NCBI RefSeq assembly: GCF_041146345.1
Contig: NW_027191409.1
Span: 1,178,001 to 1,242,000, forward strand
DNA from: Neodothiora populina
Taxonomy: Eukaryota
Length of the DNA stretch: 64,000 bases
Direction of reading: 5' to 3'
Shown here: in pieces, positions 1-64,000 of the stretch
Layout of the letters: each line of letters opens with the position of its first letter
Position numbering within the stretch: position 1 is the stretch's first letter
Made by a program: the position numbers and the translations under genes
The notes under the pieces: model-generated
The model's input: only the letters and a program-made list of their open reading frames with translations
Databases searched by the model: none
Told to the model about the DNA's origin: nothing

Positions 1-33
1 GAGCAGAAGAGCTCCGCTACTGAACCTGGCCAT
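1..33 (-). CDS. Possible 5' start of a gene running off the left edge (MARFSSGALLL..., signal-peptide-like)
   Basis: ATG at 33 on the minus strand in a strong context (ACAATGG), followed by hydrophobic codons. Only 11 codons are visible. Confidence 0.3.
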   Translation of the reverse strand, partial: MARFSSGALLL

Positions 34-1202
34 TGTCTCGCAGTGCAGCTGTCGCTGTGCAAGTCAATGATGCTAGGTAAGAATGAGAAATGGGAATATG
101 GAGAAAGAGATGATGTGTCAAGCTGCAAGTGGCTTCCTGCAGCACCACGGTGTAAGAGAGTGGAGTTTCGGGACAAATTTAACAATAACGATAAAGCACC
201 ACGTACTGCACTTGTGCCGTGTACCCTTCAAAGTACAAGTACCAATGCTACAGCTACCTGACCTTATGGTGAACTAGACCCAAGTAGAAACACACACAGC
301 ACCCTCAGCGCCCGCAGCAGCTCGGATTTAGCGTACCTTTATCTTATGCTAAGGCGACGCACGATACAAGTATGCTGCACACTGTGAATATGCGGCACGC
401 GGGTACAGCTGACTAGCGTCCACTGTTCGGACGTAGCAGGGCAGGCCTGCGTTGATTGTGGTTGGAGGACGAGCGAGGGATTGGGCTGGAGTTGATGCAG
501 GTGCTGAAAGAGAACCGAGTATAACAATATGCTTGCGAGTCTTGTCCTTGTTCTGTTCTTCCTTTCTGCTTCACGTACGACGTCCTCTGGACGTTGTGCC
601 TGTCAGATCCTACCTACCTTAGGTATACCTTGTGATTGAATCATTACGTCGTCCGAGCTGAGGTTGTGAAGCGAGAGCGAACCCCGCCTTGGCATTCAGG
701 GGGTTTCTGTGACTGAGCCTCACCCACTCATTCCTCACTCCTCACAGATCTCTCGTGTGGCTCAGTTGCTCCGTAGATTTCTAGTTCGAGCCTTCTGCTT
801 CACGATTGTTGAGTGTGGCTGACGCGTTCGTGTCAAGGCTTCCGCTTACTTGTTATCACTGGAATACAACTGCCTTGAGAGCATTAGGGTTAGGGTCCCT
901 AAGTTTATTGATTCGTCGCATCTTATACACGCAACTTCCTTCATTCGACTATCATCCAGTTTGACTCGATCAACACATACACTCGCTTCACTCTTTCACT
1001 TCCGTAAGCCACTCCAAACCCAACACTGCTCTTTCCCGCTTCGATCCCCTTTTTCCAATACATTTCTTCATAACAAAAGAATACAAATCCCCAAAGGAGC
1101 CAAAGCTAAAAATCTCGCCCCCTTTTAGCCGTCTATACTTGAACAGCACTTTTGCTTTGCCTTCAGAATTCGCATTTTGTTCTCCATTCCATCATCAAAG
1201 CA

Positions 1203-1736
1203 ATGGCAGGCCGCATCAACATCCCGCTGGATGCGATTGCATCGCGTCTCAACCTGCAAGGGCGCTTCGATTCCGTGCGCTCTCAGAACATCCAGGGCCG
1301 CTTCGCCAACCTCAAGCCCGTGTCCGAGTTCTTCAACCTCAAGCAGTTGTCGAAGCCGCAGAACTTCGGTGAAGTGCAGAACAGAGTCAACTACAACCTC
1401 GGCTACTTCGCCAGCAACTATGCCGTCTTGTTCGTCATGCTGAGCATCTACACCCTGCTCACCAACTGGCTGCTGACCTTTGTCATTCTCCTCGTCATTG
1501 GTGGCATGTTCGCCATTGGTAAGCTGCAGGGTCGTGATCTCGACGTGGGCTTCTTCCGTGCCACCACTGCACAACTCTACACCGGACTCGTCGTCATCGC
1601 GGTCCCCCTGGCAATCATCGCAAACCCGTTCTCGGCTGCTCTCTGGCTCATCGGAGCTTCTGGAGTCACCATTCTGGGTCACGCTGCGTTTATGGAAAAG
1701 CCCATCGAGTCAGCTTTTTCCGAGGAGGCGGTCTAG
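1203..1736 (+). CDS. YIP3: PRA1-family prenylated Rab acceptor (Yip3), 177 aa
   Basis: ATG in GCAATGG context; motifs RVNYNLGYFASNY and LGHAAFMEKP; two long hydrophobic segments; ends SAFSEEAV-TAG; strong C-ending codon bias. Confidence 0.93.
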   Translation: MAGRINIPLDAIASRLNLQGRFDSVRSQNIQGRFANLKPVSEFFNLKQLSKPQNFGEVQNRVNYNLGYFASNYAVLFVMLSIYTLLTNWLLTFVILLVIGGMFAIGKLQGRDLDVGFFRATTAQLYTGLVVIAVPLAIIANPFSAALWLIGASGVTILGHAAFMEKPIESAFSEEAV

Positions 1737-1906
1737 ATGGTCGGCCGCGAGCTCCTTACTCCTCTCTGCCCCCATGGGGAAGACCATCCGGGGCTCCCGC
1801 AGGGCATGTCGGAAACAGTGGCAGCAGGGGATATGGAGAATGGGAGCCCCGTTCGAGCCAGCTACGACAGCTGGCTCTCGACGACCAAGATGACAGGCAC
1901 GAGCTG

Positions 1907-3136
1907 ATGTTCGGTCCCGCTGCCGGTCTGATGTCGAAACCTCTGTCCAGAGGTCAAGAAAGAGAAAGATTTACTGGTGATGAGCTGTATTTTACTGGCT
2001 ATGATTTGAACTGGGCAAGAGGCGACGAGAGATTGCCCGGGAATGCATCGTACGAGAGCGTTGGCTATGCGGAGGAATATCGATTCCAGGATGAGAAAGA
2101 AAGAGAGAACTACGAGCAGCAGCGTCAAGCCGCTTACCTTCGACAGGAGGACTTGTTGCAATCTGCCAATGAAAAAGTCCGAAGGGCCAGAGAGAAAGGC
2201 AAAGCGAACATTGTCCTGAGCCCTGAAGAAGTCGAGGCACTCCAGCGTGGTCAGACGCCACCCAGACGTGACCTCACGCCACCAAAGACCCCTTCCAAGA
2301 GCAGATCGAGCCGGTCCAGCAGTGCTACGAGTCCTGCAGGCAAGAAATCGAGCAAGAAGAGCTCCAACTCACGCCTTGCTAGCAACCCATCTCCGTCCGC
2401 ATCACGCACCAAAGGCACACCACGGTCATCGCGCAAGTCCTCGCTGGCTGGAGAGCAATCAAATGCTGCGCCCCCAGCTTTCACGATCGCAGGACCAGAT
2501 GGTGTGCCCATGTACGCACCGGGCTATTACTCGTCTTCCTCTCCCGAACTAGTCCGACCAGGATCCAGCCGATCTCGGGCAGGATCGAGGTCTGCTTCCT
2601 CGGGCAATCAACGCGACGTGACTCCGCCAGTATCAGAGCCGACATATGTAGCCTATCATCCAGGACGTCTCTATGGCGGTCCGCCAGGTTCAAGCGAGGA
2701 TAGTGGTGGTGGTGGGGGTCTGCGCCTGCCTCGCAATCGATCTGCATCAAATGCACAGTTCAGCTCCGAATTCTTCGGTACGCCGCCACTGCCAGCTGTG
2801 CAGAACCGACGCAACGTTTCAGGTCCGGCAGACGTTTCGTACTCGAGGGTGCCCCGTGTGCAAGCGCGTTCGCCTCTGGCACCCAGACAAGAGGCGGGGT
2901 CTTCGTTTTCTGCTCAGCAAGCATGGCCAGGACGCGGAGAGAGCAGAGCTGGCGCGGGTGATGCGGCTGGTAACTCGGGCGGCAGTAGCGGTCGAGGTAG
3001 TGTCAGCAGCGGCAGCGATGACGGCGAACAGGGGGTCCGCGTCGAAGTGCTGCCGGATCGACTGGGTGGTGGGTACACGATTGACAGACGACCTGTTGGC
3101 AGCGACGGATTGAAGCGGCGAAAGGGACGAAAGTGA
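1907..3136 (+). CDS. Hypothetical Ser/Gly/Arg-rich, largely disordered protein (409 aa from first ATG; frame open from 1538, overlapping YIP3)
   Basis: 409-codon ORF with a helical segment (EDLLQSANEKVRRAREKGKANIVLSPEEVEAL). The same frame has no stop between TGA at 1535-1537 and 3136. Confidence 0.75.
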   Translation: MFGPAAGLMSKPLSRGQERERFTGDELYFTGYDLNWARGDERLPGNASYESVGYAEEYRFQDEKERENYEQQRQAAYLRQEDLLQSANEKVRRAREKGKANIVLSPEEVEALQRGQTPPRRDLTPPKTPSKSRSSRSSSATSPAGKKSSKKSSNSRLASNPSPSASRTKGTPRSSRKSSLAGEQSNAAPPAFTIAGPDGVPMYAPGYYSSSSPELVRPGSSRSRAGSRSASSGNQRDVTPPVSEPTYVAYHPGRLYGGPPGSSEDSGGGGGLRLPRNRSASNAQFSSEFFGTPPLPAVQNRRNVSGPADVSYSRVPRVQARSPLAPRQEAGSSFSAQQAWPGRGESRAGAGDAAGNSGGSSGRGSVSSGSDDGEQGVRVEVLPDRLGGGYTIDRRPVGSDGLKRRKGRK

Positions 3137-3640
3137 GGCCTTCTGCAATTTGCACGTTTGGTTGATATGTTATTGCATCTAGACGAGGCGCTACATCATG
3201 GACTTTTACAATAGAACACTTTGCATTTGGGGTCTTTTCTGCATCCCATGTCTTTGCCTCTCTAAATCGCTTCCCCTTTTCATATGATAGACTGTGGTTC
3301 CTCCTCTTTCTCCAATGATTTCCCCAAAGCTTTGTTTCGAACCAAGAGAATAAAAAAAAATATAACTCCTAGTTGATGTTGAAGAAGAGGAAAACAAAAT
3401 GTCTCCTCGGCAATAAGCAACAAAACGCCCATACAAAAGCGCGGAGGCTGACTGTCCACACTTATAATCCTCTTTCAAAAAAGAGATCCCGTCGGACCAT
3501 GACCTGAACCATTCAATTCTCCTTGATCCCGACCCCTGACTCTGCAGAGGGATATTTGATAATCATCTTCTCTCCTCCGCTGCCCCTTCTTTTTCTATAT
3601 TCCCCCTTTGTTTGCATCCAGCTCATTCTCGAAGCGTTGT

Positions 3641-4058
3641 TCACCCACCGAAGCCGAATAGGATCCTCAGCAGCTCGAAGATGAGACCGCCGCAGACGAC
3701 AAAGATGAGGAGGACTGTGGAAACGAGTGTTAGATTTCTTTCCTCTTCTTTTCTTCTCGCTCTCTGCGAGATTCATAGAGCGAGGCAAGACAGACAAAGG
3801 AGGATTTACTGACTGAGCCATATGCGCGAGACGGGGCTCTTCGCCGGCGTGGTCTGTTTCTTGGTCACGACCGCGGCGGGTTTGCCCATCTTGGACTCTT
3901 GCTTGCGGGCGAAAGCCTCGTTTGCACGGCGCTGTTGGGGGGTTTGGACCTTTGCGGAGGTTAGTCTTTTTTTTCTTGGATTCTCGAGTTGCAGGGAGGG
4001 GGGTCGCGCAAAACAAGGAGCAGAAGAAGAATGTCAGTAGCAGCATTGAACATACCAT
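3641..4058 (-). CDS. YSY6: RAMP4/SERP1/Ysy6 ribosome-associated ER membrane protein, about 71 aa, 3 exons (4058-4056, 3949-3814, 3714-3641)
   Basis: Spliced by hand: ATG|GTATGT..CTAAC..AAG and A|GTCAGT..CTAAC..CAG give MVQTPQQRRANEAFARKQESKMGKP...KSPVSRIWLILLIFVVCGGLIFELLRILFGFGG, a typical RAMP4 sequence with C-terminal TM helix. Absent from the ORF track. Confidence 0.9.
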
Positions 4059-4531
4059 TGTGGCGGCTGTGTGTGTGTATGAGGTGTTCGGTCGAGGGGT
4101 ATAGTAGAGCAAGGTAGATCGGAAAGGAAGGGTGATCGGCAGGTGGACTATTATGGTCGGGGACAGGTAACAACTATCCGGCTGGAAGTGAAAGGGACAG
4201 CGAGTAAGACAGTGTTCAGAGAGAGGGCGAGAGTTTCAGGAGTTGACTCAGACAATAATAGTAGATCAATAACCAATATCATTCCTTTGCTGACGGGACT
4301 TGTTGATTCAGCCGCTGCTACTGCCACATGTCATCAAGGTGGATGAGTGAGTCATGAAACACAGATCTGGACCTTTGTCGTGTGTCATGCGCGGACAGAT
4401 TGAGCTTCTCCACACACTCCCTCGAATAATACCAGGTAGACTGTATCTATATCCACATATTCTGATATACCTGTCACACTGTATAATAATCGACTGCTGG
4501 CCTGTGTGATTGACTGACTGAATGGGACACA

Positions 4532-6577
4532 ATGTTGGACGCCTTTGAAATCTTGACGACGTCTGGAGTGGTGCTCTGGTCCAAGTCATATGCGCCGGTG
4601 AGCAGCAATGTGGTGAACAGCCTGATCAGCGACGTCTTCATCGAGGATCGATTGTCCTCGCTCACAATCTCTTCGTCTTCGTCAGCAAGCAAAGAAGACA
4701 CACAATCAGCTCGCAATACTCCTTTCAAAAAGGACAAACACACGGTCAAATGGACCACGGCGAAAGACCTCGGCCTGATCTTTGTCGCCGTCTACCAGTC
4801 CATCCTGCACCTGCCTTTTGTCGACGACTTGCTCGACGTCACACGCGCTCTTTTCATAAAACAATACGGGAAGGAGCTAAAAATGGCAAGCGCGCCGAGT
4901 CGACTCGACTGTTCACCCTTCGCTCCCACCTTCGACGCCCTCGTCGCCAAACTCGACAAGACGTCCATCACCGCCGAATCTGTCTCGCGGTCAGATCACG
5001 ACTCGACATCTGCCGCTGAGTTGACGCCGCCCTCGAGTACTGCTGGCACCGAAGATGGCTTCGAAGAGCCGCCGCCTCCTCCTCCTCCCGTGCCAGCCTT
5101 GAAGAAAGCTGCGCCGAAACACCTGTACAACGACACCACCTCCACAGATGCCACTCCCGTCCCCACCCCGGACACTTCGAGACCCTCGTCTCCCGCAGTC
5201 AACCACATTCTCACCGGCAAAGCTGGTCCGCCCGCAAAGGCCACGAGAAGGTCTCGCAGACTCGCCGCGAAGAACGAGTCCGCTCCAGCTTCCTCAGGTG
5301 ATGAGTCGCCCGCGAGGAAGTCTACCGCAAAGAGACCCACCGCCAAGTCAAAGCGCACATGGGATGCCCATGGGTTCGGAGAGGACGACGGCGACACTGT
5401 GCTAGACTACTCGACCCACAGCCTCGAGGGAGACGTCGATTCATCACAGATCGAGGACGTGCGAACACAAGACATGGGCAGCCGAACGAACAAGGGCCAG
5501 TTCGTCCTCAAGGATCTAGACGATGAAGTTGACGCCATCCTCGCACAATCGAAATCTAAGCAGACACATTCAGCAGAAGCGGCATCCACGAGTGGCCTCG
5601 TGGGAACAGGCATCGGCGCCATCAGCGGCTATTTCAAGAACATTGTCGGTGGCAAAACATTGGCCAAAGAAGATCTCGTCAAGCCGCTCAAGGCCATGGA
5701 AGACCACTTGCTCAACAAGAACGTGGCGAGAGAAGCGGCGGTTCGACTATGCGAGAGTGTGGAGCGCGACTTGCTGGGCACCAAAACCACCTCCTTCACC
5801 ACCATTGACGCCACCATCCGCTCCTCCATGTCAAAAGCCTTGACCAAGATCCTGACTCCTACATCCTCGCTCGACCTTCTGCGCGCCATCACAACCACAA
5901 ACACCACCCGCCCTTACATCATCAGTATAGTCGGTGTGAACGGCGTGGGCAAGTCAACCTCTCTCTCCAAAATCGCCTTTTTCCTGCTCCAGAACAACTT
6001 TCGCGTGCTGGTGTGCGCAGCAGACACCTTCCGTTCCGGCGCTGTCGAGCAGCTCCGCGTTCACGTGCGCAACTTGTCCGAACTCGCCGCCCGCGAAAAC
6101 GTAGGCACGGTCGAGCTGTTCGAGCAGGGCTACGGCAAGGACGCAGCGACAGTGGCCCGGGACGCCGTCGCATACGCCAACACTCCATCCGCGGGCAAGC
6201 CAGCCTTTGACGTCGTCCTCATCGACACGGCAGGCCGTCGACACAACGACACCAGACTCATGTCCTCGCTGACCAAGTTCGGCCAGCTCGCCAACCCGGA
6301 CAAGATCTTCATGGTCGGCGAAGCCCTCGTCGGCACCGACTCGGTCGCCCAGGCGCGTAATTTTTCTGCTCAGTTCATGGATGCCAAGACCGGTCGTCCG
6401 AGGGGTCTGGACGGGTTTATCATCAGCAAATGCGATACCGTGGGCGATATGGTCGGTACTTTGGTGTCTATGGTTCACGCCACGGGTATCCCCGTCGTGT
6501 TCTTGGGCGTCGGTCAGCATTATGGTGATTTGAGGGGGTTGAACGTCGGATGGGCTGTTGACAAGCTTATGAAGTGA
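4532..6577 (+). CDS. SRP101: Signal recognition particle receptor alpha subunit (SRX domain plus NG GTPase), 681 aa
   Basis: N-terminal MLDAFEILTTSGVVLW; GTPase motifs GVNGVGKST, DTFRSGAVEQL, DTAGR, SKCD, GVGQHYGDL. Confidence 0.96.
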   Translation: MLDAFEILTTSGVVLWSKSYAPVSSNVVNSLISDVFIEDRLSSLTISSSSSASKEDTQSARNTPFKKDKHTVKWTTAKDLGLIFVAVYQSILHLPFVDDLLDVTRALFIKQYGKELKMASAPSRLDCSPFAPTFDALVAKLDKTSITAESVSRSDHDSTSAAELTPPSSTAGTEDGFEEPPPPPPPVPALKKAAPKHLYNDTTSTDATPVPTPDTSRPSSPAVNHILTGKAGPPAKATRRSRRLAAKNESAPASSGDESPARKSTAKRPTAKSKRTWDAHGFGEDDGDTVLDYSTHSLEGDVDSSQIEDVRTQDMGSRTNKGQFVLKDLDDEVDAILAQSKSKQTHSAEAASTSGLVGTGIGAISGYFKNIVGGKTLAKEDLVKPLKAMEDHLLNKNVAREAAVRLCESVERDLLGTKTTSFTTIDATIRSSMSKALTKILTPTSSLDLLRAITTTNTTRPYIISIVGVNGVGKSTSLSKIAFFLLQNNFRVLVCAADTFRSGAVEQLRVHVRNLSELAARENVGTVELFEQGYGKDAATVARDAVAYANTPSAGKPAFDVVLIDTAGRRHNDTRLMSSLTKFGQLANPDKIFMVGEALVGTDSVAQARNFSAQFMDAKTGRPRGLDGFIISKCDTVGDMVGTLVSMVHATGIPVVFLGVGQHYGDLRGLNVGWAVDKLMK

Positions 6578-7024
6578 GTTGTTTAGCAATGTCGAATGGT
6601 TGGTTGGTGCGTGCTTTCTCGTCTCCTGTCGTTTTCTGGACATCCCTTTCTCGTTTTATATCTTCTGTTCACTCTTCTTCATGAATCAATGAACAGACAG
6701 GGATTGCACGGATGATGCATAATGGGACACAGCGCTTCTTTCTTGTTCTATATCTTCTTCGCCGTCCTTATTTTGGTACTTGTTGGATGAATAAGGCGCT
6801 TGTCCTCCTACCCACCACGTCATCACGAAGTCTGTATTTACCTGTCGTTCTCAATCTAGAGATCCTGGTTGTGGAAAACCGGAGAGACAGAACATAATGT
6901 GCTATGAAGTGCAAATTTTCCCTTGTTTACTCACTTCCATCAATCATGAATCAACCAACCCACCGCAAACATGTATCCTTGCACTTCACCACACCCCAAA
7001 AAGCAATCGCAAGTGAAAGACAGT

Positions 7025-9312
7025 CTACTGATGCAGAAACTCCAACCGCCCCCTTGCCAGCCCTCCATCGATCCCACAAACCCCCTCGAAATCTCCAACA
7101 TCCCTGCCTCGCCTCTCCGTCCTCTCCCTCCACCGCCTGATCTCACAGCTCTGCCCGGGCCCATCACGACAGTCGGGCACAGCCACGGTGCCGTCATTGA
7201 TGTTTACTCTGACGTACACCGTGGGCGTAGGCAGGGAGGCGTCGTCCTCGGAGCGCGACATGCCTTGTTCAGTCGAGGCCGTCTCATCGTCTAGGTCTTG
7301 ACAGTAGACCATGTGGGGGTACGCGGGATAGGGCGCGAAACAGTACTGCTCCTTTGGCTGCCTATCGTTTTCTCGCGCAGACAGATGCGCTTGTTGCGCT
7401 GCTGAGGCGGCCGCGTTGTAGTGCGCTTGCGCGACGTTGTTGGCTTTGTCGCTGTCGATTGGGTTGGGGTCGGTGTTTCTCGTCATGTGTTTGCGGATTG
7501 ATGGAGAGGAAGAGATGGAAGAGGAGGAGTTGAGATTCACGGGTGGGAAGCAGGATAGCCGTTCTAAAATCACTCGGCCGTGCATAGGGACAAGAGTCGA
7601 GGTGCGCCATGTGCGGTTCAAGGGCACGTTTGTTGTCGGGAGGTCGTTCGTCGTCGACGAGGAAGAGGAGTTGTGCGAGGGGGATAGGATGTCCAGCGCT
7701 GCTAGGAGGGGGATGATGTCGCCGTCGTGGGCACTGCGGTATCTCATCAGTGGCCGAGTCTTTCCCACAGAAGCATCGCATCCCCTGTAACAAAGGCAAA
7801 ACTCACAAGCTGAAGAACATGCCCCCTGCCTCCCGCGGTCCCTTGACCAACAACTCCGTCGTAGCATTCAACCACAACCAGCCCATCGAAGCACCATACG
7901 CATTCCCGGGCCCAGCGCGATGGAAATGCAGCAAATCCCTCGCATACTCGAAGTGCTCGAGCTCGCGACGGCTGAAGACGCCACACCACGGACTCTCGAC
8001 GCCCGAAGCCAGGGTTTCGAAGCCGCACATCTCCTGCATGACATAGACTTCTGCCGCAGTCGTGTTCAGCAAGCCTTTGTTTTCGCCGTTCAGGCGCTCG
8101 ACGATAGGAGGCAGGTAGACGCGCTGCCACGTGGCTAGTTGTCGATATCCGTACGCGCGCCCGAGCCCGCCTTTGTCTTCGGCGTAGTCCTTGCATGTGT
8201 CCCCCGGAGTCAGCGTGTCGGCGCCTCGATCTGCGCTTTCGGGGACGATGTATAATTGCGCCTTGTCGCTACTTTCCCAGTCTAGGCCCCAGAAGCCCGC
8301 GGCGAAGTACTTTGCCGTCTCGACGACTCGTTTCGAACTCGACGCCCAGAGAGATGTCGTCTTGCGACGATTCAGTGCATCGGAAACCAGATGCGAGTAT
8401 CGCGTGCGGAGCTTGACGCCTGTCGAGAACGCGGATAGGGTTCCGGCGTAGGGACCTGTGGAGACCAGGCTCTCGAGGTTGGACTGTGGATCGGGGATGA
8501 AAAAGTCCCAGTCGCGCACGAAGGAGAGGGAGCCGTTGAGGTGCTCGCGGATAGGGCGCAGACGGTGGTAGAGTTCCAACATGCCTGGATGAGTTTAGTC
8601 CCGATGACTCTGTTTCGAGTCTATCACTGCTGCTTCTCGAGACCGCATTATCGAAGACAAGCAATATTTTAGAAGAAGAAGACAAAGAAGGGAAAAGTCA
8701 ACTCACGTATGCCAGCTTTGCCAGTCGGATATCGCTCTGCATGTCTAGATAACTGCGACGGAGCACACGTCAGAAGTGCAAGACTTGAAAAGGGGAAGAA
8801 GCAGGGATCGAAGAGAGGTAGAGTAGAACATTCACGTGCGATGCCGGTCAAGTAGAACAACCTTGCAAAATCCGAGTACGACAGAACAAAAAACGATACG
8901 ACGAAGCACAGTAACTCACCATATGCACTTGATCAACCATACAGCCCCTAGGCACTCCAACCCCACCACCATGCTCTTCACCTTCTCTCTCTCCCTCATC
9001 ATCCAATCCACCAACAACCCCATCCATCTTCCGTATCCACGGCCCATTCCCTCCAAGATGATACAGCAAATCCCAGTCTCCCTCGCCGCCATCGCGCCGC
9101 TCACCCTCGGTGTCTCCCGAAAAGCTAGTCCACCATCCCGAGCGATGACTTTCGTAAAGGTGAGTGAGCGGCGGCAAGATCTGGCTGACAGAAGCCGCGA
9201 GAGCGCCGGTGGCGATCGAGAGGCTCGGAGCGAGTAGCAGGATTGATATTGCGGTTAATGCTACTGCTGCAGCGAGGAGGGTTGAGTATGGGGGGCTAGG
9301 GTTGCGATCCAT
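7025..9312 (-). CDS. Histidine acid phosphatase / phytase-like, 4 exons (9312-8920, 8752-8707, 8584-7807, 7733-7025)
   Basis: N-terminal hydrophobic anchor; HLGGNGPW; active-site RHAERYP in a 46-nt exon; MCGFE; catalytic HD (AHDGD); canonical GTGAGT..AG introns restore frame. Confidence 0.9.
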
Positions 9313-10815
9313 ATCTGGGAGGGTTATCGAGAGCCTCTTCGTGGCTATTGAGTGTTTCTTGCTTCTGATCTTTCCTCCCCTTTTGCTGATCTACTTCTCT
9401 GCTTTTCCTTTGTTCCTCCTTGTCATGCAATATCTAGATTACAGAATGAAAGCAAACCTAAGCAGCAGAGCAAATATCTCTTCCTTCCCCTTTCTCGCCT
9501 CCCTCTCTCCTAACGCTTTTTGTCAAATTGCACGACTAAGTGACCAGATGACTGTGTCTTGACATGTAATTGACTATACCAGTACTTGCAAAGAAACCTT
9601 CGTAATCGAGAGGCTAGAAATGAATCAAAGAAATTGATGGAAGAGAGCGACAAGGAATATGAAGGGTATAGAGCGTAATTTCCTTTTAAACCTTCGATAA
9701 AGAAAAACGAAAGAGTTTAAATAAACCTTGTAACAGCGAATAAAACAGTCGAATTAGTGAGGGTGACATAACAGCAGTAACAGAAGCAGAAGTAGAAGCA
9801 GAAGCAGGAGTAATAGCAATAGCGGTTAAAGCAGTATAATGCACTAACCCTCGTTCGTACGTACAATGTTAAGAAGAACATAAACTGAAACAGCTGCGTA
9901 GCTATTTAAGATCTTAAAAGAATAGACTCCCTCCTTCTCTTACTTTATGTATGTGAACTAGCAGCCTATACCTTCTGCTTCTTTATACTTAATGGAAAAT
10001 GATGCCGAACTTGAAAGATAAAGATACCTTATAGCGAAAAGGACTAACTAAAACCGATCGATTGCTCGCTAATCTTCTTCTGTCAATCTTCCCCACTTTA
10101 TTTTGTCTGGGGTTGAGCAGTTCTATTGGAAGATCCTCCGCGTTGTTTATTCGCGTTTCACTAATTATCTTACCAACCTTACTTTTCTGTGCTACGACAT
10201 GTATATATGTGTGTGTTTGCCCGCTTTAGCTACCTTCTCGTTACGATAAGATTGGAAGCATTCCGTGTCACAAGACTTGTACAAATGAAAAGAGAAGGTG
10301 GGTGTAACAATCAGCGAGAAGTCACATGCTAGGCCGTTCTTGTGTGTGAATTGCATTGAACCGTGCCTATATCAGTCAGGAGTCAAGAGGCAGGTTCTAC
10401 CAGACATGTGGTACTATCAAGGGAAAGACCGTCATTTTCATTTGGAGGGCAGAAGCCATACGCATCATTCCAGAAAACCAAAACTCTTGTAACGTAGTCT
10501 ACACTTTGGAATGAAAGGAGGAAAAGGAAATAAAATAAAACATAAAGAGAAAGGCGTTGCGCGATGAGCAGCGTCGGCGTGTGGGTTTCAATCAGCATTC
10601 TGCAATGGCCAAAACCGAACCATTCAGATCTGCCCTGCCAGGTAAAAGTTCCATCATCACCCCCGTCTTACTCCACCAAGCGACCGACTTGTGCGAGTAC
10701 CATCGTCAAAAACTCCTGCCTTTACCAAGATCCTGCTCAACCAGAGCTTTATGCGGGAAAAAAATGAAAAACACGAAGAGCAATCTACGTCTCCTTGGTG
10801 GACTGGCGCAACACT

Positions 10816-12712
10816 CTAGAAAATGGTTCCAAAGTCATCGGCCTCTTGTAGCTGAGGCAGAGGCTTGCGAGGGCTCGAACGGCCGTTGTCGTCGGTGGCG
10901 GGCTTGCGATGTCTACATGTTCATTAGCAAAGGACCCTTTTCAAAAATTCCCTTCGAATACATACCTGAAAGTGAAGCCAACGAAAAGACTGCGACCCAT
11001 CTTCTCGTCCCGCTCAGCCATAGCCTCCAAGGCAGTCTGCTTGTCCTTGACCTCCTTGTACTTGGCCATATCCTTCTCGCTCTCAAAGTCGTCAAAGTAG
11101 CCGGCATCGGTCTCGCTGTCGAGCTCGGGGACAAAAGGAGCACGTTCCTCTCTCAGTCTGTCCCACTTGACTTCGGCAAAGTATGGATGGGCCCTCACCT
11201 GACTGATACCTCTGAGTCTGTTGGTCTTGGGGGCGATGAGTCTGGTGATCAGATCCCAGGTGCGGCGCGAGAGGAAATAGTTGGGGTCTTCGTACTCCGG
11301 CTTCCTCAACACATGTTGCCAGCGCTTCAGGTTCTGCCAGGTCTCGTCTACGGTGGCACCCGCGAATGGCGGGTATCCGGCGAGAGCTTCGAACAGCATG
11401 CATCCCAGCGACCAGTAATCCACAGTGAAGTCATACTCGTCTCCCTTGAGCACCTCGGGGGCCATGTAGTCGGGACTTCCGACAATCGACTTTGCGTAGT
11501 TGACTTCTCTCTCGCGCAAGCTTCTGTATCCTTCTCTCCTCTCTCTCAGCGAACGCTCTTCCATCGGGCGTCCGAAGGGAATGGCGTCACGAGGCATGTT
11601 TCCGACTTCCTCGAGCTTGATGCGCATACTTTCAATCTTGGCCGGAGCGAGGAAACCAGCGGCGAGACCAAAGTCAGTGAGCTTGACGTGGCCAGTGCCA
11701 TCGATAAGGAAGTTCTCAGGCTTGAGATCGCGATGGATGTAACCCAGCTGGTGCAGGGCGTCGATGCAGAGGAACATCTCGGAAATGTAGAAGCGGGCGT
11801 GGCGGTTGTGCAAGACTCCGGTGTTATTGAGGAGGGTGCGGAAATCACCTCCGGGGACGTACTCCATGGCAAGGTATATGCTCTGGTCGTCTTGGAAGGC
11901 ATACAGCAAGCGGACCAGCCACTCGCTCTTGGCATTGGTGAGAATGTCGCGCTCGGTCAAAACGTGTCTGATCTCGTCGAGCTTGAAGAGCAGCTTCTTG
12001 CTCATGACTTTCAGTGCGCACACCTCACGCGTGTCCTTCTTCTGAGCAAGGAAGACTTGACCGTAGCCACCTTGACCGACTTGTGTGAGAATGGAGAAGT
12101 CGCCGGCTCCGAGACGGGTGCGTCTGTTACGGAGATTGGCACGCTCTCTACCAAGGTATTGTGTGAGGTCTGCCTGGTACTCGGCGGTGGGTGTGGCAGG
12201 AGGAGGGGGGTTGTGGGCCTTGAAGGTGGCCATACGTCGCTGACGAGCAGAAACATAGTTGAGAAGGTCGTAATAGTAGTCGAGGAAGTCTGGGAGGTTC
12301 AATTAGTTGCTGATGGTTTGTGTTCTTCTTGCAAGAGAGTCACCTACACAGCTGGGTGACATTGGCCAGGCGCTTCACCGATGGCTTTGCCAACTTCTCA
12401 ATCTCCTCAGCGGTGAGACCGCCAGAGACGACGCTCTTGGACCGCGTGGGAGAGCGCTCATCGGCGCGTGTGCGATAAGGATCTTGTCTCGAGGCAGCGG
12501 CATGGCTGGAGTAGTCGTCCTTTTGAAGAGGAAGTCTGCTTCCCGGCGGCGTGTTCTCTTTGTTTGACCTCCGAGTCGGGCTGCCGGATCCAGTAGACTT
12601 CTGCGAAGGATCGGCGAATGGGTCATCGTATTGTTGTGGTTGAAGGCGAAGATTGGACTTGCTTGGCGACAGAGGAGGGATCTGCTGCGTCGGCTGCTGC
12701 TGTTGTTGCTGC

Positions 12713-12745
<33 letters not shown>

Positions 12746-13053
12746 TGTTTGGGCATCTTGCTGGAGGAGCCCATGGTGGGGAGCAACTTCATGGCATTGG
12801 AGAAGACATCGGGCAGATCAAAGGCGCCGGGCGGCAGCCTGTTCTTGCTCGGGCTGCCTTGAGGGGTATGTGAGGGTGAGATGAATGCATTGTAGGAAGA
12901 TGCAGAGGACGCAACACCGGCATGAGATGCTGTCGATAGAGGAGTCATTGGTCGCTCTCCCAAATCACTTCCTGTACGGGCGTGGAATGTTGGTGGAGGC
13001 ACAGGCAGATCGAGTCCGATGTTTTGCCCTCCCACTTTGATGGGGGAAGCCAT
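10816..13053 (-). CDS. DBF2: NDR/LATS-family cell-cycle kinase Dbf2 (SidB-like), 3 exons
   Basis: Kinase motifs GQGGYGQV, IHRDLKPENFL, DFGL, SIVGSPDYMAPE; Mob-binding region LANVTQLYFLDYYYDLL; hydrophobic motif FVGFTFRH; last exon ends DDFGTIF-TAG at 10816-10818. Confidence 0.95.
12694..12747 (-). repeat. CAG/CAA trinucleotide repeat encoding 18 Gln in the Dbf2 N-terminus
   Basis: (CTG/TTG)18 on the + strand. Confidence 0.95.
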
Positions 13054-13980
13054 TGTACCTTGCTGTACGCCTACTGTACTATGCTGTAATAGTGGGCTGT
13101 GGAAAAAGTCTTGTCTGACGCTAGATAGATTGAATCAATGTATCGGGTGTTGTTGACTTGTCTTAGTGTTTGCAAGGGGAAGGGAGATCCACGCAATATA
13201 CAGTAGCAGTAGCAGTAGTACGTAGTGGGGAAGATACAATACAGTACTGTGAATAAACACAAGCCACCCTTGCACTGCAACAATATTGACCTTTCTACAT
13301 TACACCTTGTCTTCTCCCTTGTCAAACGCCCCTCCCCCTGTGTCCAGGAATCCGCAGCCAAACAAGAAAACACTCCGCGCTTGCCAGCCGTGCCAGGGCA
13401 ACCAGATGCAATCAGCGCAATCAACACTCAATCAACACTCAATCAACACCCAAACAACACCCAAACAACACAATCAACCACTGCGGCACGGCCCGAGCGC
13501 ACAAGCCCCGCTTGCTCACTCTCAGCTGCAACACAAGACAAACCAACTGACCGGTCAAGATATGTCTTCGATTTTCTTATCCAGCGGTCTCTTATATCAC
13601 GCTATCAGTAAAGTCAGCGAGCAATTACCGTGATAGATGACTGAAATTATTGTCAGGTATGTCGGTCGCACACACACTACAATCAAAGCAAGAAGTCTCA
13701 AGTCACCTCATCTCACCTCAATTACAACACCAGACTTGGCACGAAGCATTATTTGGTCGGACTTGAATTTCACATCGAGCACAAAGCCCAAGATGGACTC
13801 GCACTAAGCCTTCATGTTCCTGACCAACTAAGCTACCGTGGTACTGCGACGCTCTCGCCTACAGTCATGCCTGCCACAGGCACCGACAACATGGTCATCA
13901 ACGATTCATGTCCACCATTGGGTTACTAAATCGAGGCCCAGAGGCAATTACATATACCATGTCCACCCATGCACGGCCCT

Positions 13981-14843
13981 TTAATGGGTAGTTGGTTTCG
14001 TAGGCTGACCCCTGAGGTCTTCAACGAGCCCGTCCCAGAGCTGCTTCAAGATACTACTCTGCTCCATCATGGGAGCCATGTTTCTCTTGGTCGCTGTAGC
14101 CACGCGCTCAGCCATGGCAGTAAAGTCAATAGCCATCGCACTATTGTCACTCAGCTCGGAGATAGTGCTGATGCGGCTATCGTCTCCATTTGTAGAGATA
14201 GAGTTGACCGTTGGCTTCAAGACCGCCTTTCACATTCATCAGCATATACTTCTTCACTGACACAAGCATCGCTGTCTTACCTCTTCGTCGGCTTCGAGCG
14301 CATGCGCTCCAGTTCGAGGGGGAAAGAAGTTGGTCGGCAAGAGTGGGACACGGATAGCAGCTTCGGGGTTCTCGGGGTCGAAGATGTTGTCGGGAAGATA
14401 AGCAAAGTCGATGGTCGACGAGTCATTTACTGCCTTCAACGCGCGGCTGGTGTTGAAGTGGCGGACTGGCTTGGCCTCCTCGACCTTGCTCTCAGCCGTG
14501 GGACGCTTGCTAGCATTCACGGCAGTTGTGAAAGCGCGAGAGTGGGCCAGTTCGTCTGCAGACAGACGGCTCATGAGCTAGATACGAATATTAGTCACGT
14601 GATAATTCATGGATGGACATATCAACTCACCTCCTGTTGACCACCGGAGAAGTCGAGCTTTCTCCTCTTGCACTCAGCTCTCAAGCCAGCGATATCTCGG
14701 GGCAGGTTCGAGGCAGGGCGCTCGCCCGTAAGCAGAGGAGACGGGAAAGTAGCGGGTCCGGTCATATGGAGCTGGCGGGATTGACGGCCACCAGCTGCCA
14801 GACGCTTGAGAGCGATGAATTGATAGTTTCTGGGAACAGACAT
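13981..14843 (-). CDS. SAP-domain-like, probably mitochondrial protein, 3 exons
   Basis: Three ORF-track pieces (14843-14622, 14574-14254, 14220-13981) join through GT..AG introns; Arg-rich presequence-like N-terminus; SAP-like LRAECKRRKLDFSGGQQELMSRL; RHFNTSRALKAVNDSSTIDFAYLP. Confidence 0.75.
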
Positions 14844-17069
14844 TGTAAAGACTTGGGGAACGAAGAACGTGTGAATGTCGAAGTTACAGGTGCGTCACTT
14901 GTGCTTAAATAGGGACTCGGGTAGGTAGTCGGATGTTGGTGGAATAGCTATAGCTACGTGGGGTAGGTAAGTGAGGCGGAGACTTGAGTAAAACAAGGCA
15001 GAGGTAAAGAAAGTTCGCGAACAAGAATGCCGGACAAGACCGCCTTATGTACCTGTCCGGATGGGAAACCAATCGGTGAAGGTGGCACAAAGGATTATGG
15101 TACGATGATTGCTCACAGTTATCAAAGCGTTTCTCAGCTTATCATCCGCATACATAAGCAGACATATAACCTCAACTCACCCTTTTACCGGAAGCGAAAG
15201 TAAGACTGACCATCACTTGCATAAAACATCACACAGCATGCATAGCCGTCCCCAACAGCTATCACTATCGGTATAATCTCCGGGGGGTAGCAAGTGCATA
15301 AAGTTTAGCTCGGTACGGGAGAGAAAGAGCTATTGTACACTAAACATAGATGGTCCTCCGGGGAAGCATTAAGCGCCTAGGATATGACTCAATCTCATCT
15401 CCCACTATGGAACCCGAAGGCACTCCGCAAAGCTATCGAAAGTGAAGCTGCTCCGATTAAGCTGCAGCTGCACAAGCAACGTACAGTATCCCCCATGGTG
15501 TGACACCTCGTGAGACCCAGCTCAACCAGCTCCCAGGTACATGGACGGATGGATGCGTGGAGCACACGATCAAGGGTCCATAGATACGGTGTAGCCATCC
15601 TCTAGTGGTCAAGGTCCAGATGCGAGCCCTTGCAGCTGTGGTGCATCAAAGCATGATTATTACCTGACTACCGGGATACAAGCATTACAGTCACTCGTAC
15701 TGTACCTGTGGATACATTGCTCATTCCTTTCCGAGTCCTTATTCTTGCACCTTTACTACACATCGCTCTGTTACCAATGCTTCTTCGTGTCCTTCCATTC
15801 ATTACTAGCATCTTAAAGTGCTATTTTCGTATGATGAAAACCACATAGTCGGAGTTCCCCTCTCCCTTGACATGCGGCGGCTCTCCTCCACAAGTCCGCT
15901 CTTGGAAGCATTCCCGAAGATCTCTCAAGCTGCAATCTGTCCTTGATGCCAGCCAGCTACCACTGGTGGGATGAGACTTCGTTGAGAGATCAACCTTGTC
16001 TCAACGTCTTCCTACCAACATACATAGAAGGAAAGCAAAGATAAGAGCAATTGACGCATTCACCTCAATCAGCCTGGCTTCGAAGCACTCGTCTTGGGTT
16101 ATCGTCTCGGACAATTCGAGTTAGCATAACGGACAAGCAGCTCATTTGCATACAACTTTTGTGCAATTGGTAGAAAGTGAAAGACCCTCAACAGCCACAG
16201 AGTGCGTGAAATGCAATTTTATCTATGTAAGCACCCAACGACGAGTCTAGTCTGTGCTACTATGTGACTGCACAACTCGACCGAAAGGTGCGCACAAAGC
16301 GGAGACAACGCCGTGACTCAGACAAAGGACGCAATATCAAAAACCATTAAAATGGCCTGACTTCGATACCAAGTCCCACCGAACAATCTAGACAAGGGGG
16401 AAAGATCCTCGCTCTCCCCACCCCGAGTGCACAACTCACTTCTTGATCTGAGTGCTATCGTGGGGCCCTTTGCTTCGATTCCATCTTGTAGCTAATCATA
16501 GAGTCTCGTGGGATCGAACTTGCACCTGCCTGTGCACACTCGCAGCATAGCACAGCAATATACTTGGTCTGTAGAGGAGGAGCACGGTTCCCGTACTAGA
16601 CTTTCCCCCAACTTGTCTGAGATCAATTTATTATACGATCAACCAAAGCGAAAGCACAAAACTTTGAATTTACGCGTAATCAAGTGGAGAATCGTCCATG
16701 CGAACGTGGTGGGAATCGTGGCTGTACAAGATGGGTCTGGGTTGAGTCTTGGATGGGTGTGTTTACAGTAGACCGTGCATGAGTAATACTGAACCCACAA
16801 TTGGTTGGTGACATATACCGATGACATGGAGCGGACTTAACACGTTGTTTACCTTTCCCAGGGAGCCGTGCGACCTTACAACAACCTCCCCTCCTCGAGA
16901 TTCAGAGCAGAAGTGTGGAAAAATCATCACAGTATAAACAGTAGGTCATTGAATAATAATACATCTCTCTGGAAGTTTGTACATTAAATCATCTCCGCCA
17001 TATCTTTCCTCCCTTCGTTCTCGAACATTACCACATCTCGCCATTGATCATCTCCTGTTCATTACAGTA

Positions 17070-18395
17070 TTACATCAGAAACGCGCTTCCACCGAGTGGG
17101 TTGATCCACTTGTTCTGGCCCTTTCTCGCATTCTGCATTTCCACATACAGCGCCGGGTTGATGCCCTTTTTCTTGAGCTTGTGTATCTTCTCTACGCTCA
17201 GCACACTCGTGTCGACTTCGCTGCTGATCCACTCGTTGCTTGACCCGCTGCCTCTGTCGCTCATACCATCGCCGTCACGCGGGTTGATGTGTTCAGATAT
17301 TTGATCTAGCGAGACACGCTTGATGATTCGGGGGACACGTGCTGGGATAGGTGGGGCTGTCGTTGTTGATTGGCTTATTGTATTTGTCGATGATCCAGAC
17401 GAAGACTCTGACGAAGACAATGAGGGTGTGGCCGAGGGTTGCCTCTTGGTCAATTTATTCTTGACCCTGCTCTTCAGAAGGCCTTCACGGTCAGTGGCCT
17501 GTCCGTGGCTCAACAACCATGGTGGCTTGCGCCTCGTCTGCTGCTGTCGATCATCAGGGCCTGACGTGTTGCTGCTGTTTTGCGTGCTCTGGCTCTCGTT
17601 GGTCTCAATGGTCATCAATTTTCGTGGACCTGACCAGCGTTGGTTTTTGTCTTTGGCGATCGTGTCATGTCGGCTAGGTATTTGTCCCAGTTGACCGTTG
17701 TATGTGACATCCGACATGGAACTAGCTCGAGTTTCGCTGTTGTAGACTTCCTTTTCAGTCGTCTGATCTTCGGCTAGGCTGTATGCTGCTTCGCTATCCA
17801 CCGTGTCATCATAGCTCTCGTCTGTCACGTCTGACTGCGCGATGGAAGACGCCGATGTTTCACTGTATGCAGTGTAAGGTCTGTAGATCCATGACTGTGG
17901 ACTTGTTATGCTACGTTGTGACGGGCTCGTTCGCGTATCACTATGCTGGTAAGTCGACACAGGTGATGATGTTTTTGCTGCTGCTGCCGCTGCTGCCGTG
18001 GTCGTCTCTGCAGTTTTCATCCGGATAGGCGGGGGTACAGCTTCATCCATACTATCGCGGAAGTCTACCAAGTCGAATGCATCGAGATTGCTGTACAGCC
18101 GAATCGGGGGAGGTGTAGCATCATCATCATCATCATCATCATCAACAACATCATCAACAACATCATCCTGCTCGTGCTCATTGCTCGTTTGGGGAATCAC
18201 CGACACTCTCTCGGACTCATTGCTGTTCCGCGACCGAGACGAGTCGCTACTACTGAGCGGCTGCAGCAAGCGGGAGAAGTTCTTCGCTCGCGCCGTTGAA
18301 GACGAGCCTCCAGACCCGTCCGTGATGGTCGAATGTGTATCTGAAAATTCACCCTCGTGTTCGAAGATGGGCTCCAGAGCCATGACGTTGCTCAC
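17070..18395 (-). CDS. Hypothetical Ser/Thr/Asp-rich protein, 441 aa
   Basis: Long single-exon ORF of low complexity with an ordered C-terminal segment, KIHKLKKKGINPALYVEM. Confidence 0.75.
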   Translation of the reverse strand: MSNVMALEPIFEHEGEFSDTHSTITDGSGGSSSTARAKNFSRLLQPLSSSDSSRSRNSNESERVSVIPQTSNEHEQDDVVDDVVDDDDDDDDATPPPIRLYSNLDAFDLVDFRDSMDEAVPPPIRMKTAETTTAAAAAAAKTSSPVSTYQHSDTRTSPSQRSITSPQSWIYRPYTAYSETSASSIAQSDVTDESYDDTVDSEAAYSLAEDQTTEKEVYNSETRASSMSDVTYNGQLGQIPSRHDTIAKDKNQRWSGPRKLMTIETNESQSTQNSSNTSGPDDRQQQTRRKPPWLLSHGQATDREGLLKSRVKNKLTKRQPSATPSLSSSESSSGSSTNTISQSTTTAPPIPARVPRIIKRVSLDQISEHINPRDGDGMSDRGSGSSNEWISSEVDTSVLSVEKIHKLKKKGINPALYVEMQNARKGQNKWINPLGGSAFLM

Positions 18396-19803
18396 GCGCC
18401 CATGTATATAAGGTACTGTATGCCTCCGCTCTCAGGAACATCACCCACCAGCCAGTCAATTCAAAGAGTCAATGCTTGCTTTGCATGCGTCAAGACTGCA
18501 ACAAGCAGAAAGAGGAAAGTAAAAAGGCTATATTGACCAGATTACAACGCGCAGCAAAAGTATCGTCTCAAGCATGACTTCAGCAAGATGGGGGCTTATC
18601 GTTGTGAGAAAACGAGCAAACAAACTCTCCTCCCGTCCTCTTATTGTTGTAGTAGATGTAGTGGTTCTAATTGCGCTACTCTTGCCCGGGAAATTAGCAG
18701 CTCTAGAATTGCGCCCACCTTTCCCATGACCGACAATCTGGATAGACATGGATGTTTCCAAGTCCCGATCTTTTCAATCCTTGTCCTCTGATGTCATGAA
18801 GTGCCCGCGTCCTGCTCCATACTCCGTAAACCTCGTGTACATACCGTACAAGTGCTATGGCGCCCAGATGTACTCGTGTCGTACACGTCTGTTTATATTG
18901 CGGCCGAAGAATGTCGAATAGAGATCTTTTCGATCGCAGTCAACAGCACCGCGTAGACAGAATGCCTTTGTCAGATTCGAAGCAAATGTGGGCGAGTGAG
19001 CGTAAGGCTGAAACGACTATCTGATTCCATCAGAAGTGCAGCGGGTAATTCGAGACCAGGGCGGGGTAGAACGCCATTAGCGCTATGTAACCATAGAGAG
19101 GAACTTTGAAGACTACGGTACAGCACAGATTGTAGGCGCGGGTGGCAAGGGGGAAAAAGAAAGACAAAGACCACAAAGTGACAGGTACTTACCGTACCTT
19201 CGCAGTCGTGGCACATGCATTACTACAACACGTGCTCACCACATGCTTGACCATGACTCGACGATCGTGTTGTGCGGCACGAGGTGGGTACCTTACACAG
19301 TGGCATTCGATACAGTACATACGGTATCATACATGCAATGAGATATTTGTTCTATAAGTGAAAATGTAAATAGAGGTGGGTATGTCTTGATTGTACAGCC
19401 GTGACTCTCCAAATCCTGCATTGCAATCGTTCAAAGTGTGACGCCTATGCATGCCAACCTTGACCCATATGCTGCTTTGTGAATTGCCAATTTCTTATGC
19501 TTGTGGTTCCTCTCATCCCAAATGCGTTACCTAAACCTGTTCAATTGGCCACCTTCGAAGAAGAAAGTGGCCTTCCAAAAAACTCCGTGATATGTGCCTG
19601 CTTAATTTCGTTTCTGTCGTACAAGTAATCTTCAGAAGCACCCATGCGCAGGGTCTGACAACTCCTCCAACACCATGCGATGCAACCCAATCAATTCAAA
19701 TCGACTCGCTGCATGATCAAATAATGAAATGTGTTACTGCAAAAACACTCGGATCCTCCATCTTGTCAAGGCCCTTAGCCTAACATGAAACCGATTGCTG
19801 TAT

Positions 19804-20928
19804 TTATTCGTGCTCCCTTGCTGATGGACTTCTCCTCCTGTTAGGTTTCCACCCACTCAGACGGCCCAGTTTCTTCCAGGCTCCACTATCACGACCAGAT
19901 CTAGGACTGCTGCTGAGATCGCCGATTGGAGGGGAAACAGGGGGAGTCATTGGACTATCATTGGTAGGAGAACCACTGCTGCCAGAGTCATCGGTGAGAC
20001 TCGGGCCAGATAGAAGTGTTTCAGAGCCGCTGCTTGTGCTGATTGCTGTGTTCAGAGAAGCAGACTGATGAGAACTTGTTGGGCTAAGTTTATTGGTAAA
20101 CCTGTGCTTAGACATAGCAGTCGTGAGTGCCGAAGGGGCGGATTTGCGATTTGGTACACTTGCTGGAAGAGGGTCCGCCGAGTGATCCCAGGCAGTGTGA
20201 GGGGGTGGGCTGCTCCGCGACGAATGGTGGTTGCTACGACGCTGGGAGTGTGACCTTTCATCGCTGTGATGATGTTTGTGTGTGGTATCTTGGTTACCCA
20301 TGTGATGGGTGTATTGAGGGGGTAGTAAAGGACACACGCTGTTGAGGAATGGCACAAGAACAGATTCTTCCATGAGCTCGTAAGTTTTGTTCACGGCAGA
20401 ATCCAGGATTTCTGGTGCTGGCGGAAGTGAAGATGGCGTCAATCTGATGATGGGATCACGAACTTCTGACGGCAGATTCACTTCGCGAGATCCGTTAGGC
20501 TGGATGTATGCTTCGATGAGGCGACTCCACAACTCCTTGACGTAGTCGGAATCTCGTTCGGACGGCTCTCCAGGCACGACGGCTTTGTCCATCATTCTCT
20601 GATAATGCTTCTTGTACCTTCCAGCATCCATGGTAAATTCCAACGTCTCCAAGCAGTGATTGTTGGACAGATAAGCCATGAAGGCAGAAAGGGTCCACGG
20701 TGCTGGCGCTTTGTTGGCGAGTATCTCCTGAAGACCAGGTTTCCGGGGGCAGTAAGGACCTTCAACAGTGTGTACCTCTGGTATTACGACGCTTAATGGT
20801 CTAGATTTCGATTCGTCCATAGACATGGTTCCCTCGTCGTCGGCGTCACAATCACCCACCGACGAACCTGGTGATTTGGATGAGTGAACAGAGTCAATTG
20901 AGATAGACGACGTCTTGCGCGCTATCAT
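19804..20928 (-). CDS. rgsA: Regulator of G-protein signalling (RgsA/Rgs2-type), 374 aa from first ATG
   Basis: RGS domain: LQEILANKAPAPWTLSAFMAYLSNNHCLETLEF, YIQPNGSREVNLP, YELMEESVLVPFL; Ser/Pro-rich tail. Confidence 0.88.
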   Translation of the reverse strand: MIARKTSSISIDSVHSSKSPGSSVGDCDADDEGTMSMDESKSRPLSVVIPEVHTVEGPYCPRKPGLQEILANKAPAPWTLSAFMAYLSNNHCLETLEFTMDAGRYKKHYQRMMDKAVVPGEPSERDSDYVKELWSRLIEAYIQPNGSREVNLPSEVRDPIIRLTPSSLPPAPEILDSAVNKTYELMEESVLVPFLNSVCPLLPPQYTHHMGNQDTTHKHHHSDERSHSQRRSNHHSSRSSPPPHTAWDHSADPLPASVPNRKSAPSALTTAMSKHRFTNKLSPTSSHQSASLNTAISTSSGSETLLSGPSLTDDSGSSGSPTNDSPMTPPVSPPIGDLSSSPRSGRDSGAWKKLGRLSGWKPNRRRSPSAREHE

Positions 20929-23905
20929 AACGTTCTCCCAGAAGCTGGCCTTGCGTCTTCCCTCAACGCTGGGCCTGGATCGTTCTGGGCGGACAGAAAC
21001 AGTCCAAAGTGGCCGCTTCTGAGTCTGAATGGACGCCAGCTTGAATGAAGAAAGGAAGACAAGTTTCTTCCTGACACGATTTCAATTGGTTCTCTACTCA
21101 GTAACGGCACATCTAGGGAGGGGCGGTTCCTTTGGTTTTGAGAAATGTGTAGGCGAAAGTCTGTCAACAGCCAGTATGCATGCAGGCGTATGCAAGGATG
21201 ATGCTGTGTGACAGACGGCGGAAGGAAAATCTTGAATATGCAGTATCGTTTTGCCGAAGATTCTCGATGTCGAGAGGCTTGTCGTAAGCAGCGCAGTGCA
21301 GAGACGATGACCTGACAGATTGCAGTTTTCTTTTATGCTTCCAGTTATCTTCCCTGTCCTGGTTTTCTCCTGGTTTCAACCGGTCTCACTAGGCAGCAAG
21401 CAATGAATATTAGAAGACTGTTGTCTTTCCGATGAGTGAGTGTGAGTCCTGAAGTCCTGTCTCCGATGACCTTGGAGGGTGACGCAGAGGGGTGTTGCGG
21501 GAACGAGCGTCGTTTCTAATTTCCGATCACAAGCGCGCGGCCGGACAAGATTATGAAGGAAGGGGGTGTTTTGTTTAGGGCGGTCTGATGTACTCCTTTC
21601 CACAAAGATTAAGTGACCTCGATGAGTCGAAAATTGTGCGATGTTGAGGTTGGCTGCTGTAATCAACGAGAGTGAGAATCAGCTTGAGATCGAGTCCGAT
21701 CAATGGCGACAGGGATCGAGGAAGGAGCGGCGTGCCTTCCTCAAGATGTGGAGACCACTGGCTGCTTTCTGAGGGAGTTGCGTCGGCGCAGCTATCACAA
21801 GCTAGGACTAGCGCAACGAAGCGACAAACGGTAGTAGCAGAATTTCCATCGTGCTTCCACACCAATCAAAGCGGGTCTCGGCTGGAGCCTCAAAGCACCG
21901 AACACGCACAGACGTCTTAGCTCGCTTTCGCTAGCCTATCAGAGCATTGCAATGGACCCACCACAATCGTCTCATACACAGGTACCGTACCCATCGTACC
22001 GCGCTGATCTCGATCCAGTTTGAGGGCAAAATGGGCCACTCTCTCGTTTATACATGGAAGGGCAGGCCGGAGCATGCGCCATAATCAAGTCAGTCCCGTA
22101 TTCACGCCGTTTCCTCCTTTGTTTCGCTTGTCCGCACGGCCATACGGGTGCGCAAGGGAATGGAAGTGGAACGATCGCCGATGGGTCAGAAGCATGCAAC
22201 AAAGAATGGCCGACGGCGAATCATCTCGAGGCCAGCGCTGTCAGTACTCGCCCCACCTAAACCTTGTGTACCATGACTACTGCCTAGCGGGAAAGGCTGA
22301 CAAGTGCAGGGCTGATCATGATCGTACAGCACCACACTTCCATCACAGTACTCTTCCCACAAGATATGCCACATGAACTGTCTGCATGGTCGATGAGCAT
22401 ATGTTCCACTTTACCCCTGTCCGTCGTACCACACCCATGAACCATCTAGGAATGCTCGAGAAGTGAGGGGTAGCATTATCACGCAAGGACTCGCGTGATC
22501 CTCCCAGGGAGCGTAAGCACTGAAGCAAGATGGCAGTGATGGGCCATGGTCCATGCACGCAAGCGCCGCTCCAGAGTCGATGCGCAGAAGAATTCTCGAA
22601 GAACCCTATTGCTCCCGTAGCGCAAGGTTGCTGCATTTCCTAGCACATAGGTAACTCGTGTTCCCTTGCCGTCCCCTGTTTGCTGGCTGAATGCCAACAG
22701 TTTCGAGATTGCAGCCTCTTTGATGAGCGCGCATGCAGTACGAACTTGGCATAGTCAATGCGTCTGTATCTTTCCGTAATCACATCGAACTCACAGCTTC
22801 AGTCGGAAATGCTGCTATGGCTGTGGGGTTGTCTACCTAGACGATGACTGACTATGACTGACTTCTCAACGTCAATATGGAGTTGTCTCATTGATGAGTT
22901 TAAGCTGCTCGTCTATCCTGTCTTTGCCCTATCTGGTGACGTATCTAATCTGTATCGCACTCCGGCTATGATCCGGACATAGTGCTTTGAAGCACGCACA
23001 GACAGCAGCAGCGTCTCTAGCTTTTGCTTGGTCCACAAGGGGTTTCATCACCAGTGCTTATACCCCCGACGAAAAGTCCGGATCGTCAGAGTTGGAAAGG
23101 CGTGAGCGGGGGATCGCTGGCTTTGGACCTTCCCTCTGTGCTTGCGACTGCTGGCGGCACCACCATTACCAAGAGGTTGGGCTGTGGGAAAGTAATCATT
23201 CCCGAACAGGATGTACGGAGGCGCTGCGATTTGAGGAAGCATGGCCTTCGATGCGTTTTCACAGATGATCCACGATTAGACACACTCGGCGTAATGAGGT
23301 AGCGTAGTAACGTCTTCCTCCTCGCGCGTCCTATGGGTCAAGATCAGGGTGTCGGGCAAGCTCGTACCCACACGTTGATGAGTCAAGTGCTTCGTACTCA
23401 GTCCACATATTCGAGTAATTCTCTTCTAACGGTGGAACACATTCGAAAGAACTCAAATCGGCTTCTGTAGGGGCACAACAAGCCACAGCCGACACTGCGA
23501 AAAGTATACTACTGTACATGTATCGTACGGTACAAGACGGTTTTCGGTACATCAATTTGCGCAGACCAGAATAGTGCCGTGGGAGGTTGCAGGACTTGTA
23601 TTGCACGGTTCCAGCCCTGTACCAGCATTGCGGTAAGATATAATCTCTCATCGCTATGTTTTGCAGTGCTTTCCAGAAACGGCACGAATATGGATTCACG
23701 AAGCGACAAGCCGGCAGTCGTTATACCGCCGAAAACCTTTTATAAGCGCATTACAGTACGTACTGTATAGGGCAAGCACATTTTGGTGCAGCTTGGCTTG
23801 AAGGGTCGCTTCTCGGAGTATGTGGCACAAACTCTGTTCCAGGGTAACATCTCGTTTTTTTGCTCTAGAAGAGAAAAGACGTCGTCTTTCATCGGTGAGT
23901 TACAT

Positions 23906-25591
23906 TCATTGTGTCGCCACTGAGATTCGACAACTCGGCTGGGTTTGCAGTGTTGTGGAATCGAGGTCCCAACCAGCGTGAAGCAATTTCTCGCTCAGCA
24001 ACGCTCGAGCCGAGAGCAAGCTTTCCCACTTCTTAAAAGCCTCAGGGCGTGCTCGGCAGTGCAAGTCGAGTAATGCACAGTACCAAGCCTGTAGTTGGTC
24101 GCGCGAAGTGCATCCGACTTTGAGTAGGATGTATGCGACTATCTCCTCGGTTTCAATGGTATGCATAATATACTTCTCATTCTGACACTGCTTGAGAAGT
24201 GTCAAAAGTTCCTTCTTTCTGACAGTGACAGACTGACCGTTAGCTGAAAATTGCCCCAATTTGGATAGTAACTCCATCGGCGTTGTGCAGATCTTGCAAC
24301 GACCAACCATACTGTTGTTAAAATCCCGCACTATGCTTCCATTTGCAAATATGCGCTCTTTTTTCGACACCTCGACAGGAGATAGAACAATGCCGAAAGC
24401 GAAATAATGGGAAAGTACAATAGTCGCTCTCTGACGGTTGAGGGATTTCATGACAACAGCTCGCACGGCTTTGTGGTTCAACCACAGATGTGCGGAGAGC
24501 AACAGCGACAGGGTCAACCAAGTGGCGAACGGTGTGGTCACTGTCGAAACGACAACGCTCCCCGCGGCCATCCCGAGCAGCGATATCACAGTCTCTTGCG
24601 AGCTGTCTTTTGCGTTCAATTCGGCCATATTGTTGAAGTGAGCGAAATGTGCAGAGAGGCTCGCTTTCGAACTTCCCGCAGCAACACCGCAAAGGGCTCG
24701 CAAGACGCTGCTGCAGCTCAGGACCAATACACGAAGCGTCCGGGGAAAGACTGGTGACAAAGAGTCAAGTATCAGAGCGAAGTCGTTGAAGACATCGGCT
24801 AGCAGCCGAAACATCTTACATTCAGGTTCCAATACGGTTCCTATAGGGTATCAGAATGCGACACATGGATAGTCTCGTATTTGTCGCGCTATTGCTTACC
24901 CAAACGATAAGCGAACAATATTGTGGCAATCCTGCCCATGGATTCCTGCAGGATCGTCAAGAGGATTGCTGCTGTCGGCGATGCGGATGCGTCGCCCACG
25001 CCGACACCTGCTCGTGATGTCTGGGATCAGCGGTACTTTCTACATCGTCCATGTCCGCGTGGCAATACGTGGCAGTTTGTAAAGAGCCGTAGAGGGTCGG
25101 AGGTTAGCTAATCGCTAAAACGCACCTTCAAGGACTGCTCGTGATGCCAGCAGGCCAGCAATTGAACTAGCAAAGGCCTGCAGAGAGTCCTATAGCACCA
25201 TTTCATCAGCATTCGCATAGCCCTTCCATGATCAAAGTCAATGGACATGTATACATAGATTTGATATCTTCAAACGTGGGTCAGTAAAGTCAATTGAAAC
25301 TCATTGGATTGTGATTGCCTATTGCAGACGAACGCACTCCAAATAGTCCTCTGTCACGGAATGAGGGTATCCTGTAGGCAAGAACACCTCGAGGAGTTGC
25401 TTCCATAGACCTTTTGGTTGTTCAGATGGCTAGAAAGCTCTTTAGTGGGCTTGCTGTGGGACCTGTGTGCGTAGTCCTGACAGACTTACAATGACATCTA
25501 TTCTCGCATCGCCCTTGGCCGTGGTGGGCGACTCGACGTACGTCGCGATCACCTTGCCAACTTCATTGGCCTGTGTGATACGCAATGACAT
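23906..25591 (-). CDS. RUS1 family (DUF647, root-UVB-sensitive-like) protein, multi-exon
   Basis: Spliced reading gives VFLPTGYPHSVTEDYLE-YQIY-DSLQAFASSIAGLLASRAVLEG-VGVGD...EPECKMFRLLADVFND...ELNAKDSSQETV; ATG at 25591. Confidence 0.9.
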
Positions 25592-25868
25592 GATATTCGA
25601 ATGAACGTGAACCAGAGGGTGACGGATCTACGGTCTGTAGCAGGTGTAGATGCTTCCAGAGCGTCAAGATGCGAAGCGAAGACGCCGCGCCAAAGTGCAA
25701 GCGGAGCCGAAGAAGCTGCAACTGCATCGCACCTCAAGTGATAATAAAAATGAATCGCGACTTACAGTGCTCGGTAGCTATTGCCACCGAAAGCCATATT
25801 CTGGCATTTTAGATAAAGCTATTTGATACAAACTCGATTTACAGCTAATGTACCTTCGAATGCTAAAC

Positions 25869-27326
25869 TTATTGACCTTCTAGAATTGCCTTGAGCACCT
25901 TGACTTGCTCGAGAACAGAGCTCTTGCTGGTACCCCCAGATGCGCTTCTCATCTCGACGCTCTTCTGGTAGTCAAAGACCTCGAGAATGTCCTTCTCAAA
26001 TCGGGAATCCACGGACTGAAGTTGCTCAAAGGTCAACTTGTCCATGGGAGTGCTCTCTGTCTCAGCAAGCGCAACGACCTGACCAGAGATGTGGTGAGTC
26101 TCGCGGAACGGCACACCCTTGCGCACAAGGTAGTCTGCGAGATCAGTTGCAAGCATATCGGGTGACAAACTTGCGAGCATGTTCTTAGGCTGGATAGCAA
26201 GTGTGGATAGCACACCAGTGGCGATCTGAATGCTGTCGCCAACAGTCTTGACATGGTCAAGCATGGGCTCCACAGACTCTTGCAGATCTTTGTTGTATGT
26301 CGATGGAATACCCTTGATAGTCATCATCAAGCCGCTCATCTGGCCGAAGGCTCTACCGCTCTTGCCACGGATAAGCTCCAAGGAGTCGGGGTTTTTCTTC
26401 TGAGGCATAAGGGAGCTACCTGTGGAGTAGGCATCCGCAAGCTTGACGAAGTTGAACTCACCACTAGAGTAGATGATGAGATCCTCGGCCCATCTGCTCA
26501 AGTGTATCATAAGCATGCTACCCCACTGCATGAACTCTACGACGAAATCACGGTCAGCAACACCTGCCATGGAGTTGTAGATCAATGTCTCGAAACCCAG
26601 CTCCTTGGCCATAGCATCGCGATCAATTCCGAACGGGTTGCCTGCAAGAGCGCCGCAACCAAGCGGGCTCTTGTTGACACGCTTCTTGACTTCGCGGAGA
26701 CGTTGTAGATCGTTGGCAAACGCAAGGCCATAAGACAGCATCCAATGCGACCACCTAATCGGCTGCGCACGTTGTAGATGAGTGTAGCCGGGCATGACAT
26801 GTTCGATCTCTGCCTCGGCGCGGCTGGCGGTGACCTTGAGCAGCTCAACCAAGAAACCCTCAATGTTGTCGAGTTGATCTCTCAGCCATAATCGCATATC
26901 AGTTGCAACCTGCTCGTTCCTGCTTCTGCCAGTATGAAGCTTGCCGGCAATGTTGGTGCCAATGATCTCACCCAATCGACGCTCGTTGGCAGTGTGAATG
27001 TCCTCGTCAACGCCAGGCTTGATGTCGAACTTGTCTGTCCTCCATTCCTCCTCGACAGCCTTGAGTCCTCTCTCAATCTCCGAGAATTCGTCTTCGCTCA
27101 AGATACCGCGATTCTTGTTGCCGCGAGCCCACGCGATAGATCCGCGGATATCCTGAGAGTAGAAAGCGCGGTCAAAATAAATGGACTCGTTATAGGAGAC
27201 CATTATAGGGTCGAGGCCGCCTGTAGATACTGTTAGTCACTAGTCAAGGCTAAATTGCACAAGTGTATGAAGCTCACCAGTGAAGCGACCTCCCCAGAGC
27301 ATGTTCTTTCCTGGAGCCTTTGACAT
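25869..27326 (-). CDS. ARG4: Argininosuccinate lyase, 2 exons
   Basis: MSKAPGKNMLWGGRFT|GGLDP; KLHTGRSRNEQ; MPGYTHLQRAQP; fumarase-family signature GSSLMPQKKNPD. Confidence 0.97.
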
Positions 27327-27426
27327 GATGTGCAATTGATTGAGGAATGTATGAAACCAAGCAGTTGAATTGAATCACGAAGCGAGAAATAGAGGACGAA
27401 CAAGACGATTTACCTCGAGATGCCTT

Positions 27427-27486
27427 TGATAATGGAAAAGTTAGCTATGCGTCACGGGCCTTATCGCTTTGATAGCTGGCTTATCG
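27427..27486. promoter_or_regulatory. Cluster of GATA motifs in the ARG4/VFA1 divergent promoter
   Basis: GATAAT (27427), TTATC (27461), GATAG (27471), TTATC (27481) within 60 bp; a role for an AreA-type GATA factor is inference. Confidence 0.3.
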
Positions 27487-27757
27487 CTGTTGCCGAATTT
27501 ATACCGTGATGTAGCGCAGTCGAGTCCCGGGTCCTTCAAGATGCAACTTGCATTACCAGTCAACCACTAAAACAGACTAGGTAGTATACCACTGCCGACT
27601 TCTCTTATAAAATAGGTCACTGTCTTTAGCTCTGCAGCCACGGATTCATAGCTGTCTCCAGTATCAAGGACGACGAGACTACGTGCAAAAGGAAACTACG
27701 TTGGCAAGGTTATAGTCGTATGTGAATGCGTAGTTTGATATCTGCCTTGCCTACATA

Positions 27758-28374
27758 ATGGAGAACATATGGCATCTGCGTAAGGTCGCCGATACGGCTG
27801 CCAAAGCATGCTATATTTGCTACAAGCCCTCGTCCAGTGTCCTTATCACGCCAGACAACAAGGATTTCTTCTACGTTTGTCCCTCCCACTTGAAAGACAC
27901 CAATTTCTGTACCCCAACAGAGTCCGAAGCTACAGCGATAGCTGAGCGTAAAAAGCAAGAAGAGCTTGATCAGGAGATCGAGAGAGTCAAGCAAGAATAC
28001 GAAGCGAAGATGAAGAAGAAGGAAGCGAAACGCAAGGAAAAGCAGGACAAGAAGGAGAAAGAGGACAAGAAGGGCGACAAGGAAAGCGATGAGAAGGACG
28101 AGAAGGAAAAGGAAGAAAAAATAAAGGCTCTGACGTCCAAGTCGACGTCAGAAACAACATCATCTGCTGAAGTTGGTCCCCGTGTCTTCGCTTTGAAGAA
28201 GTAAGTCGAACTTGTGAATGCAACCCGTGCGAACTGCAATCCCACTAACCTTCTTGCAGGCACTTCTATCAAATGCGCTTGGAAAAGATGCGGAACGCCG
28301 AAATCGCGAAGCGCAATCGTGATCGTCTTCGCAATCCGTCTCTTTTTCCTTCGGTCCCCAGTGGCAATCCTTGA
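27758..28374 (+). CDS. VFA1: Vps4-associated protein 1 (Vfa1, DUF1742), 2 exons
   Basis: CYICYKPSSSVLITPDNKDFFYVCPSHLKD Cys/His motif; Lys/Glu-rich coil; PRVFAL..FYQMRL; ends LFPSVPSGNP-TGA after a GTAAGT..CTAAC..CAG intron. Confidence 0.88.
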
Positions 28375-30221
28375 AGCTGTGATGAGAGCCTGTACTACGA
28401 AGACCATCCTTCATGCGATGTGCACGCAAGGTTTCTGTTGTACTTCCAGCCATTGTTGTAACAGAATCCCTGGTTCTTCACTCATCACTCTATGCCCTTC
28501 ACGCCGAGCAGGCACCGAGCGACAGCAGCGAAGCATTTCACGTGCACGCCTTCGGGGATTTGCACCTGTTAAGTCACCATACCGCGTTATGCGACGGTCA
28601 GGCCACAGACCGCGTCACCTAACCTGACTCCTACATCATGGTGCAAACCGAGGCAGCAAGTCAAAAAGGGTGTTGACAATCGCCCACTCGGACAAGTCAC
28701 CGATAAAGCATTTCATGAAAGCCCGGCAGTGCGCCGTCGCCGCTCCATGCCCCTGTAAAGTACTGTAGTTCGAGACAGCCCGCGGCGTCGGCGTCCCCAC
28801 AGTCGATCCATCTTGCCCTCGTGCTCCATACCACACAGGGCGCAGATAGACAATTACCAATCAATACCACACACGACCCTACCACATTTGAACCATCCTC
28901 CTCTCAGCCAATCTCAGCAATCCAAACAGGATAGTCAAACGATACCTCCGTACATGGCAACGTGATACATGAAATATACAATATTGACAATGCGTCCGAA
29001 GCGATCCGAAAACAATCAAATCCCGCCCCCGCCCCCCCAGCTGACCTCACAGGGCGCACTTTAGGGCAAATCATCAGCGAACCCAAGGGTTTGGTGAACA
29101 ATGTCAGCACTAAAACAAAATCCATCTTACTTTACCCACAGCTGGTAGAGAAAAACACAAAAACATTGCTCGGCGCGGAGAAAGTCATTGGCTGTGCCAT
29201 GTGTTCCTTGTATCGGAGATTTTGTTTTGTTTTTAGATCCCTCGAAAAGGGTTGCGTCGCTCCTTCGAACGTGGCACAATTCCTGGAGCATGTCGCACGA
29301 CAGGTGGTGGTGGGCCGCCTGATCGACCTACCTTACTGAACTTTACCCACGCAAAGTAGTAGTGGTACCTCGCCACAAACATGGGGATCTCCACTCTACC
29401 AGAAACAAGTTCAGATGCATCACTCCTTCTTGATCCCTAGTAGCCGCCTATGATTTCCTCGGCGTCGCAAGGATCATCAATCGAGCGGCCCTTTTGGGCC
29501 TAAAGAAGTAGGTGGTATCGTGGTACCAGACACTCCTTCTGACGGGGCCTTCGCATTCGCGATGAGCTGAATTATGGACATGGAAGGTGTAGCCGGAAAG
29601 CGCTATCACGGATACTTCCCGATCGTCTTGAAGAGCCACTGTGAATTCGCTTGCGACAGGTTGCCAAACAGTACTAGTCCCTCGCGAAAGAGAAAAATGT
29701 TAGGTTGAATTTTTGTTATGTCCCGGAATCGTGAGCCAGCCACGACAAGGCCTATTCGAAGAGCCATAATGTCCAACGCGCGAGGACCCGAGAAAAGATA
29801 TGAGACGAGAGACCTCTTTTGCATGGGTTCTCAAGGCTGCAGCAAGTAACATGTAGACATCAAAGTACAGCTTTTGTGGGGTTCGCATCCAGAGTAGCTG
29901 CGATCCATCTGACGGGTTGGTATACCAATAATCCTCCGGTTGCGCCTTTCAATGCTCAGGTAGCCCGATCGGCCACGCTCTCCCCCATGCATGTAGTGAA
30001 TCTAAGAAAAGAAAACGCCAGAAGATCTTTTGGTCAACGGAAACGAAAAAAAGCTTGAAAGAAGGAAAAGTGAAGAGAAGAAAATGGTATAGGTAGCAAT
30101 GGAAATCGCGGTCGTGACATCATCGTGAACCAAAGACAGCGGCAATCCAGCAAAAGAGAGCAGCCGTTGGATGGCACAGGTCGACAATTAGTCTCATCTC
30201 AGTGTACTCATAATATCGACC

Positions 30222-32722
30222 TCACTTTTCAGCGTTCCCAGCCATGAATTCGGGGTTTCCGGAGGCAGCGCCGCCACATTCGTGGCTGCCAGCTAGAGAG
30301 TTTGACGGTGGTTGCGTCGCCATCACAACGCTGTTCCGAGCACCAATGACCGATATTGAGGGGGTCATTACTGGCGCCGCAGTGTTACTGATAGCCACCA
30401 TTTGAGAAGCGCGCTCTGCCATTGTCTGCGGCAAAGGTTCATCCCGGACGCAGACGTTTTCGAGCATGTTGGTCCATTTCCCGCTGAGTCCTCCATGACT
30501 ATGCTTGAGGTGTTGGCGGAAATGGTCAGCACGGAAGAACTTCTTAGCCTGGTTGCATTCGCCAAACTTGTGGTCGTGGCATGCATGATCGCGTCGTCTG
30601 GTCCAGTCTGCCGGGTTTTCGAACTCTGCACCACAGAAGCCGCAGATGTCGGTAGCCCCGTTATTGCTGGTAGATGGATGGAAGACATTCTCGACGTTAG
30701 GGAGAGCCGCACAAGACCAGGAATGCTTTCGCAGATGCAGTGAGTTTTGATGACGCTCCGCTTCGTTCTTGTTCTTGAAGCGGTTCGGACAATATGCACA
30801 AGTGTATTGTTTTTCCATCAAGTGTGCTCTGGACAATGAATTAGTCATCTGCAAGAAATGTACGGACATAATCAGATTTTACCTCAGCTCCTCTTGTGTG
30901 GAAAACTTCTTGGGTTTCTTGGGGCAGCATTCGCACATCAACATGCCCTGCGCATTCGGTATGCCTGCAGGTAAGCCACTCTGTCGAGGTTGCGCCGCGT
31001 CCAAGGAGGCCGGTGGGGGGTTATTTGACATGGCCTCGGCGACCAATGGTTGCTGTGTCAACATTCCCACCACCTGGCCGGGGCTAGGCTGGAATGGCGG
31101 TTTGCTGCTTAGATAGGACATGTTGCCTAATTCTGGATCTATCGCTGGGGATATTGCACCCGGTGAGAGCCTGCCGGAAGTATAGCTCGTAGCACTACTA
31201 GCGACAGAGAGATTGTACGAGGATGCCATCGACCCATTTCGTGGACCGTACGAAGAAGCCGAGGAGACGGAGCCGTGGTTGGGCATGTACTTAGACACAG
31301 ACGAATTACGACTAGGAAATTGCTGCAGGGACCGGCGCGTATACAGATCACTTCCTCCTGGTGCGCTACTCACGGAAGTTCTCTCCTCGCGTGCAGACTC
31401 TCTGTGAGGTGAAGATGCGCGTCTCTTCATTCCCACTTTAGGCTGATAATCATCAGAGAAAGACGGACTTCTGTCATTTATGTTAAGCTCCTTCATCTGA
31501 CCCTCGTCCATTGGGGAACCGTCATGGATGAACATAGCCTGATCGTAGCTGCTCCGATGCGACGCGTTGTCGTCAGATGGAAAACTGGGGTGGCGATGTG
31601 CTGAGGGCCGGTTATTCTCCGGATCAAAGCCAGGGTTCCGGAATGGTCCCGGCGAAGCATTTCCAGGAGTACCAATATGGGGAGCCCACCTGTGCGAAGC
31701 GTCGAAACTCGGATGTCGTCTCTCCGATGCTGAAGAAGTGGACAGATGCCTGTTGTGTTCTGCTCTGGCCTCCGAGCTTGGAGAGACTGCTTGATTGTCT
31801 AGTCCATGAACAGATATAGAAAGACGATTAGGGGTGTTGGGTCCGCCTATCTTGGACAGCAAATTCCGGTCATATGCTTGAGACGAGTTGTCGAGTGATC
31901 TCTGTTCCAACTGTCTTTCACTTTGCAGTCTACACGATAATCAGTCAATGAGATTTGGCAGGTGAGCTGTAAAATTCAAGGGCCGATAGCACACTCGGTC
32001 TGCCACCAATTTCAAATGCAAAGGCAAAAAAACCAAGATTTATGCAGAGAATGTGTATCATCGGAGTGCACTGAACAATTGCTGAATTCGTGACGCAAGC
32101 ACGTTCCTGGCGTTTTCTTTGTCCCTGAACGATCACCCACAACCATGACATCGTTGGGTGATGAAACCGCATCCGAAATGACAGGGTAGTTTTGTAGATA
32201 ATGAAAAAGGAGAACAGAGACGCAAACGTACCTATAATTTTGAGGCATGCAGCTAGCATCCTCCTTGTCACTTGAGACATGGGCTTCGTGCATCGACTCG
32301 GATGCGCCGTGAGGCGGAATTATCGTCGAAATAGAACTGCCCCTCCTCACTGGGTCTATCTCGATGTCATCTGCATGCTCGTCGCTGACTGCTCTTGCAC
32401 CTTGGGCCGACTTCTTGCCTCCTAACAGACTCGAACCTGCCTTGATTGGAGCATGGCCAGAGGCTTCCTTGTAGTGTTGGTTCAGGTAGTCCTTGTTGAA
32501 CCAATCCCAGGGCTTGTGGTGGCCAGGACTAGGATCGTCGAGGTCGGGATGCTGAGGTGGAGGCAGTGGAGGCGGAACAGGAGGGTCTCGAGGTGCATTC
32601 GGAATGGCCATCGGCGACGCCGGCGAGCGCGAAGGAAAGGTAGGTGAATATTGCTCGGGGCCAGCTTTTGCGTAACGTTGATGGTGGGATATCTTGATTG
32701 AAGGGGTTGAATTTGAGTCCAT
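30222..32722 (-). CDS. nsdC: C2H2 zinc-finger transcription factor, NsdC-like, 3 exons
   Basis: CECCPKKPKKF..EELRAH..KQYTCAYCPNRFKNKNEAERHQNSLH..HSWSC and CGFC..H..HKFGECNQAKKFFRADHFRQHLKHSH. C2H2 factor is certain; nsdC orthology rests on recalled similarity. Confidence 0.75.
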
Positions 32723-34704
32723 CGTCCTCGTGGCAGTACCCTCGCCAAGCTGAACTAAACAAACGAACCCTCAAAAGTCCTCCCTCTTAGTGCTTGACAG
32801 TGGCAACTGCCGTATCGAGGCGAGCGAGGATCAAGCGCTTCTGGCGGCGGCGGGACTTCCTGAAATCTCGACTGCGCAACAGGCGATCGCGGGCGAAGAA
32901 AAGTAAGCTTGAGGCCTGCAACTGTGGATTCACCTTTTCGTCTGCGGAGGAATAGCGGGCACGTTCACGGAAGAGCAGGTCTCTCTCGCGTGAAATGGGT
33001 AAGATGTATCAGCCCTATGTAGAAGGAGAAACGAGCGGCATGATGGGCAATTACAGTATCAAGTGGACTACAGGTAATCACTAGGGTGGACAGCGATAAC
33101 AGCAACCCCCCCAGCACACAAGATGCGCTGACCACCTTTGCACCGCCCTCCTACCCTGTTCAAGGCAAGCGGATGATTGACGATCAGGGTAGCAATAATA
33201 AAGTCGAAGTCTGGCCTAGGCCGCTTTCATTCCTGTAACCATGTTGCAAACAATAGAGGTGCCGCTAAATTACTACAAGGCTGGCCTAGCCTTTCTAGAA
33301 GCTGTGTCTTGACCTGCAGTGGTTCTGCCGCCTGTCGTGGTGCTACTAGAGAACACCGCTAAAATTTTAGGGTCGGCTGCCTATACCCGTAACGCAATTA
33401 TCCCCACGACGGGTCTTCCTTCGATGTCTGTTTCGCGATCCTTATTCTTGGTATGAGGATCTGAGCGAGTACACACCTCGTTACTACCGTCATGATGATG
33501 AAGACCAGCCATATGCATGAAGGAACTACGGCTTATACGGAGTACAGGGTACCGTAGTACTGAGGTCCTCAGAAAAGCGGCAAAGGATCGTGATTGCTTG
33601 GCCGAGTCATCGTACCTGAGTCGGCGATGGGACGATTGTGGTGCAGCAGGGCAGCGTGAAGAATGGCCCCACATTGCTGTACATTGCAAAAGTCGACACT
33701 CGGTGATTTGCAACTTGGCAATTTTGTTGTGCCTGGTCTGACAGAGTACTGTATGACCTCGGCGCGAGACAGGAGACAGTGCGTACAGACCTGTCTGTAC
33801 ATGCAGCGAACAAGCTTACTACCAAGATGCTTGTGTCCGTAAGGATCGCTCAGATGCACTGCGATGCATGCTGTCAGCTCGTAAAGGCAGCAGGAGCTCC
33901 ACATCTACTGTACTTTCAGCCCGATCTCATTAGTTCTCCTGACTCCAGTGCTAATCGCTTTGTACGACAACTCACCCAAGAAAGGTGGAATCCAACACCA
34001 GATGATAGCCAAGTCCTGTGAATCCAATCCTTGTGTCCAGTGCTCGCTTACAAGCTCCTATATCTACATGCAACAAGCTTTGCTGTGCCTGTAAGCGCTG
34101 CAAGCGATTATCACAATCCCGCAATCCCACAATAGCACAACCAGAGTTACTGCTTAATCTACGACAATGTCCGAGTCATAGACTACTGTCAGGCGGTCTA
34201 CCCTAAGGTAGGTAACATAGTACGGGGAAGCGAAGATCAAGGAGAAAATACTGCTGGATTCGCTGCCTCTGAACCACACTCTCACACGTGTCCTGAGCCG
34301 TACCAAGATTTGTATTGGACGCAAGCTCAGGCCAGCGTACCTGTTGATAGGGTGGGTAGCTATACAGTAGGTAACCTTGTAAGTGGTAATGTATCGGCTT
34401 TAGCTAGGTACCTAGGAAACAAGGCAATGATTTCGAGACCCTTAAGCCGAAGTCGCCGCTAATGTGGGGTGGTGGATACTACTGCATGCAAACTTTAGCA
34501 GCCAATCCTATAGCACCAAGCCGAGGCTCGTTCGTGTGATCCGTAATATTGTACAGTCTTTCAGCTACCGTGAATCGACTTGCTGTATACGGCATTGAGC
34601 ATCTCCGCGCAAGCTCATGCGACCTTGGATCTCGGAACCAGCCTTCGAACCCTGCTGACTTGAGAAGAACATTATTGGATTCATTGCAGTAAGCAGGATC
34701 TATC

Positions 34705-36181
34705 ATGTCTTTGCTAGACAAGATACCTGGTGAGCTACAGCTCTACATTGGAGGGTGCGTGGCCAACAAAAAAACACGATGAAGCATTGTGGCGGCTTTT
34801 GGATTAAGTGAGTGTTCTTTTTCTGATGCACCTTCCAGACTCTTCACGGTTCGTCGGAAGGCGCAGCTGCAGGAAGCCAACATCACGCACATTCTTTCGG
34901 TACTCCGTCTACCCCTAGATCAAGAGTTGTTCGAAGGATTTCAGCATCATGTCGTAGAGGTAGATGACGTGGATGATGAAAATCTACTCGAGCACTTTCC
35001 AGAGACGAATAAGTTTATCGAGGATGGCCTCACCTCTGGCGGGGGAGTCCTTGTGCACTGGTAAGCAGTTTTCGCCACGAGTTTTTCTTCTACTGTTTCT
35101 TGCATCACTTCAATCAATAAAAACAAGGTGCCCTAATGATCTCAACACCGAGTTCACATGATGTTCAATGATGCATTCGCGTTCTCCTTTTCAACATTAT
35201 TCGGTAGGGGGTGGTCCCGGCCAGTGACTTCTTTCACTCTCAGTTGGGACTACTGATCCTTGATGCACCTTCTATCCAGCCATGTCCCAAAGCGACGGAG
35301 CAAGGGCGAAGAGATCATTGACGAATCTCCCAGTGCCATGGGAAAATCCCGCTCCGCGACATGCGCCATAGCATACTTGATGCACAGATACAAGATCACG
35401 CCGACCGAGGCACTAGAGCAGATACGACAGAGCAGACCACTATGCGAACCCAATGAGGGGTTCATGAAGCAACTGGAACTCTATCACGAGATGCAAATGC
35501 CTATTGACATAGCCGGCAACACAATCTATCAACGGTGGTTGTATCAACGAGAAGTCGAGATGAGTCGTGCATGCGGCCAAGCCCCCGAAGCCGAAAAGAT
35601 CCGTTTCGAAGACGAGCACGTGTCTGACAAGGAAGAAGGCGGGTTCACTCTCAAATGCAAGAAATGCCGGTGAGTCTGCCAAAAACAAAACCAATCTCCT
35701 GTTCTGGCCTTTTTTCTGCCTGTGATTCGCGTAAGGGAGAAAGCAGGAGAGCGGCCTTGATTCACATCCACCTTTTCTGACCCGTTGTCGCAGCGGCTCT
35801 CTCGCTACATCTCAATTTATTCTCCCGCACTCCCCACTCGTCTCGCACAGACGATTTCAGCCAATCGACAACGTTGCAAGCGCGGCTCAAACATCCCCGG
35901 ACTGCGCCCACTACTTTGTAGATCCACTCTCCTGGATGCGGCCTGAGCTCGAGCTGGGCAAACTCGACGGCCGCCTTGAGTGTCCCAAATGCAAAACCAA
36001 CGTCGGCAAGTACGCCTGGCAAGGCATGCGCTGCAGTTGCGGGGAGTGGGTCATCCCAGCCATCACGCTAGCGAAGGCGAGGATCGATGAGTTCAAGGCC
36101 ATCAAGGCCAGGCCGGGTCAAATGGGCATCCGAATGCCGCCTGGTATGGCCACGAGGGGTCCTGGCGGGGAGAACTTATGA
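34705..36181 (+). CDS. YVH1: Dual-specificity phosphatase Yvh1/DUSP12 with C-terminal zinc-binding domain, 4 exons
   Basis: MSLLDKIPGELQLYIGG|LF; P-loop VLVHC|AMGKSRS split by intron 35061-35333; EPNEGFMKQL; CKKCR, CAHYF, LECPKC, CSCGEW. Confidence 0.93.
35125..35271 (+). ncRNA. Candidate intronic structured RNA (box C/D snoRNA-like) in YVH1 intron 2
   Basis: Terminal stem AAGGTGC/GCACCTT; imperfect C-box-like ATGATG motifs at 35158 and 35168; CTGA at 35253; 11-bp hairpin 35211-35253. Confidence 0.35.
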
Positions 36182-36865
36182 AAACGTTCTTCTTCTGCAG
36201 CAGCCGGGCAGCAGTGATACTGCGTATGTAGATGGCTTCCCGAAAAAGCACCTCGATGTACACGGCTAGCTTCATCAAGTGTGTTTACTGTAGACACTTG
36301 TGCCTGTGCTCTGTGCGCTGATATTGAATATTCTTTCGATGGAAATTCAAGCATGATCGACCTCTCTTTGCGCTTAACGCGTTCCTGCCTGAAGTGGCAG
36401 AGACAAGCTTGACCCACAATACGCAAGATGCAGGATGCTGCTTCCCCTCATTCCATCACGTAAGGCAGGACAAGCCACCTAATGCAAGAGAGAAGAGGCA
36501 GATTGTGCTAGCGCCGACCAATCACCTATTCATCAACGAGAAAGATATTGGAAGACATTTATCAATAATTGCCGTCACAACTTTCAAGTCTTGTAAGGCT
36601 GCCTACGTTGTTGGCGTAAAGCGTATGGAACGTGCTTCGAGCGCCGTGACGGAAAAACCGATGCACGAACTTGATATTGCTACATATCAGCAATATATGC
36701 TCACGTTTGCAGACAGTTTGAACAATATAAGAGTGGATCTTTGCGATTCATAATGGTATCGTTAAAAAAAGACATGCGATGCATGCACGCAGCTCGCCCC
36801 GTGAAACTCCAATGCGCCCATGATGTGATTTTGGTGGTTGAACGATTTCGGCCATCGATCGCATT

Positions 36866-38042
<1,177 letters not shown>

Positions 38043-38426
38043 GTTGGATGGCGAATTGATCGCGATTCAGGTATGGGTTTGAATGCTGTGTGTCGTGGAA
38101 AAAGAAATGTGGTATTATCAAAGGACGTTGGCCTTTGGTCCCTTGTCCGGCGTGAAATACAACTTGTAATCCGGCTGTGACGATCCGAGTGATAACGCTT
38201 TAGGCTCGGAAGGGCCGAGGAGAGTGAGCCGACGATGCCGCGGTTCCAACTTATACAGATATCAAAGAAGTCATGAGAATTACGGGAGTCAGAATCAATA
38301 TTCGAGGAATTGTCATCGAGCACCTCGGCCTTATAAGTTCACACCTTGCGACTAGTGATTAGCAAACAAAGTAAGGCAAATTATTGCCGGGTCAAGAATG
38401 GACAGAGTCGGAGGCAATGTGTTATA

Positions 38427-38482
38427 CCAGCCAATGATGTCCCAGCCAATGACCAGCCGACGGCATCTTCCGCGATATATAA
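38427..38482. promoter_or_regulatory. Tandem CCAAT boxes (CCAGCCAATGA x2) containing a CSAAT-N12-RWT motif, plus TATATAA
   Basis: CCAAT at 38431 and 38446; 38431-38450 fits the CBC:HapX bipartite consensus; about 390 bp upstream of the HEM2 ATG. Confidence 0.45.
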
Positions 38483-41400
38483 GGCCGACGTCGCCTCTGC
38501 TCTGTTGCTGGTTTAGAAGAAGCCTCCTTTAACTTTCTTTATATGAGATATGCAGTACGCCTCAACTGTGTGGAACATGAATTTGCTTTAGCAATCCGAG
38601 AGCGCATACATCCATTGTACTGATCATTGTGTTATTCTGTACATATCGTGCAGAGACGCGCCTCAGAGAATGTTAGAGCTGACATCTGTTTTCCCGACGA
38701 GCATCGTTAACGATAAAGATGAAACATTGACCCTACTCCAACTTCTGATCGAGTGAAGTTGCTGCTTGACTTTTTTGAAGTTACGGAAGCAATTGTTTGC
38801 CCATCTTCAGCCTAGGAACATTATCTGCTGCGACATCTAGGGTCAGGGTGATCTATCACGTCCAATACCAATTGTGCTACAAGTTCTTATTCATGGTCTT
38901 GAGCACGTTGAACTGGTTTCAAACTTATGCTGAAAGGCGCAGGTAGGACTATTTGCTCGAGCTCTAGTCTTCTCAACGTTTGTGTTATTTCATTACTTTA
39001 GTATTTTCTTTAGTACTTTCCAGCAGTCGTTCACTGTTCAACACTATCACGTCCTGCAAGAGATACTTGACGCATTCACTGTCCGCTCTCAATTTTTGCT
39101 AGTATCCCTGCTTATCGTCTAAAGCCATCCTTCCGAGTTTTTCCCTGCATCAAATGACAACAGACCTTTGATGTTTACATCCCTCTTGCTTACACATCAA
39201 ACGACCATCTAGGGACTGTTTGACTTGCTGTTATTGTACACTTTCAAAGTCCCACTCTTTCATTTTAGCGAACCTGATTTTAAATTTGCATCCACTCATT
39301 CTTCATTGGAAATGCAACGATTCTGTACCCATTACTACTCCCTTTTCATCGGATGGTCATCAATGGATGATAGCTGAGCCTTTGGCCCATCACGTTCACT
39401 TCTAGCCAGTCTATACTAGAAGTTTATCACCTCTCCCTGCTATTACCGACATCGAGTAGACTACTAGACATGTTTCGATGTCTGCGTTAGAGACTTCGTC
39501 AGCGCAAAATGTGCAAGACCAAGGCCACCTACTGACCTTGCCGTTGCTGCTCATTAATCACATAATGGGTGAAAGTCTTCACTTCAATGGAATTACCACG
39601 CACGATATGCTGAAATTTCAGGCACTCAAAGAATACATCGCTATGGGAGCACTCGAGCACAATTGGAATCTCTACATCTCTAATGTCGAGGGTAGCGCAG
39701 CACCAAGCGCGGCTATAGCTAAACGGGGATTCATGAGGGTATTTGTGCTCGGGGAAGCTGAACACGATATAATGATTCGAGATCTCTGCCATTTTGCACC
39801 AAGTACGCGGCAAGCAAATCGGTTCACCTCAAGCAAACGCACCAACAGGACACAGAGCATGGGAGTGATGCCCCAGTGCGCCATGACATTCTAGCTCATT
39901 ACCTGCATCTTTCTACTTAAGGTATGCTTATATGTGCCTTTGCCGCCGCGGGTCCTAGCTACATACCGCTTGGCAGTAGTCGGAAGGTGCATATAGGACG
40001 AGCAATGCTTCAAAGTCGTGGCCTCTGTGCACAAGGTCGAGCTAGCACGTCGCATGATTTGAATTCGTGCTGGTGCAAAACCCGTACTGCTGCATCTACC
40101 GCTGTTCTCCCAGGATGATGCCGGCGACGCAAGCATGTAGGACAGTGAAACTCACGCGTGGCTTTCAGGCCACTGTAAACTCTCTCATGCTAAATGTAAG
40201 CCTGGACGATTATCTGAGCAATTGCAGGCAAGGAACTGTTCGTTCATAACTTACGTGGAATTCATGCTGAAATAGACCAGTAGCAACCAAGTCTAATCTG
40301 AAGTTCCATACCCGCGGAACCAAATGTTGACGCATAACATTGTGGACAGCGATATCATAGTTAAGAGATGACTTATGATGCTGTTCATCCCATTGCCTTT
40401 GACCGAATCGAGTCATCATAGGAATCTGTTCAATTGAGCTATGAACAGTCAAACTTCATACGGATCTTGTTCCAAGTATGATTCACATGTATGTATCCAG
40501 TCAAGTGGAGTTGTCCTCGCATTCAATATCCCTGTTTAGGTGTACGACAGAATGATTTGAATACCAAACCACTAGCTGCTACCACGGCCGAACTCGTACC
40601 CGACACAAGATAGCATCTCATGTCTTAGTCAGACATCCTCTAGGCTAGTGAACCCCATATCGTGGGTGAAAAAGGTGATCAACGATCAGCACTTAGGGGA
40701 AGAAAATGATGCACCGAAGTTCGGCATGGAAGATCATGCGTGACGTCGCTGGCCCGTATGTTCGCAGCACCGGCTTCAAAGCACTAAATATGCTTGAACC
40801 CTTTGACAAGATAACAATGGTTGGGATGCTACACTGTACAAGTGCAGTGTGTTAGGCAGAAAGAGCAGGAGCAGGTGGCGCACGGTAGAATACGCGAGAA
40901 TTTTCGCTGTTTCGTCTCTCGAAATACTTTATGCTATCGAGTAAGGTTGACGCAGGTGCCACGGGACTCCAAATATCAACGTGAAGTGGGTCAAACCTAG
41001 GTTTTCCCGAAGGGTCCCAAAGCTCGAAGCCAGTACACCGCGACCTCATCACCGGAGCAGAATGAGACGATGCTCAAACTTACCAGTGCTCTGAGACGAT
41101 CTTCAAACAATCTCATTCAGACAGTGTTCATGAACAAGGCAAATGCTCAGCTGCTCGCACTGGGGCTCTGCGCTGCCGTTGATCAATTAGCGCAAAGGAA
41201 GTCTTGAGATGCATTGAACGCACGCACCATATAGATTTTGGGTGGAGATAGAGCTGAGATATCACATCATCACATAGCTTGACTTGGACCGGGAAACAGA
41301 GCTTTGGTGCTTAAATAACGTCTACGATCGTCCATCTCTCCGAGTGTCTGGAAACATGCAAGTCATATGCAAGTGACAACTGCTCCAGTATTTCACCAAG

Positions 41401-42441
41401 AGGTATCCCGAAACGGCACACATGTCTAGAATCACAATTCTGAGGCGTAGGATTCGTATTGCCATCTTTGTAGTATCCTGGACAATTAATTATACACACC
41501 ACTCAAAGCAATCCTTCGACTGTACAGTCTGTCGGCGCTTAAGATTTGCGCCAAGCCAACCGAATACAAACCACGCTTCGGCGGCCAACCTTATATTCAG
41601 GAAAATCGATTGCCGACACCTGCAGGAAAGATACCTGTACCCTTAGCAATGAAGTAGAGCGTTCGCCATGAAACCGAATGTGGCTAGGCCCTGTTTCGCT
41701 ACCCGAGACTCAGATACAATGTAAGCAGACCTACTGTACAGCGAGTATTGTACAGGAGTCACAAGGTATCAGTAGGGTCTCAGGCCCCTGAATTCTTCTG
41801 GACCTACCAGGCGTCGATGCCCATCGTCTGTACACAGGGCCGTGGGCCCCTTTGCATTGTACTTTGCTCTTGGTATCCCGTGTTAACCCTCGGCGAAAAA
41901 GGCACGGCGCAGGAGATCAATCTATGGCGCAATGTAGACCTCACCCGCCATTTGCCGTGCACCGAATAATGCACTTCATCGTCAAAAACTAGGGATCTTG
42001 CCGGCTCGAGGGCAGCACTTGAAACTGGCTGTGCGCAGACAGAGTTCGAAGCTAGAAGGATACAGCCTCATACGATCTGCGGATGCTGCTGATACATTGA
42101 ACAATTGGACTTTTGTATCTACCAGAAATCGGGCACCAGTCTTGGGATGGACCAGATATTTGGGGTTCCGCCGCACATGGCGGTCCTGGAGCACCTTTCT
42201 CCAGATACTCATTCCCTAAGGATCATTGCCCATGTCCTCCGTGCTCCTACTTTGTTCTATATCTCATCTCTAATTTGCACACAGATCCCTTGCTGTCATT
42301 GTTCGGACTGGACACACATACAGTGGCTTGGTATTCACCATTCTCATCAGAGCTGCCAACAGGCCTCTGCTAGACATCCATTTGTTGCTCTCTCTACAGA
42401 TCTAAAAGTCTTAGAAAGATCTTGCCTTCCACCTCACCACC

Positions 42442-43581
42442 ATGGCCTCTGCAGCCTCATCGGCTTCTGAGATTCCCGATGTTACAAATCTCGGTTCGGG
42501 ACCTGTCCAACTTGTCAGGGTCGGAGTAGCATTTCTTGTGGTGGCATGGATATCTACAGCTCTGCGATTCTGGACGCGTACAATGATCATAAGATCCTTG
42601 GGGTGGGATGATTATACGATGCTGCTCACCATGGTGAGAGGCCCCTCGCTCCTCTTCGTCCGCACAGCTCCTTCTAATATTTTTGTATAGATAAGCTTCA
42701 CAGTACAGTGCGCATACCTCATCAGAGGGGGCATTATAGAGATGCACCCAGAACAGATCGTAACCCTTGGAGCAATTGCAGAACTTATCACGGATGTTAT
42801 AGCCTTTTCGGCATCGTTTGTCATGACGACTATAATCCTGAAGATATCCCTGGCACTTTTCTTTCTCCGGATCATCATCACCGACTGGCAACGCAAGGTT
42901 ATGTACTACATAACGGCGATTTATACCGCGTATGCTTTAGTATACTTCATTTGTGTGACCTTTGGCTGCGGTCTTCCCGCCGACTATCTCTTCAACACTG
43001 CCAAAGGCAAGTGCTTGTCTGTTGACCGAGTCGTCATACCAATGTCATATGCTCAAACATGTGCAAATGCTGCCGTTGACTGGGTCTACGTACTACTACC
43101 GATGCATACCCTATGGAATCTCAGGATGCCTAGAACAACAAAGCAGTGGGCGAGCTTACTCATCCTTCTGGGAGCACTTGGCAGTGTGGCCTCGCTTGTT
43201 CGATTGGGCTCTGTTGATGGGCTCTCACCAGGCCGGGACTTTCTTCGCCGTTCGGTGAACACCCGCATCTGGGCAACCATCGAACCTGGCTTGGGTATAG
43301 TCGCGGTGTCGCTTGCTACTACCAGACCGATGTTCAGGCGCTTCCTCGAAACCACGCGGGTTGGATATTCTGGCAACGGAAGTGGCTTCAATCACGTTGA
43401 TGCCGCTGCCACTGGGAATGGGGGAGGGTCAAAGTCTTTGGCCCTGGGCCCAGTATCTGCACCAGTGCGTGCAGGCTTCCGAGAAATCGATAAAAACAAT
43501 CCCGAGCTCACAAACATACAGATTGTTGACCCGGGCGAAAAGCAACAGACTGTGCATACCTACCAGGGGACCTGGGTATGA
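42442..43581 (+). CDS. PTH11-like (fungal rhodopsin-domain) integral membrane protein without CFEM, 2 exons
   Basis: LRFWTR..LGWDDY, LKISLALFFLRI, LPMHTLWNLRM, WATIEPGLGIVAVSLATTRP; about 7 hydrophobic helices; intron 42634-42690. Confidence 0.88.
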
Positions 43582-44977
43582 TAACAGTCGTCGACCATCC
43601 AAGTTTTATGATAGTATAAGCGTACATGACGCTTGCTAGATCAGGTCACTTTTCCTTCTAGGCGAAGTTGCTAAGAGAACGACCATGCTACACATAGCGC
43701 AGACCGAGCGTGATGCAGCGTCATTCGTACCAAGCTGCAACAACAAGAGCACGCTCTCATCGGACATAAGACTGCAGTTCAATCCGAGGATGACATGGCA
43801 ATGGCAACCGTAGCCGTCGCACACTCTTATGTCGCGAGTCAATGATGCTATCAAGGCAGTTCACTAGCTTCGAGCCAAGGTCGAGAACTGAAAAGCCACA
43901 ATCTATCGATATCCTTGTCGTGCAACCGCGTCAGGATGTCGCTTCAAGAGATTTGGTAAGATCACTGAATCGCTTTCTTTTAGAATGTGGCTTGCACATG
44001 GGAACTCGAGGGATTTATTCAGGCCTGTCATTGTCGAGGAGCAGACAGAGGCTGCTCTCTTCCTCTGGTTACCACGACCTCAACACGTTTTTACAGGATT
44101 CAGGATCTACAGCACAAACGAACATATGACATTAAGACCACTTGTACGACTATAGCACCACAGATTCTGTACGATTTGTTTGCTTTTGTTGTTTTACAAT
44201 TGCTGGCGTCGTTGGAGGGTCCAATTTTATATTAGATGAACAAGTCATCTTAGTGTAAAGTACTTATATCATACCAGCCGTCCCTATGGAGGACTTGGTC
44301 ACAACTTCTTTGACGAGCACTAAGCCAATACTACGAGTCTCAATTGCGTCATGTCACCATTGATAAGAGGCTCCTCGTGGAAAGCAGTATACATTAAGGA
44401 TATGTGCATGCGAATAACGGAGGCGCAGAGCGGTCGAAGTTGGTCTGGGTCCTGTGATATTGATGATCATGACGTCCTGCCTTGGGCGTCGAGCAATAAT
44501 CACAACCTGTTTCGCAAAAATCCTGTGGTCTACCGCAAATCATTTCCCGAGGAAAATTTACAAGCCAAGCGCTCCTAGAGGTTTCACGCAGCCACCTCAC
44601 TCTGTATGCGCATATTAGAGCCAATCCCTACGAGCTAGGCTTCATCTTCATGTCGCGTGCCTGATTGAGGATGACGATGTTCTGCGCTTCTTTCCCATGG
44701 TATGGCCGTCGTCGTCTAACCAAGTTTTTCGTGCAAGGCACAGAGGCAAGGTATGGTACATGGTGATGCTTCAGTTGCATTTCGTCATTCGTGCTACACG
44801 TAGAGTAGGTAAGGTATAAGTAGGAACGAAGTTCGTGAGGTATAGCCCTCTCGCACATCACTCCAATCTCAACAAGAGCATCCTGAAATATACATACCAT
44901 CTCCACATCCATACAGTGGTCCTTGTACAAAAATACCCAAAACGAGTTTAACGATTTATAAACAAATACCCACAAAT

Positions 44978-45429
44978 ATGCCCGCCGCACGCACCACAAC
45001 CACCAAGCCATCCCTGATGTCGCGCTTGCGCAATCCTGGCAACAGGAAGACCACCACTAAGCGGTCCACGAACCCGATTACTGGTAGTACCACAACCACG
45101 CAGACCACCAAGGAGACGACACATCCCCACCACACGGCGAGCACCACTACTCGACGATCCCACGCGACCACTGGGACCACTACTGCTACTCCGGTGCATC
45201 ACCACCGCCGTAAGACCAGTAAGTGCATCGTCCAGTAGTGGTGGATTTTCCTCTATACGACTTTGCCCATCCCTAACGAACCACTTTTTCTCTAGGTATG
45301 GGCGACAAAGTCAGCGGCGCAATGATGAAGGTCCGAGGCAGCTTGACCAGACGTCCTGGTCTCAAGGCTGCCGGTACCAGACGGATGCACGGTACTGACG
45401 GCAAAGGATCTCATCACCGCACCTACTAG
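44978..45429 (+). CDS. Small basic Thr/His-rich hypothetical protein, 2 exons
   Basis: ATG after CACAAAT; intron GTAAGT(45219)..CTAAC..TAG(45295); exon 2 MGDKVSGAMMKVRGSLTRRPGLKAAGTRRMHGTDGKGSHHRTY-TAG. Confidence 0.8.
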
Positions 45430-46881
45430 ATATAGGCCCTTTTTGTTTTCTAGTCATCTAAACGTTCCATTGTTTTTTCAACAGCAAGCCCACGTGGCAT
45501 ATGGAGACGGTTTTGTCACGGCGGAAGAGTCGTCGTCGATACGGACGGCAATAGCGGGAGTGACGATTTTACCGAGATACCACGATGTTCCTCCCTTAAT
45601 GTACAATAGTCATGAATTTTGCCCACGATAATCACAGACCGAGTTTTCCAGTCACCACCAATCTCCTTACTGATGCATGTAACGTGGGTGCCCAAAGATC
45701 CGCATTAGGTCTCACTCTCGAGCCAACGGACCCTTACTGGTGCTGTTCACTCGACCATGTCCGCAAAGATATCTGTGCACCAGCGGAGCTTTTGTGGCCC
45801 AGTACGACGCGTTGTACCGTACAGTACAGTACAGTACTTTGTATAAGGCAAAGTACGAGAGTCAGGCTCCGCGCAATGTGTTTCCTCTGTAGCAGTAGTA
45901 GTAGCAGTAGTAGTAGCGAATGTGTCTTCTCAAGCGAAAAAGCGAAAGTGAGGCGTCGCGTGAGATGTGTGGTTGCCGAAAAGCTAATTGTACAACGGGG
46001 GCTGTTTAGACCATGAGGCGTTGCTTACAATGATGGGCATGCAAGAACAACTCCACCACATGAAGACCATGTACGAGCATCGGATTGCTAAGGTGGCCGA
46101 TCGTGGTGGATGACCGCGAACTATTGTACGGTACCTTATGTAAAGGACGCTAGACTCTCTCTGAATGTGCGGGTCCCAACGCAGTACGTATGTGCCTGGC
46201 CTTGTGCGTTTTACGCATTTTGTGTGTCTCCACGTCTATTCGCACGCAGTAGCTTCACGACTGCTTCATGCTTGCCTCAGAAAGAATGGGGATCTGTTTG
46301 AAAATGTCAAATAGAGGGCCTTCTGTTGTCTGGTCACCACTCAGCCGTCGCTCGTCTCACCCCTGCTAATACGCAAGGATCTGACAAAGGCTGTCGTTCG
46401 TCAGTGAACAAGTATCTGTGTATACGAGGCACGCCTAGTCGTTCCAGGAAAAGCCTCGAGGACTCGTATTTTTAGCATCGCTTGGACCCGTCCGTCCTGT
46501 CACTTGTTCTACCCGGACCCTCATCATCCCGTCCGCAGGAGGCACACGTTCGTTTTCAGCATCACCATCATCATCATCGTCGACTTTTCATTATTTTCCT
46601 TTTTCCCTTTTCCATCGTACATACTCTCGTTTGTTGCTCCCTTCCTACCGCTCGTTTCAGCACAAAAATACAGCACTTACTCTCGCCTGCCTGCACAACT
46701 AAGCGCCTTATAAGGTTGTTCGTGCCATAGGTGCAACGACAACTCAAATTCCTATCGATCCCAACGGTCTCGACCACGAGACAAAATCCATCTCTCACAT
46801 CTCGTCATACGCGCTCTCGACTCGTGTGTCGTTGCGCATTCTTCGAGCGCTTCACTCGGTTGCAAGTGAATATCCAACAAA

Positions 46882-48051
46882 ATGTTGCAGTCTTCAGTCA
46901 GATTGGCGCTGCTCGCCTTGGCCGTGTTGCTAGCGATGACCCTCGTCACAGCTGGCACCACTCCTCCACCACGAGCAATGATGGAGAAGCGACAGGGTGG
47001 TAATCTCAGTACTGGAGCGTCTTCAAGCGCGGTGACATCAACTCAGCCATCAGATACATCGTCTGTCACACCGACGTCCACAGATACACCAACGTCGTCG
47101 GTCGTGAGCAGCACACCGTCCACCACTGATACTCCTACATCCGTGAGCAGCTCTACACCCATAACGTCATCGGATCCCATCACGTCTTCGGACCCTGTCA
47201 CAAGCTCTGTCACGTCGACGACACCTTCCGACACCTCAGACAGTTCAACACCAACACCGACATCGACTTCCACATCGACATCAGCTTCGATCTCGAGCTC
47301 AGACTCAGTCTCCGCGACTTCTTCAACCACGGACTCATCCGTCACATCGGCGTCGTCTTCGGCATCTAGCAGCAGCGCATCTGAATCAGGCTCTTCTTCA
47401 GGATCGTCGGCAAGCGCTACTTCATCTGGGTCGGCCTCTGGTTCGTCGTCATCGGCATCCTCGTCTTCGTCGGGTCGACGTTCTAGCAGCAGGTCTAGCA
47501 GTACCACTGCCACTTCTGATATCACCGTGATTGGCAGCGGTAGCAGTGCTACTACCATCGACAGGGCCACAGTCAGCAAACCTACGACCATCACGTCTGC
47601 TCTCGTCACGTCTCAAACCCAAAGATACACCACCACTGTCGTATACGTCACTGAAGGTGTTACTCGATCATCTGTGCTGGCGACCGACAAGGTGGTTGCA
47701 TCCACGACAGGCTACGCGACAGCCACTGTCTCCCCAAGTGTCCAGAACGGTAAGGGCGGGTCCGGAGGTTCATCTGGTCTGAGCTCGAGCAGCAAGAAGA
47801 TCATTGGAGGTGTTGTTGGTGGCGTGGGCGGAGCGATCCTCATCGGAGCCATTGCTGTCGTCGGCTGGCGTCTGTGGGGACGCAAGCACCACAAGATCCC
47901 CACCGAAGACGACGACATCTTCGCTGGGGCCAACGACAACATCATGAGAGAGAAGCCGGTCAACAGCTCCGGCATCCCACTCCGAGAGAGCAACGGACTC
48001 GAAAGATATCACAACCCCAACGGCGCTGTAAATACAGCATCGAACTTCTGA
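46882..48051 (+). CDS. Mid2/MtlA-like cell-wall stress sensor (signal peptide, Ser/Thr-rich ectodomain, single TM helix)
   Basis: Signal peptide with KR site; long S/T tract; TM KKIIGGVVGGVGGAILIGAIAVVGWRLW; tail ending VNTASNF. Confidence 0.85.
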   Translation: MLQSSVRLALLALAVLLAMTLVTAGTTPPPRAMMEKRQGGNLSTGASSSAVTSTQPSDTSSVTPTSTDTPTSSVVSSTPSTTDTPTSVSSSTPITSSDPITSSDPVTSSVTSTTPSDTSDSSTPTPTSTSTSTSASISSSDSVSATSSTTDSSVTSASSSASSSSASESGSSSGSSASATSSGSASGSSSSASSSSSGRRSSSRSSSTTATSDITVIGSGSSATTIDRATVSKPTTITSALVTSQTQRYTTTVVYVTEGVTRSSVLATDKVVASTTGYATATVSPSVQNGKGGSGGSSGLSSSSKKIIGGVVGGVGGAILIGAIAVVGWRLWGRKHHKIPTEDDDIFAGANDNIMREKPVNSSGIPLRESNGLERYHNPNGAVNTASNF

Positions 48052-49422
48052 TGAAGCGACCAGAAAAGGAATAAAGTAAAATTGGACTTATTATTATTAT
48101 CCTTACGAAAGCGAATCAAGCAAGCGTGTTTTTTTTTTGTGTTTTTCTGGGGGATAATATACATTTTTTGTATTACCTCTTTACGAAATACTTCATCAGC
48201 AGCAGCGAATGCTCACTGAGGTGCATAATTGTATATAGACAGACAATGTCAAATGTATTGACAGAAAAAGCGGTCGCTCATTCCATTCATTGCGATCAAC
48301 AGGATATGTCTTGGCCGATAGGCAGCCATAGCGTGTAATGTTCATGATGTCCACTGATGTTGAGACATTTAAATGCGAGCGCATACTGGACTTTGCTGAA
48401 GTCGTCTAATGAGAAGCAAGAGGCAAAGTAAAGTAGCGGCGGAGGTCTTGCCGATGTCCTGTCCCGAGTTGAATTAGTGGGATGGAGACGATGTGGGATG
48501 GAGGGAGTGGATCCCTTTTTATGCACATCATATATATGCCATGCAATAGTAGTCCCTTGTCTCATAAACACTGTTGTTCGGAATGCAAAGACTCGATATT
48601 GAAATTGCAGTACAGCAGAGTAGTATAAGATCTACAACACAGCAAGCAAGCGGAGTCGGTTTTCGCGTCGCGTTGCTGTTTTAATCCAACTTTCGTGCCA
48701 GCGAGCGCGCGCCGGACTCCACTTTCCTTATTTCCTGAACCGTTGCTCGAGATGGGACAAGAAGGGAAATTTGATTTGAACCCTTGAATGGTTTGTTGAT
48801 CTGCGCCAACTCGTTGCTGGGTCCGGCGGTAGTGGCCCCGTGGCTGGCTAAACAAAGGATTGAATCAATGAGTGCTTGTTAAACAAATGATGAATCGCTT
48901 GGATGGCAGCCCGGCCGGCCAGCCAGCCAGCAAAGCAGATGTGCTGTAATTGTCTCCCCCCGCCGTTTTGGTTTCGTACCTCTCTGGCCTGTATGTAGTC
49001 GGCAGTCAACAACGTTGTAGGGGTTGGGGTTCCTTTCTTTTCTCTTTTGTTGACATTGTCTGTTTCGTGAGTGGAACTCGAGATGATACCTGTCTCCAAC
49101 ACATTTCTGTTCTCGTTTATGAATCGTTATTGTTAGATGGTCTCGCTCTAGTATAAGGTAGCAATCAGTCAACCAGTCAAACAATCGAGCACAGAAAGGC
49201 TAGATTTGTTTCAGCAAACACGGGTAATAGTAGCAGCAAAAAGGTGGGAGAAGGAGAGAGATCCAGATCCAGATCCAGATCAGGGCAAAACAGAACAAAG
49301 CGCAAGCAAGGATCCACCCACATGTGCCCCTCGTCCTCCTCCTCATGTCCACCCTGCTACAAAGACCGTCGCCCGACCACCCCAAGCCCAAGAAGGGGCC
49401 GCCGTCAGGCATCGCAACAGCA

Positions 49423-51826
49423 ATGAGGGCAGCTTTCCGCAGCGGAGTCGTAGCAACAACCAGTCATCGCCGCAGCTCGTCGCTGACCTCTGTGCCGCCG
49501 CCGCGAAACTCGTCGGATTATTCCCAGGACCACGCTGATCTCGCCGCGTCCATCCTCTATCGCTCGCCGCTGCCTTCGCAGTCTGGGCTGCCGGTTTACG
49601 TGCTCAATGCTGCTGCCTTCCCGGATGCGTTCGAGGTCGATTACGATACCCTGCTGGGTTACGTCCTCGCGAGGCTGCCTGGCGAGGAGGAACTTATCGC
49701 TGGCGAGAATTATGAGGTGATTTTCTTCGCTGGGGGCCAACCCGAGAGCGCAACTTCGGAGAAGAAGGCCGGGCCGGGCAATATGTGGTATTTGCAGGCG
49801 TATCAGATCCTCAGCAGAGCCGTGAGGAAGAGACTGCACAAGCTATACGTTGTTCACGAGAGGAGCTGGGTGAGATAAAAACACCGAAAACGGGGGAGAT
49901 GCGATATACTAATCCACCGCATAGGTGCGTGTCTTGATTGAGATTTTTAGTACTATCGTGTCGCCCAAGTTCAAGAAAAAGATTGTCCATGTCAACACCC
50001 TGAGCGGACTCGCCCTGCATCTACCCATTGAGCAGCTTATGATCCCACCGTCGGTATTCCTACACGATCGTCGCATCTCCCCGGACATCTATGCCCCATA
50101 TGCTAGCGGCAGGAGAGCCTTTGCCGCCGACGAGCCACTTCCGAAGAACCTACAAGGCGAGACACGCCTGTCCCGTGTGCTGCGAGAGACTACCACCTTT
50201 GTGTGTCTCGGTGGTAATTTGAAGACGGAAGGCTTGTTCAGGATCCCGGCTCATTCACAACTGACTGGCATCCTGAGAGAGGCATACGACAGGGGTCAAC
50301 AATTCATTGTCTGGAAAGAAGGACCCGTCGTGTGGTCACAACCCGGGATGGACCCCATCATCCTTCGAGAAGTGCAAATAGGAGACACATACAACGTGCA
50401 CCTGGCGGCCGGACTGATAAAGCTATGGTACCGCGAACTGAGGAAGCCGATCTTCGAGGAGTCGTGTTATGTCGAGGTCAGACGTCGATTCTCTGTAGAC
50501 GAGGAAATCACTATAGAAGACCTCGCCGATGTCTTCTCGCCCACTTCTACACGGTCGCTATTGACCCCTACAGCGAGGCAGATTGTCACCTTGCACCTGT
50601 TGCCTTTGCTATCAGCTGTCGCGAGCTACGAAGTCGCGAACAAGATGACGATAGAGAACCTCGCTATCTGTTTTGCCCCCGCTCTTGTGTGTGGATCGGA
50701 CCAGCTAGCAGATGCCAAGATGACCTCTGTCATTCGACGGGTGTTGGAAGCCGCAGTGGAAGCTTGGCCGCATGGGCTCAGAGAAGCATGCGGAACGGCA
50801 GCAGACGCGTTTGAGTCTGCCATCAAACCACCGAAGAACCCGCAAGACTACGAAGACCCCCTTTACGCAAACTACCGACCGCAGGAGCAGGAGGCGGCCG
50901 AGAGACAGAACATCCTCCTTCTCGATCTTGACGACCAAGACGACGCAGCGCCGCCACCCGCTCTGCCTCCAAGACCGGAATCTCTCCAGACTTCGTTCCC
51001 GGCCAGACAAGACAGCATTTCATCTCCTGTGAAACGCAAGCCTGCCCCGCCCGCCACACTCCCTCCTCGATATTCAATGGTCGACAGGAGTAAACAGCAG
51101 GAGAAAGTCACCTCACCTACCAGGGAGGAAAAGAAACAAATGCAGTCCGCACCCAAGTTGGGGTCAAAGGAAGTCAGCTTGGTCGAGGTCGAATCGGCCC
51201 CAGCATACGTTGCGCAATCCGACACAGCACCCACTAATCGACCGCAAGGCGCTATGATGAAAGAGCTCAAGGCTTCACTAATCACAGATGCGGGCAAGCG
51301 CAAGCCGATATCTTCTCCGGGGACTCCTGCTTCGGTTTCTCCAGCCACTGAATCATCATCATCATCAGCAGCAGCAAAGAGCACAATTACTCAGCAGCGA
51401 TCGGTATCGGGCAACGACGCTCCGACAAGTAGCAGCAGCGACAGCACCTTTGCACGTCCGACATGGCCGGCCTCAGCACGCCAGGTTTCAGCGCCCATGG
51501 TCCCACAGATTCAGATGCCCACAGAGAGCGGATCAACGGAACGGCCTACGACTCCCGGTACGACATTCAAAGCACGTGGACCCAGCGCTGGGCTGTTGCA
51601 GAGGATGGCAAGCATGGAAGAAGAAAAGAAGAAGCAAAGAGAAGCGGAGAGACTTTTGCCTCAGCGATTGGGACTCAAGAAGGCCAGCGTGGACGATCTC
51701 AAGAGACTCTACGAGGACAGAGCGACGACAGTGGAGAAGCTCAACACAGCCAGCGTGTCCAGGAGAGGGTCTACAGCGAGCAGCATGGACGGGTCGAGAC
51801 GAGCCTCCAACGCGAGTGGTTTTTGA
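49423..51826 (+). CDS. ECM25: CRAL-TRIO(BCH)/RhoGAP protein, Ecm25-like, 2 exons
   Basis: BCH-like KLYVVHERSW|VRVLIEIFSTIVSPKFKKKI; RhoGAP TEGLFRIP, KLWYRELRKPI, NKMTIENLAICFAP; intron 49871-49924. Start codon is approximate. Confidence 0.82.
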
Positions 51827-52363
51827 AACTCTTGGCCCGATGTGAATAACGAGGAGTATGGTGGTTACGTCGTCAGGAAACTTGCATCATGAGTCCATAG
51901 AAGCACAAATTGGCGTTGGGTGTGGACGAGGCACAGTAGATGAGGCAGGAGTTGGTTGGTGTCTGCCCGCACTTTGTCATGATTGCATTATTATTACTCT
52001 TATTATTCCATCATCTTGTCATGGACTGCTTGGTGCTATGCATGTATAACGAGGCGAGATGTGTTCTTGTATAACACAATAAGGTGATGTCTCGCGATGG
52101 AGGGGGCTCGGGGGGATAATCGATCGTCCGAAGCCGCGGCAGGGAAAGAGACGGGCCGTGCCCTGTGGATGACTCCCGATCTCCATCATTAACGCATTCG
52201 TCGACGGTATCTGGACCTTTTTTTCGTCGCGGACGGTAGACTCATTCATCTATATTTTGTGTTTATAAAACATCTTGTCGATTGCTTCCCACATCTCGTT
52301 TCTGTTTTCCTTGTCCCAGCACAAGAATTGGAAAAAACAGGTCAAGTGGAAAATAAAAGAATC

Positions 52364-53788
52364 ATGTCTACTTTCGGACAACATTTCAGAGTGACGACGT
52401 ACGGATTACCCCTCCATCAGCGATTTAACTGAACAGAAAGTTGACGACTCATCGCAAAAACAGCTATGGCGAGTCGCATTGCCGCAGCGTCGGCTGCATC
52501 GTCGACGGCGTCCCCCCCGGCATGAAACTCGACGAGTCAGACATCCAGCCCCAAATGACCAGAAGACGACCGGGACAGAGCGCAATCACGACCCCCCGAG
52601 ACGAAAAGGACAGAGTCGAGATCCAGTCCGGCACCGAGTTTGGAGTCACTCTGGGCACGCCGATCGGTATGCGTGTCATGAACGAGAACCAGAGACCAAA
52701 GGACTACGGAAACAGCACCATGGACCTCTACCCTCGACCCAGTCACGCCGATTGGACCTATCTGGAAAAGTACGGCGTCAAGGCCAGCAGTGGTGGAGGC
52801 AGGAGCAGCGCGAGAGAGACCATCGGTATGTTGCGAAGGTCACATGACAACACCAAAGACGACGCTGATTGTTGTTGTTGTTGTCGTCGCCACCAGGCCG
52901 TGTCGCAGCCGGCGCCATCGCAGAAAAGTTCCTCAGAGAAGCCTACGGCATTGAGATCGTCGCCTTCACTTCGTCCATCGGCAACCAGTTCCTCTTCCCC
53001 CTACCCCCGAACACCCAACCGCATCGACCAACCCCGACTTCCTCAAACTCGTAGAGCGCATCACCCGCAACGAAGTCGACACATTCCTCCCCGTGCGCTG
53101 CCCCAGCGACGAGTCCACGCAGCGCATGGAAGCCCTGATCGCCGAATTCCGCGACCGCGCAGACAGCATCGGCGGCACCGTGACCTGCGTGATCCGCAAC
53201 TGCCCCTCTGGGCTCGGCGAGCCATGCTTCGACAAGCTCGAGGCCAAACTCGGCCACGCCATGCTGAGCATCCCCGCGACCAAAGCCTTCGAGATCGGCT
53301 CTGGCTTCGGCGGCTGCCAGGTCCCGGGATCAATCCACAACGACCCCTTCGTCGTCGCCCCCGCCGTGCCCGCCGGCGCCCTCCCCTCTGGCGTCGCCCG
53401 TCCCCGCCTCACCACCAAAACCAACAACTCCGGCGGCATCCAAGGCGGCATCTCCAACGGCGCCCCAATCTACTTCACAGTGGGCTTCAAGCCCGCCGCC
53501 ACAATCGGCCAAGCGCAGAGCACAACGACCTACGACGAGACGACCGGCGTCCTCGAGGCAAAGGGCCGCCACGACCCCTGCGTCGTGCCCCGCGCGATCC
53601 CCATCGTCGAGTCCATGGCTGCGCTCGTCATCATGGACGCCGTCCTCGCGCAGAACGCCCGTGCCACGACTCGCAGTCTGCTGCCTACTCTGCCGCAGAC
53701 GATTTCCGTCGCCAAAGCTCACGAGGCCGACGTGGCAGCCAGGAAAGAGCAGAACACTGTGACTGTCGAGAACGGCAGCAGTGCGTAA
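52364..53788 (+). CDS. ARO2: Chorismate synthase, 3 exons, with a 1-nt frameshift near 52997-53001
   Basis: [71 protein letters not shown]. The frame changes inside a C5 run. Confidence 0.93.
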
Positions 53789-54847
53789 ACCAAAAGTGAA
53801 AAGTGGGCATTTTGTCTCTGTTCCTGTATATGAGGATTGGTTCTTATTTCGTCCTTTAGAATTGGAAAAAAAAAGGGGGCGAGAGCATCCAATGGGGAAA
53901 ACACACATCTGTACTCCTATTTTCTTCCACCTTCGTATCACCGTTTCCATAGCGCCATTTCGACAGGCTAGGCACGAGGAGTTCTCACGGCGTCGGGAAA
54001 TCAAGATGAAAGCAAGCAAATCCTTCCTCTGCTGCCACTGGTGTTCCGTTCTGACTGTCTCATATCTCCTTTCATATATTCTACGGGGCGCAGAGGCGGA
54101 AACATACAATGTGAAAGCAAAAGCAAAGTCACTAGGACAGGTGCATGGATCAGGTTGTCTGTGAATCTGTATTGCAATAATTTCGATGATTCATAAACTC
54201 CGTAGCTTTGATAGACTTCTCCCTGTGTGTGTGTCCTTGGAGAGCAGCAACAAAAGACCACGGCCCCCTGCCGCTCTTTCTCCAACCGATAACACTAAGG
54301 TAGCTTTGTCTGTGTATTCTCTCTGATCTTTTCCTTCATGGGTATATATTGGAAACAACAATTACGCCCTGGACCATCTGTTCCCCGTCCCTCCCTTTTC
54401 TTCCCCTTTTTTTGGTTTCATTGTTACTATGGAGGGAGTGATGATTAGATATTGAAGAAATCAATACTAGGAGTCAGAGGCAAGAAGGAAGCCAATGGCA
54501 GCACCTTGTCGCTACTGCCTTTCCATTCAGAGTAGGAGGTGTAGAAATAATGATCGCTGGACGCCGATGCAATGCAAGGCATGATTGATAATATGATGAG
54601 AAAAAGGAAAATTTATGCCTTGGGGGCGGAGAGAGTGTGTGATGTAGGAGAAGCGCAGGTCTAGTCTCTTTCGTGGACCCCGAGTGGTTCTGGGCTGACC
54701 CAGTAGTGTGTCCAGATATAGCGCAGATTGGCCTTTTTGCTCTTCGGTCTGCCGTGTAGCAAGACCTTCTTGGTCATAACGAAAACAAAAACGAAAATGT
54801 CGGCAAAGCGTGTCCTGAGCGACTAGCTTACTCTGTAAGTAATATCT

Positions 54848-57800
54848 CTACTTGGCGGGCTCTTCCCGTGTCATTTCCCTGTAGAGTTCGTCCCGCTCTT
54901 CGGTTGGAGTGAGCGGGGGACGATTGATCGTCGACAGCTCGAGTCTAGAGCTCGGCGTGATGCTTCTTTTCCTGTCCCTCGGCGTTGGCGTATTGCTGCG
55001 GCTGCCGGATCCAGCGCGGCCATTGAAGGTACCTGCACGAGGCTTTACAGTCGGCGGCGGTACATCTCCAATCGTGTCTGGTGTGCTCACTTCGCCTCCT
55101 ATGTGCAAACTGTCCATACTGCCCATTGGTCGAAGCATAGAAGCTGGTGTAGTTGCCGAGCGCAGAGGCCCACGTTGGCTCGGAGTGGCAATGCCACTTC
55201 TGACGGGGGTTGATGCGCCTGATCTCGCTGGAGTACCATCCGCAATCTCGTCATCCGGAGCGAAGGCTGGGAAAGGCGTGGGTGCGGAAGCCGCTTGTTC
55301 TGCGTTCCATTCACTAAAGTCACGCGTGGACCAGCTCGGGCGATGCACACGTGCGCCATATGGCAAGTTGGTGTAGCTCATGCTGTGCACGCTTGCACGA
55401 CTGGCACGACTCGCTGCACGTGCTCGGCGTAAAGGTGCACTGCTGCCCTCGGCGCGGTCGAGATTTTCGAGCCCTGGGGTTGCTGATCTTTGGCTCACAG
55501 CCACATACGACTTGCTTGGTTCTGGCTCCTCGAATGCCATTTCAGCAACGAAGTCTGGGTCCTCGTCTTCAATCTTGGCAACTCTTTTGACAGAAGCAAC
55601 GCTGAAATACGGTCCTTTGGGCTCCTCAGGAATGGGTGGCGGCGGGGGAGGCAGATCAGTAGCTGCGCGATCAAGATGGTTCAGGTACTTTTCGCGCATT
55701 CCCATCCACTGCTTAGGGCGGAACTCCTCGCGGTTTCGTACTAGCGACAGGTAAGATGATATCGCACTTACGACCACAGCGATCATGGTGACTATTGTCA
55801 AGATACCCTGGATGACGATGATCACGACGCCGATGACGGTTGCCGGTATGCGAGCCAGGTTGAAAGAAGTTACAAACACCGAAGAAAGGGCGACCGTTGC
55901 AACCTTGCTGAAGCCCAGGAGATAGACAACCAATACATTCAGACGTTGGCCCTCGAATGGTCGTGCCCAGACTAGACCCGCGAATGCAAGGCATTCAACC
56001 ACCAGAAGTCCAAACACCTGGGTCTCGGGATGGCCAGAGGCACCAGAATAGAAGCAGGCTCGTAGGAATTCGTATAGCACCCATGCAGTAAAGAACCACC
56101 ATCTGGTCCGTCGAAAGCGACCAGATAACCAACCGAATCTTTGGACGTAGTCTTCATCATCGTGTATGGACGGATACTCCTCTTCTGAATGAGAAGACTG
56201 TCTCTTGAGTGACCTGACGGTAATTTTGGCGGGCATCTTCTTGATACCAAATTTGGTCAGCAGGTTAGTTTTTTGAGATTCGGACTCGGCGGGACCATCA
56301 GAGAACTCGGGTTTCGTAATGACTCCGGTCTGTACGCCACGGTAGTAGCAAGCGTATATGACGGCCCCAGGGATACCAATGAAAAAGATCAGAAAGATGA
56401 TCGCGGCAATGGCTTTGACGCCACCGGAACTGTCATATGAGAACTGAAACATTGTAAGTAGCATCATCATGGAAAAGCCAATGAACAGCGTTCTGAGGGC
56501 AGCGAGGACAGCGTATCCTTTCCAGTGTTCACGGAAGAAAGACAATCGGTCTCGCTTCAGTAATTTGATGAGGACAAGCCCTTCGAGGACCCATTTGACT
56601 GCGACGACAGCGGCAATGACGAGCACCAAGATAATCAGAAACCAGAGAAAGCCAGTCATGAATGCGTTGGAAATTCGGATGCCCTCCTCTGCAAGAGTGC
56701 CTGCGAAACCAGAGTAGTTTCCTGGCAGTGGCAGACCTTCGCCGATTGGCTTTCCGTACCACCCATAACCACTTGAGCTATTGGCTATAGCTCTACGCTG
56801 GAGCCCGCGCTCGAAGTCCCGAGCGAAAACGTCACGCTTGAGAAACTGGGAGTGATCTCGGTGGAAGATATCCGCCGCGATACCTCCGCTGGGTTTCAAG
56901 TTCAAAGCACGCTTGTAGATCAATGAGGCATCGTAGCCACCCCCGACACCCTCTTGACTAGTCCCAGATCCAGCTGCTCCAACCTGAGACGTGTTGCCGA
57001 GGTTGTTCCCAATAAGATGGTTGATAGAGTTTTGCATGCTAGATGAGTAGATCATACCTCCAGCCCAAGCAAAGTTGCTCCACCAGGCTACCAGTACGCT
57101 TGGCCAATTCATAGATAGCAGACCAGTGAAAAAGATGTGTTGATAGACAGCAAAGACAACCAGGACCGAGAGAGAATGAGCGTAGTGTTTGCGCATGACT
57201 GATATGTTGTCGCCGTAGACTGCGGTCGCAAACGAAGCGAGCATAGCAACAAATGCGAAAACTCCAATGACTGTGCCGACCGATTGGGGCTGTGAGAAAG
57301 TGGCGCCGTTGGTGACTACGGCAGAAAAACATCCTATCTCGCTCTGGGAGACGTTGGAGAAGATGCGCAGAATGGCTTCACCTTCGAAATCCGGAATTGA
57401 CAAAGCGATGGACGGAATGTTGGCTACATCCTGCTGGTTCACGGGAATGATACCACTCGCCTCGATGGGCACGCTTGCATTCATAGGGCATAGACTCTCA
57501 ATATTGGCATTGCAAGGATCGAAAACGAGATCAAAGCGACTCTCGCCATACGCGAATACGCCAATATACACTTATAGCTTGTCAGCAGGTTTATGTTCAG
57601 AGACTACTGAAGATGACTTACACATGAGAGCGGTGTTAGCAACGGCGGTATTGCCTTGAAGATGGAATAACACAGTCATGTTGTCTTTGTAGTATGCAGC
57701 ATCGAAGCGAGTGACGTTGACAGTACTTGATCCCATGCAGTCACCAAAGTTTCCAGTATATAGAGATGGTTTACGGTTGTCCTCCAAGTATGTGGTTTCT

Positions 57801-57919
57801 CCGTCGGAGTTGGTCGTTGTGATGTAGCGAGTTGGCGCATCGGCAGCGAGTGAGGGATGGCTTAGCGAAAGTAAGGTGAGAGCGGCCAGGACGACCGAAC
57901 ATATCGATCGAGTGATCAT
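54848..57919 (-). CDS. FLC/Pkd2-like TRP-family membrane protein with ML-like N-terminal domain, 2 exons
   Basis: Signal peptide; RFDAAYYKDNMTVLFHL; AYGESRFDLVFDPC; WWSNFAWAGGMI; multiple TM helices; intron near 57621-57571. Confidence 0.88.
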
Positions 57920-59481
57920 GACTGGCGATGTGAAGATTGAGCAGGAGAATCAAGAGAATGAGGTTTAGTGACGAGGATGGTCTTCAGTTCACAAGGTGTT
58001 GACCAAGGACTTTAGACTTTAGGGTTGTTATCGCCGGATAGAGAAAGAGTGTGAAGGAGAGGTCGATAAAGAGTGATGCGAAAGCCTATCGAAGTAGGGG
58101 CAAGAAGCAGACACCACCTTCGTAGGCAGGTGTTTCGCCTCGTACGAGGGGCTGTAGAGGAAACGGACAAGGTATGCTTGTCGTCGGACCAAAGTTGGCC
58201 TGCCGCGGATTGATTGATTGATTCACTGCACTGAACGATTTGTTGTAGCGGGATCGGGATGCAAGTATGCCGGGATGCCGACTTTGCTCAAGATTATGTT
58301 CGCGTGAGCATCCTGTGTGCGGCTGCGGAGACCGAAGAGGTGGAATATGGCGAGTTCAGTAGAAGTGAGAAGACAGAAATTTGGGCGGCAAGTGCAGTGT
58401 AGTGTATGTATGTATGCACGTCTGCAGACGGCGGAATATGTCAAGACGGGTACTTTGTAAAGTAATGCATGTATGGTGTGAAGATCCGGACTTTGACCAG
58501 CCAAGGCCAGACCAAGCAGAATGCACCAGCCGCTACCGCTAGTCCATGGTAGTCAATGATTTGACGACCTAATACAGCTTTGAGGCGCTCCCATGCAGCT
58601 GATCCTGCCCGCGCGCGTGTCCTGATACGCTTTTCCACGCTGCTGCGCAGTGCGGTGGAATCCTGTTTCTGTCGTTGACGAGTGTCTGAGCCGCAGCTAA
58701 CTACCTGCTATACTGGATCTCGGGCTGGGAATGTGCATGCGCCAAACCGTCCGAGAAAGTCTCAAGACCGTTTGAGGAACAAAGTTAAGTTAAGTTGAAG
58801 CCGGTTGCGACTTCCTCAGATCATATATTGAATCATGGCCCCCAACGGTGGACAAGCAATTTGCTATGGATAGCTATCTCGAGCACGACGTACCGAACGA
58901 GTAAAGTATCCGATGCTCATTTAGATAGACGATGGACCTGTATAGCACTTTGATCCATTTCTCGAGAGGAGCGGAAAATCCATTCCGGTGATCCCTGTGG
59001 CTGGACAACTCATCCGCATCCGACTCAATCCCCACATGTCGCATTGTATGGAGGCTGGTGCTGGAAGTGGGACTGCGAACTCGACTCGATTCATGCCCTG
59101 ACTTGGCCCTGACTTTACCAAGCTGTGCTGTGTGCTGCGTGATGCTGGCAGACCTTACATTAAGAAACCTTGAGCCAAGTCTCCACAGGCTACGTGGGAT
59201 GGCGGCTCATGTGCACACTGCAGTGTCTCGTACCGCACACCTTATCCCGCACACGACACGTCCAACGGGGCCTGACATCACCACCTGCCCCGCACCCCCG
59301 ATCAGGATCTGGGTAAGAGCTGGGCAATGTTTGGCAGTAGACTACCTCAACTCTTTCTTCTTGAATAACAAGAACTCAATAACTCATTCCTTCTTACGAT
59401 ACTCCAAGTACTACTACATACAAATCATAACCTTCACCTGTCTCCTGTCCGCTACATATAAACTTTAGTTCCACCGCCGAC

Positions 59482-59865
59482 ATGCCTGCTCACCCCAAGG
59501 AGGAGACCGCTACCGGTAGTATGTCAAACCCGAGACAGCTGACCGAATCTTGCTTCTGCGTTGTTCACTATGATCTGACCTTCTCCCTCTTCTGCTAGGC
59601 ATCACCGATCAGGTTGCCAAGGAGTCCAGCAGCTCCAACGCTTCTTCTCACCCCCTGCATGATGTGGACAATGAAGTCACCAGCGGTGGCAGTGCTAAAG
59701 CCACTGCTCAAGACCACAAGGCCACTCCCGTATGAGAGCCAGCTTGTAGCACTGTTCGTACAAAAAGCTGACCAGAAAACAAAGGGCATCCAGATTGCAG
59801 AGAACCTCGGCGAGCCAGCCAGCAAAGAGGAGCTCAAGAAGAGAGCTGAGGAGCTCAACAAATAA
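59482..59865 (+). CDS. Small hydrophilic hypothetical protein (about 80 aa), 3 exons
   Basis: TATATAA near 59456; ATG after CCACCGCCGAC; two GT..CTGAC..AG introns; ends GEPASKEELKKRAEELNK-TAA. Confidence 0.75.
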
Positions 59866-59975
59866 ATGTGGAACGGAGATGATGGATGCATGAGAATTTG
59901 TAATAGCACGACCATTATATCATAACACAGATTGCTCATAATCCTCTATGACGGATAAATGAAAATGAAACGGCC

Positions 59976-60811
59976 TTAAGGAAGAACTTCTTCGCCCTTC
60001 CAATCGAAGCATCGCCCTCTGTGATCCATCGTCCTCGTCTTGACAACGTCCAGTAACTTCCCGACTGCAAACTCTGGAGTAAAGAGCTTTTGTTCTTTGA
60101 CATTGTTCCAGAACTCCTTGCTGAGCCCGGTCTTCACTGTACCAGGGTGCAAGCTGATAGCCATAGCATGTTCGCCGGCCGAGGTGCGCAGATAGTTGTC
60201 AAATGTCTTGGTCATTTGGTTCACAGCTGCTTTGGAGGCACGATATGAGTACCAACCACCGAGCTGGTTGTCGGTGATACTTCCCACACGAGCTGACATA
60301 GTTGCCCATACCGCAGAGGCAGGCAAGGCTGGAGAAGATTCCAGCTGAGCAGACTTTCGCGGAAGGAATGTAGAGAAGTGCTTGAGCATCATCATCGGAC
60401 CTAACGTGTTGGTCTTGAAGGTCAAGAGTGCATCATCGTATTGAATCTGCTGAGGAGACTTTTCGGGAAACAGTAAGCCAGGTATGATGAAGGACATGTG
60501 GAGGTAGTTTTCCTTCCTGGGGAACATGTCATTGCAGGCGGATGCTGCGTCTGCCATGGTCGATTCATCTGGTCCATGTTAGTGATGTTTTGCAGAAATG
60601 TTGAACTGATATTACCTAGGACATCGACTTTCAGCACTTTAAGCCTCGACTCCTCGACATCTTTGAGGTCTGTGAGGATACTTTCACGAGTCTGATCTAG
60701 ATCCCTCCTCGCTGTTGCAACAACAGGAAGCTTAGTGCTAGAAAGTATTTGTCTCGCAAGTTCTAAGCCGATACCTCTAGAGGTCGGACAAACCAAAGCC
60801 CAGGGTTGCAT
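59976..60811 (-). CDS. Short-chain dehydrogenase/reductase, CsgA/C-factor-like, 2 exons
   Basis: TSRGIGLELAR Rossmann motif; SARVGSITDNQLGGWYSYRASKAA (YxxxK); LHPGTVKT. Confidence 0.9.
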
Positions 60812-61212
60812 GTTAAGGAGATATCACGCTAAATTTTCTGGATGGTAAGATGCAGCACATGTTCCCAAGAACCTACATCTGTATATAGTTTCTGTACCTG
60901 GCGAGAACAGATCCCTAGTGCATTTCAATGCCACAATACCAAGTCTGAGGCTCTCAGAGTTGTTGACGATCTTCCCCAGATCGACGTCATTGGACTTGAG
61001 TTACAGATCTCGCAAACTTAGCGTGAAATTTGTGCCAAGACTGATAATCTGCACCTGCCTTTGCATTAATTGTTGCATGCACGATAGAGGCAGTCACGAT
61101 GATAATTATACCCCGAACGCATAGAACATTTCCTTAATCCTCACCCTCTACAGCATACTGGAGGAGAGTAGTTTGAATAGACACAATCTAGCTACTGCTA
61201 GTCCTTTATACC

Positions 61213-62247
61213 ATGTCTACCACATCGTCAACGCTGCCGGCAGCACTGTCTTTCCCTCCAGCTACTTTTGCAAGAGTATCACCAGCTCCCTACCTTTTGG
61301 CACATCTGAAGCCTTCGTCTGCCTCAGCTTCTCCCACAAGACCCAGTGGTCGATCTACCTCGGACTTTCGCCAGCCCATCATCAACACTGGCTCACTATC
61401 TCATGCATATGGCAGCGCCGTCGTTAGAGTGGGTGACACAGCAGTGGTCTGCGGCATCCGACCAGAGATCCTCAGAGCAGCCGACATTCCTCACCCTTAC
61501 CGCAGCATAAGCGGCGATGAGCCCAGAGAGCAGGTCCAGAAAGATTCGCAAGAGGTGGAACAACTTGGCCTACTGGTGCCTAATCTCGAACTCAGCACAG
61601 GATGTTCTCCAGCACATTTGCCTGGCAACGCGCCAGGAACACTCGCACAATCGCTGACTCAGCGCATCCTCTCTCTTTTGCACATCTCACGCCTGGTCGA
61701 CGGAGACTCCCTACGGATTCAATATCAGAGCCCTGCGACAGACGATGATCTGCCCGACGCACCACCACCAATCGTGACCAAAGCTTATTGGACTCTCTAC
61801 ATTGACATCCTGTTCATCAGCTTGGACGGAAATCCCTTCGACGCAGCATGGGCTGCTGTTCTCGCCGCACTAGATAACACAAAGTTGCCGAAGGCCTGGT
61901 GGGACGCCGACCGTGAGATGGTATTGTGTTCCGACACGGCATCTGAAGCTCAGCCCTTGAACCTGCGTGGCTTACCCGTAGCATCCACTTTTGCTGTCTT
62001 CACCACCGCAAGTCATCACAAGAAGAGGGGTGACGCGGAGAATTGGGTGCTGGCTGACCCGGATGGATTCGAGGATGAATTGTGCAACGAAAGAGTGACG
62101 GTTGTCACGAACGGCGACAAGCAAATTTTGAGAATAGAAAAGAACGGTGGCGGGTTTACGAGCAAAGACACGATGGGAGGGATTGTCTCGAGAGCACAGG
62201 ATAGGTGGGCTGAGTGGAAATCGGTCCTTACACAAGGTGGCAAGTGA
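61213..62247 (+). CDS. RRP43: Exosome core RNase PH-like subunit Rrp43, 344 aa
   Basis: RPSGR..FR; GSAVVRVGDTAVVCGI; LVPNLELSTGCSP; YWTLYIDILFISLDGNPFDA; VLADPDGFED. Confidence 0.9.
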   Translation: MSTTSSTLPAALSFPPATFARVSPAPYLLAHLKPSSASASPTRPSGRSTSDFRQPIINTGSLSHAYGSAVVRVGDTAVVCGIRPEILRAADIPHPYRSISGDEPREQVQKDSQEVEQLGLLVPNLELSTGCSPAHLPGNAPGTLAQSLTQRILSLLHISRLVDGDSLRIQYQSPATDDDLPDAPPPIVTKAYWTLYIDILFISLDGNPFDAAWAAVLAALDNTKLPKAWWDADREMVLCSDTASEAQPLNLRGLPVASTFAVFTTASHHKKRGDAENWVLADPDGFEDELCNERVTVVTNGDKQILRIEKNGGGFTSKDTMGGIVSRAQDRWAEWKSVLTQGGK

Positions 62248-62845
62248 AGCTCTTCCGCTGCCTATGGAGGATTACCAACAACAATCGGCAAGATCCAGCC
62301 TCTATCAATGGAAAAATCCATGAGTTCACTTCTGCTGTGCTCTGTCTAGGAGGAGCTCAATGCCTCGGCGGCATTCTCGATCGCACATGCGCGCTTATGC
62401 TTGCTTCTCACATAGAAATGTGTTGCATGTTTCGAGGCAGTCCACCACGAGACCCTCGACCATAGTCCGACAGTCACAGGTATCAGAGGCGTGGCCGTAC
62501 GAGACACATGTCGACATTCCATCGAGTTATGGTCGACCGTGGAGACACCCATATAAGCTCGAAACGACCGATGGTTCGAGGCTAGAAGGATAGAACACAA
62601 CAAAGAGAACCAGAAGCAAGAGCATGACTTCGTAGATACTGCCATTTCGCATCGCTGTAATGGTATATATAACAAATAACAAACAAGCCAAAAAGAACAA
62701 AGACTCAGCACCTTTTTACGCCAGTAATGCATTTCTGCTCACAGAAATAAAAGAACTCTCTCTCATCTTCTGGCCGCTACTATTCTTAAATTGATATCCG
62801 TCTAGGGATTCCTTTTCTCCAAATCAATTTTTCAACGATTGTGCT

Positions 62846-63612
62846 CTACAAAGCGATAATACCAGCCAAGACACCCATTGCACCAATGGCGTATCCAGCG
62901 ATGGTGGGCAGGGCAGCGGCACCGGCAGCACTAGTGGAAGAAGCGACAGCGGCGCTCGAGGCACCGCTCGAGGCTGCGCTTGTTGCACTGCTGCTGGGAG
63001 AGGCGTCGCTTGAAGAGCCATTCGCGTTACCTGCGTTTGTGAGAGCCGATGCAGTGACGCCCGTGCTGTTGGCGCAATTTGAGTTGTATTGCTCTGTTGA
63101 CAAAGATGCCTGCGTGAAAGTGATGTCTGCGCACTGATCGGGGCGAAAAGCGTCAGAAGAAGGTTCTAGTTTGCCGTCATAGGAAGGAGATTACTCACGT
63201 TGTAGAGTCCACCGCTCGGATCACCGTTGGTAATGACCTGGATAGTGGCATTTGTTCCCTCGGAGATCATACTCTTGACATCATCCGGGATGTGAATGGT
63301 GTTTCCGTTGATGCAGAAGTTCTCGGGCCCTTGTTCCTGGAAGGTAGGCACGAGAGTGATGTTGAAGTTCGAGCCGGGATCGTTGCCGAGTCCGAGCAAG
63401 ACCTGGACTTTGGCTGATGTGTGGCCCATGAGCAGCTGGATGGGGGCACCGCTCATGGGGAACTGTGTTCGGTTCGACGATACGGCGTCTTGACCGCCGC
63501 AGGGGAAGGTGCTCAGGATGTCCTCGTCGAAGCCGCGCGCGGCTGGGTAGACGAGCTTGAAATGCGCGGATGCTAGAGGCAGCAGAGCCGAGAAGAGGAG
63601 TTGGGAACGCAT
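62846..63612 (-). CDS. GPI-anchored BIM1-like / X325 (LPMO-like) copper-binding protein, 2 exons
   Basis: Signal peptide ending ASA, then N-terminal His (HFKLVYPAARGFDED..PCGG); second His (MGHT); NATIQVITNGDPSGGLYN|CADITF; S/A-rich linker and hydrophobic GPI tail. Confidence 0.82.
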
Positions 63613-64000
63613 GCTTGCTGTATGCGTCTTGACTGTGATTCAATTGACTCGTGTCTTAAGTATGATGACTTATTAGAAGTGATAGTCGGACAATTCTGAA
63701 CAGGCACAAGATGATCAACGGGGCAGAAGAGAGTGGGTGAATGAAAATACAAAAAAACCTACCACATGGACGTGGAAACAATCGAGATATATACTTCACC
63801 AGACCCCCCTCAGCGCCCTCTACAGCCCTCCGAAACCCTCCCACTTACCTTACCTTGATCATGGCTAGACCTACCTACCTTACTGACATAGTAAAACGTC
63901 CCCATCTATAGCCTACCGTAGGCTAAGCTCCCGAAAAGCATTGATCCTCCTTCGCGTGCGCGCCTGCGCTCAAAGTAGGTAGGCAAGGTAAAGTACGGCA

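Follow-up and report, generated by a model that had tools for sequence, protein, structure and literature searches.

Does the long open reading frame that overlaps the 3' end of YIP3 in Neodothiora populina belong to a separate gene, to a spliced fusion or to a second product of the YIP3 mRNA? We addressed this question in a 64,000-nucleotide stretch of contig NW_027191409.1 (positions 1,178,001 to 1,242,000; hereafter the window, whose internal coordinates are used throughout). The short YIP3/PRA1 reading frame, found in the ORF list, occupies positions 1203–1736 of the forward strand in the zero frame and encodes 177 amino acids, followed by a TAG at 1734–1736. Its product matches the PRA1 family (Pfam accession PF03208, E = 1.7e-38) over 142 of 143 profile positions, shares 58–85% identity with fungal PRA1/Yip3 proteins and ends in ESAFSEEAV immediately before the TAG.

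On the same strand, the −1 frame contains no stop codon from 1538 to 3136 and overlaps the last 66 codons of YIP3. The first ATG of this frame lies at 1907–1909, 170 nt past the YIP3 stop. A sequence-only reading had pointed to both features, and our analysis confirms its observation that YIP3 is overlapped by a long −1 frame. The gap between the YIP3 stop and this ATG, described there as GC-rich, has a coding-like G+C content of 0.61–0.63, compared with 0.37–0.45 in flanking intergenic DNA. The part of the −1 frame that lies 5' of the shift site described below (1538–1720) most likely escapes translation, and the point at which the tail frame opens varies among relatives from 22 to 69 codons ahead of the YIP3 stop. 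As read after a shift, the 3' reading frame spans positions 1721–3136 of the forward strand (471 codons and a TGA at 3134–3136) and encodes a disordered tail rich in Ser, Arg and Pro. The computed length of the predicted long form is 644 amino acids.

We propose, with a probability of about 0.85, that one mRNA gives rise to Yip3 and to low levels of the 644-residue form by −1 frameshifting at the heptamer U_UUU_UCC (1715–1721) with a downstream pseudoknot. A single mRNA would bear both YIP3 and the 3' reading frame. Most ribosomes would terminate at the YIP3 TAG (1734), yielding the 177-residue Rab-GDI displacement factor, and a minority would slip one base back on the heptamer, with an H-type pseudoknot located 2 nt further on as the putative trigger. 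The slipped ribosomes would then read the −1 frame to 3136, yielding Yip3 with a long disordered tail. A −1 shift at this heptamer, assisted by a downstream structure and giving a fusion of ~640 residues, had already been suggested from the sequence; our results support this suggestion, and the mechanism has been published for the Podospora anserina orthologue, PaYIP3, which is reported to have the same cassette (PMC3777964, PMC5009743).

The heptamer is located near the end of YIP3, where the zero frame reads GCT TTT TCC and contains the T5 run noted earlier (1715–1719). Phe codon 172 occupies positions 1716–1718 and Ser codon 173 positions 1719–1721. U_UUU_UCC does not conform to the canonical X_XXY_YYZ pattern, and the A-site UCC can re-pair as UUC only with G-U pairing at its second base, as also remarked in the PaYIP3 report (PMC3777964). 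A 2-nt spacer, GA (1722–1723), separates the heptamer from the 5' arm of stem 1, GGAGGCGGTC (1724–1733), which pairs with GGCCGC (1743–1748) and, beyond a GAG bulge (1749–1751), with CTCC (1752–1755); the whole 3' arm thus spans 1743–1755. This spacing equals that of PaYIP3. It falls outside the canonical 5–9 nt when the GGAG/CTCC extension forms, and would be 6 nt were stem 1 limited to GCGGTC/GGCCGC.

The stem GCGGTC (1728–1733)/GGCCGC (1743–1748), with the TAG in its loop and a possible GGAG (1724–1727)/CTCC (1752–1755) extension, is present as the sequence-only reading described it. That reading had overlooked a second stem, with which the hairpin becomes a pseudoknot. The 5' arm of stem 2, GATGGTC (1736–1742), lies within the stem 1 loop and takes the G of the TAG as its first base; its 3' arm, GACCATC (1782–1788), lies inside the −1-frame R-P-S codons. 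This stem most plausibly corresponds to the published stem 2 of PaYIP3.

We compared the window with 32 related loci from metagenomes. In 25 of these loci, YIP3 is the immediate upstream neighbour and lies on the same strand; the other seven end at a contig edge. The window and 14 loci have the tail in the −1 frame, and 17 loci, with UUUCU-type sites, have it in the +1 frame (the frame relation of L013 and L026 was judged by eye). Within clades, five indels lie between the YIP3 stop and conserved G-R-P codons. The length of each is divisible by 3, and the tail therefore keeps its frame relative to YIP3. The window and 13 of the 14 −1-frame loci carry T5 followed by TC(C/A), the last heptamer codon being UCA rather than UCC in Aureobasidium-like loci; the 14th locus (L011) begins downstream of the heptamer.

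The pseudoknot is similarly conserved. Pair counts were taken on 16 aligned sequences, 15 of them distinct, for a total of 255 cells. Stem 1 forms all ten of its pairs in the window and 8–10 of 10 across the 16 sequences, and stem 2 forms 6–7 of its 7 pairs in every one. Stem 2 occurs in the covarying forms GAUGGUC/GACCAUC, GGUGGUC/GACCACC and GGCGGUC/GACCGCC. Overall, 95.7% of cells are paired, compared with 92.2 ± 0.6% in shuffles, and six pairs are altered on both sides, compared with 2.2 ± 1.0; for neither measure did any of 500 shuffles reach as high a value. When the structure was slid along the alignment, 29.5–62.9% of cells were paired; this control is biased in favour of the structure, which was derived from these very sequences. 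Both stems remain formable in the +1-clade loci examined. In ten of the +1-clade loci, a 49–56 nt spliceosomal intron lies between the 5' arms of stem 1 and stem 2, and the knot can therefore form only after splicing.

Taken by itself, the window sequence has features within the range of chance. A −1 overlap of 66 codons is reached in 15% of YIP3 codon shuffles and 31% of synonymous resamplings (P = 0.15–0.31), and 57 stop-free codons between the YIP3 stop and ATG 1907 are seen in 20% of dinucleotide shuffles (P = 0.20). The fold energy of 1712–1800 is −32 kcal/mol, compared with −34.2 ± 3.8 in shuffles (z = +0.58). An Rfam search of 1600–1950 at E up to 1 matched no family, and a Pfam search of the tail likewise returned no family. 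The significance of the cassette rests on comparison with relatives and on the literature, not on single-sequence statistics.

We identified 42 homologues of the 3' reading frame, and the closest named relatives are Dothideomycetes. The tail family profile aligns with the tail of a fused gene model from Botrytis cinerea (hhalign probability 99.9%, E = 1.2e-31). By BLASTP, the tail also matches that of a Podospora appendiculata model (E = 5e-7), although identity to Podospora is low and the alignment covers the central conserved block only.

The arrangement in the window closely resembles that of PaYIP3, whose long form was experimentally shown to arise by −1 frameshifting (Malagnac et al., 2013, PLoS One 8:e73772, PMC3777964). 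Both combine an orthologous YIP3/PRA1 5' reading frame with a Pezizomycotina-specific 3' reading frame in the −1 frame, and both place U_UUU_UCC a few codons ahead of the stop (reported at codon 170 in P. anserina, and at codon 172 here). The PaYIP3 pseudoknot is described as starting 2 nt downstream of the heptamer, with a stem 1 bulge of 3 nt that is conserved and with compensatory changes between species, features that we also find here, and a frameshifting review likewise covers PaYIP3, including the unusual 2-nt spacing (PMC5009743). According to the original report, 12 P. anserina cDNAs displayed neither splicing nor editing at the junction, and a GFP fusion to the long reading frame ran at ~88 kDa in vivo, the size of the whole fusion (PMC3777964). 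The same source gives a frameshifting efficiency of only about 1% in a yeast reporter and poor stimulation of a canonical slippery site by the pseudoknot.

Frame relations agree as well. The PaYIP3 report describes the arrangement as conserved in Pezizomycotina, with the +1 frame in Capnodiales (PMC3777964), and the split among our loci matches this division between a −1 majority and the +1 Capnodiales, down to the UUUCU sites in the Capnodiales-like relatives that we compared. The two cases differ in organism and in the low identity of their tails. They also differ in that both stems are formable in the +1-clade loci here, whereas for Mycosphaerella graminicola only a small stem-loop is reported as predicted (PMC3777964). 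Our analysis establishes the anatomy of the cassette, its conservation, the covariation of its base pairs and the homology of its tail; by analogy with P. anserina, we infer that the unspliced mRNA, the fusion and the shifting occur in N. populina too. Points that weigh against this reading include the non-canonical heptamer, the published yeast efficiency of only about 1%, the poor stimulation of a canonical slippery site by the published pseudoknot and the unremarkable single-sequence statistics of the window.

Antizyme genes use +1 frameshifting at a stop codon together with a 3' pseudoknot. The YIP3 cassette is similar in placing a structure beside the zero-frame stop and extending the product through a change of frame, a likeness relevant to the +1-frame relatives. 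Unlike antizyme, the window needs a −1 shift, and the proposed shift site does not coincide with the stop but precedes it by four codons. We know of no polyamine link for the YIP3 cassette. Viral and retroelement-derived −1 signals (IBV 1a/1b; mammalian Edr/PEG10 and Ma3) also combine a slippery run with a downstream H-type pseudoknot, and the Edr pseudoknot is stated to have a 3-nt bulge like that of the window (PMC3777964). The window differs from these signals in its heptamer, which is not X_XXY_YYZ, and in its spacer of 2 nt rather than 5–9 nt. YIP3 further differs in being without retroelement ancestry and in its low reported efficiency (about 1% in yeast).

Several observations are consistent with separate translation of the 3' reading frame, either by reinitiation on a dicistronic mRNA or from an internal promoter, with a start at CUG 1766 or AUG 1907. 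In 13 of the 14 −1-frame loci, an ATG is found 26 nt past the YIP3 stop, at the position of the −1-frame CTG (Leu) at 1766–1768 of the window. Many database homologues share this ATG (M-P-P/H-W-G-R-P), and many database proteins from Dothideomycetes, together with one named from a lichen fungus (Varicellaria), start with MPPWGRP or MGRPPG. Where the ATG has been lost, it is replaced by CTG (the window), GTG (L016 and P0027) or ACG (L013 and the L019 group). These three are among the better near-cognate start codons. Clades also differ in the frame of the tail relative to YIP3 (−1 or +1), with the motif GGTCGGCCGCG read in different frames.

We nevertheless consider separate translation improbable. 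In the window, the tail frame offers its first AUG at 1907, yet 43 in-frame codons upstream of this position are conserved. Because conserved coding sequence precedes it, ATG 1907 is probably an internal Met and not a start codon. A restart AUG close to the YIP3 stop is thus absent from the window, which has CTG at 1766 and its first in-frame ATG 170 nt downstream, and the second protein offered as an alternative by the sequence-only reading fares poorly, its first AUG falling well within conserved coding sequence. At the start position, L015 has GAG. The letters TATG are kept in both clades but fall in different frames, and it is therefore the letters that are conserved rather than a start codon. 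Separate translation requires neither indels in multiples of 3 nor a fixed frame relation within each clade, and both are observed. The P. anserina GFP fusion is reported to run at full fusion size (PMC3777964), and many of the start calls come from ORF-style callers, which take the first ATG and place the tail start at an internal Met. We dropped dicistronic reinitiation as the main reading on the grounds that a −1/+1 split is already reported for a proven frameshift, that the indels are multiples of 3 and that the window lacks the ATG. In the relatives that have the ATG 26 nt past the stop, the tail might also be initiated separately.

A spliced fusion of YIP3 to the tail is very unlikely. 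A scan for frame-joining GT..AG pairs recovered two that are common to all ten −1-frame loci, both with ends in conserved codons and with poor splice signals. Of the introns considered for such a fusion, one would run from GTCAGC (1709) to CCAG (1950), the weak intron suggested earlier, and a shorter one from the same donor to AAG (1782); both join the two frames arithmetically. The 1709–1950 intron was found in one of ten compared loci and would remove about 80 codons whose protein sequence is conserved. All ten distinct −1-frame loci compared have the 1709/1782 pair, and two public models from Phaeosphaeria sp. and Venturia inaequalis read ...KPIE|PSG..., in agreement with it. However, the donor of this pair is weak (C at +3), its acceptor is AAG, both ends fall in sequence that is otherwise conserved (YIP3 codons and stem 2), and the donor GT is missing in three of four +1-clade loci compared. 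The 12 P. anserina cDNAs are also reported as unspliced here (PMC3777964).

The public gene models themselves disagree on the junction. We identified 130 long PRA1 models, which come from at least five Pezizomycotina classes; in many classes, predictors have spanned this shift with introns that do not agree with one another. In 10 of 15 models inspected, the junction uses the GT of the last Val codon, and Aureobasidium pullulans alone has three different junctions among its models. Predictors that work around a frameshift typically disagree in this way.

The idea that two unrelated neighbours overlap by chance, with an open −1 frame that is meaningless upstream of 1907, is compatible with the single-sequence statistics but is contradicted by the comparative data, namely adjacency in all 25 loci whose upstream DNA is present, the long PRA1 models in at least five Pezizomycotina classes, the conserved −1 peptide upstream of 1907, the covarying pseudoknot and, in some +1-clade loci, spliceosomal introns that connect the last YIP3 codons or stop with the tail exon, and we give it almost no credence. 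Stop-codon readthrough and HAC1-like unconventional splicing do not fit the frames and were rejected, as was hopping from GUC to a second GUC 9 nt on, which remains in the zero frame.

Frameshifting at U_UUU_UCC thus remains our preferred reading. The two stems, with their compensatory changes, persist in relatives that have a +1 tail and a broken T-run (UUUCU), and this retention after the switch to +1 bears on how the YIP3 element works. It is possible, although we give this view a low probability, that the pseudoknot is a direction-neutral recoding element that goes beyond stimulating −1 shifts, causing a pause or binding a trans-acting factor, possibly combined with a conserved loop 3 Met codon that allows separate tail synthesis.

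Very few cellular genes of non-retroelement origin use programmed −1 frameshifting, and YIP3 is the published example. The window is a real but known case; as another instance of this case, it does not represent a new kind of system. Its practical value lies in annotation: public gene models in Pezizomycotina patch the YIP3 site with conflicting introns. The correct model would be one gene with two products of 177 and 644 amino acids, rather than two genes or a spliced fusion.

We identified YIP3 as an intronless open reading frame of 177 aa at positions 1203–1736 (PRA1 domain, Pfam accession PF03208, E 1.7e-38), ending ...EKPIESAFSEEAV-TAG. A sequence-only reading had proposed frameshifting, alternative splicing or a dicistronic product to account for a long -1 frame overlapping this gene, and the elements it described are present. 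The -1 frame is stop-free from 1538 to a TGA at 3134–3136, its first ATG (1907) is separated from the YIP3 stop by 170 nt, a T5 run (1715–1719) lies inside GCT TTT TCC, and GCGGTC (1728–1733) faces GGCCGC (1743–1748) in a hairpin extendable by GGAG/CTCC. The slippery heptamer U_UUU_UCC (1715–1721) occupies codons 172–173 of YIP3 and is followed by a GA spacer and a bulged stem 1; the predicted long form, Yip3 plus the -1-frame tail, is 644 aa. G+C content between stop and ATG is coding-like (0.61–0.63), as compared with 0.37–0.45 in true intergenic DNA on either side.

By themselves, none of these window features exceeds chance. When the YIP3 codons are shuffled, an open -1 overlap of 66 codons appears in 15% of cases, and when they are resampled synonymously, in 31%; a stop-free gap between the YIP3 stop and the ATG arises in 20% of dinucleotide shuffles, and the fold of 1712–1800 has no extra stability relative to shuffles (z +0.58). 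Both neighbouring genes, a RAMP4/Ysy6-like exon on the minus strand (3809–4033; PF06624, E 7.6e-7) and the SRP receptor alpha subunit on the plus strand (4514–6577; PF04086, E 2.4e-70; PF00448, E 1.7e-43), also belong to the secretory pathway.

We examined 32 related loci (L001–L032) from one metagenome scan. In 25 of them, tblastn places YIP3 immediately 5′ of the tail and in the same orientation; the other seven are cut at a contig edge, with the last YIP3 codons still visible in several. The window and 14 loci carry a -1-frame tail, and GCTTTTTC(C/A)GAG, which retains the T-run, precedes the stop in 13 of these 14 (L011 begins downstream of that site). Allowing for introns, 17 loci with TCTTTCTC-type sequences have a +1-frame tail. 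The frame relation was read by eye in L013 and L026, and L018 could not be placed in either group. Every one of the five within-group indels in the stretch from the stop to the conserved G-R-P codons is a multiple of three, so each group keeps its frame relative to YIP3. Past the TAG, the zero frame (that of YIP3) in the window (1737–1907) starts with ATG and stays open for 56 codons, ending at a TGA that overlaps the ATG at 1907 (cTGATGt). This run is probably due to chance; its ATG is not conserved, L009 having ACG at that place, and L012 and the +1 group GTG. In the Aureobasidium-like contig L007, TAC (39–41) replaces the usual TAA or TAG and extends the zero frame by ~78 codons; either a sequencing error or natural variation could account for this.

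Across the 3′-terminal YIP3 codons and on to where the conserved tail codons begin, conservation is at the nucleotide rather than the peptide level: GGTCGGCCGCG encodes G-R-P-R in one frame group and W-S-A-A in the other. This stretch is predicted to fold as an H-type pseudoknot. Stem 1 pairs GGAGGCGGTC (1724–1733) with GGCCGC (1743–1748) and CTCC (1752–1755) around a 3-nt GAG bulge (1749–1751), and stem 2 pairs GATGGTC (1736–1742, in the stem 1 loop) with GACCATC (1782–1788). Pairing was counted on an alignment of 16 of the 33 sequences, which excludes L011 (truncated), L018, near-duplicates and every locus with an intron. Of 255 cells, 95.7% are paired, versus 92.2 ± 0.6 in shuffles (0/500 as high). 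The pseudoknot shows compensatory changes, six pairs having changed on both sides versus 2.2 ± 1.0 in shuffles (0/500 as high). Sliding partners by 1–3 columns leaves only 29.5–62.9% of cells paired, although this control is biased towards the structure, which was derived from the same sequences. Stem 2 takes the forms GAUGGUC/GACCAUC, GGUGGUC/GACCACC and GGCGGUC/GACCGCC, and L025 has A-U in place of C-G as the closing pair of stem 1. In loop 3, the letters TATG are nearly invariant in both groups and stand in different frames; in the -1 group they supply the Met at the head of MPPWGRP, a conserved residue that ORF callers treat as a start. The window has TCTG at this position (1764–1768).

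The YIP3 frameshift is already published and reported as conserved across the group containing this organism (Malagnac et al., 2013, PLoS One 8:e73772, PMC3777964). That study describes, for Podospora anserina, one mRNA spanning both ORFs, a junction with no splicing or editing in twelve cDNAs, and a pseudoknot 2 nt downstream whose stem 1 has a conserved 3-nt bulge. In a yeast reporter, the P. anserina sequence gave about 1% -1 shifting, with an out-of-frame control at 0.3%. Of the Pezizomycotina surveyed there, only Ascosphaera apis and Arthrobotrys oligospora are reported to lack the arrangement; Capnodiales and Ophiostomatales have a +1-frame tail, and UUUUU is changed to UUUCU in Mycosphaerella graminicola. 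The case is also treated in a frameshifting review (Atkins et al., 2016, PMC5009743). The window shares the published heptamer, 2-nt spacer (GA) and bulged stem 1, and our loci reproduce the -1/+1 split (PMC3777964).

Querying with the -1-frame translation that starts at 1739 gave 42 proteins, whose named sources are all Dothideomycetes except one lichen fungus (Varicellaria). Many tail homologues begin MPPWGRP(P/S)GA, which aligns with window codons upstream of the ATG at 1907 (counterpart SLPPWGRPSGAP, CTG at 1766); the peptide between stop and ATG is therefore conserved coding sequence. The window tail is also homologous to those of Botrytis cinerea (hhalign probability 99.9%, E 1.2e-31) and a Podospora species (BLASTP E 5e-7). 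With the likeness to the published features and the -1/+1 split among relatives, this homology upholds the frameshift reading; the finding in the window is real.

Nine of the 42 homologues carry a PRA1 domain and are gene models fusing Yip3 to the tail. Searching with Yip3 for longer proteins gave 130 long PRA1 models in Sordariomycetes, Leotiomycetes, Eurotiomycetes, Lecanoromycetes and Dothideomycetes. Among 15 inspected, ten place the junction directly after the Ala of ...EEA, with the GT in the final Val codon serving as donor, two at ...KPIE|PSG, and the remainder vary. Aureobasidium pullulans alone has at least three distinct junctions, one implying a 14-nt 'intron' in window coordinates. 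Such disagreement is typical of gene predictors patching over a frameshift. Public models are fused by invented introns in many Pezizomycotina (P0014, P0019–P0023, P0043 and others), and other records annotate the tail alone as 'Prenylated Rab acceptor 1'; these records are a systematic annotation error.

Separate initiation of the tail is suggested by an ATG kept 26 nt past the stop in 13 of 14 -1-frame loci. As the main route, however, it is opposed by CTG in the window and GAG in L015 at that position, by retention of the TATG letters in both groups yet in different frames, and by the reported fusion size of the P. anserina product (PMC3777964); nor would it need the observed indel and frame pattern. 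Splicing could join YIP3 to the tail through GT..AG pairs at 1709..1782 and 1731..1846, common to all ten distinct -1-frame loci, but each pair begins and ends within conserved codons and offers only poor splice signals (GTCAGC or GTCTAG donors, AAG or GAG acceptors, a purine-rich tract ahead of the second acceptor). The intron previously proposed at 1709..1950 occurs in one of these ten loci and would delete conserved codons. Chance adjacency of two genes is excluded by synteny and covariation.

Beyond frameshifting in the -1 group, both stems can still form in the +1-frame loci examined (stem 1, 8–10 of 10 pairs; stem 2, 6–7 of 7), whereas the published study predicted only a small stem-loop for M. 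graminicola (PMC3777964). Several +1-frame loci contain spliceosomal introns at three positions, all ≤15 nt from the YIP3 stop. In ten (L019, L021, L023, L026, L028–L032), the intron directly follows the TAG, measures 49–56 nt in the nine measured, begins GTGAGT (GTCAGT in L026), and has a CTAAC or ACTGAC branch site and a YAG or AAG end. The others lie between Ala and Val codons with a GCAAGT donor (L013:2923–2982) and inside a Glu codon (L015:1592–1653). L022, L024 and L027 appear to be exact intron-less counterparts. The introns would place the end of YIP3 and the tail on a single transcript in +1-frame loci, and those directly after the stop keep the 5′ arms of stems 1 and 2 apart until splicing. 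It is this pseudoknot behaviour in +1-frame lineages, rather than anything in the window, that modestly extends the published work.
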